Translations under genes and position numbers: made by a program
In this document: piece after piece, positions 1 to 64,000 of the stretch
Layout: each line of letters opens with the position of its first letter
Position numbering within the stretch: position 1 is the first letter of the stretch
Notes under the pieces: generated by a model
The model's input: the letters and a program-made list of their open reading frames with translations, nothing else
The model's database searches: none
What the model was told of the DNA's origin: nothing
Source of the DNA: Terriglobia bacterium
Lineage (GTDB): Bacteria; Acidobacteriota; Terriglobia; Terriglobales; Acidobacteriaceae
Reading direction: 5' to 3'
DNA: 64,000 bases
Assembly (NCBI GenBank): GCA_963816025.1
Contig: CAWFJA010000015.1
Location: 17,254-81,253 of the forward strand

Positions 1-1298
<1,298 letters not shown>

Positions 1299-1315
1299 CG
1301 GCCGCTCCTTAATCT

Positions 1316-3183
1316 CTATGCTTGGCCCGCCGCGGGCAGTTTGTCGAGATTGCCCGGCAGTTCGATCATAAACGTTGTGCCCTGTCCCGGCTGGCTGCGC
1401 ACGCTGATCCTGCCGCCATGGTCGCTGATGATCGACTGCACGATGGCCAGTCCGAGTCCGGTGCCGTGGGCTTTGCTGGTGTAGTAGGGCGTGAACAGCC
1501 GTTCGCATTCTTCCGCGGTCAGGCCGGCGCCGGTATCGGCAATTTCCACCACCACCCGGTCGCCACTCTGGTCGCGTACGCAAGGTGAGGGTCCCGCCCT
1601 GCGGCATGGCATCCATCGCGTTCAGCGCCAGATTGGAAAACGCCCGATGAAGCAGTTCGGGATCCGCCGCGATGGGTCGCAGCGCCTCCGCCAATTCCAG
1701 CCGGCATTCGATCGCCGGATGCTCCGGCGACTGCAGTTGCGCCTGCAGCAGGCGCGCCACATTCTGCACGATCTCGTTGAGCTGCACTCGCTGAAATTGC
1801 GGCTGCGGCATCCGGGAGAATTCGCTGAAACGCGAGATGATGGTTTTCAGATTGGCAATCTCCGCCAGCAGCGTAGAGGAGCTTTCGCGAAAAACCTCGT
1901 CGAACTGTTCCGGACTCTGCTGCCGCGCCCGCACCAGGTTCTCCACCGTCAATTGCAGGGGAAACAGCGGATTCTTGAGCTCATGCGCCAGGCGGCGGGC
2001 CAGTTCCCGCCAGGCCGCCACCCGCTCGGCCTGCACCAGGCGCTCCCGTCTGTTCGAGCAGTTCACCGGTCATGCGGTTGAAGGATTCGGCCAGCGCGCC
2101 CAGTTCGTCGGACGAGTCCACCGGAACTCGCGCGTTCCAATTTCCGGCGGCCACTTCTCGCGCCGCCTCCGCCAGTTGCTCGACCGGTCGCGTGACCCGG
2201 GACGAAGCCCATCCGCTGAACAGAATGGCCAGAATGACGCCGGCGGTTCCCGCCAGCAGGGCCGCCGAACGAATACGATTGCGCAGCTCGACATAAGGAC
2301 GCCGCGTGTTGCCCACCAGCAGAATGCCCAGCAACTGGTGGTCGCGGCCGCTTAGCGGGATGGCGTGGACGCTCTCATCATCGGCCGCATCGTCCGACCA
2401 GTGAATCAGCGCGGTGGCTTCCTGCGGTTGTTGCTGGACGCGCTCGATCAGGGGCGCCAGCAGTTGCGGCTGAGGCACGCTCCCCGAAGCCGCAATCAAC
2501 AGATCGGGAGAAAAGCCCTTTGCCAGGTTGCGATAAAGGATGGCCCGCATTCCCGCCGGAAGTCCCAAACTGCTGATGAAGTCTTTGTCCAGGCGGCGGC
2601 CGCCGATCACGTAGATGGGCTTATCGCCCACTTGTACCTGCCGAATCGCGGAGAGGCTGAGGGCCACGCCATCGGGAAGGTCTTCCTGCCGGAGAAAGGC
2701 GTCCTGCGGCGGCGACTCCAGGGGAAGGGAGTTGTCCTTGTATCCGAATTTCGCGGGCCACTGTGCCGACGACAGAATCGTGCCGCCGCTGTCGGCGAAC
2801 TCCAAAAAATCCAGCTGCTGGTTATCGGCCAGAGCTTTGGCCTGGTTCACGAACGCACTGTAGTCGGTGGAACCACGGCTCACCGCGAGCGCCATGCGGG
2901 TCGCGGCTTCGCTGGCGGCGACGGTTTCCACCTGGTGCGCGACCTCGTCGCCGCGGCGGTTGAACTCCCGGCGAAATTGCGCCACCAGCGCGGTGGTCTG
3001 GTCCTCGTTGGCCCGCTCGAAGGCTCGCCGGGTCAGGGCGGAAACGATCCAGGTCACCGCGCCTACGCAGAGCACCACGGTCAGCCCGAATACCAGCAAA
3101 AGTTTGCGCCGAAAGCTCAAGGCTTCCCCGTTTCCAGCCAGACGTCCGGCAAATGCCACGCGCCATCCGGATCTTCCTGCCAT
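1316..3183 (-). pseudogene. sensor histidine kinase (periplasmic sensor, TM, HAMP, HisKA, HATPase_c) split by two frameshifts
   Basis: ORF 1981..3525 carries the sensor and HAMP (RVTRPVEQLAEAAREVAAGN...FNRMTGELLEQ). HisKA (RRLAHELKNPL) and the N-box (NLALNAMDAM) are in a second frame. The G1/G2 boxes (EIADTGAG, GTGLGLAI) are in ORF 1316..1612. Start is ATG 3183 or TTG 3120. Confidence 0.85.
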
Positions 3184-4500
3184 CCCATCACATTTGCGCT
3201 TAAGGCGGTGGCAGCTCTCAAATGCAGCAAGGGAATCACCCGCCGCGATTGCAGCAGCGCGCTCTCGGCAGCGTACAGGCTGTATGCCGCATCGCCGTCG
3301 AACTTGGGCGATGGCAGTCCCAGGCTGGCCGCCAGTTCGTTGAGCGCGACCTGCGCGTCGAGCGAGGGCAGCGGCATGCGGACCAGCCGTATGTCCGGAA
3401 TCTTCGAGTTCGAGGGGAGAGTGAACGGTTCCAGAAGAACCAGTCCGGCATCGAGCGCATTTAATCCGATTCTCGCGGCGATGACCTTCGACAGCGGGTC
3501 CGACGCATCGGTCGCCAGGCTCCATCCTGGTCCCACGCGGGTTTCGCCCCGGATCTGGCGGGCGCGTTGCAGATCAACTACCGTGGGGAAGAGGAACGCG
3601 TAGCCGGTCAGCCAGTTGGGCAGGATGGTGGCGGCGGGTTCACCGCCGCCCTGTAGCAAAACATTGTTGATCGCTGCCCGATCGATGCTGAGCGCGAGAG
3701 CATCGCGCCACTTTCCCTCTTCCGCTGACTGGATATCGTGACTGAATACCAGCGCCATCCATTCCGCCGGAGCTGAACTCTCGATGCGGCGTCCTTCGAG
3801 GACGGCGTGGCGCGCCTGATCGGGTGCGACCTCTACGATGTCCGCCAGGCCAAGATCGAGGGCGATCATCTGGTCGTGGAAACTTTTGCCCAATTCGATT
3901 TCGATGGCGTCCACAAAGGCGCGGCTGCCCCAGTAATCGTCGCGGGCGATGAGGGTGAGCTTCTTGCCCGGATCCCAGCGGTTGATGGCGAACGGTCCGC
4001 TGCCGGCAAGCTTTCCGCCGCCGCGTTTGGCGATGGCATAGCGCGGCAGAGCCAGCACGGCGGGAAGGTTGGACGTCGGCGCGTCGCATTCGACCACGAC
4101 CGCTTCTCCGGCGGCGAAGATTTTCCAGTTCGGATTGGCGACGCGCAGCGAAGCTGCCACCGCGTCCGAAGTCACCGCGGTTCCGTCCTGAAATGTAACT
4201 CCGCGCCGGATGGTTGAACTGCCAGCGCTGATTGCCGGGATCGGCTTGCCATGAAGTGGACAAGGCGGGTTGCGTCTGTCCGCGTCCGTCCAGCGTGACC
4301 AGCGTGTCGAATATCAGCCGCGAAAGACCGGGCAATGCCGATATCCCGGCAGGGCTGGCGTCGGCGGGATCAAGAGATGCAGGCGCTTCCCGGACAGAAA
4401 TGCGCAGCGTCCCGCCATAGTGCGGGCGGGTGCTGGCGGTTGCGGCAGACGCCAGACACAGGCTAACGGCCGCAAGCAAGAATAAGCCGGAAAGCTTCAT
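3117..4500 (-). pseudogene. ABC transporter substrate-binding protein, family 5 (peptide/nickel type), one frameshift
   Basis: Signal peptide plus HYGGTLRISVREAPASLDPA...LSTSWQADPGNQRWQF in ORF 3640..4500. The rest of the SBP_bac_5-like sequence (IRRGVTFQDGTAVTSDAV...) continues in ORF 3117..4175. The frames switch near 4205-4216. Confidence 0.8.
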
Positions 4501-5701
4501 ATCTCCCCGTTTCGGAATTGTGGGTCACAGCGACGGCGCTGGCTCCGCCGGATTCTGTCCACAAAGCGGTGATCGCGCCGCTCACCTCGAGAGGCGCGCT
4601 CACCGCAGCCGGCTCACGGCCGGCCATTTCAAAAGCCCGCACCGTATCGTTATCATTGCGGCCGTCGCTTCTTCCGGTTGCCAGAACTTGCCAGCCCGAT
4701 CCGCAGCCGCTGTGCACGCCGGCGATATCACTGCCCCAGCCCAGCTTTTCCACGACCTGATCGGTTATGCCGTCGAGAAGATGGACTTGTCCATCCACGG
4801 CAGCCAGCAGCCACGACGTACTCTTGGGCGCGAGGCACAGCGGCGGCTGAATAAAAAGCCGGGGCCGTCGTTTGTTTGCCCACCGCGGGCGATAACGCCC
4901 CGCTGAAGAAATTACGGGTGGAGGTGAAAGACGCGTTCAGGACGGCCAGGTCTGATCCAACGGGCCAGGGATCGTCGCTGTCGTAACAGGTCATCGCCGG
5001 AGGCGCATTCGCCAAACTCCGACAATGGACGCCGGGCAGGTAGGCCTCAAAAAGCGAGGTCTTTGCTATTGGCGAGAACCAGCCTTCCCCGCAGATCGCG
5101 CGGCCAGGGACGGGAGTGGACAATGGGAAGCGATTGCTCCAACTGCCAGCGGTTGTCCTGGAGCCGGTACGATGTCACCCCGTTTCCATCCAACACCAGC
5201 ATGCGCGCCGGGTTGCTGCCGGTGACCGCAACATCCAAAATGCGCTCCGGCTGGGACCACAAGGGAATTCTGCGCAGCACCACGGCCGCGGCTTCGGGTT
5301 CGACGGACGAGCGGGGCAGATCGCGGCAGAGAAACCATGACGATCGAAGCCGCATTCGCACCCTGCCGAATTTCCGCCACCCAGACATAGCTTTGCAGGT
5401 CTTCCGAGAGCGAGACCCGTACGGTCACGATGGCCTGTTCACCCGGGACGAAACGCGCTCCGAGAACCGGCCAGCTGGGTGAGCAGATTGCGCCGGATGT
5501 CGTCGGCGGTCGCGGAACTGAGCGACGAGCGGTTCAGGACTTCCACCGCCATGTTCTTTCGGGCCCGCAGCCGACACAATCTTTGCCGCCAGTTGCGCTT
5601 CGGCGGCCGGCCCAGTTCTGGGCACCCGCCGGCGGGGCCAGGAGCAGCGTCAGAACCAACCCGAGCCAGCCGACAAACCATGAGGGAAGTAGAGTGTGCA
5701 T
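4463..5701 (-). pseudogene. secreted hypothetical protein gene broken by at least six frameshifts
   Basis: A coherent protein can only be read by hopping between ORFs 5534..5911, 5425..5625, 5439..5681, 5066..5428, 5047..5388, 4728..5123 and 4463..4798. Signal peptide is MHTLLPSWFVGWLGLVLTLLLAPPAGA. Confidence 0.7.
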
Positions 5702-5942
5702 GCCCGGGCCGCGCCCATGGGCGCGAAAATTGCCGCGAGAATCGGTGCGAAAATTGATGCGCGAATTATAAGCTGCACATTGCATGGCTCTTTGGTTCGC
5801 TCCCGGTACTGTCTGGGTTCGTCCGCCGCCAGTTTCCGAGGGCAGCAAACCAGGCTGCTGACCGGACCACTTCGTCGGGCGCTGATTACATTGACCTGCG
5901 CCCGCCGGCAAAAGTTCCCCTCGCCGGCTGCTGCCTGATGGC

Positions 5943-6095
5943 TTAACGCTGGACTGCCGGTTTGGCTTGGGGCGCTCGGGGAGTAAAAAACGCTCCCAGC
6001 ACTTTGCCGAAGATGAGCTCTTCCACCAGAATTGCGATGGCCAGCGAAAAAGTCATGCCCCCGATGACTGCGACGGTCGTGAATACGAGTTCCAT
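5943..6095 (-). CDS. small (50 aa) single-TM hypothetical protein
   Basis: GGAGG 5 nt upstream of ATG 6095. Translation is MELVFTTVAVIGGMTFSLAIAILVEELIFGKVLGAFFTPRAPQAKPAVQR. Below the size cut-off of the ORF track. Confidence 0.45.
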   Translation of the reverse strand: MELVFTTVAVIGGMTFSLAIAILVEELIFGKVLGAFFTPRAPQAKPAVQR

Positions 6096-6238
6096 AAATG
6101 CCTCCGTGACGGACACCTCCGATGTAGCGCACGAATGGCCAATCGTAATGCGACTGATTAATAGACACTTATAAAGGTTCTAGAATGGCGTAATTGTGGG
6201 TCTTCGACAACGTCGTGTCAGGGCTGACACGACGCTTG

Positions 6239-6368
6239 GTGTGGGGCGGACACTCTGCCCGCCGCTTTTGACTTGGGGTTTGCCGGGGGTTAGTAGGCTG
6301 GCGAATGGCCTCAAGGGAGACAATTAGACTCGAAAACAAAAAAGGCGGACAGGAGTGTCCGCCCCACA
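6239..6368. repeat. REP-like inverted pair (unit GTGTGGGGCGGACACTC..CCGCC)
   Basis: Left unit is 6239-6263 and the inverted unit is 6344-6368. They share 17 identical nt, and each unit is itself a hairpin (GGCGGACA/TGTCCGCC). Confidence 0.8.
6331..6363 (-). terminator. intrinsic terminator downstream of the 6390..6896 gene
   Basis: On the minus strand: GGCGGACA-CTCC-TGTCCGCC followed by TTTTTTGTTTTCG. It begins 27 nt after the stop at 6390. Confidence 0.6.
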
Positions 6369-6389
6369 CAACCAGAGTTGCTTGCGGCT

Positions 6390-6896
6390 CTAGAATTCCG
6401 GCTCGGTCGAAACCGCGCACAACTCGCTTTCTTCTTTTGGAACTGCTTCGCGCAGGGAGAGCGGTTCGGTTTCGATTGCGCCCTCCTGCCGGAGGGCGTC
6501 GAGCAACGCATCCAGAACCACCTGCAAGGACCGTGGATTCTCCATCAACAACCGTTCCAGGCTCTCCCGGTGCACGGCGAGCTCTCCGATTGTCCGCGCC
6601 CCTCGGATGTCCACTCGGCCCGGGGTTGGAATCTGCCGCCAGCCCGCCATGCCCAACGCGCTTCGCGCAAAGGGATAATCGAGCCGGCCGGTGGTCATCC
6701 AGTGAATGACCAGCTCCTCGACGTGTTCGATGCTGCAGGCGAGCTGAATGCCCGGCCGAGAGGCCAGGCGGTCATTCCATTGCATGATCGTGAGCTTGTC
6801 CTCCCAGGTATTTTCGGCAATCAGGAAACGGGGCTGGTTGGCCGACCGTTCCTGTCGGCAGATGGCACACAGAGGGGTACTGACAAGACGATTCAT
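6390..6896 (-). CDS. hypothetical protein
   Basis: Internal ATG 6896 of ORF 6390..7220, preceded by GAAAGG. Product starts MNRLVSTPLCAICRQE.... No domain recognised. Confidence 0.5.
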   Translation of the reverse strand: MNRLVSTPLCAICRQERSANQPRFLIAENTWEDKLTIMQWNDRLASRPGIQLACSIEHVEELVIHWMTTGRLDYPFARSALGMAGWRQIPTPGRVDIRGARTIGELAVHRESLERLLMENPRSLQVVLDALLDALRQEGAIETEPLSLREAVPKEESELCAVSTEPEF

Positions 6897-7231
6897 AAGG
6901 CACCTTTCAATTCCGCCCGATACGGTTTCACCGTCGGCTGCAGCAGCCTCAGATGCAAGGCAGGCGACTGCGGTATTCCCGGCCGGAAGCGGAACGGTAA
7001 CCATTCCCCGTCCGCGTTCGAAGGTCAGGGTGAGTAGCGAGGAACAGCCATCGCACAACCAGAAACGCTCCAGCTGGCCTGCGGGCCGCTCTCTTCGATG
7101 AGCGGACGGATTCGCCGACTCGATCTGGGAGCCCCGGCCGCACCAGAATCCATGTGAAGGAGAAAGAGCTTGCCGCGGCGGAGACTGCGGAACAAATTGG
7201 GACAGGCAGGATTGGCACACTTATGAAGCAT
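6897..7231 (-). pseudogene. Cys-rich hypothetical protein (CANPACP...GKLF...FWLCDGC), frameshifted and reading into the downstream ORF
   Basis: The N-terminus MLHKCANPACPNLFRSLRRGKLFLLHMDSG is in ORF 7025..7297. The continuation SQIESANPSAHRRERPAGQLERFWLCDGCSSLLTLTFE is in ORF 6390..7220. The frame switches near 7125-7145. Confidence 0.5.
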
Positions 7232-7565
7232 CGAGGGTCTCCTGGAAGCGTAAGCCGTCAACCTGGGATTGCGCTGGATGGAAAGACGGTGCAGCACGCA
7301 AGGGGCCGTAAGTTAAAGGTGAGGGAAGTTACGTAACTCGCTGAAGCCTTGATGGTCCCGATCTCTCCCGCCCGATTGCGGTATGCCGACCTGAGGTCAC
7401 ATCTGCCGATCCTCCGTCAGGTCTGCGCAACGCTGGTCCCGTGATTGCCAGTATGATTGCCCGTCCGGGGGGCCAGGAGTAAGATTGCGCAACGGCAGGG
7501 GCCCGACAGAGCACGCCCCGGGGCTCGGGAGCCTGCTCTCCAATTCCAATCGGCGCAAACGCTCC

Positions 7566-10211
7566 ATGGCAGAAGTGCAGCCCATTCCGGCGAGTTCGAC
7601 TACGCCTCGTGATTCGCAGGCGCAGGATTCCCTGAGCGGCACGGTGGTGGGACGTTTCCGCATCGCGGAGCGGCTTGGCCAGGGCGGTATGGGCGAGGTA
7701 TATCGCGCCGAGGATACCAAACTCAAACGCACCGTAGCTCTCAAGCGGCTCGCGCCTTCATTGCGCGCCGACTCTCTCTACCGGCGCCGCTTCCTGGAGG
7801 AGGCGGAACGCGCGTCCCGCTTCGGCGATGCCCAGGTGGCGGCGGTCTACGACGTTCTTGAAGAGCACGGCGAAATATTCCTGATCCTGGAGTACGTCGA
7901 AGGCCAGAACCTGCGGCAACGCCTGCGCCAGCCGCTTTCGCTGGATGAGTTCTTTACCATTGCCATGCAGTGCGCGGAAGCGCTGGTGTCGGCGCACGGC
8001 CACGGCATCGTGCACTGTGATATCAAGCCGGAAAACATCATGCTGACCAGCGCCGGCAAGATCAAGATATTGGACTTTGGCGTGGCCAAGCACTTGCCGC
8101 GATCCGACCAGAGTTCGACCGTGGATCGCGCCGGAACTTTTGCCGGCACCCCCGCCTACATGTCGCCGGAAGTCCTTCTGGAACGGGTTCCGGACGGCCG
8201 CGCCGATATTTTCTCATTGGGCGTGGTCTTCTACGAAGTTTTGACCGGGCAGCATCCCTTTCTCGCGAACAGTTTCGTGGCCACTTCGGACCGCATTCGC
8301 GCCGAGACGCCGGCCTCCATTCGCATCTTCAATCGCTCCGTGTCCCGAGACCTGGATGCCCTGGTCAACAAGGCGATGGCCAAAGATCCGGCGCAGCGTT
8401 ATGCCAGCGCTCAAGAACTGCTGGATGCCCTGCGCCAGGTGCATGGCGAGCTGAGCGACGCTGGACTCGCGCGGGTGGTTCCACCGCGGGTCGAAACCCT
8501 GCCGAAGAAAAACAGGACATGGCTCTGGGCGTCGGTTTTGCTGCTGGGTGTGTTGCTGTTCGCCTTTTTCTACTGGCAGGCAAGGTCGAGTCGCGGAAAT
8601 AGTCTGGGCAGTTCGCCTGCGCCCATTCAGTTGGCGGTGCTGCCCTTTGCTCCCACTGCAGACGATGCCGGCAGCCGGGCATTCTGTGATGGCTTGACCG
8701 AGACCCTTACCGCGAAGCTCACGCAATTGACCGGCAACTATCCGCTTCAGGTAGTCCCCAGCAGCGAGATACGCGCTGCGGGAGTGACCAGTGTCGAGCA
8801 GGCCCGAAAGAATTTTGGAGTTGGCCTGGTGCTCGAAGGCAGCCTGCACAGCTCCGGCAACCAGGTGCGGGTGGCCTACACTCTGGTGGACGCGAAGACC
8901 AATCGCCAACTGCATGCCGAAACGGTTGACGCCGACGTCAGCGATGCCTTTGCAGTCGAAGACCGGGTGGTGGACGGCACCCTCCACATGCTGGGCTTGA
9001 CCGTCAAGAATGACGACCGCGTGGTGCTGGCGGCGCACGGGACGGGCGATGCCTCGGCCTATGATCAGTATCTTCGCGGCCGCGGATATCTGCTGGATTA
9101 TCAAAAGCACGAGAACATCGATAGCGCGATTTCCGCTTTCAACCGGGCCCTGACCCTCGATCCCAAATATGCCGAAGCCTACGCCGCGCTCGGCAAGGCT
9201 TATGGGCTGCAGTATGAAGAAGGCCAGGGTGGCCGCGAACTGATGGAGAAGGCCAGATCGGCGTGCGACCATGCGGTGGCCAGCTCTCCCAGCCTGGCGG
9301 AAGGTCACACCTGCCTGGGCAGCGTCTTTCGCGCCACCGGCGAGTACGACAAAGCCGTGGCTCAGTTTCGGGAAGCTACCACCCTTGATCCCACCAGCGA
9401 TGACGCATTTCGCGGCCTGGCGGACGCCTACGAAAAGCTGAACCAGCCGGATGAAGCCGAGGCCACTTTCCGGAAAGCCATCAGCCTGCGGCCGCAATAC
9501 TGGGGTGGATACAACTGGCTGGGTTTCTTCTACTGGCAGCAGGGGCGATACGATGACGCAGCCAGGATGTTCAAGGAAGTCGTGTCGCTGATGCCGGACA
9601 ACTTCCGGGGATACTCGAACCTCGGAGCCATGTACGTCGTTCAGGGACGATATGCGCAAGCCATCGATGCTTTGCAGAAGTCCCTCGCGATTCGTCCGAC
9701 GGTGGAGGTTTACGACAATTTAGGCAACGCCTATTTCTCCATGCGACGGTTTGATGAAGCCGCGCGCAACTTCGAAGAGGGGTTGAAGTTTGACAAGACC
9801 AGCTGGCTCAGCTGGGGAAATCTCGGAGACGCCTACTACTAGGTGCCGGGCAAACGGCCAGAAGCGGAAAATGCGTACCGCCAGGCGATCGCTCTGGCCG
9901 ATGAGAAGCTTCGAGTGAATCCGAAAGATGGGCGCGTATTAGCCTTTCGCGCCACTTATCTGGCCATGCTCGACAGGAAAGAGGACGCTTTCGCTTCTCT
10001 GCAAAAGGCACTGAAGATTTCACCGAAAGACCCTGACGTGCAGTGCCGGGCGGCCCTGGTGTACAACCATTTCGGGGACACGAACCACATGCTGGACGCG
10101 CTCGAGAAAGCGCTGAGCGCCGGGGTTCCGGCCGCCTGGGTTCGGGACACTCCGGATTTCGACCATTTGCGCAACGATCCCAAGTTGGAGGCCATTTTGC
10201 GGGGACATTAG
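7566..10211 (+). pseudogene. Ser/Thr protein kinase - TM - TPR repeat protein interrupted by an in-frame TAG (9840-9842)
   Basis: Kinase motifs are present: GQGGMGEVY, VALK, HCDIKPENIM, DFG, TPAYMSPE. A TM segment and TPR repeats follow. ORF 9843..10211 continues the TPR array in the same frame directly after the TAG (..GDAYY*VPGKRPEAENAYRQAI). Confidence 0.8.
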
Positions 10212-10338
10212 TCGGCCTGAAAGTTTTCTAAGCCAGGGAGAGAGCTCGGGGTACGGGAACGATCGGGACCTGTCAAACGGCGTTTGCGTGCAACTTTGAA
10301 CGCACAGGATTTGAGCGAACAGGAGAAGATATGAAGAT

Positions 10339-10629
10339 ATGAAAAGTGAAGTCTTGAAAGTGAGAATTCGTACAGACCTGAGTCTGGATTATGACGTGGT
10401 CAACGTCAGACTGAGCGTCGGAGATCAAGTGGAATGGGTTACCGAGGGCGGGCCGGTCACAATCAGTTTTGAGGGCGAGAGCCCATTCGCCGAGTGTTCG
10501 TTTGTCACGGTGGCAGGGAAGCCAGCGCGCTCCGGGAAGCCGGTGGGGAACCCCGGTCCCTACGAGTACTGCATCCATAGCGAGTTGCTGTCCAAGAGCG
10601 CCGATCCCGGGGTGAACGTAAAGCCCTGA
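10339..10629 (+). CDS. small hypothetical protein (96 aa)
   Basis: ATG ORF with GC3-rich codon usage. The antisense ORF 10273..10719 looks like a shadow frame. Confidence 0.5.
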   Translation: MKSEVLKVRIRTDLSLDYDVVNVRLSVGDQVEWVTEGGPVTISFEGESPFAECSFVTVAGKPARSGKPVGNPGPYEYCIHSELLSKSADPGVNVKP

Positions 10630-10907
10630 GCAATCTGGAATTCCGCTAAGAGCGCGGGCTTCGGCGGCCTGGGGACGGGTGTGCCCACCCTGCGACAGGC
10701 GTCGCTCCCGCCTGGCCACTCGTCTTCTACTTCTACCTTATTACCGAAGGCCAACGTCCGTATCTTCAGTCACTTGCTGCCTGGAGTCCCCTGAATTCGA
10801 ATAGCACTGTCCAGGTGGGGCGCAGAATACAGAAACGGCCTCGCCCGCGCCGCCTGCTTAGTCCTGCCGGCGGTCCAGGACAAATCTTTATTCGGAGGAA
10901 CAGAAGA

Positions 10908-11420
10908 ATGCGCAATTCAGTAGGCATCATCTTGCTGCTCTGGCTGGCTTCCTTGTCGGTCGTGGCCCAGGACTTCCCCAAGGCGGAAATTTTCGGCGGA
11001 TACCAATACAGCCGGCAGAACAGCACCAATCTGAACGGCTGGAACGGCTCCCTGACGGGAAACTACAACCAGTGGTTTGGCCTGACCGGAGATTTCAGCG
11101 GAGCTTACCACTCCGAAGGCGGCGTCTCTTTCCGGAGCTACACCTATACGTTTGGCCCGACGGTCGCGAGCCGGAGCAATGAACGATTTACTCCGTTTGC
11201 GCACGCCCTGTTTGGGGGAGTTCATCAATCGGTGGACGCCGCGGGCTCCTCGCTGGGGAGTGTCAACGGCTTTGCGATGATCTTCGGAGGCGGAGTGGAT
11301 GCGCGCCTCTCGCCGCGCCTGGCGGTGCGCGTGGGGCAGCTCGACTACATGTCATTCCACGCCAGCGGAGGGTCGTCCAATATTTTCCGTTATTCCGCTG
11401 GAATTGTCTTCCACCTCTAG
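10908..11420 (+). CDS. outer-membrane beta-barrel protein (OmpW/porin-like small barrel)
   Basis: GGAGG upstream of ATG 10908. Signal peptide ends ..SVVAQ. Alternating beta-strand pattern and C-terminal aromatic ending (AGIVFHL). Confidence 0.75.
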   Translation: MRNSVGIILLLWLASLSVVAQDFPKAEIFGGYQYSRQNSTNLNGWNGSLTGNYNQWFGLTGDFSGAYHSEGGVSFRSYTYTFGPTVASRSNERFTPFAHALFGGVHQSVDAAGSSLGSVNGFAMIFGGGVDARLSPRLAVRVGQLDYMSFHASGGSSNIFRYSAGIVFHL

Positions 11421-11437
11421 CCGCCGGTGTCTGCAAC

Positions 11438-11469
11438 CGAATGAGAGTGGCTGTGGCCACTCTCATTCG
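11438..11469. terminator. 14-bp hairpin between convergent genes (bidirectional terminator candidate)
   Basis: CGAATGAGAGTGGC-tgtg-GCCACTCTCATTCG, perfect stem. Confidence 0.55.
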
Positions 11470-11504
11470 TTCCATTCAATCCTAAGCCACGGCGCGGGAT
11501 TACA

Positions 11505-11918
11505 TCACTCGCCCATCACTTTCACGATCACCCGTTTGTCCCGCTGGCCGTCGAACTCCGCGTAGAAAATTCGCTGCCAGGTCCCCAAATCGAGTTTGCC
11601 TGCGGTAATGGGGACGATGACCTCATGGTGGATGAGCAGCGCCTTCAGGTGGGAATCGCCGTTGTCCTCGCCGGTGTCGTGGTGTTTGTAGTCCTTGCGG
11701 AAGGGCGCCAGAGTTTCCAGCCACTGATCGATGTCTTCGATCAATCCGCTCTCGTTGTCATTCACGTAGACGCCGGCGGTGATGTGCATGGCGGACACCA
11801 GCGCCATGCCTTCCTTGACGCCGCTCTTGCCTACGATTTGCTCCACCTGGGGCGTGATGTGCACATAGGCGCGGTGGGAGCGGGTGTGAAATTTCAGGTA
11901 CTCGGTAAGACACTTCAT
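11505..11918 (-). CDS. YjbQ/UPF0047 family protein (secondary thiamine-phosphate synthase-like)
   Basis: 137 aa. Family-typical [15 protein letters not shown] and [16 protein letters not shown]. Confidence 0.85.
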
Positions 11919-11998
11919 GGTTCGTCCCCTTGAATAGTTCGTGAAAGCCAGACCAGTTTCGCAGATAATGCTCCGGAAATCAGTTTCCCGGAGGTGCG

Positions 11999-13855
11999 GT
12001 GGACCCTTCTGAAAGCGAACTGCAGGAACTGCGGCGGCTGCTGGGAGAACTTACGGCGAGAGTATTTCGCATCGAGCAGGCCCTGAACCTGCAGCCCGGC
12101 TTGCCGCGTCCGGCGTCCCCGGTCGAGAACCCGCCTCCGAGCCCGCCGCCGGCGCCGCCGTACCAGATCCGGACCGACATTCCGCCGATGCCGGGGCGGG
12201 TTCCGCCGGCAAAGACCAGAGGCCCGGACCTCGAATCCCGCATCGGTTCGCACTGGCTGAACCGGATCGGCATTGCCGCCGTGCTCATCGGCGTTTCCTA
12301 CTTCCTGAAATTTGCTTTCGACAACAACTGGATCGGACCGGCCGGCCGCGTAACCATCGGCCTGTTCGCCGGTATCGCCATCGTGGTCTGGAGCGAAGAT
12401 TTCCGGCGCCGCGGATATCGCATCTTTTCCTATTCGCTGAAGGCCGTCGGCATCGGCGTGTTGTATCTCTCGCTTTACGCAGCGTTTCAGGTGTACGGCC
12501 TGGTGCCGGGCGGCGTGGCCTTCCTCATGATGTTCGCGGTGACCGCCGCCACGGCGATGATGGCCTGGAGCCAGGACGCGGAAATTCTCGCCGCATTTGC
12601 GCTGATTGGCGGCTTCAGCACTCCACTGTTGCTCTCCACCGGCCAGAATCGTGAAGTCGCCCTGTTCGCTTACGTTGCCATTTTGGACCTGGGTGCGCTG
12701 GCCCTGGTGATCCTGAAGCCCTGGCGGCGCTTGCTGGTCTTAAGTTACGTGGGGACCCTGGCGCTGTATGTCGGCTGGTACTCGAGCTTCTACGACGTAA
12801 CCCAGGTGCGGATGACCGTCGGATTCGCCACGTTATTCTTCGCTATCTTTGCTGTGGCGCCATTGCTAGCCCACCCGGCAGAGAAGGGATGGCTGTCCGA
12901 CTCGGTTCCTCCTCTGATCGCGGTGGTGAATGCCGCCGGATATTTTCTGCAGATCTACGTCATGTTCGAGGAGATTGGTACCCGCGACACGGCCTGGTTT
13001 GCCCTAGCCCTGGCGGCGCTGTATATCTTCCTCAGCCGCCAGGCCCGTGGCAGCGCCGGTAGTCCCGAGTCGGCAAAGACGGTGGATCTGCTCCACCTCG
13101 CTCTCGCCCTCGGATTTGTCACCGTCGCCATTCCCATACGCCTCGACGCCCACTGGGTCACCATGGGATGGTTCGTGGAAGCGGCCGTGCTGTTATGGGT
13201 AGCTGACAGGATTCATTCGGAACTGCTTAACCTATTTGCCATCGGCGCCCTGGCTCTCGGCGTAAGCCGGCTCCTGCTGATTGACAATTTCTTCGTCACG
13301 CGCCCGATCTTCAATAATCGGATGGCGACGTACGCGGTGGCGATCGCGGTGCTGGGCACGGTGGCCTGGTATGGCAGCCGCCGGACCGATGATACTGGAC
13401 GCACTGCGGCCGCGATTTGCGTCGTTGCCCTTAACCTGCTGGCGTTGCGGGCCTTGAGTCTCGAAGTATCCAGTTACTACGCGCAAGAGATGACAAAAGT
13501 TAGGACGCGGGCGCTGCAGTGGAATCAGGACGACTTGATCGACGTCTCAAACTGGCATCACGCAAAAATCGCCCGCGACTTCACTTACTCGGCGTTGTGG
13601 ATGGCCTACGGCGCCATGCTGATGGCGGTCGGCTTCTGGCGGCGTTCGGCCTTCGTGCGCTGGCAGGCGTTGGTTCTGATCGCGTTCACCATTGGCAAAG
13701 TCTTCCTCTACGATGTATCGGAACTGGACCGCGGTTACCGCATCGTGAGTTTTATCGTGCTGGGCGTGCTGCTGCTGGCGATTTCGTTTGTGTATCAGCG
13801 CGATTGGCTGAAGCTCTCCAGCCGGAACGCGGAAGAAAGCCCGGCGAGCCGGTGA
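11999..13855 (+). CDS. DUF2339-type polytopic membrane protein
   Basis: N-terminal coiled segment, Pro-rich linker, then many TM helices ([37 protein letters not shown]). Confidence 0.8.
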
Positions 13856-15081
13856 AAACCGCTTTCTTCGCGCTCGCGATATTCGTGGCTTTTGCTGAGG
13901 CGTCCGCCCCCGGACCCTCCATTTCTTATTTCACCAATCTCCGCGACATCCGCATCGTGCAGCCTGGCGTGCAGAATTATTTTGTGGTGGATGAAGAAGT
14001 CTGGAACCGGGTGCGTCCCGATCTCGCCGACCTGCGAATTTACGATGGCGAATCCCAGGTGCAATACGCGCTCAGCGAACAGCGTGGCGGAATTTCCAGT
14101 CGCGAGGAGCCGGCCAGGATCGTCAATCTAGGCAGCGTCGGCGGCCACACGGAATTTGATCTGGACATGGGGCAAATCGCCGAATACGACCGCATCCGGC
14201 TGAATTTGGACGCCAGGGATTTCGTAGTGACCGCCTCGCTCGAGGGCAGCAACCAACTGGGTGCAAAAACCACGGTCCAACTGCCGCCAGCCACGCTCTA
14301 TGACTTTACTCGCGAGGAACTGGGTTCCAATCCAGTGCTGAAGTTGCCGCCTTCGAGTTTTCATTACTTGCACGTGAGACTGTCTATGGGTATCGCGCCC
14401 GCCCAGGTCAAGGGAGCGTCGGTGTACAATCTCGAGGAAACCAAAACCGTCTGGACCAGCGTGGGATCATGCGGCGCGCTATCCCAGATCGCGCGAACGA
14501 CCGTGATGGTCTGCCATGCGCCAATGCATGTTCCGGTAGACCGTGTCCGCTTCGATGTGGATTCGAAACAGTTGAATTTCCGGCGCAGCGTTATTCTTTC
14601 AGATACGAGCGACCGGGGTTACGGGAGCGGCGAAATCACGCGGGTGCGAATGAATCGCGCCGGCACCGCGGTTGTCTCGGAAGAGATGGATGTGCCGGTC
14701 AGAGGCAGTTCGGGCCAGTTGAAGATCACCGTGGACAACGGTGACAACCCACCTTTGGCGATCGCGGGCGTGCAACTACTGTCGATTGAACGCCGCGTGT
14801 ATTTTGGTCCGCAAGGCAAATCCCTGCTCAGGCTTTACTATGGCGACCGCAAACTCGGGTCGCCGATCTATGACTACGCCAGGTTCTTCAAGGCCGATGC
14901 GGCCGCAGCTCAGGCGGAGCTTGGACCGGTCGCGCAGAATCCCGCATACAGCGGGCGGCCGGATGATCGGCCCTGGTCGGAGCGCCATAAAGCAATCCTT
15001 TGGCTGGCGATGTTGCTGGCGGTGGCAGTGCTGGCGGCGCTGGCGATTCGAGGATTAAAAGCAACCCCGGCGTCATCGTGA
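13852..15081 (+). CDS. DUF3999-like secreted/membrane-anchored protein
   Basis: GTG 13852 overlaps the upstream TGA (GTGA coupling). Has a signal peptide and a C-terminal TM. This is the typical partner of DUF2339. Confidence 0.7.
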   Translation: MKTAFFALAIFVAFAEASAPGPSISYFTNLRDIRIVQPGVQNYFVVDEEVWNRVRPDLADLRIYDGESQVQYALSEQRGGISSREEPARIVNLGSVGGHTEFDLDMGQIAEYDRIRLNLDARDFVVTASLEGSNQLGAKTTVQLPPATLYDFTREELGSNPVLKLPPSSFHYLHVRLSMGIAPAQVKGASVYNLEETKTVWTSVGSCGALSQIARTTVMVCHAPMHVPVDRVRFDVDSKQLNFRRSVILSDTSDRGYGSGEITRVRMNRAGTAVVSEEMDVPVRGSSGQLKITVDNGDNPPLAIAGVQLLSIERRVYFGPQGKSLLRLYYGDRKLGSPIYDYARFFKADAAAAQAELGPVAQNPAYSGRPDDRPWSERHKAILWLAMLLAVAVLAALAIRGLKATPASS

Positions 15082-15103
15082 GCAGGTGCTTTGACAGGAG
15101 AAC

Positions 15104-17476
15104 TTACCGCATCGACTCTTCGACTTCGGAAATCCAGTCAGGCCGCTTTAGTACTTCGCGCGGCTTGGGACCGTCCGCCGCGCCCACAATGCCGTCACGT
15201 TCCATCAGATCGATCAGATGGGCGGCGCGGCCATAGCCGATTCGCAGACGGCGCTGCAGCAGGGAAGTGGAAGCCTTGCCGAACTCCACTACCAACCGCA
15301 CGGCATCGTTATAGAGTGGGTCATTTTCGGCCTCACCGTCTTCGCCAGCGGCTCCCGCTTCCCCGGGCGCGCGTTCGTCTCTCGGAGCCTGCAGGAATTT
15401 CTCTTCGTACTCGGCCGAGCCTTGCGACTTCCAGAACTCGACTACGGCGGCGATTTCCTTCTCGGTAACGAAGGGCGCGTGCAATCGATGCACACGGGAG
15501 GAACCGGAGGGCAGGTAGAGCATGTCGCCGCGTCCCAGCAGGGCTTCGGCGCCGTTGGCATCGAGAATGGTGCGCGAGTCCACCTTAGTCGCCACCCGGA
15601 AAGAAATGCGGGCAGGGAAGTTGGCCTTGATGAGCCCGGTGATTACATCGACCGACGGCCGCTGCGTGGCCAGCACCAGGTGAATGCCTACCGCCCGCGC
15701 CATCTGGGCCAGGCGCGTGACTGACTCTTCCACGTTGCCAGAGTCCAGCATCATCAGGTCAGCCAACTCGTCAATGATGATGACGATATAGGGCAAGGGC
15801 CGGTCTTCAGAATCTTCGCCAAACAGGCTGCGCGTGCCTTCGTCGTCGAACAGTTTGTTGTACTGCTCCATGTTGCGCACGCCTTTTTCAGCCAGCAGTT
15901 TCAGCCGGCGCTCCATTTCGCGGACAGCATTCCGCAGCGCATTGGCGGCAAGCTTGGGTTCGGTGATGATCGGCGTGAACAGGTGCGGCACGCCTTCGTA
16001 GTTGCCCAACTCCAGGCGCTTGGGATCCACCAGGATCAATCGCACCTGGTCGGGCGTGGCCTTGTACAGGATGGACATGATCATGGCATTGATGGCCACG
16101 CTCTTGCCCGCGCCGGTCGAACCCGCGATCAGCAGGTGAGGCATGCCCGCGAGATCGGCGGTGACGATGCGTCCGTTTATGTCTTTGCCGAGCGCGAGGG
16201 TCAACTTCGATTTGGTGCCGATGAACTCGGTCGATTCAATGTTCTCGCGCAGCCATATGATTTCGCGCTCGCGGTTCGGCACCTGAATCCCGACTGTGGA
16301 CTTGCCTGCCATGCGCTCGATCAGGATGCTCTCGGCTTTGAGCGCCAGGCACAGGTCATCGGTGAGGTTGGTGATGCGGCTGTACTTGATGCCGGCCTCG
16401 GGCTTGTATTCGAAAGTCGTGACCACCGGCCCGGGATTGATCTGTGTTACCTGCCCGTGGACGTCGAATTCGGAATATTTCTCGGTCAGCACCTGGGCCA
16501 GCAACTTCAATTCGTCGGCATCAATGGCCTGTTGCTCATCCGGACGATGCAGCAAACTGCTGGGCGGCAACTTGAATCCGCCGGCTGCGATGCGCGGCAT
16601 GGTTGTCTTTGGCTTAGCTCCAGTGTCGGCGCGCTCCGTAACTTCAACATCGGGAATGATGGCCTCCGGGGCCGCGCGTGGCGGCTGCGGCTCGAGCTCG
16701 TGTTCCGCGGCGCGGGCGGAGATGGCCATGCGATCGATGCCAGTGGCTCGAACCGGCTCAGCGTAAGCGGGAGTGGGAGAACGCGCGGGAATCAACTGAG
16801 CTGTGACCGTCGGCCGAGTAGCGCGCCGCTTTTCCAGCTCCTTTTGCATTTTCTTTTTGGCGCGGTTTTCCTGCCAGTCTTTGTAGCGGTTCCAGAGCGC
16901 GACCACGAAGGCGAAACGGGTCGGAGCCCAGACCCGCAAGGAAGCAAAGGAGAAGGCAGTGGTGAGATACAGCGCGATTGCCAAAACCGTGGCGCACACG
17001 ATATATGCGCCGGCGGGATTCAGGTAATGGATGAGGACATCGCCCACGATGCGTCCGGCCAGGCCTTCCATGGGGATCACGCCCATCCAGCGCACATGTC
17101 CAGGCATGAGCGCCAGCAGCGCGGGCACGAAAATCAGCAGCCAGATTGCGCCTAAAGACTTCGCAACCGGAGACGTGACCTTGCGCGAACGGAACCAGCG
17201 CGAGCCCAACGCTCCCAGAAACACCGGAACCAGAAACGCTCCGATGCCCAGACCTTGCAGCAACAGGTCGGAAACAATCGCGCCCACCAGCCCCACCCAG
17301 TTGCGCGCCGACTGCGAACCGGTCAGCACCGACGCGCTGTTGAATGAAGGATCAAGCGGAGAATACGAGGCCAGGGCCAGGAACAAAAGCAGTCCCGAGA
17401 CGCAAAGCACGAATCCGATCAGCTCATTAAGCCGCCGGTTATTCGTGGGAGCGAAGATCTGTGAGAAGTACTTCAT
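15104..17476 (-). CDS. ftsK: DNA translocase FtsK/SpoIIIE
   Basis: 790 aa with N-terminal TM helices, the motor domain (GSTGAGKS Walker A, VIIIDELADLM Walker B) and the C-terminal gamma winged helix. Confidence 0.95.
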   Translation of the reverse strand: MKYFSQIFAPTNNRRLNELIGFVLCVSGLLLFLALASYSPLDPSFNSASVLTGSQSARNWVGLVGAIVSDLLLQGLGIGAFLVPVFLGALGSRWFRSRKVTSPVAKSLGAIWLLIFVPALLALMPGHVRWMGVIPMEGLAGRIVGDVLIHYLNPAGAYIVCATVLAIALYLTTAFSFASLRVWAPTRFAFVVALWNRYKDWQENRAKKKMQKELEKRRATRPTVTAQLIPARSPTPAYAEPVRATGIDRMAISARAAEHELEPQPPRAAPEAIIPDVEVTERADTGAKPKTTMPRIAAGGFKLPPSSLLHRPDEQQAIDADELKLLAQVLTEKYSEFDVHGQVTQINPGPVVTTFEYKPEAGIKYSRITNLTDDLCLALKAESILIERMAGKSTVGIQVPNREREIIWLRENIESTEFIGTKSKLTLALGKDINGRIVTADLAGMPHLLIAGSTGAGKSVAINAMIMSILYKATPDQVRLILVDPKRLELGNYEGVPHLFTPIITEPKLAANALRNAVREMERRLKLLAEKGVRNMEQYNKLFDDEGTRSLFGEDSEDRPLPYIVIIIDELADLMMLDSGNVEESVTRLAQMARAVGIHLVLATQRPSVDVITGLIKANFPARISFRVATKVDSRTILDANGAEALLGRGDMLYLPSGSSRVHRLHAPFVTEKEIAAVVEFWKSQGSAEYEEKFLQAPRDERAPGEAGAAGEDGEAENDPLYNDAVRLVVEFGKASTSLLQRRLRIGYGRAAHLIDLMERDGIVGAADGPKPREVLKRPDWISEVEESMR

Positions 17477-17612
17477 GGGGAATTAGTTGGCAGCCTGAAG
17501 CAAATTGAGACGATTCAGGAATGCCCGAAGTCAGCCAGAACAAATGATTATGCCAAGAACCACCCGGCCGGACAATGAAGGAATTCGGAAACAGTATCGA
17601 GTTAGTTTCGGG

Positions 17613-17678
17613 GTAGCGCCGGCATCCCGCCGGCCCGATGAGCGGGCAGAATGCCCGCCAGACTGCCCGCCAGACTGC
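17613..17678 (+). repeat. short GC hairpin repeat (GTAGCGCCGGCRTCCCGCCGGC family) plus GCGGGCAGAATGCCCGC hairpin
   Basis: The same 22-nt unit recurs at 55297-55318. Confidence 0.6.
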
Positions 17679-17826
17679 AAGGTGCCGTTGCCAAAGAGTG
17701 CAGGGAGAACTAGGTTTCCACGTCAGGCCTGGCCAGCTAGAGGCTCTTTCGGGCCGAACTTCGCTCGCCTGAACAGCCGAGCCGGCGGTTCCCGCATGGC
17801 CTGGAACGGGAGTTTGCTCGCTGCAC

Positions 17827-18720
17827 TCAGCCCGCGAGCCTCGCGGCGTACACCAGCACCAGAATTCCCACCACGATGCGGTACACCGCAAACGGCACAA
17901 ACCCTCGTTTCCGTACCCAGGCCATGAAAAACGCCACCGACGCATAGGCGACAAAGTAGGAAACCATAAAGCCAATCGCCAGCAGCACCCATTGATTCGA
18001 GGTGATCTGCGAAACCCCGATCGGATTCTCGCCTTTCCCCATGACCGACTTCAATAATGTGTAACCGGTGGCCGCCGCCATGGTGGGAATGGAAAGGAAG
18101 AAGGAGAACTCGAGGGCCGACGCTCGCGACATCCCGGCGAGTTGGCCGCCGGCAATGGTTGACATGGAGCGCGACGTTCCAGGAAACAGGGCCGAAAAGA
18201 TCTGGCAGAAGCCGATCCACACCGCTTGTCCCATGCTCATCGCGTCCATTTTCCAGGTATGAATGCTGCTGGAGCCCGCGTCCGGTCCTGCCGCCTCCGA
18301 TTTCGCCTTGGCCGCGTCCACGATCCACATCACAATTCCACCAACCAGCAGCGACCAGCCGATGATGGGCATGCTTTCCAGGTGCTTGCCGATCACTTTG
18401 GTCAGGAGAAAAGCGGGAATCGCGGTCACCACAAACGCGATCATGACCAGGCTGAGAGGATGGTTCGCCACGGTGCGATCGCCCTTCTCGCCTTGAGGAA
18501 ACGTTGCAAATAATTTCGCAATCCGGTCGCGAAAATACACCGGCAGGCAAAGGATGGCGCCCAGTTGAATCACGATGGTGTACATCTTCCAATAGCCGTC
18601 CGACAGGCTGAGATGAAGCAACGCCTCGGCAATTCGTAGATGCGCGGTGGAACTTACCGGCAGATATTCCGTGAGACCTTCAATGATTCCCAGCACGACG
18701 GACAGCAGGTAGTCGTTCAA
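17827..18720 (-). CDS. uppP: undecaprenyl-diphosphate phosphatase
   Basis: 297 aa polytopic protein. BacA motifs GIIEGLTEYLPVSSTAHL and PGTSRS. Confidence 0.95.
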   Translation of the reverse strand: MNDYLLSVVLGIIEGLTEYLPVSSTAHLRIAEALLHLSLSDGYWKMYTIVIQLGAILCLPVYFRDRIAKLFATFPQGEKGDRTVANHPLSLVMIAFVVTAIPAFLLTKVIGKHLESMPIIGWSLLVGGIVMWIVDAAKAKSEAAGPDAGSSSIHTWKMDAMSMGQAVWIGFCQIFSALFPGTSRSMSTIAGGQLAGMSRASALEFSFFLSIPTMAAATGYTLLKSVMGKGENPIGVSQITSNQWVLLAIGFMVSYFVAYASVAFFMAWVRKRGFVPFAVYRIVVGILVLVYAARLAG

Positions 18721-18793
18721 GCTTCCTCCAAAACGGGTGAAGGAAAGTATTACAGAAATTTTGGATGGATGAGTCGAAACTTCGCGAAGGTAC

Positions 18794-19720
18794 TTACTGG
18801 GTTAGGTTCCCGTAAGTCGGAACGCCTTGTTCCATCAAGTAGAGCAGCCGTTGAGCGCGCGCCGCCCAGTCCTCTGAGGCAGTCTGCGACGCCGCTTTCT
18901 GGGCCAGAGCCACGGCCTTGGCGCGCGCCTCCTCGGACTTTTTCGGCTCTTCTTCCGTTTTGTAGATCTCGATCAGGGCCGACCAGCGCCAGGCGGCGTC
19001 GTACAATGCCTCCGCTGCTGCCGGAGACTGAGGATGCTCGGTGGCATATTTTTCGTAAATTTCCGATTCCTTCACCGGGCATTTCGAACTGCCCTGCCAA
19101 TCGCCGCACAGCTTGTTGTCGATCAGGTGGAAAGCGGCCAGGTCGGCCCACTTGCTGTCGGGAAATTTCTTGATGACCTCTTTCATGTATTTTTCTTCCA
19201 TGCCTTCACGCATGTAGGACTCGCGCTCCCGGGCCGAAGGACGCGATGACACGTCCGCCTTTTCGAGCTGCCAGCGGATGTCGGCGGAGCGATACATGGC
19301 CTCGCCCGCCAGAGGCGAGGTGGGAAAGTAGTCAGCGACGCAGTAATAGAGGCGCATGGCATCCTGAGCCGCGCCCCTGCGTCCATGTCTTCGGCTGGCC
19401 TCGTCTTCGGAATCAACCGCCTCGCCAAACAATATCTTGTCGCCGTTCGGGGTGGAGGCCCGCACCACTCCCTTGTCGAGCACCCATCCGGTGACCGTAC
19501 GTTCCTCGGTTAGGTTGGCTTCGACGTGGACCCATTCGCGGCTGGTCTCGAGCACGATGATTTCTCGGCCACGATCCATCTCCGCCAATTTCGCTGAACT
19601 GGTATCGGGCGAGAGATAGATCTGGGCGACGCGCACCACAGCGCCGCGTTGGAAATCGGCGGCAGTGGCGGGGATAGCGGACGCGAACAGACAGCCGATA
19701 ATTAGAAATGCTCCAAACAC
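18794..19720 (-). CDS. secreted SH3-domain protein
   Basis: GTG 19720 gives the signal peptide VFGAFLIIGCLFASAIPATA. The longer ORF start (19912) and ATG 19780 lie inside a repeat element. SH3b-like segment is VRVAQIYLSPD...TGWVLDKGV. Confidence 0.6.
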   Translation of the reverse strand: MFGAFLIIGCLFASAIPATAADFQRGAVVRVAQIYLSPDTSSAKLAEMDRGREIIVLETSREWVHVEANLTEERTVTGWVLDKGVVRASTPNGDKILFGEAVDSEDEASRRHGRRGAAQDAMRLYYCVADYFPTSPLAGEAMYRSADIRWQLEKADVSSRPSARERESYMREGMEEKYMKEVIKKFPDSKWADLAAFHLIDNKLCGDWQGSSKCPVKESEIYEKYATEHPQSPAAAEALYDAAWRWSALIEIYKTEEEPKKSEEARAKAVALAQKAASQTASEDWAARAQRLLYLMEQGVPTYGNLTQ

Positions 19721-19755
19721 AGTAGCGCCGCCGCTACACCGAGGGCTCAGCGTCT

Positions 19756-19903
19756 TGTCATCCCGAGCGAGGTCGCCCATCCGCTGGCGAATGGGCGGCG
19801 GAGTCGAGGGACCCCTATGCCCGGCACTTTGCTTCGGCGCCAGGGGTCCTTCGACTCCGCCCAAACTTCGCAGAGCGAAGTTTGGGCTGCGCTCAGGATG
19901 ACA
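19756..19903 (+). repeat. MITE-like element, family A (TGTCATCC[C/T]GAGCG ... CGCTCAGGATGACA), copy A1
   Basis: 148 bp with terminal inverted repeats. Two internal hairpins flank the core GAGTCGAGGGACCCCT ... GGTCCTTCGACTC. Confidence 0.85.
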
Positions 19904-19908
19904 GACCT

Positions 19909-20976
19909 TCATCGGTTCTCTTTCCCTAGCTCTGCTAACATTTCCGCTTCAATATTTCCGCCGCTGATCACGGCCACGTTCATCGTCGTTCCCGGCAACT
20001 GGTCTCGATGGAACAGGAACGCCGCCACGGCCACCGCCCCGCTCGGCTCCGCCAGCGTCTTGGGATCGGCAGCCAGGCGCTGCATGGCTTTGCGGATTTC
20101 GTCCTCGCTGACGGTCACAATGTCATCCACGTAGCGGCGGATGTGTTCAAAGTTGATTGCGCCAATGCTCTGGGTGCGCAGCCCATCCGCCAGCGTCCGG
20201 GTGACCTGCTCGGCCGAAGACTGCACGATCCTGCCGGATCGCAAACTGGCCTGGGCGTCCGCCGCAAGTTCCGGCTCCGCGCCAATTACTTTCACCGACG
20301 GCTTGCTGAGCTTGATCGCGGTTGCGATTCCGCTGAGCATTCCTCCTCCGCCGACGGGGGCAATGACGGCTTCCACTTCCGGCAAGTCTTCCAGAATCTC
20401 GAGGCCCATCGTGCCTTGTCCCGCGATAATCATCTCGTCGTTGTACGGCGGCACGATCACGTATCCATGCTGCGCGGCCAGCTCTTCTGCTCTGGCCTGC
20501 CGCTCGGAACTTGCCGGACCCACCAGTATGATCTCCGCGCCCAGCGCAATGGTTGCCTCGCGTTTGACCGCAGGTGCATTTCGGGGCATCACGATGACCG
20601 CTTTGACCCCCAGTGCCCGCGCCGCGTAGGCCACGCCCTGGGCATGATTGCCGCTGGAATAAGTAATGACGCCGCGCTGCCGGTCTTCCTCCGACAGGGA
20701 GGCGACCTTGTTGTAGGCGCCACGCAGCTTGAAGGAGCCAATTGGCTGCAGGTTTTCCGGCTTGAGGTAAAGCTGGCGGGTGTCCTTTTCTTCGTCTGAC
20801 TCGTGGAGGTGTGACGGAATCAGCTTGGTGCGCACGGCCACGCCGCGCAGCCGAGATTGCGCTTCGCGAATGTCGTTGAGAGTGACGATGGGACTATCTC
20901 CAGTGTCATCCTGAGCGGAGTAGCTGCTTCGCTTCGCGAAGCAGCTACGCAGTCGAAGGACCCCTACTCCCGGCAC
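19909..20976 (-). CDS. threonine ammonia-lyase / threonine dehydratase (PLP fold-type II, short form)
   Basis: PLP lysine motif SFKLRGA and GGGGMLSG loop. Conserved sequence starts at IVTLNDIREAQ (about 20889). The only canonical in-frame start, GTG 20976, lies inside MITE copy A2. Confidence 0.85.
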   Translation of the reverse strand: MPGVGVLRLRSCFAKRSSYSAQDDTGDSPIVTLNDIREAQSRLRGVAVRTKLIPSHLHESDEEKDTRQLYLKPENLQPIGSFKLRGAYNKVASLSEEDRQRGVITYSSGNHAQGVAYAARALGVKAVIVMPRNAPAVKREATIALGAEIILVGPASSERQARAEELAAQHGYVIVPPYNDEMIIAGQGTMGLEILEDLPEVEAVIAPVGGGGMLSGIATAIKLSKPSVKVIGAEPELAADAQASLRSGRIVQSSAEQVTRTLADGLRTQSIGAINFEHIRRYVDDIVTVSEDEIRKAMQRLAADPKTLAEPSGAVAVAAFLFHRDQLPGTTMNVAVISGGNIEAEMLAELGKENR

Positions 20977-21051
20977 TGTACTCGGCGCTAGGGTTCCTTC
21001 GACTCCGCGTAAACTTCGCGAAGCGAAGTTTGCGCACCGCTCAGGATGACA
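20904..21051 (+). repeat. MITE-like element, family A, copy A2
   Basis: 148 bp with the same ends and core as A1. The internal hairpins differ in sequence but keep their pairing. Confidence 0.85.
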
Positions 21052-21070
21052 GCTCTTAGATCCAGCAGGT

Positions 21071-22735
21071 TCAGATCTCCAATATCACCGGCATGATCAG
21101 CGGCCGCTTCTGCGTCTGCTTGGACACATATCGCTTCAAATCGGCGCGGATCTTCTCTTTGATCACGCCATAATCGGCTTTCTCCTCGGCGCTCGAGGAA
21201 TCCAGAGTCTGCATCACGATCTGCCGCGCTCCATCGACGAAGCCGTCTTCTCCCGGAGAAAATCCGCGAGTCACAATCTCGGGCGAAGTTTCTACCTTGC
21301 CTGTAAGTTTGTTGATGGCAATGATGGGCAGCACGATACCGTCTTCGCTCAAGTGCCGGCGGTCTTTGACGATCAGGTCTTCGACCACGTCGGTGCGCGA
21401 TCCGGAGTCAATGCAGACCCGGCCGACATTCACCCGGCCGGCTTTGCGCGCCCCCAGTTCGTCGAACTCGAGGATATCGCCGCTCTCGATCAGCATCACA
21501 TTCCCGACTGATCCCTTCATCGCCGCTGCCATCTCCGCATGCAGCTTCAGTTGCCGGTACTCGCCGTGGATGGGAATGAAATACTTCGGCTTGACCAGGT
21601 TGATGATCAGCTTCAATTCTTCCTGGCTGGCGTGTCCGCTGACGTGCACCGGCGGCGAGGAGCCGTCGTCGTAGATGACGTGCGCCTCGCGCCGGAACAG
21701 GTGATCGATCATGCGATAGATGGCTTTCTCATTGCCCGGAATGATCCGGGACGAGAGCATCACGGTGTCGCCCTTTTCGATCTTGGCGTGCTTGTGATTG
21801 TCCACCGCGGCGCGGGAGAGCGCCGACATGGGCTCGCCCTGGGTGCCGCTGATCAGCACGCAGACTTTTTCCGGCGGAAAGTTCTTCATTTCGCCGGGAT
21901 GGATCAGCAGGCCCTCGGGAATCTCGATGTAACCGAGATCTTCCGCGATCTCCGCGGAATTGTTCATCGAGCGGCCGGCAAACGCCACCTTGCGCCCGTG
22001 CTGCCACGCCATCTCCACCACCAGCTTAATGCGATGAATGGAGGATGAAAAACACGAGACAAACAGCCGGCGCTTGGTGTGCGCGAACACTTCGTCAAAC
22101 TTCCGGCGCACCGCGCGCTCGCTCGGCGTGTAGCCCTTGCGCTCGACATTGGTCGAGTCCTGGAACAGCGCCAGCACTCCGGTCTTGCCGTACTCGGCGA
22201 AGGCGTGCAGATCGAACAACCGGTTGTCGGTAGGCGTAGGGTCAACTTTGAAATCGCCGGTATGAATGATCACTCCCAGCGGGGTGTGCACGGCCAGCGC
22301 CACACAATCCACCAGGCTATGTGTGACCTGGATAGGATTGATGGTAAACGGCCCGATCTTGAAACTCTCACCCGCGCGGATCTCGCGCAGGTCGGCGTCG
22401 TCGAGCAATCCGTGCTCTTCGAGTTTGTCCTCGACGTAGGCCAGGGTGAACTCCGTGCCCCAGACCGGCACGTTCAGTTCGCTCAAGATCCACGGCAGGG
22501 CTCCGATATGGTCTTCGTGGCCGTGGGTGAGGATGATGCCCTTCACTCGCTGCCGATTTTCGGTCAGGTAGGAAATATCGGGGACAACAATATCGACGCC
22601 CAGGAGTTCGGCTTCAGGAAACATCAGGCCGCCGTCGATGACGATGATATCGTCACCCCAGCGTACGGCCATGCAGTTCATCCCGAACTCGCCCAGGCCG
22701 CCGAGAGGTACGATGTGCAATTTTCCAGTTGGCAT
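21071..22735 (-). CDS. rnj: ribonuclease J (metallo-beta-lactamase / beta-CASP)
   Basis: HGHEDHIG motif and full-length similarity pattern. ATG 22735 (MPTGKLHIVPLGGLGEFG) is preferred over ORF start 22762. Confidence 0.93.
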   Translation of the reverse strand: MPTGKLHIVPLGGLGEFGMNCMAVRWGDDIIVIDGGLMFPEAELLGVDIVVPDISYLTENRQRVKGIILTHGHEDHIGALPWILSELNVPVWGTEFTLAYVEDKLEEHGLLDDADLREIRAGESFKIGPFTINPIQVTHSLVDCVALAVHTPLGVIIHTGDFKVDPTPTDNRLFDLHAFAEYGKTGVLALFQDSTNVERKGYTPSERAVRRKFDEVFAHTKRRLFVSCFSSSIHRIKLVVEMAWQHGRKVAFAGRSMNNSAEIAEDLGYIEIPEGLLIHPGEMKNFPPEKVCVLISGTQGEPMSALSRAAVDNHKHAKIEKGDTVMLSSRIIPGNEKAIYRMIDHLFRREAHVIYDDGSSPPVHVSGHASQEELKLIINLVKPKYFIPIHGEYRQLKLHAEMAAAMKGSVGNVMLIESGDILEFDELGARKAGRVNVGRVCIDSGSRTDVVEDLIVKDRRHLSEDGIVLPIIAINKLTGKVETSPEIVTRGFSPGEDGFVDGARQIVMQTLDSSSAEEKADYGVIKEKIRADLKRYVSKQTQKRPLIMPVILEI

Positions 22736-22778
22736 GCGGTGTATTGATCGTAGCACAAGCAATGTAGGTGCGAGCGTT

Positions 22779-22925
22779 GTGTGGGGCGGGCGCCCTCGCC
22801 CGCCTGAACGCCGGCGGAGTTACATTCCTGAAAGATCAAAGGGACATCGTTCTCACGGCGGTTCGAAACATGCCTTGGCCGTCGCGATGAGCGACAGTTT
22901 CGCGGGCGGGGCGCCCGCGCCACAC
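22779..22925. repeat. REP-like inverted pair (GTGTGGGGCGGGCGCCC.. units)
   Basis: Left unit is 22779-22804 and the inverted unit is 22902-22925. Same 5-prime GTGTGG(G/C)GCGG signature as the pair at 6239-6368. Confidence 0.7.
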
Positions 22926-22975
22926 ATCCACCGTAATCTTCCCACCAGCCCTCATCTGCGATAAGGTTGAACTAG

Positions 22976-23674
22976 ATGATCGAGCGTGAACCCAAGACGT
23001 GGTTGAGGCGGCGGGTGGAAGACGGCATGCGCCGCGGCTTCCAGCGCGCCTATGAAACCGTCAAGGTAGATCCCGCCAAGTTTCTGCTGCAGGTGCGGGC
23101 CGCTTACGGCCTGCCGATCAGCAATTTTCAAGGCGTTTATTCGTTGGAGGTCGGCCAGTTGGATGCGCTGGCGCATCGCGTGATTCGCAGCGGGATGAAA
23201 GTTGCGGCAGCCGAAGGGGCAGGATTCGGCCTGGGCGGCCTCATCACGATTATTCCGGACCTGGGAATCCTGTCGGGCGTGACCTTGCGGACTATTCAGA
23301 AGCTTAGCCTGCTCTACGGCTTTGAATTCAATACCGAAGAAGAAACGGCAGAATTATGGATCGCGGCCGCCAGCGCTGCCGGTGTCGACATCAGCCGCGA
23401 ACTGCTCGAGAAAGAAGTAGTCAGCCGCTTCGTGCCCCGCGTCATCCAGCGCATTGCCGCGCAAGCCAGCCGGGAGGTGGTGGAGAAATGGTCGGGACGG
23501 ATCATTCCTCTTGCCAGTTCCGTGATCGGCGCCGGCCTGAACTATTACTTCGTTCGCGCCTGGGGAGAACGCGCCCGCTCTCATTTCCGCAAACGTCACA
23601 TGGAGATTCGCAGCCAGATGGCCGAGGGGAAGCTGATCGTCGTGTCCGATGCTCCGAAGGCGCTGCCGTCGTAG
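22976..23674 (+). CDS. EcsC family protein
   Basis: 232 aa. EcsC-like core AAEGAGFGLGGLITIIPDLGILSGVTLRTIQKLSLLYGF. Confidence 0.75.
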   Translation: MIEREPKTWLRRRVEDGMRRGFQRAYETVKVDPAKFLLQVRAAYGLPISNFQGVYSLEVGQLDALAHRVIRSGMKVAAAEGAGFGLGGLITIIPDLGILSGVTLRTIQKLSLLYGFEFNTEEETAELWIAAASAAGVDISRELLEKEVVSRFVPRVIQRIAAQASREVVEKWSGRIIPLASSVIGAGLNYYFVRAWGERARSHFRKRHMEIRSQMAEGKLIVVSDAPKALPS

Positions 23675-23691
23675 TGTCGTCTTGAGGAAAT

Positions 23692-23743
23692 TCCTTTGCG
23701 TCCTTTGCGGTCAAGAGCTTTAAACCGCAAAGATCGCAAAGGA
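23692..23743. repeat. hairpin repeat (CCTTTGCG / CGCAAAGG type)
   Basis: TCCTTTGCGTCCTTTGCGGT ... ACCGCAAAGATCGCAAAGGA. Two 9-bp helices separated by a 2-nt internal loop. Confidence 0.6.
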
Positions 23744-23773
23744 CTCCGCAAAGTTCGCGAAGAAAACCTGACC

Positions 23774-24427
23774 ATGAAAACATTCGACTGTGCTGCCATC
23801 CTCTTCGACCTCGACGGAGTTCTTGTGGACTCTACCCGCTCAGTCACTCGCCAGTGGCGCAGGTGGGCGGAGGAGAACAACATAGACCCGCAAAAAGTCG
23901 TGGAGGTCGCACATGGCGTTCGCACCATCGAGATCGTGCGTACGCTGGCGCCACACCTTGACGCCGCCGCCGAAGTAATCAGAATAGAAAAGCGTGAAGC
24001 GGACGACCAGGAAGGCGTTGCCGTCATGCCCGGCGCCGCGGAGTTGCTCAAAGCCATTCCCGAAGGCCGCTGGTGCGTCGTGACTTCCGGTACCCGCTAT
24101 CTGGCTACGGCCCGGCTGAAGCTGGCAAACCTGCCCACTCCGAAGGTGCTGGTTTCAGCGAACGATGTGTCCAAAGGCAAGCCCGACCCCGAACCCTATC
24201 TGATGGGAGCTAAACTTCTTGGCATGAATCCCGTCGAGTGCCTGGTTATCGAAGACGCGCCGGCAGGCATTCGCGCTGCCCACGCCGGAGGAATGAAGGC
24301 AGTCGCGATCACCAGCACGTATCCTCAGTCGGATCTGCACGAAGCTGATGCGGTCGTGCAAAACCTGGCGCAGATAAGAATTAAAAACACTGGTGGCCCG
24401 GGTCGACTAAGCGTAAGCGTCGAATAG
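23774..24427 (+). CDS. HAD-superfamily hydrolase (beta-phosphoglucomutase-like subfamily IA)
   Basis: ATG 23774. Motif I is FDLDGVLVDS and motif IV is EDAPAGIRAAHAAG-like. Confidence 0.85.
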   Translation: MKTFDCAAILFDLDGVLVDSTRSVTRQWRRWAEENNIDPQKVVEVAHGVRTIEIVRTLAPHLDAAAEVIRIEKREADDQEGVAVMPGAAELLKAIPEGRWCVVTSGTRYLATARLKLANLPTPKVLVSANDVSKGKPDPEPYLMGAKLLGMNPVECLVIEDAPAGIRAAHAGGMKAVAITSTYPQSDLHEADAVVQNLAQIRIKNTGGPGRLSVSVE

Positions 24428-24478
24428 AATCGCGTCGCAAATCACGGATCAGTCAACGTCCAGCTGAACACTCGATGA

Positions 24479-24567
24479 AGAGCCGCGAAGCGGCGCCAGA
24501 ATGCAGCCCCGGGCGCAAGCCCGGGGTGTAGGGCGGGGAATGACAGGGCCCCGAAGGGGCGAAAGAA
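24479..24567 (+). repeat. structured repeat family E (..AGAATGCAGCCCNGGGCGNAAGCCCNGGG..), copy E1
   Basis: Aligns end to end with the reverse complement of 28962-29049. Confidence 0.75.
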
Positions 24568-24586
24568 GCGGCTGCGAAAGAATCGG

Positions 24587-25417
24587 CTATCTTAGCCACT
24601 CCTCCAGCTCAATCCCTCGATCCGTTTTCTCGTCGCGATATTTCACGATCACCGGAGTATAGAGCGAAAGATTCCACTCCGCCGCAAGGCCTCTTTTCAC
24701 GGCTCGCGATCCGGGCACGACCACGGCGTTCTCCGGAACTTCCAAAGGTTTTTCCTCCGACGCCTTGTAGACCTGGCCGCGCACAATGTCGTAGAGCGGG
24801 GTGGAGCGGGTCAGAATCGTCCCTGCCCCCAGCACGGCCCGCGCGCGCACCAGCGTGCCTTCATAGACGCCACAATTGCCGCCCACCAGAACGTCGTCTT
24901 CTATGATCACGGGCGCGGCGTTGACCGGTTCGAGCACTCCGCCAATCTGGGCCGCCGCGCTCAGGTGGACACGCTTGCCGACCTGCGCGCAGGACCCGAC
25001 CAGGGCGTGGGAATCGACCATGGTGCCTTCATCCACATACGCGCCGACGTTAATGAACATGGGCGGCATGCAGATCACGGAGGGCGCGACATACGCTCCC
25101 TCCCGCACCGATGATCCGCCGGGCACCACGCGCACCTTGTCGGCTACGGCAAACTGGCGCGCCGGGAAAGTGTCTTTGTCCACGAAGGACAGCGAGGCGT
25201 CGCCCATCTTCACCAGTTCGCCCAGACGAAAGCCCAGCAGGATGCCCTGTTTTACCCAGGCATTCACCTTCCAATCGCCATTGATCTTTTCGGCGGCGCG
25301 AATCTTGCCCTGGGTCAGCTGCTCGCGAAATTCCAGAAATGTTTTTCGGGCGTCGGGATTTCGTTCCACCTCGCCCAGCGTGGCCAGGCGCTCGATGGCA
25401 GATTGCAGGGAGGACAT
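24587..25417 (-). CDS. dapD: 2,3,4,5-tetrahydropyridine-2,6-dicarboxylate N-succinyltransferase
   Basis: 276 aa with a left-handed beta-helix hexapeptide region and the typical DapD N-terminal domain. Confidence 0.88.
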
Positions 25418-25441
25418 GAGAAGGGAAGTATAGAAGAAAGA

Positions 25442-25549
25442 ATTTCAGATTGCAGATTTTAGATTGCAGATTGAAAAAATATGGTGGGACCGTCCGATGG
25501 CGGGAAGCGGAGGTTTTCAATCTGCAATCTAAAATCCCCAACCTGAAAT
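25442..25549. repeat. AT-rich long hairpin (CAGATTGCAGATTTTAGATTGCAGATTGAAAA / inverted copy)
   Basis: 25458-25477 pairs perfectly (20 bp) with 25514-25533. An outer ATTTCAG/CTGAAAT pairing is also present, and the loop is 36 nt. Confidence 0.8.
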
Positions 25550-26676
25550 CAAATACACTTGCACTCGCTCCGGATCAGCACGCCGGCCATGTGGTGCGAA
25601 GCCTCGCGGGCCTCGGAGAGCGTCGGATAAGGGCCATGCCAGCGGGCGTGGTTGGCATCGTGCCCCGCCGGCCGGCCCTTGCCGTGATTGCACTGGCCGC
25701 AACTGGAGCGGTGCAGAACGCTCTTGTGCGGCCCCGCCAGCCAGTTTTCGTAGACGTAGAAATCTGCGGCTTCCGCCGCCGGAGCGGCCGGCTTGCTGAT
25801 CAATCCCGCTTCGGCAGCGATCTTTTGCAGCCTGGACCGGGTATCGCGGCGCATGGGCAGCATCGGCAGCCGGTATACCTCTTCGATTTTCCCCATCATG
25901 GCCAGCACGGCCTTCACTGGCAGCGGATTGGACTCGATAAAGTTCGCCAGCATCAACGGCAGATATTTGCGGTGAATGCGGCGCGCCGTCTCCCAGTCGT
26001 TGCTCAGCGCGGCGCGAGTCATGTCCGCCATTTCACGCGGAATTTCGTTGGATGCCACGGAGATAATTCCCACGCCGCCGAGTGCGATCAGGGGCAAAGT
26101 CACGGCGTCGTCGCCCGACAAAACCGCAAAAGTTACCGGAACGACGTTGCAGACCTCGGCCATCTGATTGATATTGCCACTGGCCTCCTTGACGGCGGCG
26201 ATGTTCGGAACCTCCGCCAGCCGCGCCAGCGTGCCCGGTTCGATGTTCGCTCCGGTCCGGCCCGGGACGTTATAAAGAATGATGGGCTTGTCCACGGCTT
26301 CCGCGATGGCGCGGAAGTGCCGGTACTGTCCTTCCTGCGTCGGCTTGTTGTAATAAGGCGAAGCTGTGAGGATGCCGGTGACTCCCGGCAGTGCGGCCAA
26401 CTCCTTGGCCTTATGGACGGCGTCCTGGGTCGAATTGGAAGTGGCGCCCGCCACAATCGGTACTCGCCCGGACGCTACTTCGATGGTGATATCGATGACC
26501 CGCAACCATTCGTCGTGGGAAAGTGTGGGCGTCTCGCCGGTGGTGCCGCAAGGGACCAGAAAATCGATCCCCGATTCCACCTGCCACGCGACCAGGTTGC
26601 GCAGGGCAGTCTCGTCAACCGAGCCGTCCTGTTGAAACGGAGTGACCAAAGCCGTACCGCAGCCACGAAATTGCAT
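25549..26676 (-). CDS. dapA: 4-hydroxy-tetrahydrodipicolinate synthase with about 80-aa C-terminal Cys-rich extension
   Basis: DapA core is residues 1-293 (GTTGE, YNVPGRTG, active-site AAVKEASG). Residues 306-375 form an extra CxxC...CxC module in the same ORF. Confidence 0.9.
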   Translation of the reverse strand: MQFRGCGTALVTPFQQDGSVDETALRNLVAWQVESGIDFLVPCGTTGETPTLSHDEWLRVIDITIEVASGRVPIVAGATSNSTQDAVHKAKELAALPGVTGILTASPYYNKPTQEGQYRHFRAIAEAVDKPIILYNVPGRTGANIEPGTLARLAEVPNIAAVKEASGNINQMAEVCNVVPVTFAVLSGDDAVTLPLIALGGVGIISVASNEIPREMADMTRAALSNDWETARRIHRKYLPLMLANFIESNPLPVKAVLAMMGKIEEVYRLPMLPMRRDTRSRLQKIAAEAGLISKPAAPAAEAADFYVYENWLAGPHKSVLHRSSCGQCNHGKGRPAGHDANHARWHGPYPTLSEAREASHHMAGVLIRSECKCI

Positions 26677-26791
26677 GACATAAAGATAACGCTAATCCGG
26701 GTGTGCGCAAAACTGCAGGCGGCCTTGTGCCTGGCACGAACCACGTAGGGGCGGGCGCCCTCGCGCGCCCAGCCGGGCCAAGCTCGGCTCT

Positions 26792-27472
26792 TCAGGTCTC
26801 TCTCCAAATATCCTTAAAATCGAAAAACCCCTTTTTCCCGGCCAGCCATTCCGCAGCCCGCACCGCCCCCTCGGCAAATCCGCGGCGCGACTTGGAATCG
26901 TGGCAAAGATAAATCGTGTCGTTGGGCGAGTCGAGCACGATCTCATGCATGCCCACCACATCGCCCTCGCGGAACGAGGTGATTTCCAACTCTTTACCCG
27001 AGGCATCGCGAATAATTTTCTGCAGAGTCACTGCCGTCCCCGAAGGCGCGTCTTTCTTCAGAGCATGATGACGCTCAAAGATTTGTCCTGAATAATGATG
27101 CTGCAAAATTCCCGCCGCGGTGCGTGCGGCCTCGAAAAGTAAATTGATGCCGATGGAGAAGTTCGCGCCATACAGGAAACCAATCCCATTCCGTTCGACC
27201 AGGTGTCGTACCTCGTCCAGGTCGCCGTACCAGCCCGTGGTCCCGACCACCATGCTCTTGCCCGCACGGACGCAAGCTTCGATATTTCCCAGGACAGCCT
27301 GCGGCGTTGTGAAATCAATCACGACATCGACATCGCGCAGTTTCTCCGCAGTGAGCGCCGACGCGCTCGGATTTTCCGCCGCGCCCAGTAACGTTGTGTT
27401 GTGGCCTCGTTGGCGCGCTATTTCCGCGACCAGAGAGCCGGTCTTACCGCGTCCCAGGATAAGCAGGTTCAC
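26792..27472 (-). CDS. dapB: 4-hydroxy-tetrahydrodipicolinate reductase
   Basis: 226 aa with a Rossmann N-terminus (LILGRGKTG) and HHALKKDAPSGTA (DapB signature E/HxHHxxKxDxPSGTA). Confidence 0.9.
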   Translation of the reverse strand: MNLLILGRGKTGSLVAEIARQRGHNTTLLGAAENPSASALTAEKLRDVDVVIDFTTPQAVLGNIEACVRAGKSMVVGTTGWYGDLDEVRHLVERNGIGFLYGANFSIGINLLFEAARTAAGILQHHYSGQIFERHHALKKDAPSGTAVTLQKIIRDASGKELEITSFREGDVVGMHEIVLDSPNDTIYLCHDSKSRRGFAEGAVRAAEWLAGKKGFFDFKDIWRET

Positions 27473-27489
27473 AAGAAATCCTTGTCATC

Positions 27490-28863
27490 TCACGCGAATA
27501 CTTCCGGATCCAAATCCGAGAAGAACGTTTTGTGCAGTCGTTGCACTACATCGGAGACGACGTCCTCCTCGACCACAAACGTCAGATTGATTTCAGAAGC
27601 TCCCTGCGAAATCATGCGGATTTTGACGTCGGCCAATTCGCCGAACACCCGCGCCGCTATGCCTGGAGTGTCCCGCAAATTCTCGCCGACCAGGCAGACG
27701 ATGGCCTTGCGGCCCTCATATTTTACGTCGGCCAGTTTAGCCAGATCCGCGGCCAGGGGAGGAATCGACTCGTTCGAGTCGACCGTCAGCGAAACGCTGA
27801 CCTCGGAAGTGGAGACTACATCCACCGCGACGCGATGCCGGTCGAAGGCGGCGAAAATCGCGCTGAGAAAACCATGGGCCAGCTGCATGCGAGGAGCGGC
27901 AACGTCCACAATGGTGATGCGCTTTTTCACCGCGATGGCCTTGAAAGAGTTCCGGCAGTGGGGCGCCCGAGCGGTGATGCGCGTGCCTTCGCACTGGGGA
28001 TTGCTGGAGTTCAGAATATAAACCGGAATATTCTTCTGCACCGCAGGCAACACAGTGGCCGGGTGCAAGACTTTGGCTCCAAAGTAGGCCAGCTCCGCCG
28101 CCTCATCGAAGCTGATTACTTTGATCCGCCGGGCGTCCGCGCTCATGCGCGGGTCAGTGGTCATCATGCCGTCCACGTCGGTCCATATCTCGATACGTTC
28201 GGCGCCCAGGCCGGCGCCTGCGATGGCGGCGGAATAGTCGGAACCACCGCGGCCGATGGTGGTGGTGATTCCGGCCTTCGATGCTCCTATGAAACCCCCC
28301 ATGACCGGGACTCTGCCCGCTGCCACCAGGGGCGCGACTTTGGACTGCAATCTCTGGTTGGTTTCCTCAAACTGGGGAGCGGCGCGCATATGAGCGCTGT
28401 CGGTCACCAGCCACTCGCGGGAATCCACCAGCGCGGCGGGCATGCCCAGCGCGGAGAACGCCGCCGCCACAATTTTGCTGGACAGGATTTCTCCGAATGC
28501 CGAGACGTAGTCCGTGGTGCGCGGAGTGAGTTCGCCGACGGCGGAGATGCCGCGCAGCAATTCTTCCAGAGTTTCAAAGTCAGCGCCCAGGTCGCCATGA
28601 AACTGCGTGAACAGCGCGGTCCCCAGCAGTTCTCCGGCGGTGTTGTAGTGGCGCTCTTGCAGCGTCCGGCAAAGTTTCAACGCCGTCTTGCGGTCGCCGG
28701 CGCCGGCGGCGCGGGCCATGGCCAGCAACTGGTCGGTCACTTTGGCCATGGCGCTGACCACGACCACCGGCTTTTGCTCCAGCCGGCCTTTGACGATGGC
28801 GCCGGCGCGCTCGATGGCCTTGGCGTCCTGCACCGAGGTACCGCCGAACTTCATGACGATCAT
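27490..28863 (-). CDS. lysC: aspartate kinase
   Basis: 457 aa. KFGGTSV N-terminus, amino-acid kinase fold and C-terminal ACT domains. Confidence 0.93.
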   Translation of the reverse strand: MIVMKFGGTSVQDAKAIERAGAIVKGRLEQKPVVVVSAMAKVTDQLLAMARAAGAGDRKTALKLCRTLQERHYNTAGELLGTALFTQFHGDLGADFETLEELLRGISAVGELTPRTTDYVSAFGEILSSKIVAAAFSALGMPAALVDSREWLVTDSAHMRAAPQFEETNQRLQSKVAPLVAAGRVPVMGGFIGASKAGITTTIGRGGSDYSAAIAGAGLGAERIEIWTDVDGMMTTDPRMSADARRIKVISFDEAAELAYFGAKVLHPATVLPAVQKNIPVYILNSSNPQCEGTRITARAPHCRNSFKAIAVKKRITIVDVAAPRMQLAHGFLSAIFAAFDRHRVAVDVVSTSEVSVSLTVDSNESIPPLAADLAKLADVKYEGRKAIVCLVGENLRDTPGIAARVFGELADVKIRMISQGASEINLTFVVEEDVVSDVVQRLHKTFFSDLDPEVFA

Positions 28864-28961
28864 CGAGGTGAGGTCCTCACCAACGGAAGAACGTCAATAG
28901 GCGCAGGAGCTGCGTGCAAGTTAGTGATCAGCGAAGTGCAAATCGGCTGTTGTCGCAACTT

Positions 28962-29049
28962 TTCTTTCGCTCCTTCGGAGCTTGGTCATTCTGCGCTTTT
29001 GACCCAGGGCTTACGCCCTGGGCTGCATTCTTGCGCCGCTTGGCGGCTC
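28962..29049 (-). repeat. structured repeat family E, copy E2 (inverted orientation)
   Basis: Its reverse complement aligns with E1. Both hairpins are kept through paired substitutions. Confidence 0.75.
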
Positions 29050-29068
29050 ATCGGCAGAGCTGTGTCCA

Positions 29069-30121
29069 TCATCCAAGATAGCCCTGCACCTTCAGCAACT
29101 CGGCATTCAGCAGCGCCGCCCCCGCCGCCCCGCGAATGGTATTGTGCGAGAGCACGGTGAACTTCCAGTCCAGTACGCCACAGGGACGCAGCCGGCCCAC
29201 CGTAGTCGTCATGCCGTTTCCTGAGTCGACGTCCAAGCGCGGCTGCGGACGATCACTCGGCGTCAAGTACCGCACCGGCTGCTCGGGAGCGCTGGGCAAC
29301 TTCATCTCCTGCGGCAAACTGCGGAACTTGGTCCAGACCTCGATGATCTCCTCCGGCCTCGCTTTTTTCGTGAGCTTCACCGAAACCGATTCCGTATGGC
29401 CGTCCTCAACCGCGACCCGGTTGCACTGGGCGCTCATGCCGAACGAACCCATTACGATGCCAGAGCCGTTCAGTTTGCCCAGCAGCTTGCGGGTTTCTTC
29501 CTCCATCTTTTCTTCTTCTTTCGAGATGTAGGGAATCACGTTGCCCAGAATGTCCAGTGAAGCCACTCCGGGATATCCCGCGCCGCTGACGGCTTGCATG
29601 GTGACCGCCATCACGGTGTCCAATCCAAACGCGTGTTGCAGCGGAGCTAACGCAATGACCAGGCCAATGGCTGAGCAATTCGGATTCGTGACCACGAATC
29701 CGCCCGACTTCTTACGCCACGCCTGGCATTCGAGCAGCTTGACGTGATCGTGATTAACTTCCGGAATGACCAGGGGCACATCTTTTTGCATGCGCAGCGC
29801 GCTGGAGTTGCTGATCACGGCGCATCCGGCGTCGGCAAAACGCGGTTCCATCTCCGCCGCGATGGAAGCATCGAGCGCGGCAAAAATAACTTTGGGCGCG
29901 CCCTGTGGACTTGCGGGCGCAACTCGCATTTCCGCTATCTGTTTGGGGATTGCCGTCTTCAGCTTCCACCGCGCGGCCTCGGCATACGGACGGCCCTCGG
30001 AGCGGTCCGAAGCCGCCAGCCACGCCACCTCGAACCAGGGATGATGCTCCAGCATCTGCACGAAACGCTGCCCGACAATTCCGGTGGCGCCCAGGATTCC
30101 TACAGGGATTTTCGCAGTCAT
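29069..30121 (-). CDS. asd: aspartate-semialdehyde dehydrogenase
   Basis: 350 aa. GATGIVGQ NAD(P) motif and active-site NPNCS. Confidence 0.93.
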   Translation of the reverse strand: MTAKIPVGILGATGIVGQRFVQMLEHHPWFEVAWLAASDRSEGRPYAEAARWKLKTAIPKQIAEMRVAPASPQGAPKVIFAALDASIAAEMEPRFADAGCAVISNSSALRMQKDVPLVIPEVNHDHVKLLECQAWRKKSGGFVVTNPNCSAIGLVIALAPLQHAFGLDTVMAVTMQAVSGAGYPGVASLDILGNVIPYISKEEEKMEEETRKLLGKLNGSGIVMGSFGMSAQCNRVAVEDGHTESVSVKLTKKARPEEIIEVWTKFRSLPQEMKLPSAPEQPVRYLTPSDRPQPRLDVDSGNGMTTTVGRLRPCGVLDWKFTVLSHNTIRGAAGAALLNAELLKVQGYLG

Positions 30122-30232
30122 TCTTGGGATTTTACAACACCGCTGGCTCGCGCCTCCGCGGTCGAACGCGAAACAGGTGTCTGAGTAGTGTCATCAAGCG
30201 CCGGTGCGCCGTGTTCAGACGTCGTTCGTGGC

Positions 30233-31321
30233 CTAGGTTCTGGGAGTGATCTCGGACCCAAACGAATACTCATTCAGCGGCCCGAACCGTTTCTTCTCGG
30301 CGTAAAGGCGCCAGCGCCGCCACACGATGCGCAGGCTGGCCATGATGGGGATGGAAAGGTAGATGCCCAGCACGCCCGCGATCTCGCCACCGGCCAGCAC
30401 ACCGAAGATGGCCGCCAGCGGGTGCAGTTCCATGCTTTTTCCCATGATGCGGGGTGAAATCACATAGTCCTGCACCAGGCGCCAGGCGGCCAGAAACATC
30501 AGCAGAACGACCCAGTGCGGATAGCTCATCAGCAGCGCGACGCCGAAAATAACGGCGGCGGCCACCAGGGGTCCGACCACCGGGATGAATTCCAGAAGTC
30601 CACCGGCCGTGCCCAGCACCAGAGAGTAGGGAACACGCGTCAGTCCCAGGAACGTGATGTAGACAACGAAGGAAAATGCCGCCAGGGTCAATTGCGCGCG
30701 GATGAACTGGGCCAGCATCTGATTCAGATCGCCCAGCACGCCCTCGAGGAATTCGCGCTGCGGTCGGGAATGCACGAACGAAAGCAGGACCTCGCCGAAA
30801 GCGCGTCCATCCTTGAGAAAGAATGCCGCCAGAATAGGTACCACGATGATTAGCCAGGCCTGCTGCGCAACGTCGGCCACGCGCACCCCAATTCTTTGCG
30901 CCAGCCCCAGGAGTTCATTGCGGTGGTTGGCCAGAAGCGTCGATAGCTGCACCCGGGTAGTTACACTCCATCCCTGTTCTTTTCCAATCTGTTCGGCAAT
31001 CTGTCCGGAACTTACGGTTTCCAGAAGCTTGGGCAGAGATTCGCTCAAACGCTGCGCCTGGCGGCCGATCTGCGGCCCCACAAAAAAGAAGAAGGTGACC
31101 AGCAGCGCGACCAGCAGCACATAAATGACTCCGATGGCCCGTCCCCGCCCCCGCACCCATTTGTCGACGCGGGAGACCGCGGGGTCCACCAGATAGGCGA
31201 AGAATACCGCGAACAGGAATGCGATCAGAGTGCGGCGGGCGATGTACAGAAATCCGAGAGCCAGTGCAAACAGCAGCACCGTGAACAGCACCCGCGATGT
31301 ACGCGCGTCAATCAGGGACAT
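30233..31321 (-). CDS. AI-2E family transporter (PerM/UPF0118)
   Basis: 362 aa polytopic membrane protein with a family-typical C-terminal half (LLEFIPVVGP...GVLGIYLSIP). Confidence 0.8.
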   Translation of the reverse strand: MSLIDARTSRVLFTVLLFALALGFLYIARRTLIAFLFAVFFAYLVDPAVSRVDKWVRGRGRAIGVIYVLLVALLVTFFFFVGPQIGRQAQRLSESLPKLLETVSSGQIAEQIGKEQGWSVTTRVQLSTLLANHRNELLGLAQRIGVRVADVAQQAWLIIVVPILAAFFLKDGRAFGEVLLSFVHSRPQREFLEGVLGDLNQMLAQFIRAQLTLAAFSFVVYITFLGLTRVPYSLVLGTAGGLLEFIPVVGPLVAAAVIFGVALLMSYPHWVVLLMFLAAWRLVQDYVISPRIMGKSMELHPLAAIFGVLAGGEIAGVLGIYLSIPIMASLRIVWRRWRLYAEKKRFGPLNEYSFGSEITPRT

Positions 31322-31336
31322 GGAAACCTTACCCTA

Positions 31337-32104
31337 CTAATCCCGCACTACTTCCGTGTTATCGGCCGCCACCAGAATCCGCACCAGCTTGAATTGATCG
31401 TCGAGCCACAGCGACCAGTCTCCGGCATCGCTTTTCAGCACAAAATGATTGAGCTCCCGTTCCACGCCGCGCACCGGGATCTTCTCTTTTCCGGTAAACG
31501 CCAGGCTCACCAGCAGGGAAGAACGCTGATGCGGATTGATGACGCCGAACTTTACCTGCTGGTTCTGCGGGCACGCCACTACTCCTTTGTCCTGATGACA
31601 GCCGCTGGCCAGATATTTCCACACCAGAATCTCCCGGTGAACAAAGAAGTAGTCATCCAGAACGCTGGTCGAAATCGGAAGCAGGAAGGGATGCTCCTCC
31701 TCTTTGTCCTGCGGAGTATTGGTGGAGCGCTCGACCAGAAGGCTATCGTTGGGCAAAAGCACGGCCTGCGCCTTGCCGGGGCTGACTTCTTTCCACTGGT
31801 ATTTTTTCAGATCGCCGTTGGGCGCAAGTTGCAACTCCGAAGACTGCGCGGCGGGATCAATGCCCGGCTCGGTCTTGAATTCGGAGGTGGCAATGCTGCC
31901 TGCGGAGTTCTGCTGAATGGAGAATTTTTCGGTAGCCACCCTGCGTCCATTCATGAAAACGCCAAAGGAGCCGGCGTCCACGATCTGGCCCGCGGATTCC
32001 TTGTCCTTCTCTTTATCCTTGGCTGGCTCCGCCATGGCCGCCGAGGCCAGCAAAAGCCAAGCGATTCCGATCACTAGAGCCGTTCTGACCTTCACGTTTC
32101 GCAC
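31337..32104 (-). CDS. secreted hypothetical protein
   Basis: 255 aa with a signal peptide (..ASAAMAEP). No domain recognised. Confidence 0.6.
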   Translation of the reverse strand: MRNVKVRTALVIGIAWLLLASAAMAEPAKDKEKDKESAGQIVDAGSFGVFMNGRRVATEKFSIQQNSAGSIATSEFKTEPGIDPAAQSSELQLAPNGDLKKYQWKEVSPGKAQAVLLPNDSLLVERSTNTPQDKEEEHPFLLPISTSVLDDYFFVHREILVWKYLASGCHQDKGVVACPQNQQVKFGVINPHQRSSLLVSLAFTGKEKIPVRGVERELNHFVLKSDAGDWSLWLDDQFKLVRILVAADNTEVVRD

Positions 32105-32160
32105 TCCTTAAAGAATTGCTGTCCGAGATTCCACCGACTTCGACCGAAAAGTTGCGCGAT

Positions 32161-32724
32161 TTATCGAAGGCCCAGGCGGGTGATCGCTTCCACCGCCACC
32201 TCTTCCACGTCTTTACCGGTAGTTTCGATGCGCAACCCGGCCTTCACGTAGCACACCCGCCGGTCTTCGTAGCGCCGGTGAAACTCCTGCGCATCGCCGC
32301 GCAAGGGGCGCTCCAACGTCTGCTGCTGGCAGCGGCGGAACAACTCTTCCGCGGGAGCGTCCAGAAAGATGGTGGACAAGCCAGCCGCTTCGAGCAAGGC
32401 GACATTGTTCGCCTGGGCGAAAGCGCCGCCTCCCAAAGCCACGATCTTGGGGGAAGGGCCCAGTTCGCCTACCAGGGAACGCAGGGCCTCGTGCTCCATC
32501 CGGCGAAACTCAGCCTCGCCCGACTGCCCAAAAATTTGCTCGATGGACCGTTGCGCCCGAGCCTGAATGCGCTCGTCCAGATCTTCGAAAGGCCAGCCCA
32601 GATGGCGGCTCAAAGCCGCGCCCACGCTGCTCTTGCCGGCGCCCATGAAGCCCACCAGAACCACCGCCCGCACCCCGGAGACAGATTTCGTGCTGTCAGA
32701 CGGCCCCCCGGGTCGAGTGCTCAT
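32161..32724 (-). CDS. aroK: shikimate kinase
   Basis: ATG 32724. Walker A is GFMGAGKSSVG. SKI family length. Confidence 0.85.
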   Translation of the reverse strand: MSTRPGGPSDSTKSVSGVRAVVLVGFMGAGKSSVGAALSRHLGWPFEDLDERIQARAQRSIEQIFGQSGEAEFRRMEHEALRSLVGELGPSPKIVALGGGAFAQANNVALLEAAGLSTIFLDAPAEELFRRCQQQTLERPLRGDAQEFHRRYEDRRVCYVKAGLRIETTGKDVEEVAVEAITRLGLR

Positions 32725-32798
32725 GGAATGGCGGCAATCTGCGGAGCCCTGCCGGCCCCGCCAGCCTCTCACGGTCGCTTGGTTTTAGCGCGTCTTGT

Positions 32799-33644
32799 TT
32801 AGCGCTTCTTGAGGTGGATTTTACCACTGAAGGAAAACAACCGGACCGAAGATGCGGCCTTGTTCATCGTACCTGCGAAGGCACTCCCTGCCCGAACCAC
32901 GAAAGGAGTGTGTTTGGGTTCCAGAAGAAAATCATTCTCCACTTTACCCCTCACCGAGCGCGCGGTCACGTCGATCGAGGCGTCGTTGGGTGCGCTGGCC
33001 TCGATGTCTCCGCTGTGACTGGTCAGCATGTACTCGCCGCTGTTGCCGAAGTCGCCTTCATAGTGGATCTTGCCGCTGGTTGAGTTTACCTGCACCAGGG
33101 GGCCGTTCACCGCGTTCAACACCACGTCGCCGCCGACCGAGGTGACTTCCACATGTCCATTGCGGATGTTGGTCAAAGCGACGGAACCGTTCAGGGTCCG
33201 CACGTGCACATGGGCGTCGCTGATGTCGCGCACTTCCACATTCGCCTGGCTGCTTTCGAGAGTGACATCCCCGTGCAAGCCCTCGGCATGCAGCAAGCCA
33301 GTGGAGGATCGCAGGCTGACGCTGGCGTCAACCGGGACGGAGACTTCGTAATCCACGCGTCCCGCCTCGGCATTGGCGGCCGAAAGAAGGTGGCTGAGAA
33401 TGTCGATGCGGTTTCCGCTCTGCGTCTGGTCAACCTCCACCTGCTCGGAATGCAGGATGGCAACTACGATGACCTGGCTCCCCGCGCCGGGCTTCACCGA
33501 AATCGGTCCATACTGATTGGTGATCGAGATGACCGAGCCGGGCCCTACGGTAAAGCGGAATTCCTTCCGGACTTCGGCGGAGGCGCAAATCGCCGTTGCC
33601 AGAAGCACGACCGAAACCAGTTGCGCGTGCTGCGTTCTCGCCAT
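32799..33644 (-). CDS. DUF4097-like beta-strand repeat protein (putative adhesin)
   Basis: Signal peptide, then repeated (G)DV.L....G.V.V motifs. Sits downstream of the anti-sigma/ECF pair. Confidence 0.7.
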   Translation of the reverse strand: MARTQHAQLVSVVLLATAICASAEVRKEFRFTVGPGSVISITNQYGPISVKPGAGSQVIVVAILHSEQVEVDQTQSGNRIDILSHLLSAANAEAGRVDYEVSVPVDASVSLRSSTGLLHAEGLHGDVTLESSQANVEVRDISDAHVHVRTLNGSVALTNIRNGHVEVTSVGGDVVLNAVNGPLVQVNSTSGKIHYEGDFGNSGEYMLTSHSGDIEASAPNDASIDVTARSVRGKVENDFLLEPKHTPFVVRAGSAFAGTMNKAASSVRLFSFSGKIHLKKR

Positions 33645-33738
33645 ACTTTCCCCTCTCATAGTGTCGTAGAGACGACCCACTGTAACTATGAGCTTTCATG
33701 CGGTGCTAACCGCTGCATCCTGCGCCGGGTCTTGCCGG

Positions 33739-34386
33739 CTAGGGCAGGGAGCGGTCCAACGCCATCTCGTAGACGGTGGCGCGCTGCTCGTAAGCGTCCA
33801 TCACGATTTGCTGCGCTTCCTCATCGTTAGGATCAGCCTGAGCGGACTCCTCGGCATCCTTGATGTAGGCATTCACATTCTGCAGGTTGGATGCATATTG
33901 CGCCTTCATGGCTGGGGACCGCGAAGCCACAGCCTCCAGCAACTGATCGTCCTCGTCATTTACGCTGGGTTTTTGCATCGTCTGCGGAGTGATGACTGCC
34001 ACGGGAAGTGTGGAGTCTACATGAGCTGAGAGCTTAGGGTCCGGCCCTCTCTGGTAGAACACAATCCCAAACCCGACCAGGATAAGCGCCGCCACAGGAG
34101 CCAGCCACGCCAGGCTCCATGGCCGCGGCCTCGACGGCACCAGCAACGGTCCCACGTGGGGATCGCGAATGATGCCTTCCTGCCGCAGCGTAATTTCGAT
34201 TGAGTTCCATACCCGCGAGCTGGGTTCGGCCGCCTCTTGCAACTGCCGCGCCTCGCGAGCGATCAGATCAAGGTCCGCCACCAGACCCGAACACATGGGG
34301 CAGGATTTCAAATGCGATTCCTGCTCTGCAGTCCTGCCGCCCTCAAGCACGTCCGGTAGAATTTCCTGAAACTCTGCGCAATTCAT
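33739..34386 (-). CDS. anti-sigma factor (zf-HC2 type) with TM segment
   Basis: MNCAEFQEILPDVLEG...HLKSCPMCSGL (H-x3-C-x2-C) and a single TM. Adjacent to the ECF sigma gene. Confidence 0.8.
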   Translation of the reverse strand: MNCAEFQEILPDVLEGGRTAEQESHLKSCPMCSGLVADLDLIAREARQLQEAAEPSSRVWNSIEITLRQEGIIRDPHVGPLLVPSRPRPWSLAWLAPVAALILVGFGIVFYQRGPDPKLSAHVDSTLPVAVITPQTMQKPSVNDEDDQLLEAVASRSPAMKAQYASNLQNVNAYIKDAEESAQADPNDEEAQQIVMDAYEQRATVYEMALDRSLP

Positions 34387-34424
34387 ACTTCATCTCCCCC
34401 AAGTTAACGGCTTCTAATCGCTCC

Positions 34425-35027
34425 TTACGGCTTGGCGGCCTTTTCGGCTCTGCTCGTCTTGAGCGACTCGCGCAATTTCATGCGCGCTTTGTGCAGCTGA
34501 GATTTGCTATTGCCGATGGAACATCCCACCATGGTAGCAATCTCGTTGTGCTCGTATCCTTCCACGTCGTGCAGCACGAAAATCCTTCTGTATCCCGGCG
34601 GCAGCGCGTCCACTGCGCGTTGCAGCCGCAATCGGTCGATCGAGCCTGACAAGATTGGGTCGGGCGCGCCCAATTCTTTCTTCGGGGCCTCTTCCTCGCT
34701 TTCCAGCGTCTCTTCCAGCGGAACCACGGGAAGACTCTTCTTGCGCAACTGCATCAGGACAACGTTTACCGCCATCCGGTGCAGCCACGTGGAAAAAGCC
34801 GATTCACCTCGAAAGGTGGCAATCTTGCGAAATAACTGCAGAAAAGCTTCCTGCGTGAGGTCTTCAGCTTCGGCCGTATTGGCCGTCATGCGGAGACACA
34901 GCGAATAAACGCGCCGTTTGTGCAGTCCGTACAAAAGCTGAAAAGCTTCTGCGTCGCCTTGCTTGGCTCGTTCGATCGCCTCAGCTTCGGAAACCTTGTC
35001 GCCCTGTAGTTTTCTCGCGTCCGTCAA
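34425..35027 (-). CDS. ECF-type RNA polymerase sigma-70 factor
   Basis: Region 2 ([11 protein letters not shown]) and region 4 ([20 protein letters not shown]). Confidence 0.9.
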
Positions 35028-35213
35028 GTCGCCTTTTCCGGCCGCACTAAATCAGATGCGGCGTAACTATCTTTTCGTTGTACTGCTTGCGGGCTTGCAA
35101 TTGAACCAAACCCGATTCCAGGCGAAACCGTGGTGCCGAACCGACGCCGGGTGTTCCACAGTGACCTTCGTAACTATCAGCAGCCTATCGGGGTCAGGTA
35201 AACCGCGTCAACT

Positions 35214-35259
35214 ATGGTTCTTTGTAGCATGGTTCCCTGTAGCTATGATTCTTGGTAGT
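35214..35259 (+). repeat. three tandem 15-nt direct repeats (ATGGTTCYYTGTAGC)
   Basis: ATGGTTCTTTGTAGC / ATGGTTCCCTGTAGC / (T)ATGATTCTTGGTAG. Located in the divergent intergenic region between the ECF sigma gene and 35449. Confidence 0.7.
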
Positions 35260-35448
35260 TTTTTCCTCTTTTCGTTTGAGAATTGAGCCCCTCGGTTTCG
35301 GGGGATGTTACAAGACAGGGTTTCCCGTATGCCACCCTGATTACGAGAGGCTTTGCACCGGGGTGACATTTCTCCCTGGGGCAGGCTAAGGCAGAATCGG
35401 TTGAGCGCCAACCAGCGGTCCAGTCAGCCTGGCGCCGGGAGTAAGTAG

Positions 35449-35874
35449 ATGAAAACCAAGATTCTGATGATTGCGCTCGTGTTAGCATCCTTTGCCCAAG
35501 CCAAGGAGCCCAAGGTCCATCAATCTGGCACTCTGCTGCAGATGGACTCGGCGGAGTGCGGTGTGGATGAAAACAGCGGCAAAAGTTTTGTCGGCGAAAT
35601 GGTCGGCACCGATTCCGCGCACAAGAAAACCCACGCCTTGCTCTGCCAGGAATACCTCCTGCAGAGCGATACGGTGATTTATCGTATCCGCCCGGTTGAC
35701 GAAAAGCATCCTGTTCTCTTGCCGGTGGGTCAGACCGCCCAGTTCCGCATTCACAAGGACAAGATGCTGCTGCAAGTGGAAGATGCCGACACCAAGGAAC
35801 GCGAATATAGCGTGGTATCAATGACACCGCGAGGCTCGCGTAAGTCTTCCGACAGCGATAGTTCTTCCAAGTAA
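35449..35874 (+). CDS. secreted hypothetical protein (141 aa)
   Basis: Signal peptide MKTKILMIALVLASFAQA. No domain recognised. Confidence 0.6.
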   Translation: MKTKILMIALVLASFAQAKEPKVHQSGTLLQMDSAECGVDENSGKSFVGEMVGTDSAHKKTHALLCQEYLLQSDTVIYRIRPVDEKHPVLLPVGQTAQFRIHKDKMLLQVEDADTKEREYSVVSMTPRGSRKSSDSDSSSK

Positions 35875-36126
35875 GCGCTCGCTCGACCACGGCCGGGCGC
35901 GAATCGGTCCAAGATCCGCGCCTGTCTGGCCGGTTCCTTCCTCGTAAGCACCGCTTTACCGGGCAATAGCCAAACCTGATTCCGTGCCAACCCAACCGCA
36001 GGTCGGCCGCATCCTAACCAACTGCTTACCCGCCTGCACCGCTCCTGCAGCATTTCTTTCCCTGCCGATCGACTCCAGGGGAAGAGTGTGTGTAAGCAAG
36101 ACCGAACCCAGGAGGACACACAACGG

Positions 36127-36714
36127 ATGAAACGCTTTATTTTTCTGCTCATATTAAGTTGTGGTTGGGCTTTGCCGTCGGCGCTGATGGCGCAAAGCTC
36201 CGATCATGTCGAAGTGGGCGCCTTCGCGGACTACTTGAATCTTAGCGCTACCAACCCGCACATCAACTTCGTCGGCGTAGGGGGACGCGCAGCGTTCAAT
36301 CTACGTCCCACGGTGCAACTCGAAGCCGAAATGTCATACGACTTCAAGCGCAACTTTACCAGTGTCTTCTCGAACGGTATCAACACGCAGTTTGTAAACA
36401 CGAACCTGCGCCCACTGACCGCGCTGTTTGGACCGAAATTCCAGACCAGTTCGGGACCATTTCGGGCCTACGTGACCGGCAAACTCGGTTTCGTGAACTT
36501 CAGCGTTTCCGACCAGAATGCGCCCGCCGGCTTCGTGGGAGCCCTGGGCGGGATTCAGACCGGGGACACCCGTTTCGCCATGTATCCCGGCGCCGGCGTG
36601 GAAGGATTCTGGGGTCCGATTGGCTTGCGCCTGGAGGCCGGCGACGAAATTTATTTCGACAACGGCACCCGTAATAACCTGAAAGTAACCTTCGGTCCCA
36701 CCTTCCGCTTCTAA
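36127..36714 (+). CDS. outer-membrane beta-barrel protein
   Basis: ATG 36127, signal peptide ..ALMAQ and C-terminal ..TFGPTFRF. Same family look as 10908..11420. Confidence 0.75.
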   Translation: MKRFIFLLILSCGWALPSALMAQSSDHVEVGAFADYLNLSATNPHINFVGVGGRAAFNLRPTVQLEAEMSYDFKRNFTSVFSNGINTQFVNTNLRPLTALFGPKFQTSSGPFRAYVTGKLGFVNFSVSDQNAPAGFVGALGGIQTGDTRFAMYPGAGVEGFWGPIGLRLEAGDEIYFDNGTRNNLKVTFGPTFRF

Positions 36715-36782
36715 GATCGGGGGTTCGACCGATAACCTCAGCCTTCCCCAGGCTGCCGTTTTTCTGTGGTTCGTGGGTTGCA

Positions 36783-37760
36783 TCATGGAATGAATGGGGC
36801 CTCGGCGCCGCCGATGTATTTATCGGCGGCGCCGTAATAGAAGAGGTAACGGCCGCGCTGCCTGACCATCCCCTCGAAAAAGATCACATTCGGAACCTGA
36901 CCCACCTTCTCCCAATCTCTTTCCGGGCGGAAGACTGGCTGCTCCGATCGCCAAATCAGCTTACGCGGATCGCTCCGGTCAAATACGGCGATGGCAGTGC
37001 GATAGACCAAATTGTCGTCGGCCGCGTTGTAAATCAGCACGATTCCATCTTTGGTCACGATTGGCGGCGGGCCGGGTTCGACGACTCGGGAATCGAAGCG
37101 ACCGGCACGGCGCGGCAGTACGGGAACGCTTGTGGCCTCCGTCCAGTGAATGAGGTCCGTGGAATAAGCCAGCCCCATCTGATCGGTCTTGTCGGCGCTG
37201 GCGCCCAGGAAATACATCCAGTATTTGCCATTGATCTTTTCCGGCACGATGGCTCCGGACTTTGTCCAGCCGGTATTCCAGTTGCCTTTGTAGGCCGGCA
37301 GAATCACGCCCCGGCGCTGCCAGTGGACCAAATCGCTGGAAGTAGCCAGACACAACTGAGCATCCGTCTTGTTGTAGCCGGTGTAAGTCAGATAGTAAGT
37401 GCCGCCGAATTTCACCAGCCGGGGATCTTCCACGCCGCCATCCTTTTCATAGTCAGTCTGCGGAGAGAGCACAGGCTGGGAGCGGCGAGCGAAGTGGAGA
37501 CCATCGGTGCTCTCCGCGTAGCCCAGGCGGGACGTGCCATTCTTATCCTGGGCGCGGTAAAGCATGACGAACTTTCCGCGGTGACGGATGACCGCAGGGT
37601 TAAAGGTTCCGGCTGATTCCCATCCGTCGCCTCGCGGAGAAATGATGGGATCGTTTGACGCTCGAGACCAGGGTCCAAGCGTCCAGTTCTGCGCCGACAA
37701 AAGCAGTCCCGAGGCCAACAGGACAACCAGGCTGAGCGGACGGATCCAGGCGCGTTTCAT
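36783..37760 (-). CDS. glycoside hydrolase family 130 (DUF377) protein, secreted
   Basis: 325 aa with a signal peptide. GH130-like blocks are GTFNPAVI, EDPRLVKFGGTYYLTYTGY and YYGAADK. Confidence 0.8.
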   Translation of the reverse strand: MKRAWIRPLSLVVLLASGLLLSAQNWTLGPWSRASNDPIISPRGDGWESAGTFNPAVIRHRGKFVMLYRAQDKNGTSRLGYAESTDGLHFARRSQPVLSPQTDYEKDGGVEDPRLVKFGGTYYLTYTGYNKTDAQLCLATSSDLVHWQRRGVILPAYKGNWNTGWTKSGAIVPEKINGKYWMYFLGASADKTDQMGLAYSTDLIHWTEATSVPVLPRRAGRFDSRVVEPGPPPIVTKDGIVLIYNAADDNLVYRTAIAVFDRSDPRKLIWRSEQPVFRPERDWEKVGQVPNVIFFEGMVRQRGRYLFYYGAADKYIGGAEAPFIP

Positions 37761-37835
37761 GTTTACGACCTTACAAGAGTGGATGCGCGAAACAGGCTCG
37801 CCTTGGCGAAGCCGAACTAGGGTATCCTAGTAAGT

Positions 37836-38030
37836 ATGTATACCGCCGATGTTCTGAGAAACGTTGTGGCCCTGCGTAGTGAGATCGCCAACCTTCGTGA
37901 CCTGAATGACCGCTACGCCAGCCAGGAGGACCCCGCGCCCCTGGCCTCCCGCGCCAATGAAGAGCGGCGGACCCGCCTTCAGGAAATCGTCCGCGAACTG
38001 GCGGCCATCGCCAAAGACCAGCGGCCCTAA
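37836..38030 (+). CDS. small hypothetical protein (64 aa)
   Basis: ATG ORF with GC3-rich codons. No SD and no recognised domain. Confidence 0.35.
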   Translation: MYTADVLRNVVALRSEIANLRDLNDRYASQEDPAPLASRANEERRTRLQEIVRELAAIAKDQRP

Positions 38031-38117
38031 AAGTTCAGCCCAAACCCCGGGCAGCCGTTCCCTTCCCAGAAGGCTTCCAGCGAGGACGTCATCCTGAGGG
38101 ACTTCGGTAGTGGTGCA

Positions 38118-38245
38118 GTTTGCGCAAAAACGATCCCACCTTGTCATTCCGCAGCCGGGTTTATCGGCGAGGAATCTGCTTGCTGCCAGCAGCGAAACAG
38201 CAGATTCCTCGCGCGACAATTCCGCGCTTCGGGATGACAATCCTT
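38118..38245 (+). repeat. MITE-like element, family B (..CTTGTCATTCC..GGCGAGGAATCTGCTTGCTGCCAG..GATGACAATCC), copy B1
   Basis: Aligns along its whole length with 47791-47929. Confidence 0.8.
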
Positions 38246-38274
38246 GATTGAGGTTTTCAAACTGCACCACCACC

Positions 38275-38368
38275 GGGACTTCAGTCCCGAAGGATCTCGC
38301 GCGCAGATTTACAGTCGCGTGCTGTGTAGCGCTTCACTCGGGATGCTTCGCAAGCTCAGCATGACGCC
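38275..38368 (+). repeat. MITE-like element, family C (GGGACT..AGTCCCGAAGGATCTCGCGCG ... GCTCAG[G/C]ATGACGCC), copy C1
   Basis: Aligns with 57307-57401. Lies 30 bp from B1. Confidence 0.75.
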
Positions 38369-38383
38369 ACGAAGAAGAGGATC

Positions 38384-40084
38384 TCAATGGAGCAGCCCTT
38401 CGATCTCATCCGTCTTGCCCAGGTATTCGTAGCGCAGCAGGGCGATCGGCACGTTGCCGTTCTTCCACACAAAGTCATGGAACTCGCGCAGGTTGAATTT
38501 GTCGCCCTGCGCCAGCCGGGCTTCCGCCAGTAATTTCACGATTTGCAATTTGCCCGTCTGATAAGAAATCCCCACGCCGGGAACTGACGCGTAAAAAGTA
38601 GCATCCTCCATCGCGGTCGCCCGGTCGAGTGGAACGGTCTTCATAAAGTAATCGGCCGCCTGCTCGATGGTGAACTCGCCCGTGGACAACTTCACCTCGA
38701 CCCCCACTCGCAGGGCGCGAAAGCGCATGAAGTTGTAAATGATTTCGCGGGTGCGCGGGCTATCTTCGAACAGGCCGGCCTGCAGCATCATTTCTTCGGC
38801 GTAGAAGCCGATGCCTTCGTTGGCGCTGGAATCGTAGTAGTGGCGGCGGATCGGGTCCTGGTTCGTCCACGACATCACCTTCTGGAAATAGTGTCCCGGC
38901 ATACCTTCATGCACGATGATCCCCCGCGGGTCCCGGGCCGTGGACAAATCGAAATATCCGCGATCTGGCGACGGCGTCTTGATGTAGCTGGTGGCGTCTT
39001 GGTTCAGCCGGGAGGGGCCGGTGAGATCGTCAGCCACCCCAAACGCCGCGAGCGGGGCCAGGTAAGCCGGAAAGGGAAGATTGCGATAGTGCTTGACCCA
39101 GGCGGGGACGGTGAGGATGTTCTTCTCCTTGAGGAAATCGCGAATCTCCTGTTCCTGGCGCTGCTCGCGCGCCATCTGTGCAGCCTGGTCTTTGGCCAGA
39201 GGCAGTTGCGGCAGTTTGGCATTGCGTTCTTTCTCGTAGGCTTCGAAGGCAACCGCACGTTCCCATTCCTGGCGGCCCATGCTCAGCAGTTGCTCCGGTG
39301 TGTACGGGATCAACGCCACATGCTTCAGGAAGAAGACGTAGTTATCGCGTCCGACGGCGACATTGCTGGACATCCCCGGCAGCCGCTGCTCCAGCCAGCC
39401 ACGATAGCCTTCCAAAGCCCGAATCGCATTCTGAACCGCGACATCAAGTGGGGCGGCGCTTCCAGTTGTAAGAACGGGTTTCAGCTCACGCGCCATTTCT
39501 TCCAGCCGGGGACGAATGTCATCCAGTTGATGGATGGATAACTGCGCCAGCGGTCCGGCCGGATCTTTGAGGTTGGCTTCTCCATCCCCAATGATCTGCG
39601 GGATCGCTTGAATGCGGCGAACGATCTCCGCACTGCGCGCCTCATCGAAGGGCGGCGGTGGCGTCAGACTGACAAACACTGAGGCCAAAGTCTGGTCCAG
39701 GTAAAACCAGGGATTGCGCTGCCAGCCGCGCACATAATCCAATTCCCAGCGTGCCCGGGCAATGGCGGAACCGACCAGCAGATAGTCGACGGTTTCGGCG
39801 CGGGAGCGGTCGCGAGCATCCGTGCCCAGGGACTTCCAGCGATTTTCGAAGACTGACAATTCATCGCGGCGTTTCGCGATGGTAGACGGGGACCAGTCTG
39901 CCGCCCACCCCGCCGGACGATCAAGCCGGGGAATATCGTCAAACGAGAACGGTTGTTCGGAAGCTCGCCATGCCCAAAAATCGGAAGAAAGCCGCTGCAA
40001 CGCGCTCGTTGCAGGGGTTGAGGGCGGCGTTAGCTGCCCCAGAACTGATGGAGCCCATAGCAGCAGGCCGAGCAGCGGAATCAT
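38384..40084 (-). CDS. DUF885 family protein (secreted, metallopeptidase-like)
   Basis: ATG 40084 gives the signal peptide MIPLLGLLLWAPSVLG. DUF885-like HEGMPGHYFQ motif. Confidence 0.8.
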   Translation of the reverse strand: MIPLLGLLLWAPSVLGQLTPPSTPATSALQRLSSDFWAWRASEQPFSFDDIPRLDRPAGWAADWSPSTIAKRRDELSVFENRWKSLGTDARDRSRAETVDYLLVGSAIARARWELDYVRGWQRNPWFYLDQTLASVFVSLTPPPPFDEARSAEIVRRIQAIPQIIGDGEANLKDPAGPLAQLSIHQLDDIRPRLEEMARELKPVLTTGSAAPLDVAVQNAIRALEGYRGWLEQRLPGMSSNVAVGRDNYVFFLKHVALIPYTPEQLLSMGRQEWERAVAFEAYEKERNAKLPQLPLAKDQAAQMAREQRQEQEIRDFLKEKNILTVPAWVKHYRNLPFPAYLAPLAAFGVADDLTGPSRLNQDATSYIKTPSPDRGYFDLSTARDPRGIIVHEGMPGHYFQKVMSWTNQDPIRRHYYDSSANEGIGFYAEEMMLQAGLFEDSPRTREIIYNFMRFRALRVGVEVKLSTGEFTIEQAADYFMKTVPLDRATAMEDATFYASVPGVGISYQTGKLQIVKLLAEARLAQGDKFNLREFHDFVWKNGNVPIALLRYEYLGKTDEIEGLLH

Positions 40085-40229
40085 GGTGATCGTAGATCGT
40101 CGATTCAATTCTCTCTCCCTTGTCATCCTGTCTCTAACGACGCTGTGTCCTGTCAAGCGTTTTGTGGCGACACTTCGCCGTGGACGCCAGGAGCAGCGCC
40201 ATTTCGCTCTCGTAGAAAGTTTTTGACTT

Positions 40230-41488
40230 CCAGACCAAGCTCGTCACGGTGTTCAATCGTGCAGCGGGACCCCAGGTCCCACCATCCATCTCTTCGGGAC
40301 TTGCTCCCATGATTCGCACTTCGATCTCCCTGCTTCTCAGGGAGGCAGGCTGCCCACTCAAACGGTCGGTTTCTGCTGCTCGACCACAGAATGACTCGGG
40401 CTCACCTGCATGACGGCCTGACATAGTTGCGCGTACGTCCAGTCTTCGCGCAACATCAGGTACAACCTCGTGGCCAACTTTCTGGCCACTGCCACTTTGG
40501 CCAGCCGCGATGTTTGCGCGCCGCCAGGCGGCGATAGAAGCGTTTCAACTCGGGTCGAAACGCGCCGCCGACTGGCCCGCTTCCACCAGCAAAAAGCGCA
40601 GAAACGAACTGCCCTGTTTGCTGATCCTGCCCAGCCGCTGTTTCCCGCCGCTGGATTCCTCACTCGGGATCAGCCCGAAATAACTGCCCACTTGCTTGGC
40701 CGATCCGAATCGTTCCGCCGGCCCCAAGGTCAGCACCATCGCCAACGCCGTCACCGGACCCACGCCCGGATGCGTCATCAGCTTCACCGCTTCCGGCCGC
40801 CGCTGCGCTTCTTCCGCTACTCGCCGGTCCAACTCGACGATCTCCGCTTCCAGTTCGTCAAGCGATTCCAGCAACTGCTTTCGCCGCTCGCGGCGTAGGG
40901 CAGCAAGGCCAACTTCTCCAACTCCTCGCGCCCTGCTTGCGTCCACAGCTTGCGTTTTTTCTGCACTCCCTGGCTCAGCGCCATGGCCTGCAGCTGGTTC
41001 TTGGTTCGCGTCCGCGCCTGCACTTGCTTGTGCCGATGCACCAGCAACTGCCGCACGTCGCGCACTTCCAGGCTCGGCACCCAGATCCGCGGAAACCGGT
41101 CTTCGAACAGCAGATGCAGCAGGTGCTCGGCATCCCGCCGATCGGTCTTTTGCTTGCGCACCACCTTCGCCCGGATCTTCGCCGCATCGCCCAGCCACAA
41201 CTCGAATCCCAACTCCGCCAGCAACCGCTCGAACCACGGATAGTGCCCGCACGCCTCCATCCCCACCCGCACCTCCTGGCCCGCCAGCGCGCGGTAGAAC
41301 TGCTCCGCCTCGTCGCGGTGCTGCAACCGCTTTTCTTGAATCTCTCCCGTTCGGTTGTCAAAGATCGCGACCTGCTGAAACCCAGGATGAAAATCACAGC
41401 CTATAATCAGCATGACGTTGGCTCCTCTCACGAGCCTTGGTCTGTTTTGTCACAACCAATCTACTCCTGCGATGAGCCAACGTCGTTA
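40230..41488 (-). mobile_element. decayed IS110-family insertion sequence (ends not determinable)
   Basis: Contains the broken transposase. IS110 elements lack classical terminal IRs, so the boundaries given are approximate. It abuts a family-A-like repeat at 41489. Confidence 0.45.
40358..41413 (-). pseudogene. IS110-family transposase gene with three frameshifts
   Basis: AGGAG then ATG 41413. The DEDD N-domain (MLIIGCDFHPGF...MEACGHY) is in ORF 40817..41431. The Transposase_20-like part (LMTHPGVGPVTALAMV...GKQRLGRISKQGSSFLR) is in 40545..41252. ELKRFYRRLAAR is in a third frame, and the tail AKVAVARKLATRLYLML is in 40358..40663. Confidence 0.85.
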
Positions 41489-41636
41489 TGCAATCAAGCG
41501 GAGCTGAACGTTTCGCTTGCGAAACGTCCAGCGCAGTCGAAGGATCCCTATAAGCGAACCAGTCCGCGGCTCGGGTTAGTGTCCCTCGAATTGCTCTCAC
41601 CGCACCCGCGCGGCTCGATCTGCCCTCGGGACGACA
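41489..41636 (+). repeat. degenerate family-A-like MITE copy (A4)
   Basis: Hairpin GAACGTTTCGCTTGCGAAACGTC, core AGTCGAAGGATCCCT ... GTGTCCCTCGAATTGC and end CTCGGGACGACA, in the same order as A1-A3. Confidence 0.5.
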
Positions 41637-41655
41637 TTTCGCAAGAGCTGAACTC

Positions 41656-43470
41656 TTACCCGCGTTTAACCGCTGCCGCGGCAGGGAACTGCACGGTGCG
41701 CACCATGCCTTCGCCTTCCTTCACAAAAATCAGCTGGTTGGGCTTGATGTCTTTCAGCGTATCCACTTGCCCGCTGGGCCAGCGGATTTCGAGCAATTGC
41801 ACTTTGTCGGCTTTGCCCAGTCCGAAATGAACTCGCAGATCGTTCTGCGAGAAGTATCCTCCGCCGCTGCGCACTTCATCAATCTGCGAATGTGGATTGG
41901 TTTCACCCGCCGATTGGGTCACGCAGCGCAGGCGGGCGCCGATCCCGCTGCGGTTTGATTTGGTGCCGATGGTTCGCACTTTGATCCAGTTGTTGCCGGG
42001 AGCCAGATCGCAGCGCAGCAGCTGCGGAAAGTCATTCACCGTATTCACCACCACATCCAGATCGCCGTCGTTGTCGAAATCTCCGAACGCGCATCCCCGC
42101 GACGCCGCGGGCACGGAGATGCCGGGCCCCGCCTGCATGGAAACATCCTCAAACCTTCCCGTCCGCAGGTTGCGATAGAGCAGCTTACGCTGCGCATAAC
42201 CCGCCTCGGTCTTAAGTTGCTCGACTTCAGGATAGACGTGGCCGTTGCAGATCAGAATGTCGGGCCAGCCGTCGTTGTCCATGTCAAAAAATCCGCACCC
42301 CCATCCCAGATATTGGGTGTGCGCGCCCAGTCCGGCGATGAAAGTAGTGTCTTCAAAATTGCTGTCGCCCAGGTTGTGGTAGAGCGAAGGCGTGTCACCG
42401 GCGAAGTTGGTCTTTACGATATCCAGTTTGCCGTCCATATCGTAATCCGCCGCCGACACTCCCATGCCCGCCTGCGGCTTGCCATCCGGACTGAGCGCGC
42501 AGCCGGCCTCCAGAGCGATGTCCACAAACTTTCCATTCTTCTTGTTCTGATAGAGCGCGCTGGCCGTGGAATCGTTGGCGACATAGATATCCGGCCAGCC
42601 GTCATTGTCAAAGTCAGCGGTCAAGACTCCGAGGCCGAAAGTTCCGTTGGCCTGCAGAATTCCCGAGGTTTCGGAGACATCGGTGAATGTGCCGTCTCCA
42701 TTGTTATGGTAGAGAACGTTCTTTCCACCTTTGAGGCCGGGCGGACCGCACGCCACCATCACACTCTTGTACAGGCACGGCCCCGATTCCGGAACGGGCG
42801 CCGTCGCCAGATCGAGGTCAATGTAGTTGGCGACGAACAGGTCGAGTTTGCCGTCGCGGTCGTAGTCCACAAAGGCGCAGCCGGTGTTCCAGCGCTTGCC
42901 ATTTCCTGCGACCCCGGCCTTTTCGCTGACGTCGGAAAAACTGCCGTTGCCGTTGTTGTGAAAGAGAACGTTCTTTCCGAAATAGGTGACGAACAAATCT
43001 TCGAAACCATCATTGTCGTAGTCGCCGACGCAGACGCCCTGTCCCCAACCTGAATGCGCCACCCCGGCCTGGGCGGTGACGTCGGTGAAGGTGCCGTCCC
43101 GATTATTCTTGAACAGATGCGTCGTCGGTTCCTGTCCGGAAGGGAAGCCTTCCAGGCGCCAGCCGTTGACCAGAAAAATATCCAGCCAGCCGTCGTTGTC
43201 ATAGTCGTAAAAAGCGACGCCGCAACCCGTGGTCTCGAGCAGATATTTGTTCTTGTGTTCGCCGCCGTAGATCGTCTTGGCATTCAGGCCGGACTCGCGC
43301 GCCACGTTGATAAAACTCAGACCCAGGCCAACTCTGGGTTTTTCCGGATCTTCAGCCGGGAAAAATGCGCGCGACCGGAGCGGCCGGGCCAGCGCCAGAA
43401 CACTATCCAGGGACAGCACGATCGCCGATTTGCTGAGGGACCGAAGAAACGTACGGCGTGAAGGAGACAA
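41656..43470 (-). CDS. CRTAC1/ASPIC-UnbV family protein with FG-GAP/VCBS repeats, Tat signal
   Basis: 604 aa. MSPSRRTFLRSL twin-arginine motif, repeated DYDNDGW.DI motifs and a C-terminal UnbV_ASPIC-like segment. Confidence 0.85.
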   Translation of the reverse strand: MSPSRRTFLRSLSKSAIVLSLDSVLALARPLRSRAFFPAEDPEKPRVGLGLSFINVARESGLNAKTIYGGEHKNKYLLETTGCGVAFYDYDNDGWLDIFLVNGWRLEGFPSGQEPTTHLFKNNRDGTFTDVTAQAGVAHSGWGQGVCVGDYDNDGFEDLFVTYFGKNVLFHNNGNGSFSDVSEKAGVAGNGKRWNTGCAFVDYDRDGKLDLFVANYIDLDLATAPVPESGPCLYKSVMVACGPPGLKGGKNVLYHNNGDGTFTDVSETSGILQANGTFGLGVLTADFDNDGWPDIYVANDSTASALYQNKKNGKFVDIALEAGCALSPDGKPQAGMGVSAADYDMDGKLDIVKTNFAGDTPSLYHNLGDSNFEDTTFIAGLGAHTQYLGWGCGFFDMDNDGWPDILICNGHVYPEVEQLKTEAGYAQRKLLYRNLRTGRFEDVSMQAGPGISVPAASRGCAFGDFDNDGDLDVVVNTVNDFPQLLRCDLAPGNNWIKVRTIGTKSNRSGIGARLRCVTQSAGETNPHSQIDEVRSGGGYFSQNDLRVHFGLGKADKVQLLEIRWPSGQVDTLKDIKPNQLIFVKEGEGMVRTVQFPAAAAVKRG

Positions 43471-43559
43471 AAGGGCGGTACCTTCCCGAAGTTGGCGAGT
43501 TAGAATTCGCCCCTACTTTATTCAGTGCATCGCGACTTTGCAAGGTTGACACGCTCTCG

Positions 43560-43873
43560 CGTACTCGCAACGCCTGGCGTACTTGAAGGTGGAGCTTTTG
43601 CCGCAAAGGCCGGATGGCCCACAGTGAGTACGTTGCTTTGAGCGAAGATCGGCATGCCCTCCCACCTGCGGCGCTACGAGGACGAGGCGGTGCTGGTCGT
43701 GCTGAATAGGTCAGGGACGGAGCAATGATAAGCTTCGATCTGTCGAAACAAGAATTTTCCGGCGCCAAGGTTACAACCCTTCTCACCACTCTGGCTTCAA
43801 AGCCCCGGGACGAACCGCTGTCGCAGTTCACACTGGAGTCATTTGCGGTCTACATCGCGCAGGTTTCGAAATA
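43560..43873 (+). pseudogene. remnant of the C-terminal end of a GH13 alpha-amylase-like gene
   Basis: Fragments are readable only across frames and stops: ..SEYVALSEDRH.., ..RRYEDEAVLVVLNRSGTEQ**, then ISFDLSKQEFSGAKVTTLLTTLASKP..FTLESFAVYIAQV. No N-terminal part is present. Confidence 0.4.
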
Positions 43874-43897
43874 GGCGGAGGTGCGAATTGCCAGAAG

Positions 43898-44017
43898 CCA
43901 CGTGGGGACAGCCACATCCGACGCTGTCCGGCGAAGCTGTGCTACGCTAATTTCGCTTTCGGCAAAGCAGTCGAGCTTCGCTCGGCCGGACAGGTGAAGG
44001 TAGCTGTCCCCACGTGG
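43898..44017. repeat. 120-nt nested palindrome (CCACGTGGGGACAGC ... GCTGTCCCCACGTGG)
   Basis: Perfect 15-nt outer inverted repeat (43898-43912 / 44003-44017) plus an inner pairing (GCTGTCCGGCGAAGC / GCTTCGCTCGGCCGGACAG). Ends 54 nt upstream of tRNA-Lys. Confidence 0.8.
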
Positions 44018-44071
44018 TTCGTGGCGGTGCGGGTCAAACAAACCTTCGCCTATGTTAAATTGGAAGAAAGT

Positions 44072-44147
44072 GGGCGCGTAGCTCAGTTGGCAGAGCAATG
44101 CCCTTTTAAGGCATGGGTCGATGGTTCGAGTCCATCCGCGCTCACCA
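44072..44147 (+). tRNA. tRNA-Lys (anticodon TTT), CCA encoded
   Basis: Cloverleaf folded by hand. Acceptor is GGGCGCG/CGCGCTC, D-arm GCTCAGTTGGCAGAGC, anticodon stem ATGCC/GGCAT with loop CTTTTAA, T-arm GGTTCGAGTCC. Confidence 0.9.
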
Positions 44148-44409
44148 CGTATCAATCTTCTGGAATTCGAGTATCTCCGCGCCTGTTCGTCCCATCGGCC
44201 AATTTTCTAGGTACCGGAGTTGTGCCCACCCTACTGGGAAACGGGCATCACGGGCGGAGGAAAAATAACTCTTGGAAGGCTTCCGCCGATGCGAAGCGTA
44301 GTGAAGTGGCATGCGAAACTGATAGAGGGCGTCTCGGCGCACGTCTAAGCTGTAGCCATGAAATGCCCGCAGCCATGACAGACTGTATTTTTCAGAGAAG
44401 GGATGAATT

Positions 44410-45498
44410 ATGCCCCTGCTTAAACACGGTGCCACCGGGTTAGCTATTCTCTCATTCACTCTGGCCATCGCCGGCTGCGGCGGTACCGCCAAATCAACTT
44501 CGCCGGCGACTACGTTGTCCGCGCGCTACAGCTTCACCCTTTTGCCGCCTTTGCCCGGAGGATCAGACTCCCAGGCACTGGTCATCAACAGCAGCGGCGT
44601 GACTGCCGGATTTTCAACTGTGAACGGACTGCCCGAAGCCACGGAATGGATGAATGCGACCCCGGTAGATCTGGGGCCGGGATATGTTCTGGCTATCAAT
44701 GACTCGGGAGCCTTGGCGGGGCTGGTCGTCGGCGCCGACGGCCACAATGAGGCGGCACATTGGGACAGCGGCTCCCAGGTATCTACCATCATTCCAACTC
44801 CTTCCGGTTTCGACTCAAGCCTGGCTACCGGCATAGACGCGGACGGGACGGTCACCGGAACCGCTTTCAACAGCTTCGACGTCTCGCAGATGGAAGGATT
44901 TGTGTGGACGGCCGCGGGCGGCCTGGTTCCTGTACCTCAACTCCTGGAGTCGTTCGCCATTAATGGCGGCGTGCTGGCGGGGCTGGCGCCAAACTTCAAT
45001 GCCGCGACTGTGAGCGTCGCTTCGATGACGCCTACCGACCTCGGTGTGAGGGGAGACGCGCTGGCCCTGAACAGTCAGGGAGACGTTGTTGGCTTTACCA
45101 ATGGCAATACTACCCAGGTGTTCGTGTGGCAGAAGGGGCAGCTTACCCTGCTCGGGACGGGTAATACCTCCCTCAGTACAGCCCTCGGGATCAACAGCGC
45201 GGGCGTTATTGTCGGATATCTGGAGCAGCCTGAGGGAAACGTGAGAGCGTCCAGAAGGGATACGAAGGTGGGAATGCAGCGAATACTAAACCCGACGATC
45301 GGAGGAAATGTATTCGCCATGGGTTGGACGAAACAGGAAGGATTTGTACAGCTCGCCAATCGCGTGTCATCCGCCGGCAGCTGGGCGCTCAACTACGCAG
45401 ACGGAATCAATGACAGCGGCCAGATTGTCGGGACAGCCAGCCACACCCTGGGAGACGGAACCGTGAAGACGACCGGATTCTTGCTCGGGCCACAGTGA
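44410..45498 (+). CDS. lipoprotein with HAF-type extracellular repeats
   Basis: Lipobox LAIAGC. Repeated A(L/I)(G)IN(D/S)SG.(I/V)VG motifs (ALAINDSGALAG, ALGINSAGVIVGY, GINDSGQIVGTA). Confidence 0.6.
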   Translation: MPLLKHGATGLAILSFTLAIAGCGGTAKSTSPATTLSARYSFTLLPPLPGGSDSQALVINSSGVTAGFSTVNGLPEATEWMNATPVDLGPGYVLAINDSGALAGLVVGADGHNEAAHWDSGSQVSTIIPTPSGFDSSLATGIDADGTVTGTAFNSFDVSQMEGFVWTAAGGLVPVPQLLESFAINGGVLAGLAPNFNAATVSVASMTPTDLGVRGDALALNSQGDVVGFTNGNTTQVFVWQKGQLTLLGTGNTSLSTALGINSAGVIVGYLEQPEGNVRASRRDTKVGMQRILNPTIGGNVFAMGWTKQEGFVQLANRVSSAGSWALNYADGINDSGQIVGTASHTLGDGTVKTTGFLLGPQ

Positions 45499-45590
45499 GG
45501 CGAGGCGGTAACCTGGCGAGATCGTGACCTGCGATCGGACCAATCTGATAAGATCGACGGCGAAAAGCGGACGGGAGAACCCGATCGAAT

Positions 45591-46748
45591 ATGCTGAATC
45601 GCCGCAGCTTCCTCATCGCCACTGGACTTACCGCACTCGCCTCCACCCGGGCGCTCGGCGCCAACGATACCCTTCGCGTCGGAGTCATTGGAGCCGGCGG
45701 CCGAATGGGCAACCTGCTCGACGCCGCGGACAAAGTCGCTCCGTACCAGATTGTGGCCGTGAGCGACGTGTATGCGCCGCACCGCGATGCGGTCAGGCAA
45801 CGGTCGAACGGGGTTGCCACGACCCACTTGGATTATCGTGAAGTGCTGGCCCAGGACATCGATGCCGTGTTCATCGCCTCTCCGGACCATTGGCATGTTC
45901 GCATGGCGGTCGATGCCCTGGCAGCCGGCAAAGATGTTTATCTGGAAAAGCCCGTCACCCACACCATGGAGGAAGGCGCCACGCTGACCCGCGCGGTCCG
46001 TTCCAGCAAACAGATTCTGCAATGCGGCATGCAGCAGCGCAGCTGGACGCACTTTCGCGATGCCGTCGATCTGATCCAGGGAGGCAGTCTCGGGCGCGTC
46101 ACCCAGGTGAGAACGTATTGGTGGCAAAACTATCAGCGCAACTGGGTGCCCAAACCCATTGATGCGCAGGCGCTCGATTGGAAGCTTTGGCTCGGGTCGG
46201 CTCCGGACCAGCCCTTCAGCGAGGAGAAATATAACCACTGGCGTTGGTTTTGGAATTTCGGCGGCGGCGCCATGACCGATTTATTCACCCACTGGATCGA
46301 CGTGGTGCACTGGGCCATGAAATCCGACCAGGCACGTGAGGCCCAGATGCTCGGGGACAAATATGTTTTCGAGCAGTGGGATTGTCCTGACACCATTCAG
46401 GCGGCCTTCCGCTATCCCGGGTTTGATGTGGTGTATGAAGGCATGATGAGTTCCTCCATCGACGGCGGCGGACTGGAGTTCCGCGGGACGGAAGCCACCT
46501 TGAAGCTCGATCGCGAAGGCTTCGCGGTTTATCGCGAAGGCGTGCCAAAGGGGCAGAATCCGGTGCTCAACGAACACAGCTTCCGCGACGGCACCATCTC
46601 CCACATGGAAAATTTCTTCGAGTGCGTCAAGACCCGCAAAGAGCCGACCGCGCCCGTGGAGACCGGCGTGGCCGCCGCCCGTGCCGGCCACTTCGGCAAC
46701 TTGGCCTACCACCACGGCGGCCAGAGTGCATGGCCACCCAAGGCCTAG
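45591..46748 (+). CDS. Gfo/Idh/MocA family oxidoreductase, Tat-exported
   Basis: MLNRRSFLIATG twin-arginine signal. Rossmann motif VGVIGAGGRMG. Confidence 0.85.
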   Translation: MLNRRSFLIATGLTALASTRALGANDTLRVGVIGAGGRMGNLLDAADKVAPYQIVAVSDVYAPHRDAVRQRSNGVATTHLDYREVLAQDIDAVFIASPDHWHVRMAVDALAAGKDVYLEKPVTHTMEEGATLTRAVRSSKQILQCGMQQRSWTHFRDAVDLIQGGSLGRVTQVRTYWWQNYQRNWVPKPIDAQALDWKLWLGSAPDQPFSEEKYNHWRWFWNFGGGAMTDLFTHWIDVVHWAMKSDQAREAQMLGDKYVFEQWDCPDTIQAAFRYPGFDVVYEGMMSSSIDGGGLEFRGTEATLKLDREGFAVYREGVPKGQNPVLNEHSFRDGTISHMENFFECVKTRKEPTAPVETGVAAARAGHFGNLAYHHGGQSAWPPKA

Positions 46749-46784
46749 GAATGAGCCAGCGGTTGTTTCAAATCAGAAGGGGTT

Positions 46785-46886
46785 GCCCCGTCCAGGCTCT
46801 GCTTGGGCGGGGATTTTGATTTTTGACTGGGCATCGGACATTTCGCGGGCAGCGAAGACCCCGCCCAAGCGAAGCTTGGACAGGGC
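46785..46886. repeat. REP-like inverted pair (GCCCCGTCCAGGCT..CTTGGGCGGGG units)
   Basis: 46785-46812 and the inverted unit 46859-46886. Located between convergent genes, so a potential bidirectional terminator. Confidence 0.7.
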
Positions 46887-46915
46887 ACCCAAGGTAACGG
46901 ACGAAAAGGACGTAT

Positions 46916-47683
46916 CTACTGGCCCTCGCCCAGCTCGCGAATCCAAATATTGCGGAAGCGCACCGGGTTGCCGTGGTCCTGCAGACTGAGCGGCAGTTTC
47001 TCAGGCGTCGGTTTGTAGGGAGGCCGCTGGTGGTGTTCGGTGGGACCCGACAACTCCACGTTGTCCTGTACCAGCACTCCATTGTGCAGCACGGTCACCC
47101 GCGCCGGGCGCAATACTTTGCCATCTTTGTCAAAGCGCGGACCGTGAAAAATGATGTCATACGTCTGCCATTGTCCGGGCGCCCGTGAGGCATTCACCTG
47201 CGGCGGAAATTGCCCATACACCGCCGAGGCCTGGCCGTCGGCGTAGGTTTTGCTCTGATACGAGTCCAGCACCTGGACTTCGTAAAGGCCCATCAGAAAC
47301 ACGCCACTATTGCCGCGTCCCTGATCTTCACCCACAGGAGGCGCCGGCTCCGCGAACTCCACGTGCAATTGGCAGTCGCCGAACGGCTGGCGTGTATGGA
47401 TAAGGCCGCTATGGGGCACCACTTCCATGTAACCATCCGCTACCTTCCACTTTGCCGCCTGGCCATCCTGGCCCACCCACTGGGAAAGATCCTTGCCATC
47501 GAACAGCACGACGGCATCGGAGGGAGGACGTCCCGGCATATCCTGCGTGCTCGCCGTCCCCGACACAATCACGGGCGGCAACGGACGGTCCGGATCGTTT
47601 GGCTTCCAGCGCGGATCCACCTGCGCCATGGAAAACTGCGCCACGCAGACCGCGAATGCCAGTACACAGAAAATCGCTCTCAT
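46916..47683 (-). CDS. DUF1080 (3-keto-disaccharide hydrolase-like) secreted protein
   Basis: ATG 47683 gives a signal peptide. Family-typical blocks are NSGVFLMG.YEVQVLD and a C-terminal ..VRFRNIWIREL. Confidence 0.85.
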   Translation of the reverse strand: MRAIFCVLAFAVCVAQFSMAQVDPRWKPNDPDRPLPPVIVSGTASTQDMPGRPPSDAVVLFDGKDLSQWVGQDGQAAKWKVADGYMEVVPHSGLIHTRQPFGDCQLHVEFAEPAPPVGEDQGRGNSGVFLMGLYEVQVLDSYQSKTYADGQASAVYGQFPPQVNASRAPGQWQTYDIIFHGPRFDKDGKVLRPARVTVLHNGVLVQDNVELSGPTEHHQRPPYKPTPEKLPLSLQDHGNPVRFRNIWIRELGEGQ

Positions 47684-47790
47684 CGGCAGATACCTCGCTG
47701 CCCAAGATACACGAAAAGCGCAGCCCTGCGATGGACTCATGCCGCGATGTCCGCCCATGTCAACTCTCAGGAACCAGGGGGCGTCGTGAA

Positions 47791-47929
47791 GTTTGCGCGA
47801 AAACAATCCCACCCCTTGTCATTCCTTGCCATTCCGAAGCCAGGTTTATCGGCGAGGAATCTGCTTGCTGCCAGAGCAAAACACCAGATTCCTCGCACGA
47901 CCATACCGCGCTGCGAAATCACAATCCTT
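47791..47929 (+). repeat. MITE-like element, family B, copy B2
   Basis: Aligns with B1 (38118-38245) and carries an 11-nt internal duplication (CATTCCTTGCCATTCC). Confidence 0.8.
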
Positions 47930-48107
47930 TACAACCATGGTTTTCGATCTGCCTCGAGGCCCCCCTCCCCCCAGTGAAACCGGGTCAATCTGCGCGTCCG
48001 AGCTGGGGACGAAATTTGTTATCATGGCGGCTCACTCGGCTATTAAGGTCCTGCTGGATCCATAGAAGCCCCCGAGATCAACAAAAATTCTGAGTTGAGG
48101 AAATATC

Positions 48108-48803
48108 ATGAAGAAAACAATTTTGGGTTTTGGTTTGTTGGCCATCCTGGCGTTGCCGGCAATGAGCCAACAGAAGGAAGCGGAGCGGGTCGCCAATGCG
48201 GGAACCGTTATGAAGGAGATCATGGATATTCCGGATGACATTCCGCAGGATGTAATCGACAAGGCGGATTGTGTTGTGGTTTTGCCGTCGGTGCTGAAAC
48301 TTGCCTTCGGGATTGGAGGCAGCTATGGCCGGGGAGTGATGACCTGCCGCAGCGGCAAGACTTTCCATGGCGCATGGAGCGCCCCTACGATGATGGCGCT
48401 GGAAGGCGCCAGCTTCGGATTGCAGTTGGGCGGCCAGGCGACGGACTTCGTGCTGTTGTTGATGAGTCCGAAATCGGCGTCCAGCATCCTCGAAAGCAAG
48501 GTGAAGCTGGGGGGCGATGTTTCGGCGGCCGCCGGGCCGGTGGGCCGGAATGCCTCGGCCGAGACTGACGTTACCCTGCGAGCGGAAATCCTCTCTTACT
48601 CTCGTGCCCGAGGGCTGTTCGCGGGCATATCGCTTTCGGGGTCAACCCTTCGTCCTGACAATGACGCCAACAAGCGGCTTTATGGCAAAGAGGTAAGCGC
48701 AAAGGACATCGTATTTAACCGGGCCGTCCCCGCTCCCAAGTCTGCGCGACTCCTGCTGGCCACTCTAGCCAAGAAGTCTCCCAAAAACCTGGCAAAAAAC
48801 TAG
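48108..48803 (+). CDS. SYLF (Ysc84/DUF500) lipid-binding domain protein, secreted
   Basis: 231 aa with a signal peptide. SYLF blocks are CVVVLPSV.K.AFGIGGSYGRGV and SYSRARGLFAGISLSGS. Confidence 0.8.
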   Translation: MKKTILGFGLLAILALPAMSQQKEAERVANAGTVMKEIMDIPDDIPQDVIDKADCVVVLPSVLKLAFGIGGSYGRGVMTCRSGKTFHGAWSAPTMMALEGASFGLQLGGQATDFVLLLMSPKSASSILESKVKLGGDVSAAAGPVGRNASAETDVTLRAEILSYSRARGLFAGISLSGSTLRPDNDANKRLYGKEVSAKDIVFNRAVPAPKSARLLLATLAKKSPKNLAKN

Positions 48804-48841
48804 CGCTGGCGGCTCGACCGCGCAATCCGAATCGAGGGGAG

Positions 48842-48901
48842 CGCCTGGCCTGGGGCCTGAAAACACAATCTCTTGTGCATTCAGTGCACCCAGGCCAGGC
48901 G
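48842..48901. repeat. 13-bp perfect-stem hairpin between convergent genes
   Basis: CGCCTGGCCTGGG (48842-48854) pairs with CCCAGGCCAGGCG (48889-48901). Confidence 0.5.
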
Positions 48902-48950
48902 TTCCTGACTAGGCGAATTTCACCCAATTTGTCCAACGGACGGGAACGGC

Positions 48951-49349
48951 TTAGTTCAATCCGTACAAGCTGACCGTGGGGCGCCTCTCCCACCTGTCCT
49001 TGCCATACCAAAGATCTAGGCTTCTGATGACCCGCCGCCGCCCCGGGAGATCAATGACGCGGGTCTGCCCGCCGTCGGGAATGCGAGCCCGGATGGGAAT
49101 TTCTTCCTTCTCGCCATTGCCGTAGCGGACAATGACGCGCTCAAAATTAATGGCGCCGCCGCTGATTCGCAATTGGATGGCATGGTAGCCTCCGGCCGAC
49201 CTGCCCACTTTAATGCTGTCATGGTCTTGTCCGCCGTCCACGTGGGCCTCCCCGAGAAATTCCCAGCGCCCCATTTGGGCGCTCAGGCCGGTGCCGAAGG
49301 CAAGGACAAATACAAAGCCAATCGCCCATTTAACACGGTTGGTTAGCAT
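48951..49349 (-). CDS. secreted hypothetical protein (132 aa)
   Basis: ATG 49349 gives the signal peptide MLTNRVKWAIGFVFVLAFGTGLSAQ. Confidence 0.55.
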   Translation of the reverse strand: MLTNRVKWAIGFVFVLAFGTGLSAQMGRWEFLGEAHVDGGQDHDSIKVGRSAGGYHAIQLRISGGAINFERVIVRYGNGEKEEIPIRARIPDGGQTRVIDLPGRRRVIRSLDLWYGKDRWERRPTVSLYGLN

Positions 49350-49507
49350 CTTTCTTTCCTTTCTAAGCTGCAAAACTCTTTGCCGAAGTCGTGACGATCC
49401 GGAATCCAATCGTCATGAAATCCTCAAAATCTTATTCTGGCCTACTTGGGGAACTCAAGATAATTCAATGCGCCCAGGCCGGGTCTGATCCCGATCCGGC
49501 AATGCCA

Positions 49508-51727
49508 TCAAAATACCCGGCCGAGTTGGAAAAACCACTTGCGATGCCCGCTGTCGCCCACGCTTCCCCCGAAGACCAGAGGGCCCACGGCGGTCTCGGC
49601 CAAAACCCCGAGCGCGAAATCATTGGGAAACCTGCTGGCGTTGGGAAAGCCGTACATCTTGCCAAACTCGTAGGAGGCGATGGCATAGACTTTTTTTCCG
49701 GCGAGCGGCGGCAGGGTCAGCAGATCGTGCAAATATCCCGTCCGGAAAAAGTAGTATTGGTCGCCAAAAAGTTCGTTGGTGCCATACGCGCTGAGCCGGT
49801 TCGAACCGCCCAGGAAGAATTGCGGATAGCCGTTGCTGGTCGAACCGAACGTGGTCCCACCTTCGGCGACCACGAACAGAGACGCGGGTCGGGTAATGGG
49901 CTTGAAGAACCCGACACGCGTGTCCGCGACCGGAAACCGGTTGGTCTGGCCGGGACTGGTGTCATACCAGCGGAAGTTCGACTCCGCGTTCACTCCGCTT
50001 CGCGGAACCACGGGGTCGTCGGTATGGTCGAAGAGCCAGCGCAAGTGCGTTGCCCCGGTGCGCCCGTTTAGCGATGAAAATTCCGCCGTGCCCAGCCGCA
50101 GCCTGGCATCCAGGAAGCCCACTTCGTAGCCCAGGCGGAGTTCGCTGAAGCGGTTGAATCCGTAACCGATATCGCCCCCGATCTGGGCGCCGTTCAGCCG
50201 GTACTCGGCCAGAGGATCGCTCTTCCGGTAGATTTTGAAGGCGGAGCTGCTGGCGCCGGCATGGGGCGAAAAGAACCATCGGCTGGCCGGCGAAAATGGC
50301 CGGTAGAGTTCGCTTTGTATCCCGTAAGTGTTGCCAAAAATAAAGTCGGTGCGCCATTCCGAGCGGTATCCCGCCACATCCAGAAACGTCAGGCGGGTGG
50401 CGAGCGTGAAATCCACGTCGTTGCTTTCCGATCCGTCCACTTCAAAACCCAATTGCAGGGTGGGCGGAGCGTACAGTTTTTCGTGCAACGTCACCAGCAA
50501 TCCATCCTGCCCGTTCTGCTGCGTGATCTGGTAGCCCGCGGTGTCGTAGCGGCCGATTCCGGTCAGCCGTGTGAGCAGGCTTTCCAGTTGGTTCGAGTCG
50601 ATGGGTTTTCCCGCCTGAGAGCGCAGGAATCGTCCTATATTTTCCTCCGCCACAGGGTTTGCGCCCTGCACTTTCACAAACTGCGGAATCGGGATGGCGC
50701 TCTTCTCCAGAGCCTTGCGCCGCTCCATGTATTGCGCCCAGTCCGCATCATCCAGCGCGTAAGGATCCAGCAGGCGCTCTTTTTGGGCGGCCGCCGCCGT
50801 TCCTCGATCGATGATCTCTTTCGATTTCTCATACTCCAACGAACTGAAATCCTGCAGACCCACGTTTACCACCAAATCCGCCCCGGCCAGCCCGCGGATT
50901 TCATTGCCCGCAACCACCACATCGATCGAGCGGCCCAGAATGGCGAAAAGCGATTGGATCTTGCTGGCCTCGCCGGGCGAGGTCTGCAGATGCACGCCGA
51001 TCACAATGTCCGCGCCCATGTCCCGCACCACATCCGTCGGCAGGTTCCCCACCAGCCCGCCGTCAACATAGACATGCTCCCCTTCGCGGATAGGAGAGAA
51101 AAGGCCGGGGATCGCCATGGTGGCGCGCATCGCCTGCGAGAGTGATCCATCTTTGAACACAGCTTGTTTCCCGGTAACCAGATCCGTGGCCACGCAGCGG
51201 AAGGGAGTGGGCAGATCGTCAAACGATTGCACGCCGGAGTAAGCCAGGGTTTCCCGGTCGATCAGCAGGCTGATCTGTTGGCCTGCGTTCAGTCCGCCGG
51301 GCAGGACCAGGCCTTTGCGCAGGCCCAGGACAATCGAGTTGGGGAATGCGACCTGGTCTTCCTTTCTCCGAAATGACAAGTATTCGTAGGGGATGGTTCC
51401 GCCCAGGATCACATCCCAATTTTGCTTTTCCACCAGCTCACGAAGCTCTTGCGGACTCTTTCCGGTGGCGTACAGGCCTCCCACCAGGCCGCCCATGCTG
51501 GTCCCCGCGAGGTAGTCGATCGGGATGTGGTGATCTTCAAACCACTGCAGCACTCCGATGTGCGCCAGTCCGAGCGCGCCGCCGCCTTCGAGCGCGACCC
51601 CGATCTTCAGCCGGGGCTTGACGGACGGTGCGGCGGCATTCGCTGGAGGAGCCGGCGTCTCCTGCCCTGGGCAAAGAGAGGAGAGTAATAATAAGAAGCA
51701 AATAAGGGCTGAGAGGCTGCCGCGCAT
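49508..51727 (-). CDS. patatin-like phospholipase fused to POTRA/Omp85 (Bac_surface_Ag) beta-barrel (PlpD-like, type Vd architecture)
   Basis: ATG 51727 gives a signal peptide. Patatin motifs are GGGALG, GTSMG and DGG. The C-terminal barrel ends in ..FFQLGRVF. The upstream 203 codons of ORF 49508..52336 look non-coding. Confidence 0.85.
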   Translation of the reverse strand: MRGSLSALICFLLLLSSLCPGQETPAPPANAAAPSVKPRLKIGVALEGGGALGLAHIGVLQWFEDHHIPIDYLAGTSMGGLVGGLYATGKSPQELRELVEKQNWDVILGGTIPYEYLSFRRKEDQVAFPNSIVLGLRKGLVLPGGLNAGQQISLLIDRETLAYSGVQSFDDLPTPFRCVATDLVTGKQAVFKDGSLSQAMRATMAIPGLFSPIREGEHVYVDGGLVGNLPTDVVRDMGADIVIGVHLQTSPGEASKIQSLFAILGRSIDVVVAGNEIRGLAGADLVVNVGLQDFSSLEYEKSKEIIDRGTAAAAQKERLLDPYALDDADWAQYMERRKALEKSAIPIPQFVKVQGANPVAEENIGRFLRSQAGKPIDSNQLESLLTRLTGIGRYDTAGYQITQQNGQDGLLVTLHEKLYAPPTLQLGFEVDGSESNDVDFTLATRLTFLDVAGYRSEWRTDFIFGNTYGIQSELYRPFSPASRWFFSPHAGASSSAFKIYRKSDPLAEYRLNGAQIGGDIGYGFNRFSELRLGYEVGFLDARLRLGTAEFSSLNGRTGATHLRWLFDHTDDPVVPRSGVNAESNFRWYDTSPGQTNRFPVADTRVGFFKPITRPASLFVVAEGGTTFGSTSNGYPQFFLGGSNRLSAYGTNELFGDQYYFFRTGYLHDLLTLPPLAGKKVYAIASYEFGKMYGFPNASRFPNDFALGVLAETAVGPLVFGGSVGDSGHRKWFFQLGRVF

Positions 51728-51973
51728 GAAGAGCTCCCTTCGGGCGAGTCGCAAACACGGAAATCGTGGGTGAAGACAAGTCTCGCCCAGCCCGCGAATT
51801 CGCACAAGACTCTCTTGGCCATGTGGGCGCGAGCGCCCACGCTCGTGCTGGGGCCAGAGCGGGCGTGGCCGCGGGTCACTGCCGCACGAGCGCGGGCGCT
51901 CGCGCCTACATTTGCAGCGCTTGACCTTCCGGCTGGTGTAAATTAGCTGGCGAATATTTGAGAGCATAGCCCG

Positions 51974-53035
51974 ATGACGATGAAGACCATCCAGGGCCCG
52001 GCGATATTTCTGGCCCAGTTTGCCGCGGACACGGCCCCGTTCAACAATTTGCGCAATATCGCGCATTGGGCGAGCACGCTCGGCTACAAGGGCGTGCAGA
52101 TACCGTCGTGGGACGGCCGCCTGTTTGACCTGCAGCAGGCCGCGGAAAGCAAAGCCTATTGCGACGACGTGCTCGATACGCTGACCACCCACGGCATGCA
52201 TTTGACCGAACTCTCGACTCATCTGCAGGGCCAGTTGGTCGCTGTGCATCCTGCCTACGATTTGATGTTCGATGGTTTCGCCCCCCAGCAGTTTCACGGA
52301 AACCGGCAAGCGCGGCAGGAGTGGGCGGTGAAACAATTGCTGCTTGCCGCGAAGGCGTCGGCCAACCTGGGATTAAAGGCCCACGCCACTTTTTCCGGAG
52401 CGCTGGCATGGCCTTACATTTATCCCTGGCCACAACGCCCGGCGGGACTCATCGAGACCGCTTTCGACGAGTTGTCCGCGCGTTGGCTCCCCATCTTGAG
52501 TGCCTTTGAGGAAGCCGGGGTGGATTTATGTTTCGAGATTCATCCCGGGGAAGACCTGCACGACGGCGTCACCTTCGAGATGTTCCTGGAGCGGGTCAAG
52601 GGCCATCCCCGATGCAATGTGTTGTTTGATCCCAGCCATTTTGTGTTGCAGCAACTCGACTACCTGCAGTTCATCGATTTCTATCACGATCGCATCAAGA
52701 TGTTCCATGTGAAGGACGCGGAGTTTCACCCTTCTGGCCGGCAAGGTGTTTACGGCGGCTACCAGCCCTGGATCGAACGGGCAGGGCGTTTCCGCTCGCT
52801 GGGCGACGGGCAGGTTGATTTTGCCGGCATTTTCTCGAAACTCACACAATACGGCTTCGGCGGCTGGGCCGTGATGGAGTGGGAATGCTGTATAAAGAGC
52901 GGCGATCAGGGAGCGGCCGAGGGCGCGCCTTTCATCGCCCGTCATATCATTCAGGCGGCCCAGCAATCGTTCGACGACTTTGCCGGTTCCGGTTCTGATC
53001 GAGCGGCGAATCGCCGAATGCTAGGCTTGGACTAA
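51974..53035 (+). CDS. sugar phosphate isomerase/epimerase (xylose-isomerase-like TIM barrel)
   Basis: 353 aa with an AP_endonuc_2-like pattern (..CFEIHPGED..FDPSHF..). Confidence 0.8.
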   Translation: MTMKTIQGPAIFLAQFAADTAPFNNLRNIAHWASTLGYKGVQIPSWDGRLFDLQQAAESKAYCDDVLDTLTTHGMHLTELSTHLQGQLVAVHPAYDLMFDGFAPQQFHGNRQARQEWAVKQLLLAAKASANLGLKAHATFSGALAWPYIYPWPQRPAGLIETAFDELSARWLPILSAFEEAGVDLCFEIHPGEDLHDGVTFEMFLERVKGHPRCNVLFDPSHFVLQQLDYLQFIDFYHDRIKMFHVKDAEFHPSGRQGVYGGYQPWIERAGRFRSLGDGQVDFAGIFSKLTQYGFGGWAVMEWECCIKSGDQGAAEGAPFIARHIIQAAQQSFDDFAGSGSDRAANRRMLGLD

Positions 53036-53052
53036 ACCGTCCCTGTTTCTGG

Positions 53053-53152
53053 CTGAGAACTGAGAACTCTGAACTGAAAACTGAATTTGATAAACAGAAT
53101 TTGATGACAAAATTTGAAAACAAAATTCGAAAACTGAATTTGACGCTGAATC
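53053..53152 (+). repeat. AT-rich degenerate tandem array (CTGARAA heptamers then (G/A)AATTTGA units)
   Basis: CTGAGAA CTGAGAA CTCTGAA CTGAAAA CTGAATTTGA .. GAATTTGA .. AAATTTGA .. GAATTTGA. Lies between two same-strand genes. Confidence 0.7.
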
Positions 53153-53165
53153 TAAGGATCGGCTC

Positions 53166-54353
53166 GTGAGCCTCGAAATAAAGCACGACGATAAAAAAGG
53201 ACGTCGCCTGCGCCTCGGTATGGTGGGCGGCGGTCCCGGCGGATTCATTGGAGCCGTACATCGCATCGCCGCCCGGCTGGACGATCGTTTCGAGTTCGTG
53301 GCTGCGGCTCTATCTTCCGATCCTGCGCGAGCCAGGGCGGCAGCGCTCGATCTCCACATCGTCCCCGAGCGGGCTTATGGCAGCTTCGCGGAAATGGCTT
53401 CCGCGGAGGCGAAAAGAACAGATCGCATCGATGCGGTCGCCATCGTGACACCCAACAATCTGCACTACGCGCCGGCAAAGGCATTTCTCGAAGCCGGCAT
53501 CCACGTCATTTGCGACAAGCCGCTCACTACTACTTTGGAAGACGCGGAGGACCTGGCCCGGACCGTACGCCGCACCGGCCTGCTCTTCGGCGTGACTCAT
53601 AACTACACCGGCTATCCCCTGGTACGGCAGGCCCGACAGATGGTGGCCGAGGGCGAGCTAGGGCCGATTCGCGTGGTCCAGGTGGAGTACGCGCAAGACT
53701 GGTTGGCTACGCCGCTGGAGAAGACCGGCCAGAAGCAAGCCGTCTGGCGGACCGATCCGGCACAGAGCGGGCCCGCCGGTTCTCTGGGAGACATCGGAAC
53801 TCACGCCTACAATCTCGCCAGCTTTGTGACCGGCCTCAATTGCCGGGAGCTGGCCGCCGAACTGCACACGTTTGTGCCCGGTCGCCGCCTCGACGACAAC
53901 GTGCAGATCATGCTGCGCTTTGCGGAAGGCGCGCGTGGACTGCTTTGGGCCAGCCAGGTGGCCACCGGAAACCAGAACAACTTGCGCTTGCGCGTCTACG
54001 GAGAAAAGGCCGGCATCGAATGGCGGCAGGAAAATCCCAATTGCCTCTGGTGCGCCCCGCTGGGCAAGACTCCGACTCTGATCTACCGCGCCGGTCCGGG
54101 CACAACTCCGGTGGCCGCGCACGCCAGCCGCGTACCGGCGGGCCATCCTGAGGGATATCTCGAGGCCTTCGCGCAACTCTATGCCGACATGGCCGAGCAG
54201 ATCAGCGCCCGCCTGGAGAATCGCCCCCCAGCCGCGTCTTCTTTGCTGGTACCCACGGTCGAGGATGGCGTTGCCGGCATGCGCTTCATCTCCGCCGTCA
54301 TTGCATCATCCAAGCGCAATTCCGCCTGGACCCCGCTCTCTCGCAGGGACTGA
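53166..54353 (+). CDS. Gfo/Idh/MocA family oxidoreductase (cytoplasmic)
   Basis: GTG start. Rossmann motif [13 protein letters not shown]. 395 aa. Confidence 0.85.
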
Positions 54354-54521
54354 TCCTCGAGCGAATCTCCCCGGCTTGGGTGGCGCGGACCATCCTCTAG
54401 TAAACATCCCGGTTAGCGCGTACCCTTCAAGAGAGTCTCTTTAACGCATCTTCCCGCCGCGCCACTCGGTGACGGTTCCCTGCGAAATCAGACGGTAAAC
54501 CCCCTAACGCAAGGAGCCACT

Positions 54522-55289
54522 ATGCCCGAAAAGGCCTTAGGTCTGCGTGTCAAGCCCGATGGTTCGCGGCCTACCATCGATGGGCAGGCAGTTGAGAATG
54601 AGATTTTGCTCGGGTTGCCAGCCAGAGAGCGCGACGCAATATTTCCGCAGCTGACTTTCGTTGAACTGAAAACCCACGACGTGTTGCATGAACCCGGTGA
54701 GCCCATCAAGTTGGGCTACTTCATGAATAGCGGAATGACTTCCATTCTGACCGTGCTGGCCGAGGGGAAAAGCGTGGAAGTCGGCCTGACCGGCAAGGAC
54801 GGCTTTGTCGGTTTGCCTCTTTTGGTGGGCTTCAAAAGCGGCCCAACCCAGGCGGTGGTCCAGATCGCAGGCAGCGCTTTCCGAATCGGCGCCCGCGGAA
54901 TCGCGCAAGCCGTGCTGCAATGCCCCGTTCTTGCGAACCGGCTGCAACGTTATGTACAGATTCTGGCCATGCAGGGAACCCAGGTCGCAGCCTGCAACCG
55001 CCTGCATGAAGTGGATGAACGCCTGGCGCGCTGGCTGCTGATGTGCCAGGACCGGATCGGCTCCAACTTTGTGCCTTTGACCCAGGAATTTCTGGCTCAC
55101 ATGCTGGGCACGCGCCGGGCCAGCGTGACCGTCGCCGCCGGCATACTGCAAAAGGCAGGACTGATCACGTATTCGCGAGGCCACGTCAACATCGTCGACC
55201 GGCCCCGCCTGGAAAGCGCCACCTGCGAATGCTACGCCATCATGCAGCAACAGGATAGAAGATGGCGGACCGAGCGCTCCGGCGATTGA
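54522..55289 (+). CDS. Crp/Fnr family transcriptional regulator
   Basis: AAGGAG 7 nt upstream of the ATG. cNMP-binding-like N-domain and C-terminal HTH (RRASVTVAAGILQKAGLITYSRGHV). Confidence 0.85.
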   Translation: MPEKALGLRVKPDGSRPTIDGQAVENEILLGLPARERDAIFPQLTFVELKTHDVLHEPGEPIKLGYFMNSGMTSILTVLAEGKSVEVGLTGKDGFVGLPLLVGFKSGPTQAVVQIAGSAFRIGARGIAQAVLQCPVLANRLQRYVQILAMQGTQVAACNRLHEVDERLARWLLMCQDRIGSNFVPLTQEFLAHMLGTRRASVTVAAGILQKAGLITYSRGHVNIVDRPRLESATCECYAIMQQQDRRWRTERSGD

Positions 55290-55296
55290 GAAGTTA

Positions 55297-55393
55297 GTAG
55301 CGCCGGCGTCCCGCCGGCTGTCCGGGGGCGGCCCGCCCGCCGGGGCTTCGAGGACGCGGCCTAGGGAGAGCTGGCGTCCCGCTGGCTCTACAG
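55297..55393 (+). repeat. pair of GC hairpin units (GTAGCGCCGGCGTCCCGCCGGC ... GCTGGCGTCCCGCTGGCTCTAC)
   Basis: The left unit is near-identical to 17613-17634. The right unit keeps the stem only through G-T pairs. Confidence 0.6.
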
Positions 55394-55470
55394 TTCCCCT
55401 CCAGCATCACCCCACAATTTTGTCTGACGGGCCAGCCCACGCGACCAGATGCTCGCTTACAATAGCGGGA

Positions 55471-56911
55471 ATGCAGACCAGCGGACAAGGGACCGTGATG
55501 ACCCGGGACTGGAAACAGTGGGAGGGCCAGATCGTGAATGGCACCTTCCCGCTCCGCCAATATCTGGGAGGTTCCGGGCACAGTGCGGTATTCCTTACCG
55601 AACGGCGGGGCCGGGAACCGCAGCGTGCAGCCATCAAGCTCATTCCAGCCGATCCGGCGAACACGGCAGTCCAGCTGGCTCGCTGGGAAGCGACGGCCAA
55701 ACTGTCCCATCCCCATCTGCTCCGGCTTTTCGAGACCGGTAGCTGCCAACTGGATAAATCGGTTTTTCTTTATGTAGTGATGGAGTACGCCGAGGACAAC
55801 CTGGCGCAGATTCTTCCGCACCGGGCGCTCACGCCGGAAGAAGTGCGCGACCTGCTGGAGCCGGCGCTGGACGCTCTCACTTTTGTCCATGGCAAGTCGC
55901 TGATTCATGGCCGGCTGAAGCCGTCGAATGTGATGGCGGCGCAGGACCAGCTGAAACTATCGAGCGACAGTTTGTTTCGCACCGGCGATCCGGCGGGCAG
56001 CCTCTCTCCGTCGAGCAAGTACGATGCGCCCGAGGTCGCCAGTGGAAATATCCTGCCCGCATCCGACTCCTGGTCCCTGGGCATGACGTTGATGGAAGCC
56101 CTCACCCAGCGCCTCCCCGCGGTGGAAGGCATGACCGAACCTTTGCCCGAGACCGTGCCGGCGCCGTTCATGGGGATCGCGCACTGCTGCTTGCGCCGTG
56201 ATCCGCAGCGCCGCTGTACGGTTTCCGATATCGCCACCCGGCTGCAATCGAGTTCGCCGGCATCCCAACAGCCCTCTACGGTCAAAATACCGGCGGGATC
56301 CGCGAAGTGGTGGTACGTTCTTCTGGTCGCCGCAGTCGGACTGGTGGTGGCCGCGCTCTGGATCGGCCCCAAGCTGTTCAATTCCCACCCCGGCGCTCCA
56401 TCCGCAAGTTCGGTTTCATCCCCTGCGCCGGCTTTGCCTGAAGCCCAGAGCGTCGCGCCAAAGCAGGAGCCGGCGCCGGCGGTGCCAACGCCTGAACCCA
56501 AGCCTTCCGCGATGAGGCCGCGCCGCAGAGAACAAGATTCCGAAAGCCGCCGCGCCTTCACCCGCGCCTGCGGTGGCAGCAACCACCGCGCAATCCGCCG
56601 AAGGCTCCGATCAGGGCAAAGTGCTCCAGCAAGTGGAGCCAGTAGTGTCGAGGTCAGCACGGAACACAATTTCTGGCACCATCAGGATCAGCCTGAAGGT
56701 GGTGGTGGATGCTGGGGGCAATGTGCAGCAGGCGACGTTTCTAACCGAAGGGCCGAGCAAGTATTTCGCCCGCCAAGCCATGCAAGCCGCGCAGCAGTGG
56801 AAGTTTGCCCCGCCGCAAGTGAACGGACAGGCGGTGGCAAGCGCCTGGGTGGTGCGCTTCGGCTTCAGGAGATCAGGGACCGAAGTCGCCTCCGAACCGG
56901 CGAAACCCTAA
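55471..56911 (+). pseudogene. predicted pseudokinase (Ser/Thr kinase fold) - TM - Pro-rich linker - TonB_C-like domain, one frameshift
   Basis: Kinase fold with AIKL and YDAPEV, but HGRLKPSN replaces HRDLKPxN and SDS replaces DFG. The TonB-C-like end (ISGTIRISLKVVVDAGGNV...WKFAPP) is in ORF 56573..56911. The frame switches near 56505-56525. Confidence 0.65.
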
Positions 56912-56929
56912 CCCCCTAGGGCCTGGTCT

Positions 56930-57268
56930 CTAGAGACTGGATGTGCGCAAGAGGCGCTTGGGCGCCTTTCTCTGCCACGCGGCGCGCAATGCGGCTTCCA
57001 GTATGTCGGGCGCCACTTTTGCCAGCAGCACACGCGTAGAGCCGTTTCGTCCCCATCCGCCCGGGACCGGCGAGAAAATCCTGGGCTCGTCTTCGACCAT
57101 TCCGGCCTGCTGCGCCGGCGTGAGCAGCAGCACGCCGTAACCTTCCGACTGGAGCGAGAGCGTGGCGAAGATCTTTCCGCCCACCCGGAAGTCGGCGTTC
57201 CCGAAGTGCGAGCCTTCCACGGCCTCGGGCAAGCTAAGAGCGATACGGCGAAAATTCGCAGCGGTCAC
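56930..57268 (-). CDS. MmcQ/YjbR family DNA-binding protein
   Basis: AGGAG 7 nt upstream of GTG 57268. The longer ORF N-terminus is repeat-derived. Confidence 0.75.
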   Translation of the reverse strand: MTAANFRRIALSLPEAVEGSHFGNADFRVGGKIFATLSLQSEGYGVLLLTPAQQAGMVEDEPRIFSPVPGGWGRNGSTRVLLAKVAPDILEAALRAAWQRKAPKRLLRTSSL

Positions 57269-57293
57269 GATCCGACTCCTTTCGATTTGATCC

Positions 57294-57401
57294 GGCGTCA
57301 GCCTGAGGGACTCTAGTCCCGAAGGATCTCGCGCGTACAAGTGCGAACCCAGCCCATGACGCGCTCCACGCCAGGTCCTTCGCAAAGCTCAGGATGACGC
57401 C
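57294..57401 (+). repeat. MITE-like element, family C, copy C2 (with terminal inverted repeat GGCGTCAGCCTGAG / GCTCAGGATGACGCC)
   Basis: Aligns with C1 (38275-38368). Confidence 0.75.
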
Positions 57402-57607
57402 GGATCGAGTCGCAGCGCGCCCTTCGAGCCTAACCACAAAGGTCGCCCAGACTCCAAAGTTCGTCAAGAACGGTCGCCTCCCCTGCGCTATTGAGCATAC
57501 AATGGGCTGCCTTTGCAGGGAGGGCCCGCCGACCGGACGCCGGGGAACTCCGGTCCTCCTGTCAGACGCACAGAACGCGTAATCGAAAAGCTTCGTGAAA
57601 GGGTCTT

Positions 57608-59872
57608 ATGCGAACCAAGACGATTCCCCTGATCTTGCTACTGTGTTCCGGACTGGCAGCTGACAATCTGGAAAAGACCCAGAAAAAGGAACTTGAAGCC
57701 CAGGTAAAGACCATGACGGGAGAGGCGCAAAGGCTTGAACAGGCCGGACAACTGGCCGAGGCGCGCACCAAATATGCCGAATCCCAGGCGCTCATCGAAG
57801 TGAACGATGTCACCGAGGCCATCAAGCGCCTGGATGAACAAATCCACAAGCGGGTGAAGGATGCCTTGAATGATTCGCGCAAACTTTACGAGGCGCACAA
57901 GTTCAAGGAGTCCGCCGCCGTGCTGGACCAGGCCATGAAGCTTGAGGCTTTTCAACCGGTGCTGGCCTACAACCTTGCGCTCTGTTATCAGCAACTCGGG
58001 GACCGCAACCAGGCTCTGGAATATTTGCGCAAAGCCAAAGCCGGTACAGCCGATCCAAAGCAAAAGCAGAAGCTTCTGCAGCTTCAGACTTTCTTTACCA
58101 CTGGAGAGAATGGGCTGTCGGTGAATGACATCGACCGCGACCGCATCCTGCGAGTCAACGCCCTCGCCGACAGCGTCGGACTGGAGGCATCGCTGGAAGA
58201 CCAAGGTGGAGCAGAGGAGTCGTTCTCAGAAGCCGACGAGGCATCTCTGGAATCTTCCCCACAACCAGCGGCGCAGCCGTTCCTGAAGACAGACCGGCCG
58301 GTGGTCACGCACAGCGACACCCGCGCCAGTCACAGATCGAGCTTGTGCAATGCGCTGGTCGAGCTCAAGGGAACTTTAGCCAGCAGTCCGTCCGCGACCT
58401 TCAATCTGGCAAATTGCGCCGAGTCGAATGGACGAACCACGGAGGCGGTCCGGATGCTGGAGGAGTATCTAAAAATGTCGCCCGGCGCGCTCGATGGCGG
58501 AGAATCGCGTGCCCGCATTGCGGACTTGAAGTCGCTGCTGACTTTACCCGGCCAGAACGGAATGGAAGTGCGCCGGCTCTATGCGAGGGCGTATGGCGAC
58601 CTGGCGGAACGTAAATATGACCGTGCGTTGACCGCGTTCAAGAAGGCGAATGACCTCGCCCCTGAATTTGCCCTGACCAAGTGGAAACTGGCGCTGTTCT
58701 ATGAAGCCATGGGAGATGTCGGTCGCGCCCGGGAAAATTTCAGCCGCTACCAGCAATTGGTTTCCGATCAGAGTGCGAAAGACGAAGCTGAACTTCACCT
58801 CAGCACGCTGGATCCCAAGAAGGCGAAGTATGACGAGGAGGTGGACGAAGCTGAGGACATTGTTGCCGATCTCTTCAACCGGGCCCTGAACCTGACTTTC
58901 AATGGGCCCGAAAACCGCAGCGCCTTGCGGGCCAAGCGCGCGCGGGTGAAAAAGAAGGAAGACAAAGGCAAAGCAAAGTATAGAGTCGGTGGCTTTGCCA
59001 TCCCTTTCGCTTATGCGCAACAGCAACTGGCGCGGGCCAGTGAGCATCTGCAGGTCGCTCTCGCTCTGTTTCCCCTGGGCGCCGAGGCCAACCAGTTGAT
59101 GGGACTGGTTTTCATGCAGGCCAACGACGGTCAATCCGCCACCAGGAGTTTTGACGCAGTTGCCAGCCAGGGCCTGCCGGTTGCCTTTTATGCGGAATTA
59201 CGCGACCGCAAGCATGACCAGGCGGTGAAGTGCGAGCTAAGTCACGACCGGGTGCGCCTCATTTATCTCAGCTCGTATGACAAGAAAGGGAATCCGGCGC
59301 CACCCAGCAAGCCGGCCGGCGAAGACGGCCTCGGAGACATGGTGATCGATCCTTCGACTCCGCGGCAGCAGGGTTTCGATGCTCTCGACGTGAACTTGAG
59401 CGAGATCAAGAAAGTAGAGACCGACAAGGGACTGCTGAAGCTGAAGCTTGCCAAGCAGGATGTCTATCTGTCCCCGATTTACTTGCCTTCGTTTACCCCG
59501 ATTGAGGGTCCCCAGGCGCGCCGCTTCGCCAACACTTACACCCGGCTGTTTATTCGCTATCCCGGCCTCGAGGATTCCAAGCTGGGGACTGAAGGCATGA
59601 GCGGCGGCGAGAAGTTCATGATGGGATACAACATCGCCAATGCCAGCGCGGATATCGCCATGTCAGGCTTCGGCGGAATCGGGGCGATCGCGAGCGTGCA
59701 GGACATCATCTCGATTACTCGCACCATTCGGACTGCCATGGTTTCGCTCAGCGTGAGCTTTGCGTCGTGGGAGAAGAGCGTGGAGGACCAGCAGCAACTC
59801 CTTGCTGGTAAGTCATTTAAGGCAATTCCTATCCAGCCCGCGAATCTGGCCTTCGTGCAGGAGGCGAAGTAG
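57608..59872 (+). CDS. large secreted TPR-containing hypothetical protein (754 aa)
   Basis: Signal peptide, coiled/TPR-like N-terminal half (LAYNLALCYQQLGDRNQALEYLRKA) and an unknown C-terminal half. Confidence 0.65.
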   Translation: MRTKTIPLILLLCSGLAADNLEKTQKKELEAQVKTMTGEAQRLEQAGQLAEARTKYAESQALIEVNDVTEAIKRLDEQIHKRVKDALNDSRKLYEAHKFKESAAVLDQAMKLEAFQPVLAYNLALCYQQLGDRNQALEYLRKAKAGTADPKQKQKLLQLQTFFTTGENGLSVNDIDRDRILRVNALADSVGLEASLEDQGGAEESFSEADEASLESSPQPAAQPFLKTDRPVVTHSDTRASHRSSLCNALVELKGTLASSPSATFNLANCAESNGRTTEAVRMLEEYLKMSPGALDGGESRARIADLKSLLTLPGQNGMEVRRLYARAYGDLAERKYDRALTAFKKANDLAPEFALTKWKLALFYEAMGDVGRARENFSRYQQLVSDQSAKDEAELHLSTLDPKKAKYDEEVDEAEDIVADLFNRALNLTFNGPENRSALRAKRARVKKKEDKGKAKYRVGGFAIPFAYAQQQLARASEHLQVALALFPLGAEANQLMGLVFMQANDGQSATRSFDAVASQGLPVAFYAELRDRKHDQAVKCELSHDRVRLIYLSSYDKKGNPAPPSKPAGEDGLGDMVIDPSTPRQQGFDALDVNLSEIKKVETDKGLLKLKLAKQDVYLSPIYLPSFTPIEGPQARRFANTYTRLFIRYPGLEDSKLGTEGMSGGEKFMMGYNIANASADIAMSGFGGIGAIASVQDIISITRTIRTAMVSLSVSFASWEKSVEDQQQLLAGKSFKAIPIQPANLAFVQEAK

Positions 59873-59986
59873 CTGGACGGCTGGAGGGGGGTTAGTCTGA
59901 GGGTGTTTACTCGAAGCGTCTATGGCTGGTGCAACTTTTTTGATGCGCGCCATTCAAAGTTTTCATCGAATGAACCCAGAAGCGGA

Positions 59987-60015
59987 TTGACAGGCTTCAT
60001 GGCTCTATCTACGAT
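59987..60015 (+). promoter_or_regulatory. sigma70-like promoter TTGACA-17 nt-TACGAT
   Basis: Perfect -35 (59987-59992), 17-nt spacer and a 4/6 -10 (60010-60015). Lies 10 nt upstream of ATG 60026. Confidence 0.45.
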
Positions 60016-60025
60016 GAACAGGTTC

Positions 60026-60112
60026 ATGTCAGCTTACAGCCTAATGCGCGGCCAGTGTTGTACTTGTTGTTGTATGGGTGTATCCACTGGCGCCAGGGGG
60101 CCGCTGACCTAA
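60026..60112 (+). CDS. polycysteine leader peptide (28 aa from ATG 60026, or 22 aa from ATG 60044): ..MRGQCCTCCCMGVSTGARGPLT
   Basis: Five TGT codons occur within six codons (60056-60073). The ORF overlaps segments 1 and 2 of an attenuator structure. It sits upstream of sulfur-assimilation genes. Confidence 0.6.
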   Translation: MSAYSLMRGQCCTCCCMGVSTGARGPLT

Positions 60113-60137
60113 GACTCATTTAGCTATCGGCAATCAT

Positions 60138-60176
60138 ACCCACCGCCAGTGCGACTTACTGGCGGTGGGTTTTTTT
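60138..60176 (+). terminator. intrinsic terminator / attenuator hairpin upstream of sulfite reductase
   Basis: Perfect 13-bp stem ACCCACCGCCAGT / ACTGGCGGTGGGT, 7-nt loop, then TTTTTT. Ends 16 nt before ATG 60193. Confidence 0.85.
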
Positions 60177-60192
60177 GTGGCCCAAAAATCCT

Positions 60193-61908
60193 ATGGCAAA
60201 CGCAGTGACAGAAACGGCAGTTACAGAAACGAAAGCCCAGCGGGTGGAGCGGCTGAAGCGGGAGAAAAATCCCTGGGAAGGCCTGGATGACATCCGCAAG
60301 TTCGCCCGTGAAGGCTTCGATTCCATCACCCCGGAATGGCTGGGCACATATTTCCGCTGGTGGGGCGTGTACACCCAGGGCGACGGCGCCGGCGTGGTCG
60401 GCGGGAAAAACGGGGAAGGGAAGGCGCTGCCGTTTTTCATGGTGCGCATCCGCATTCCCAACGGCCTGCTGCATTCTCACCAGCTCCGAACCATCGCGGA
60501 CGTCACCGAGAAATACGCCCGCGGGACCGCCGACCTGACGGTGCGGCAGAATATCCAGCTACACTGGGTGACGATCCAGGACCTGCCCGAGCTGCTCGAT
60601 GGATTGTGGCGCGCCGGCCTCACCACCAAGGGTTCTTGCGGGGACGATACCCGCAACATCACCGGCTGCCCCCTGGCCGGAGTGGATGCCGACGAAATCT
60701 GCGACGCTTCATCGCTGGCGCTCGAAGCCAACAACTTCTTCGTGGGCAACGGCGATTTCTACAATCTGCCGCGCAAGTTCAAAGTCTGCATCACCGGATG
60801 CCGTGTCTGGTGCGCTTATCCCGAAATCAATGACGTCGGCTTGACCGCGGTTCGCCGCGCGGGCGGAGATTCCGAAATTGGTTTTTCTCTGCGAGTGGGC
60901 GGCGGGCTGTCGGCCGATCCTCATCTCGCCGTCCGGCTGAACGCGTTCGTGCAGCGCCAGCAGGTGCTCCCGGTCGTCAAGGGAGTCGCCGAGATTTTCC
61001 GCGAGAGCGAAATGCTGCGCGAGAACCGGGAACGCGCCCGACTCAAGTTTCTGTTCCTCAAACATGGCTGGACCGCCGAAAGCTTTCAGGAAGAGCTGGA
61101 GCGGCGCATCGGTTTTCATCTCGATCCGGCGGTCGAAGAGAAACCGCCCAACGATATTTATCGCGATCACGTAGGCATCCATCCTCAGAAACAGCCTGGC
61201 TATTCATACGTCGGGGCTGCCGTCCTGCGGGGACGTATTTCGTCCCAGCAGATGCGCGCTGCTGCCGACGCGGCGGATCGTTTCGCCTCGGGCGAACTGC
61301 GCACCACCAACATGCAGAACCTGCTGATCGTCAACGTGCCCAATCACAACGCCGGAGCTCTGGCGAACGAACTCGAAGCCAACAAGATGCCGGTGGGCGG
61401 TTCGCCGTTCTGGCGCGGCGTGGTGGCTTGCAGCGGCTCGGAGTTCTGCAAGATCGCGATTACCGAAACCAAGAGTTTTTCCCGCTGGCTGGTCGAAGAA
61501 CTGGAGGACCGGCTGCCGGGCTTCGAGCAGCACCTGAAACTGCACGTCACTGGATGCCCCAACAGCTGCGGCCAGCACTGGATCGCCGACATCGGCATCG
61601 AGGGCAAAAAGATCAAGGTGGATGGCCGCCAGCAGGATGCCTACTACTTCTGCGTGGGCGGCGCCGTCGGACTGCACCAGTCGGTGGCGCGCCCCATCGG
61701 TTACCGCTGCCTGGCCAGCGAAGTGCCGGACGCGATCGAGCGTCTTTTGCGCCGCTACCTGTACGAGAGGTTGCCTGACGAGAACCTGCGGCACTATTTC
61801 GCGCGCCGCACCGACGAAGAGTTGCGCGAGTGTCTCGCCGGAAAATTTCTGGCGGCAGTCGAGCGCGATCCATCGCCGGGAAAGGTCCCGCATGCGGTCG
61901 AAGGCTAA
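60193..61908 (+). CDS. sir: assimilatory sulfite (or nitrite) reductase, ferredoxin-dependent siroheme/[4Fe-4S] type
   Basis: NIR_SIR repeats and cluster/siroheme Cys motifs (TGCPNSCGQHWIADIG, CSGSEFC). The context with siroheme and cysH genes favours sulfite reductase. Confidence 0.85.
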   Translation: MANAVTETAVTETKAQRVERLKREKNPWEGLDDIRKFAREGFDSITPEWLGTYFRWWGVYTQGDGAGVVGGKNGEGKALPFFMVRIRIPNGLLHSHQLRTIADVTEKYARGTADLTVRQNIQLHWVTIQDLPELLDGLWRAGLTTKGSCGDDTRNITGCPLAGVDADEICDASSLALEANNFFVGNGDFYNLPRKFKVCITGCRVWCAYPEINDVGLTAVRRAGGDSEIGFSLRVGGGLSADPHLAVRLNAFVQRQQVLPVVKGVAEIFRESEMLRENRERARLKFLFLKHGWTAESFQEELERRIGFHLDPAVEEKPPNDIYRDHVGIHPQKQPGYSYVGAAVLRGRISSQQMRAAADAADRFASGELRTTNMQNLLIVNVPNHNAGALANELEANKMPVGGSPFWRGVVACSGSEFCKIAITETKSFSRWLVEELEDRLPGFEQHLKLHVTGCPNSCGQHWIADIGIEGKKIKVDGRQQDAYYFCVGGAVGLHQSVARPIGYRCLASEVPDAIERLLRRYLYERLPDENLRHYFARRTDEELRECLAGKFLAAVERDPSPGKVPHAVEG

Positions 61909-61935
61909 GAACAGAAATGTTGGTAAGAACAGGGA

Positions 61936-62131
61936 TGTCATCCTGAGCGCAGGCATGCCATTCGCTGGCGAATGGGATGGCGGAGTCGACGGACCCTCTG
62001 TCAGATTAGCGACCGTTGGAGGAGAGGGATTGTTTCGATGAGATTCTGCGGCAAATGCGTGGAGCGGGTAGAGATCCTTCGACTGCGTGGCTGCTTCGCT
62101 GCGCGAAGCAGCCACTCCGCTCAAGATGACA
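61936..62131 (+). repeat. MITE-like element, family A, copy A3 (196 bp, longer centre)
   Basis: TGTCATCCTGAGCG ... GCTCAAGATGACA. The first hairpin CCATTCGCTGGCGAATGG resembles that of A1. Confidence 0.8.
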
Positions 62132-62171
62132 ATGTTCGAGTTACGCAGGCTCTTCAGTCGTACTGGATGCC

Positions 62172-62795
62172 ATGACGCTGTTTCCGATGTTCATGAAACT
62201 CGAGGGCCGCTCCTGCCTGGTGGTCGGCGCCGGCGCCATCGGCGAGCCCAAGATCGGCAGTCTAATCGCGGCCGGCGCATCGGTCCGGGTGGTCGCCCTT
62301 CGCGCTACGGACGCGGTTGCCAAGTGGGCGAGCGCTGGAACGATTACCTGGGAAGCGCGAGCTTTCAACGCCGCTGATCTCGACGGCGTTTTCCTGGTCA
62401 TTGTCGCCACCAATTCTCGTGACGTGCATGCCATGATTTTCCACCAAGCCCGGCAGCGCAACATTCTGTGCAATGTGGTCGACGACCCGGAATATTGCGA
62501 TTTTTACTATCCCGCGGTGGTGCAGCGCGGAGACTTTCAGGTTGCCATTTCGACCAACGGCCAAAGCCCCGCGCTGGCCCAGAGAATCAGGCGCGAGCTC
62601 GAAATTCAGTTTGGCCCGGAATATGGCGAATGGCTACGGGAGTTGGGACGGATCAGGCAGCAATTATTTGCCAGCAGGATCGACCCGGAAGCTCGGCGTC
62701 GTGTGCTGCATGAACTAGCCAGCCGCACCGCGTTCGAAACGGCGCGGTCCGCGGGATTCAATATCGAGTTAACCAGTCTGGAGAAAATGTCATGA
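62172..62795 (+). CDS. precorrin-2 dehydrogenase / sirohydrochlorin ferrochelatase (CysG N-domain / SirC-Met8 type)
   Basis: LVVGAGAIG Rossmann motif. 207 aa. Its stop overlaps the next start (ATGA). Confidence 0.85.
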   Translation: MTLFPMFMKLEGRSCLVVGAGAIGEPKIGSLIAAGASVRVVALRATDAVAKWASAGTITWEARAFNAADLDGVFLVIVATNSRDVHAMIFHQARQRNILCNVVDDPEYCDFYYPAVVQRGDFQVAISTNGQSPALAQRIRRELEIQFGPEYGEWLRELGRIRQQLFASRIDPEARRRVLHELASRTAFETARSAGFNIELTSLEKMS

Positions 62796-63598
62796 ACGGC
62801 AAGGTGTATCTGGTGGGGGCGGGTCCGGGCGATCCCGAACTGCTCACGCTCAAAGCGCTTAAACTTCTCAAATCGGCCGACGTCGTGCTGCACGACGATC
62901 TCATCGGGCCGGAGATCCTCGCGTTCATTCCATCCTCGACGGAAATCCAGAACGTTGGCAAGCGTTTCGGACGCAAGAAAATCAGCCAGGCCGAGATCAA
63001 CGCCCTTCTGGTACAGAACGCGCTGTTGGGCTTGCAGGTGGTCCGTCTGAAGAGCGGCGACCCGCTGATTTTCGGCCGCGCCGGCGAAGAGATGGAAGCC
63101 CTGCGCCAGGCTGGCATCGAATTCGAAATCGTTCCCGGCGTGACCTCTGCATTCGGCGCAGCCGCCAACGCGGGGATTCCACTCACTCACCGCCAGGTTT
63201 CATCCGCTGTGGTGCTGGTGACTGGCCATCATGCGGCCAGCGACGAATTTGCCGACTGGCCGGCCAGGATACCCACGGACGCGACGGTTGTCGTCTACAT
63301 GCCCGGATACGACTACCACAGCACCGCACAGCAACTTCTGCGGGCCGGCGTGCTGGGAACAACGCCCTGCGCCATCATTTCCCAGGCTACCTTGCCTGGC
63401 GAGCAGACGCACGTGACCACCGTGGACGAGCTGCACGCCTCACCACGGCTGCCCTCGCCCACGCTGCTGGTAGTTGGCGAAGTGGTGCGGATGGCCACGC
63501 CGGCCACGCCACATCAGCAGTTCGCGTGGCCGAATGATGGCGCAGATTTCGCGTCGCATGTCCCGGTCTTGTCAGCTAGTCAGGAGCGTGCGGAGTGA
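62792..63598 (+). CDS. cobA: uroporphyrinogen-III C-methyltransferase
   Basis: VYLVGAGPGDPELLTLKA and VRLKSGDP motifs. 268 aa. Confidence 0.9.
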   Translation: MNGKVYLVGAGPGDPELLTLKALKLLKSADVVLHDDLIGPEILAFIPSSTEIQNVGKRFGRKKISQAEINALLVQNALLGLQVVRLKSGDPLIFGRAGEEMEALRQAGIEFEIVPGVTSAFGAAANAGIPLTHRQVSSAVVLVTGHHAASDEFADWPARIPTDATVVVYMPGYDYHSTAQQLLRAGVLGTTPCAIISQATLPGEQTHVTTVDELHASPRLPSPTLLVVGEVVRMATPATPHQQFAWPNDGADFASHVPVLSASQERAE

Positions 63599-64000
63599 GA
63601 GACCACGCCGAGTTAATTCCCGCTGACGCGGAAAAATGGCGGCCTGAAGAGGTATTGAGCTGGGCCTTTGCCACTCACGGAAAAGATGTGGCGATCGCCT
63701 CCGGCTTCGGAGTTGAGGGCATGGTGCTGCTCGACCTGGCTTCGCGGGTGCGTCCAGATTTTCGAGTCTTCACTTTGGACACGGAATTCCTCTTTCCTGA
63801 AACCTACGATCTGATGGATCGCGTCGAAAAGCGCTATGGCATCAAAGTCGAGAGAGTCTACAGCACGCTCACCCCGGAAGAGCAGGAGCGCGAACATGGC
63901 GGCGCGCTGTGGAGCCGCGATCCCGACAAGTGCTGCGGCCTGCGCAAGGTCGAGCCGCTGCGAACGAAACTGACCGAATTGCGCGCCTGGATCACCGCCA
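63595..64000 (+). CDS. cysH: phosphoadenosine/adenosine 5-phosphosulfate reductase (CysH), 3-prime end beyond window
   Basis: GTG 63595 overlaps the cobA TGA (GTGA). Own translation gives ..IASGFGVEGMVLLD..FTLDTEFLFPETY..DKCCGLRKVEPL. Not in the ORF track because there is no stop in the window. Confidence 0.85.
   Translation, partial: MRDHAELIPADAEKWRPEEVLSWAFATHGKDVAIASGFGVEGMVLLDLASRVRPDFRVFTLDTEFLFPETYDLMDRVEKRYGIKVERVYSTLTPEEQEREHGGALWSRDPDKCCGLRKVEPLRTKLTELRAWITA

Follow-up and report, generated by a model that had tools for sequence, protein, structure and literature searches.

A probable cysteine-sensing leader-peptide attenuator upstream of the sulfite reductase operon in Terriglobales

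The 64-kb stretch of DNA analysed here (hereafter the window) belongs to a soil acidobacterium of the Terriglobales (Acidobacteriota), and all features described below lie on its plus strand. The first gene of the regulated operon is sir (60193..61908), encoding a ferredoxin-type sulfite/nitrite reductase that matches the Pfam families NIR_SIR and NIR_SIR_ferr. The product also matches the NCBIfam NirA/sulfite reductase models, below their equivalog cut-offs, and close Sir homologues carry the JGI label 'sulfite reductase (ferredoxin)'. For comparison, we used the best Sir loci of 80 species-level relatives (Sir identity 70-93%); a protein homology search initiated with Sir found relatives that were all at least 82% identical and added no taxonomic breadth. 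Downstream of sir are a sirC/cysG N-terminal-like siroheme synthase gene (62172..62795; syntenic in 77 of the 80 loci), the uroporphyrinogen-III C-methyltransferase gene cobA (62792..63598; syntenic in 73/80) and the PAPS/APS reductase gene cysH (63595..64000; syntenic in 69/80), which is cut by the window end and whose presumed GTG start overlaps the cobA stop. A 67-residue ORF at 61972-62175 was considered as a further operon gene and dropped, as it matches no Pfam or NCBIfam model and is present in only two of the 80 loci. The sir-sirC-cobA-cysH genes serve in sulfite reduction and in supplying siroheme for cysteine synthesis, so that cysteine, originally proposed as the sensed amino acid, fits the pathway.

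The region between an upstream TPR gene and sir harbors a promoter, a short upstream open reading frame (uORF) and an intrinsic terminator, and the coordinates originally given for these elements, for the Cys run and for four complementary segments all agree with the sequence. The sigma-70-like promoter consists of the -35 hexamer TTGACA (59987..59992) and the -10 hexamer TACGAT (60010..60015) with a 17-nt spacer, and agrees with the consensus at 10 of 12 positions. Taken alone, this single match in the window is not significant (one found versus 0.6 expected). Its geometry, TTGACn-17/18-TAnnnT, recurs in 70 of 78 orthologous leaders, and TTGACn is present in 43 of the 44 sir leaders obtained independently from metagenomes. 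In most of the orthologous loci, an ATG follows 6-12 nt downstream; the distance from TAnnnT to the uORF ATG is 9-11 nt in 48 and 6-8 nt in 13 of the 70 loci. From this spacing, a 5' UTR of some 0-5 nt would be expected in most loci, and the consensus match places the probable transcription start of the window leader a few nucleotides 5' of the ATG at 60026. As this ATG lies about 10 nt past the -10 box, leaving no space for a Shine-Dalgarno sequence, the uORF appears to be leaderless or nearly so. An additional in-frame ATG is present upstream at 60014, but it overlaps the -10 box and is unlikely to be on the transcript.

The leader uORF (60026..60112; stop codon TAA at 60110-60112) has 28 codons, encodes MSAYSLMRGQCCTCCCMGVSTGARGPLT* and contains a run of five TGT codons in six (60056..60073). 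No other six-codon stretch in any of the six frames of the 64 kb has five or more Cys codons; 0.014 such stretches are expected. A poly-Cys uORF of 27-32 codons is located directly upstream of sir in 78 of the 80 relatives, with four to seven Cys codons in the densest eight-codon stretch of each of these 78 leaders. The share of TGT among Cys codons is 63% in the leaders as against 10% in the sir ORFs, and TGTTGTTGT is invariant in leader alignment A1. This repeat could also be read as a run of Leu (TTG) or Val (GTT) codons. We rejected these readings, since ORFs beginning with ATG are rarely present in the other frames and a conserved start is found only in the Cys frame, which the first ATG past the -10 box opens in 68 of 70 loci.

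The uORF is followed by a terminator hairpin, the 5' arm of which comprises segment 3 (60138..60151, with CGCCAGTG at 60144-60151) and the 3' arm segment 4 (60157..60170, with ACTGGCGGTGGGT at 60158-60170). The stem consists of 13 perfect pairs and one G-U, giving 14 pairs of which nine are G-C, and is followed by a T-tract (60171..60176), the end of which is separated by 16 nt from the sir ATG (60193). A hairpin with a T-tract is present between the uORF and sir in all 78 uORF-bearing loci. Covariation in the terminator is extensive, with 96.1% of the alignment cells paired and compensatory changes at seven pairs. Since the TPR gene precedes the hairpin and is read in the same direction, the hairpin might be the ordinary terminator of that gene next to a chance ORF. 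The TPR gene, however, has a terminator-like site of its own (59916-59932), and it is found upstream of sir in only one of the 80 loci; in 38 of 69 the preceding gene is oriented the other way and the leader is still present. As the upstream gene is not syntenic while sirC, cobA and cysH are, the leader belongs to sir. Together with the rarity of such Cys runs, this leaves next to no room for coincidence, which is already refuted by conservation and synteny.

The distance between the hairpin and sir bears on another explanation, namely that the leader acts by translational attenuation as at the mycobacterial Ms5788A, the hairpin mainly blocking ribosome access to sir, a stall in the uORF opening it and termination being secondary. 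The median distance from the end of the terminator stem to the start of the Sir protein match is 28 nt, and in 59 of the 78 loci this distance does not exceed 40 nt. Translational control is also what has been found at the one poly-Cys leader dissected by experiment (10.1101/834739), and the two modes of control could operate together. In some loci, however, the stem ends 50-130 nt before the Sir match, too far for masking of the start. Moreover, a G+C-rich stem followed by a T-tract, the signature of an intrinsic terminator, is found in 78/78 leaders, and no Shine-Dalgarno-like sequence is seen inside or adjoining the window stem. We therefore regard a mainly translational mechanism as improbable and favor transcription attenuation.

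The 5' arm of the terminator can alternatively pair with the uORF. Segment 2 (60083..60098), the 5' strand of the antiterminator, comprises CACTGGCG at 60085-60092, the flanking positions 60083-60084 and GGG at 60096-60098. The resulting antiterminator is a composite of three helices, in which 60083-60092 pairs with 60144-60154, GGG:CCC is formed between 60096-60098 and 60139-60141, and an apical part (60103..60131; GCTGA at 60103-60107 with TCGGC at 60127-60131) encloses a hairpin nested over the uORF stop codon (60109-60113 with 60119-60123). The originally proposed pairing of segments 2 and 3 holds, and the antiterminator is larger than the eight base pairs first described. In the leader alignment, 88.3% of antiterminator cells are paired as compared to 35-41% when the partners are slid, and seven pairs and 51 cells are changed on both sides. 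In helix 3, for example, columns 118 and 148 of the alignment combine as U-A, U-G or C-G. The observed values were reached by none of 500 shuffles for four of five measures and by five of 500 for the fifth, though such statistics overstate independence because the leaders are phylogenetically related. Many of the antiterminator pairs are invariant and carry no covariation information. Aligning the sir upstream regions has thus revealed the Cys run in 78/80 relatives and compensatory changes in both the terminator and the antiterminator.

The uORF peptide has a conserved motif, (S/T)GAGRLLT, at its C-terminus and varies freely in its N-terminal half. Such a tail, in an ORF kept in frame and in length, could also belong to a cysteine-rich micropeptide with a function of its own, such as the binding of metal or sulfur, with the hairpin merely ending a small gene. 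However, identities at the first, second and third codon positions of the tail are 0.82, 0.84 and 0.80. This absence of third-position relaxation points to constraint at the level of RNA, and the conserved nucleotides are exactly those of the antiterminator strand. The conservation of the tail and of the ATCGGCA block after the stop is accounted for by the apical antiterminator helices that both form. The variability of the N-terminal half, the lack of space for a separate sir promoter past the terminator, which in most loci follows from the short distance between the stem and Sir, and the presence of the same chassis with Thr-rich peptides before aspartokinase (see below) also argue against a micropeptide, and we consider it very unlikely. 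The tail is better understood as part of the attenuator.

Structure predictions were carried out using ViennaRNA, with the ribosome entered as a footprint constraint and its sterics outside the scope of the program. The minimum-energy fold of 60020-60180 has an energy of -67.8 kcal/mol (z = -3.7 against dinucleotide shuffles) and pairs 60052-60057, within segment 1 (GCCAGTG, 60051..60057), with 60085-60090 of segment 2. RNAalifold on the 78-sequence alignment recovered the terminator and two short helices only, and the alternative structure was specified by hand. For the full-length RNA, the terminator conformer (-66.7 kcal/mol) is more stable than the antiterminator conformer (-40.1 kcal/mol) by about 27 kcal/mol, and anti-termination must therefore be kinetic. 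With a footprint placed on the Cys run and the RNA still lacking segment 4, the predicted fold joins segments 2 and 3 in 68 of the 78 leaders. In the window, a simulated stall yields this pairing for four of the five Cys codons; in the truncated window RNA, the antiterminator is already preferred without a ribosome. The spacings that such a mechanism would depend on are conserved: 12 nt from the end of the Cys run to segment 2, 18 nt from segment 2 to the stop codon in all but two of the 78 leaders, and about 30 nt from the stop to segment 3.

The weakest part of the scheme is the pairing of segments 1 and 2. The seven perfect pairs of the window stand as originally described, but a ribosome-free fold containing the 1:2 pairing is predicted in only about 34 of the 78 leaders, so that its role as a default off state across the loci is doubtful. 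The 1:2 duplex has a mean energy of -17.2 kcal/mol and a mean z of -1.6 across loci, and segment 1 lies between -14 and +3 as counted from the first Cys codon in the run. We also folded the RNA with hard constraints representing a ribosome at the stop codon. The 2:3 pairing still closed around the blocked stretch, and as ViennaRNA has no sterics this fold was dropped as physically meaningless. That a ribosome at the stop codon prevents the antiterminator is thus a steric argument, not a computed state.

A metagenome scan for the terminator stem, the most informative of the analyses, reveals that the sir leader is not the only one of its kind. Among the 124 matches listed, from a sample limited to 120 loci, Cys-rich leaders are found in front of Sir (44) and of other sulfur genes (PAPS reductase, sirC, rhodanese and an SsuA-like binding protein), whereas leaders that combine this stem with Thr-rich uORFs are found in front of aspartokinase (34) or asd. 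A simulated stall gives the antiterminator in 40 of 44 Cys-rich/Sir leaders, 15 of 20 leaders of a further group and 31 of 34 Thr-rich/aspartokinase leaders. As Cys runs front sulfur genes and Thr runs front aspartokinase or asd, the regulatory codons track the pathway, and the sir attenuator is one of a family with a common terminator stem, not peculiar to sir. No additional copies of the leader were found in the 64-kb window or in the genome loci of 7.7 kb each that were searched.

The stem sequence CCCACCGCCAG...CTGGCGGTGGG is conserved far beyond the needs of base pairing and is common to different operons, as would also be a site bound by a protein or small-molecule sensor, be it a riboswitch-like or a protein-dependent terminator, with the uORF incidental. 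It is the codon run in the uORF, however, and not the stem that changes with the pathway; shared as it is by leaders of the Cys and the Thr type, the stem cannot determine which ligand is sensed. The frozen sequence can be sufficiently explained by three-way complementarity, as segment 3 pairs with 2 and 4, and segment 2 is in addition coding and pairs with 1. A search of 59800-60300 against Rfam covariance models with E-values up to 10 found no meaningful match, only spurious snoRNA and miRNA hits, and in three related leaders (L099, L083 and L165) no leader family reached the gathering score, the hits being spurious snoRNAs or miRNAs or tRNAs. Hence, a sensor-binding stem has in our view a very small probability, and sensing is better ascribed to the codon run. 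A broader proposition, to which we give an even chance, is that several pathways of the Terriglobales are under one modular, (near-)leaderless attenuator family with CCCACCGCCAG...CTGGCGGTGGG as a frozen chassis on which only the uORF codon run is exchanged. Cys runs would then define a multi-operon cysteine 'ribulon' (sir, cysH, sirC, rhodanese, a sulfonate-type binding protein and outer-membrane channels), and Thr/Ile runs would control aspartokinase and asd. If true, this would represent natural reprogramming of attenuator specificity by codon swapping on a duplicated scaffold.

Based on the elements, their conservation and covariation, the geometry and the predicted folds, we hypothesize with high confidence that a ribosome-mediated transcription attenuator of the leader-peptide type operates here, with charged tRNA-Cys as its signal and read-through into sir-sirC-cobA-cysH as its output. 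The trp/his-type logic originally proposed for it is supported by the presence of the unit in 78/80 relatives, covariation in both competing helices, the footprint geometry and codons that track the pathway. From these features it is deduced that the uORF is translated, that ribosomes stall in it, that transcription terminates at the hairpin and that the system responds to cysteine, and on the modelled folds the leader most likely turns the sir operon on at cysteine shortage. The ribosome would begin translating the 28-codon leader at once after transcription start. When Cys-tRNA is scarce, it would stall in the TGT run (60056-60073) and cover segment 1, leaving segment 2 (60083-60098) free, since 12 nt separate it from the run. 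With RNA polymerase moving on, this segment would pair with the 5' arm of the terminator (60139-60154), stabilized by the nested stop-codon hairpin, and with the terminator thus blocked the operon would be transcribed. When Cys-tRNA is plentiful, the ribosome would cross segment 2 to the stop at 60110, melt the inner antiterminator helices and sit between segments 2 and 3; after its release, segment 2 would pair with segment 1 instead. The 14-bp hairpin (60138-60170) and T-tract would then form and transcription would end 16 nt before sir. Since the 1:2 fold is predicted in less than half of the leaders, termination in replete cells probably depends mainly on the ribosome crossing segment 2 to the stop.

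The enterobacterial attenuators (trp, his, thr, leu, ilv and pheA) have a uORF with codons for the end product and mutually exclusive hairpins that share one strand; we know of none that senses cysteine, an amino acid which is, to our knowledge, largely missing from classical terminator-based attenuators. Like these, the sir leader has its terminator just before the first structural gene and its fold would be set by ribosome position. Unlike these, it would sense cysteine, its uORF lies about 0-5 nt from the inferred 5' end without a Shine-Dalgarno sequence, the stop codon is included in its antiterminator, a composite of three helices, and no Rfam leader family matches its sequence at E-values up to 10. 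Poly-Cys uORF attenuators have indeed been reported in mycobacteria, as the original prediction stated; Ms5788A of the 'Cys ribulon' is translational, with an RNA duplex that sequesters the downstream Shine-Dalgarno sequence and no terminator involved (Canestrari et al. 2020, 10.1101/834739). The two systems share a poly-Cys uORF that heads cysteine and sulfur operons and in the sir leaders is apparently (near-)leaderless as well, Cys-codon stalling as the proposed signal and the apparent presence of such leaders at several operons per genome, but the sir leaders have a conserved intrinsic terminator, belong to another phylum and bear no sequence relationship to the mycobacterial ones.

Candidate Cys leader peptides have been described at actinobacterial cys/cbs operons, where no conserved terminator hairpins were seen and Rho dependence was proposed (Seliverstov et al. 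2005, PMC1262725). The sir leader resembles them in having a Cys-codon run in a short ORF upstream of cysteine-synthesis genes and differs in that its terminator and antiterminator are explicit and co-vary. Another precedent is uORFC-8-2 upstream of cysS in Rhodobacterales (Alphaproteobacteria), a predicted uORF with a tandem pair of Cys codons near positions 14-15, a two-stem structure and an intrinsic terminator, read as ribosome-mediated attenuation (Brewer et al. 2021, PMC8632094). The sir leader likewise couples a Cys-codon uORF with an intrinsic terminator; on the published description, it is set apart by its four to seven Cys codons, by fronting a biosynthetic operon instead of a tRNA synthetase gene, and by its structure and phylum. 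The original prediction was aware of no such attenuator for this type of genome or for a sir-cobA-cysH operon, and a literature search on attenuation, leader peptides, cysteine or threonine in Acidobacteria/Terriglobus found no prior description; a Cys-codon uORF with an intrinsic terminator had, however, already been predicted at cysS. A search for the regulation of assimilatory sulfate reduction in Acidobacteria likewise found nothing. The mechanism is textbook; for its Cys version in Acidobacteriota, no earlier description was found.

Acidobacteria are among the most abundant soil phyla, and the sir leader provides a concrete candidate cis-regulatory mechanism for sulfur assimilation across the sampled Terriglobales species. 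Cysteine attenuators have until now comprised one cysS prediction and the translational mycobacterial system, a gap which the sir leader would fill. The swap between Cys and Thr specificity on a common chassis could show how attenuators evolve and may offer a compact amino-acid-responsive part for engineering. Leader ORFs of 28-32 codons are missed by gene callers, and a covariance model of the leader would improve the annotation of soil metagenomes.

Checked against the window sequence, the promoter, ORF, segment and terminator coordinates of the original prediction were all right. On the plus strand, the -35 hexamer TTGACA (59987-59992) and, 17 nt from it, the -10 hexamer TACGAT (60010-60015) form the sole promoter-like match across 59000-61000, and are followed by a leader uORF that runs from ATG 60026 to TAA 60110-60112 and encodes MSAYSLMRGQCCTCCCMGVSTGARGPLT. 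Its regulatory Cys run (60056-60073) contains five TGT codons; five Cys in six codons is unique across all six frames of the window, where 0.014 such runs are expected. The terminator (60138-60170, plus strand) consists of a 14-pair stem and then six further T, with 16 nt between its end and the sir ATG (60193). The leader region as a whole has a fold energy of -67.8 kcal/mol (z = -3.7). Another in-frame ATG (60014-60016) precedes the conserved uORF start by four codons and accounts for the extended ORFs of 69 and 32 aa in mechanical ORF lists. Because it overlaps the -10 hexamer, it is unlikely to be on the transcript. Upstream of the leader promoter, a weak terminator-like hairpin with a T-run (59916-59932) lies 44 nt past the stop codon of the TPR gene and is probably that gene's own terminator.

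The leader was compared across the best 80 Sir loci in species-representative genomes (70-93% identity to the window Sir), nearly all of which are Terriglobales or Acidobacteriaceae MAGs. A Cys-rich short ORF is present in 78/80 of these, ending 65-190 nt ahead of the start of the Sir protein match, and a strong hairpin with a T-tract separates it from sir in all 78, the stem (CCCACCGCCAG...CTGGCGGTGGG) being nearly invariant. A TTGACn-17/18-TAnnnT promoter precedes 70 of the 78 uORFs, with the ATG 9-11 nt past the -10 box in 48/70 and 6-8 nt past it in 13/70. With the transcription start placed from the promoter match, the leader mRNA would carry a 5' UTR of about 0-5 nt, too short for a Shine-Dalgarno sequence. 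The first ATG past the -10 box is the start of the Cys frame in 68/70 loci; the Leu and Val frames of the invariant TGTTGTTGT, considered as alternative regulatory runs, were rejected, as both lack a conserved start. Downstream in the window lie genes for a ferredoxin-type sulfite/nitrite reductase and a cysG-N/sirC-like protein, cobA and the start of cysH, and in the related loci sir is followed by sirC in 77/80, cobA in 73/80 and cysH in 69/80. The upstream TPR gene is found in 1/80 loci, the upstream neighbor being on the minus strand in 38 and on the plus strand in 31, and the median distance from the end of the terminator stem to the start of the Sir protein match is 28 nt. Thus, by synteny and spacing, the leader is part of the sir operon, whose transcripts have to cross the terminator to reach sir. 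In the window, sir and the sirC-like gene are 263 nt apart (61909-62171), and the interval contains a 67-aa ORF (61972-62175), which has no Pfam/NCBIfam match, recurs in only 2/80 related loci and is probably not a conserved gene.

The only two loci without a Cys uORF (L040 and L042, 2740-3005 in each), labeled Methylomirabilota and 'uncultured bacterium', carry a different G+C-rich hairpin and T-run, immediately followed by a GGAG that resembles a Shine-Dalgarno sequence and by the sir start; this hairpin could be an attenuator of another type or could terminate the upstream gene. Two further loci from MAGs labeled as non-acidobacterial, Verrucomicrobiia (L022) and Eisenbacteria (L059), have the usual Cys leader of Terriglobales and a Sir with 72-73% identity to that of the window, probably owing to mis-binning and possibly to horizontal transfer.

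RNAalifold recovered the terminator from an alignment of the 78 uORF-bearing leaders. When each leader was truncated at the terminator loop and folded with 30 nt centered on the Cys run blocked as a ribosome footprint, a composite antiterminator was predicted in 68/78. In the window, this constrained fold pairs segment 2 with segment 3 (60083-60092 with 60144-60154) and GGG with CCC (60096-60098 with 60139-60141), and includes a nested GCUGA:UCGGC hairpin (60103-60107 with 60127-60131) that encloses 60109-60113 paired with 60119-60123 around the stop codon, all on the plus strand. The peptide tail (S/T)GAGRLLT and the post-stop ATCGGCA block are conserved because both form antiterminator strands; identity in the tail by codon position is 0.82, 0.84 and 0.80, and the lack of third-position relaxation indicates constraint at the RNA level. 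Both helices covary. For the antiterminator, 88.3% of cells are paired versus 35-41% with partners slid, 7 pairs (51 cells) have changed on both sides, and the observed values were matched by 0/500 shuffles on four of five measures and by 5/500 on 'further pair types'. For the terminator, 96.1% of cells are paired versus 28-46%, 7 pairs have changed on both sides, and the corresponding shuffle counts are 0/500 and 51/500. Many helix positions are uninformative because they are invariant.

Across the 78 leaders, segment 1 lies at -14 to +3 of the first Cys codon of the run, a conserved 12 nt separates the end of the run from segment 2, 18 nt lie between the end of segment 2 and the stop codon in 76/78, and the stop codon is about 30 nt from segment 3. 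The mean energy of the duplex is -17.2 kcal/mol for 1:2, -17.6 for the 2:3 core and -26.1 for 3:4. The proposed switch between conformers is supported by folding, in that the window RNA is predicted to adopt the antiterminator when the A site is placed on any of Cys codons 1-4. The proposed OFF state combining 1:2 with 3:4 stands for the full-length window RNA (-66.7 kcal/mol versus -40.1 with segment 4 excluded), but without a ribosome 1:2 is predicted in only about 34/78 leaders, the truncated window RNA not being one of them. A ribosome that crosses segment 2 and occupies the stop codon probably matters more for the OFF decision than 1:2 does, a steric argument that lies outside folding models. 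The 1:2 hairpin has the invariant TGTTGTTGT in its apical loop. TGT makes up 63% (328/521) of leader Cys codons in the 80 loci versus 10% (84/850) in the adjacent sir ORFs, and long ORFs of the window have 53 TGT versus 158 TGC; this bias could raise stalling sensitivity via a wobble-read codon or keep the 1:2 loop unpaired.

The leader matches no Rfam family and lies outside the curated RNA families. Leaderless uORFs with poly-Cys runs are an established finding in mycobacteria, where the dissected case is translational, involving Shine-Dalgarno sequestration without a terminator (10.1101/834739), and the sir leader does not belong to that class. For Actinobacteria, a 2005 study predicted Cys leader peptides that lack terminators (PMC1262725), and for Rhodobacterales a 2021 study predicted a Cys-Cys uORF, followed by a terminator, 5' of cysS (PMC8632094). 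No published description of such a leader in Acidobacteria was found in a search that left out most subscription journals. At the sequence level, the sir leader fits the class of classical trp/his/thr attenuators, whose working logic it would share, and we consider it very probably a real, strongly conserved, predicted Cys-tRNA-sensing transcription attenuator. While the mechanism is textbook, the leader merits follow-up for its predicted cysteine signal, the phylum it occurs in, its putatively leaderless start and its strong bias to the rare TGT.

A scan of metagenome contigs for the stem CCACCGCCAG-N4-10-CTGGCGGTGG gave at least 124 matches at at least 120 loci. Cys-rich leaders precede Sir in at least 44 matches, plus a few miscalled, and other sulfur-related genes in about 11 among the matches listed, namely those for PAPS reductase (L157, L161, L168), SirC-like proteins (L143, L163), a rhodanese (L129), an NMT1/SsuA-like binding protein (L165), a CarboxypepD_reg outer-membrane barrel (L182) and Porin_5 proteins (L186, L091). 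Read across separate contigs, these suggest a multi-operon cysteine regulon under attenuation. The same stem follows Thr/Ile/Ser-rich leaders (for example, MLSIATKRITSKSSMSITSTTTKTTISASGAWRNS) before aspartokinase in at least 34 matches, plus 4 truncated (among them L099:1890-2140, L083, L107, L108, L123, L142, L153 and L159), and a Thr-rich leader before asd, the aspartate-semialdehyde dehydrogenase gene, in 1 among those listed (L131). By sequence, these seem to form a thr-type attenuator family of Acidobacteria not described before, and an Rfam search with L099 and L083 gave no match to a leader family. Another 16 among the matches listed, with neither leader nor T-tract, are apparently chance matches within coding sequence. 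Thus, the regulatory codons follow the downstream pathway on a common terminator/antiterminator core, exactly as predicted for a ribosome-sensing attenuator but not for a riboswitch, a protein-binding site or a functional peptide. This common chassis with swapped codons across a putative cysteine regulon is the chief point of interest. Among the matches listed, the antiterminator forms under simulated stall in 40/44 Cys leaders before Sir, 15/20 before other genes and 31/34 Thr leaders before aspartokinase, and the near-leaderless TTGACn-TAnnnT promoter geometry is seen in 43/44, 17/20 and, for Thr leaders, 0/40, respectively. In an arrangement absent from the window, four independent contigs (L099, L107, L123, L159) carry a Thr-leader/aspartokinase unit and a Cys-leader/sir unit about 5.5 kb apart, convergent on opposite strands.
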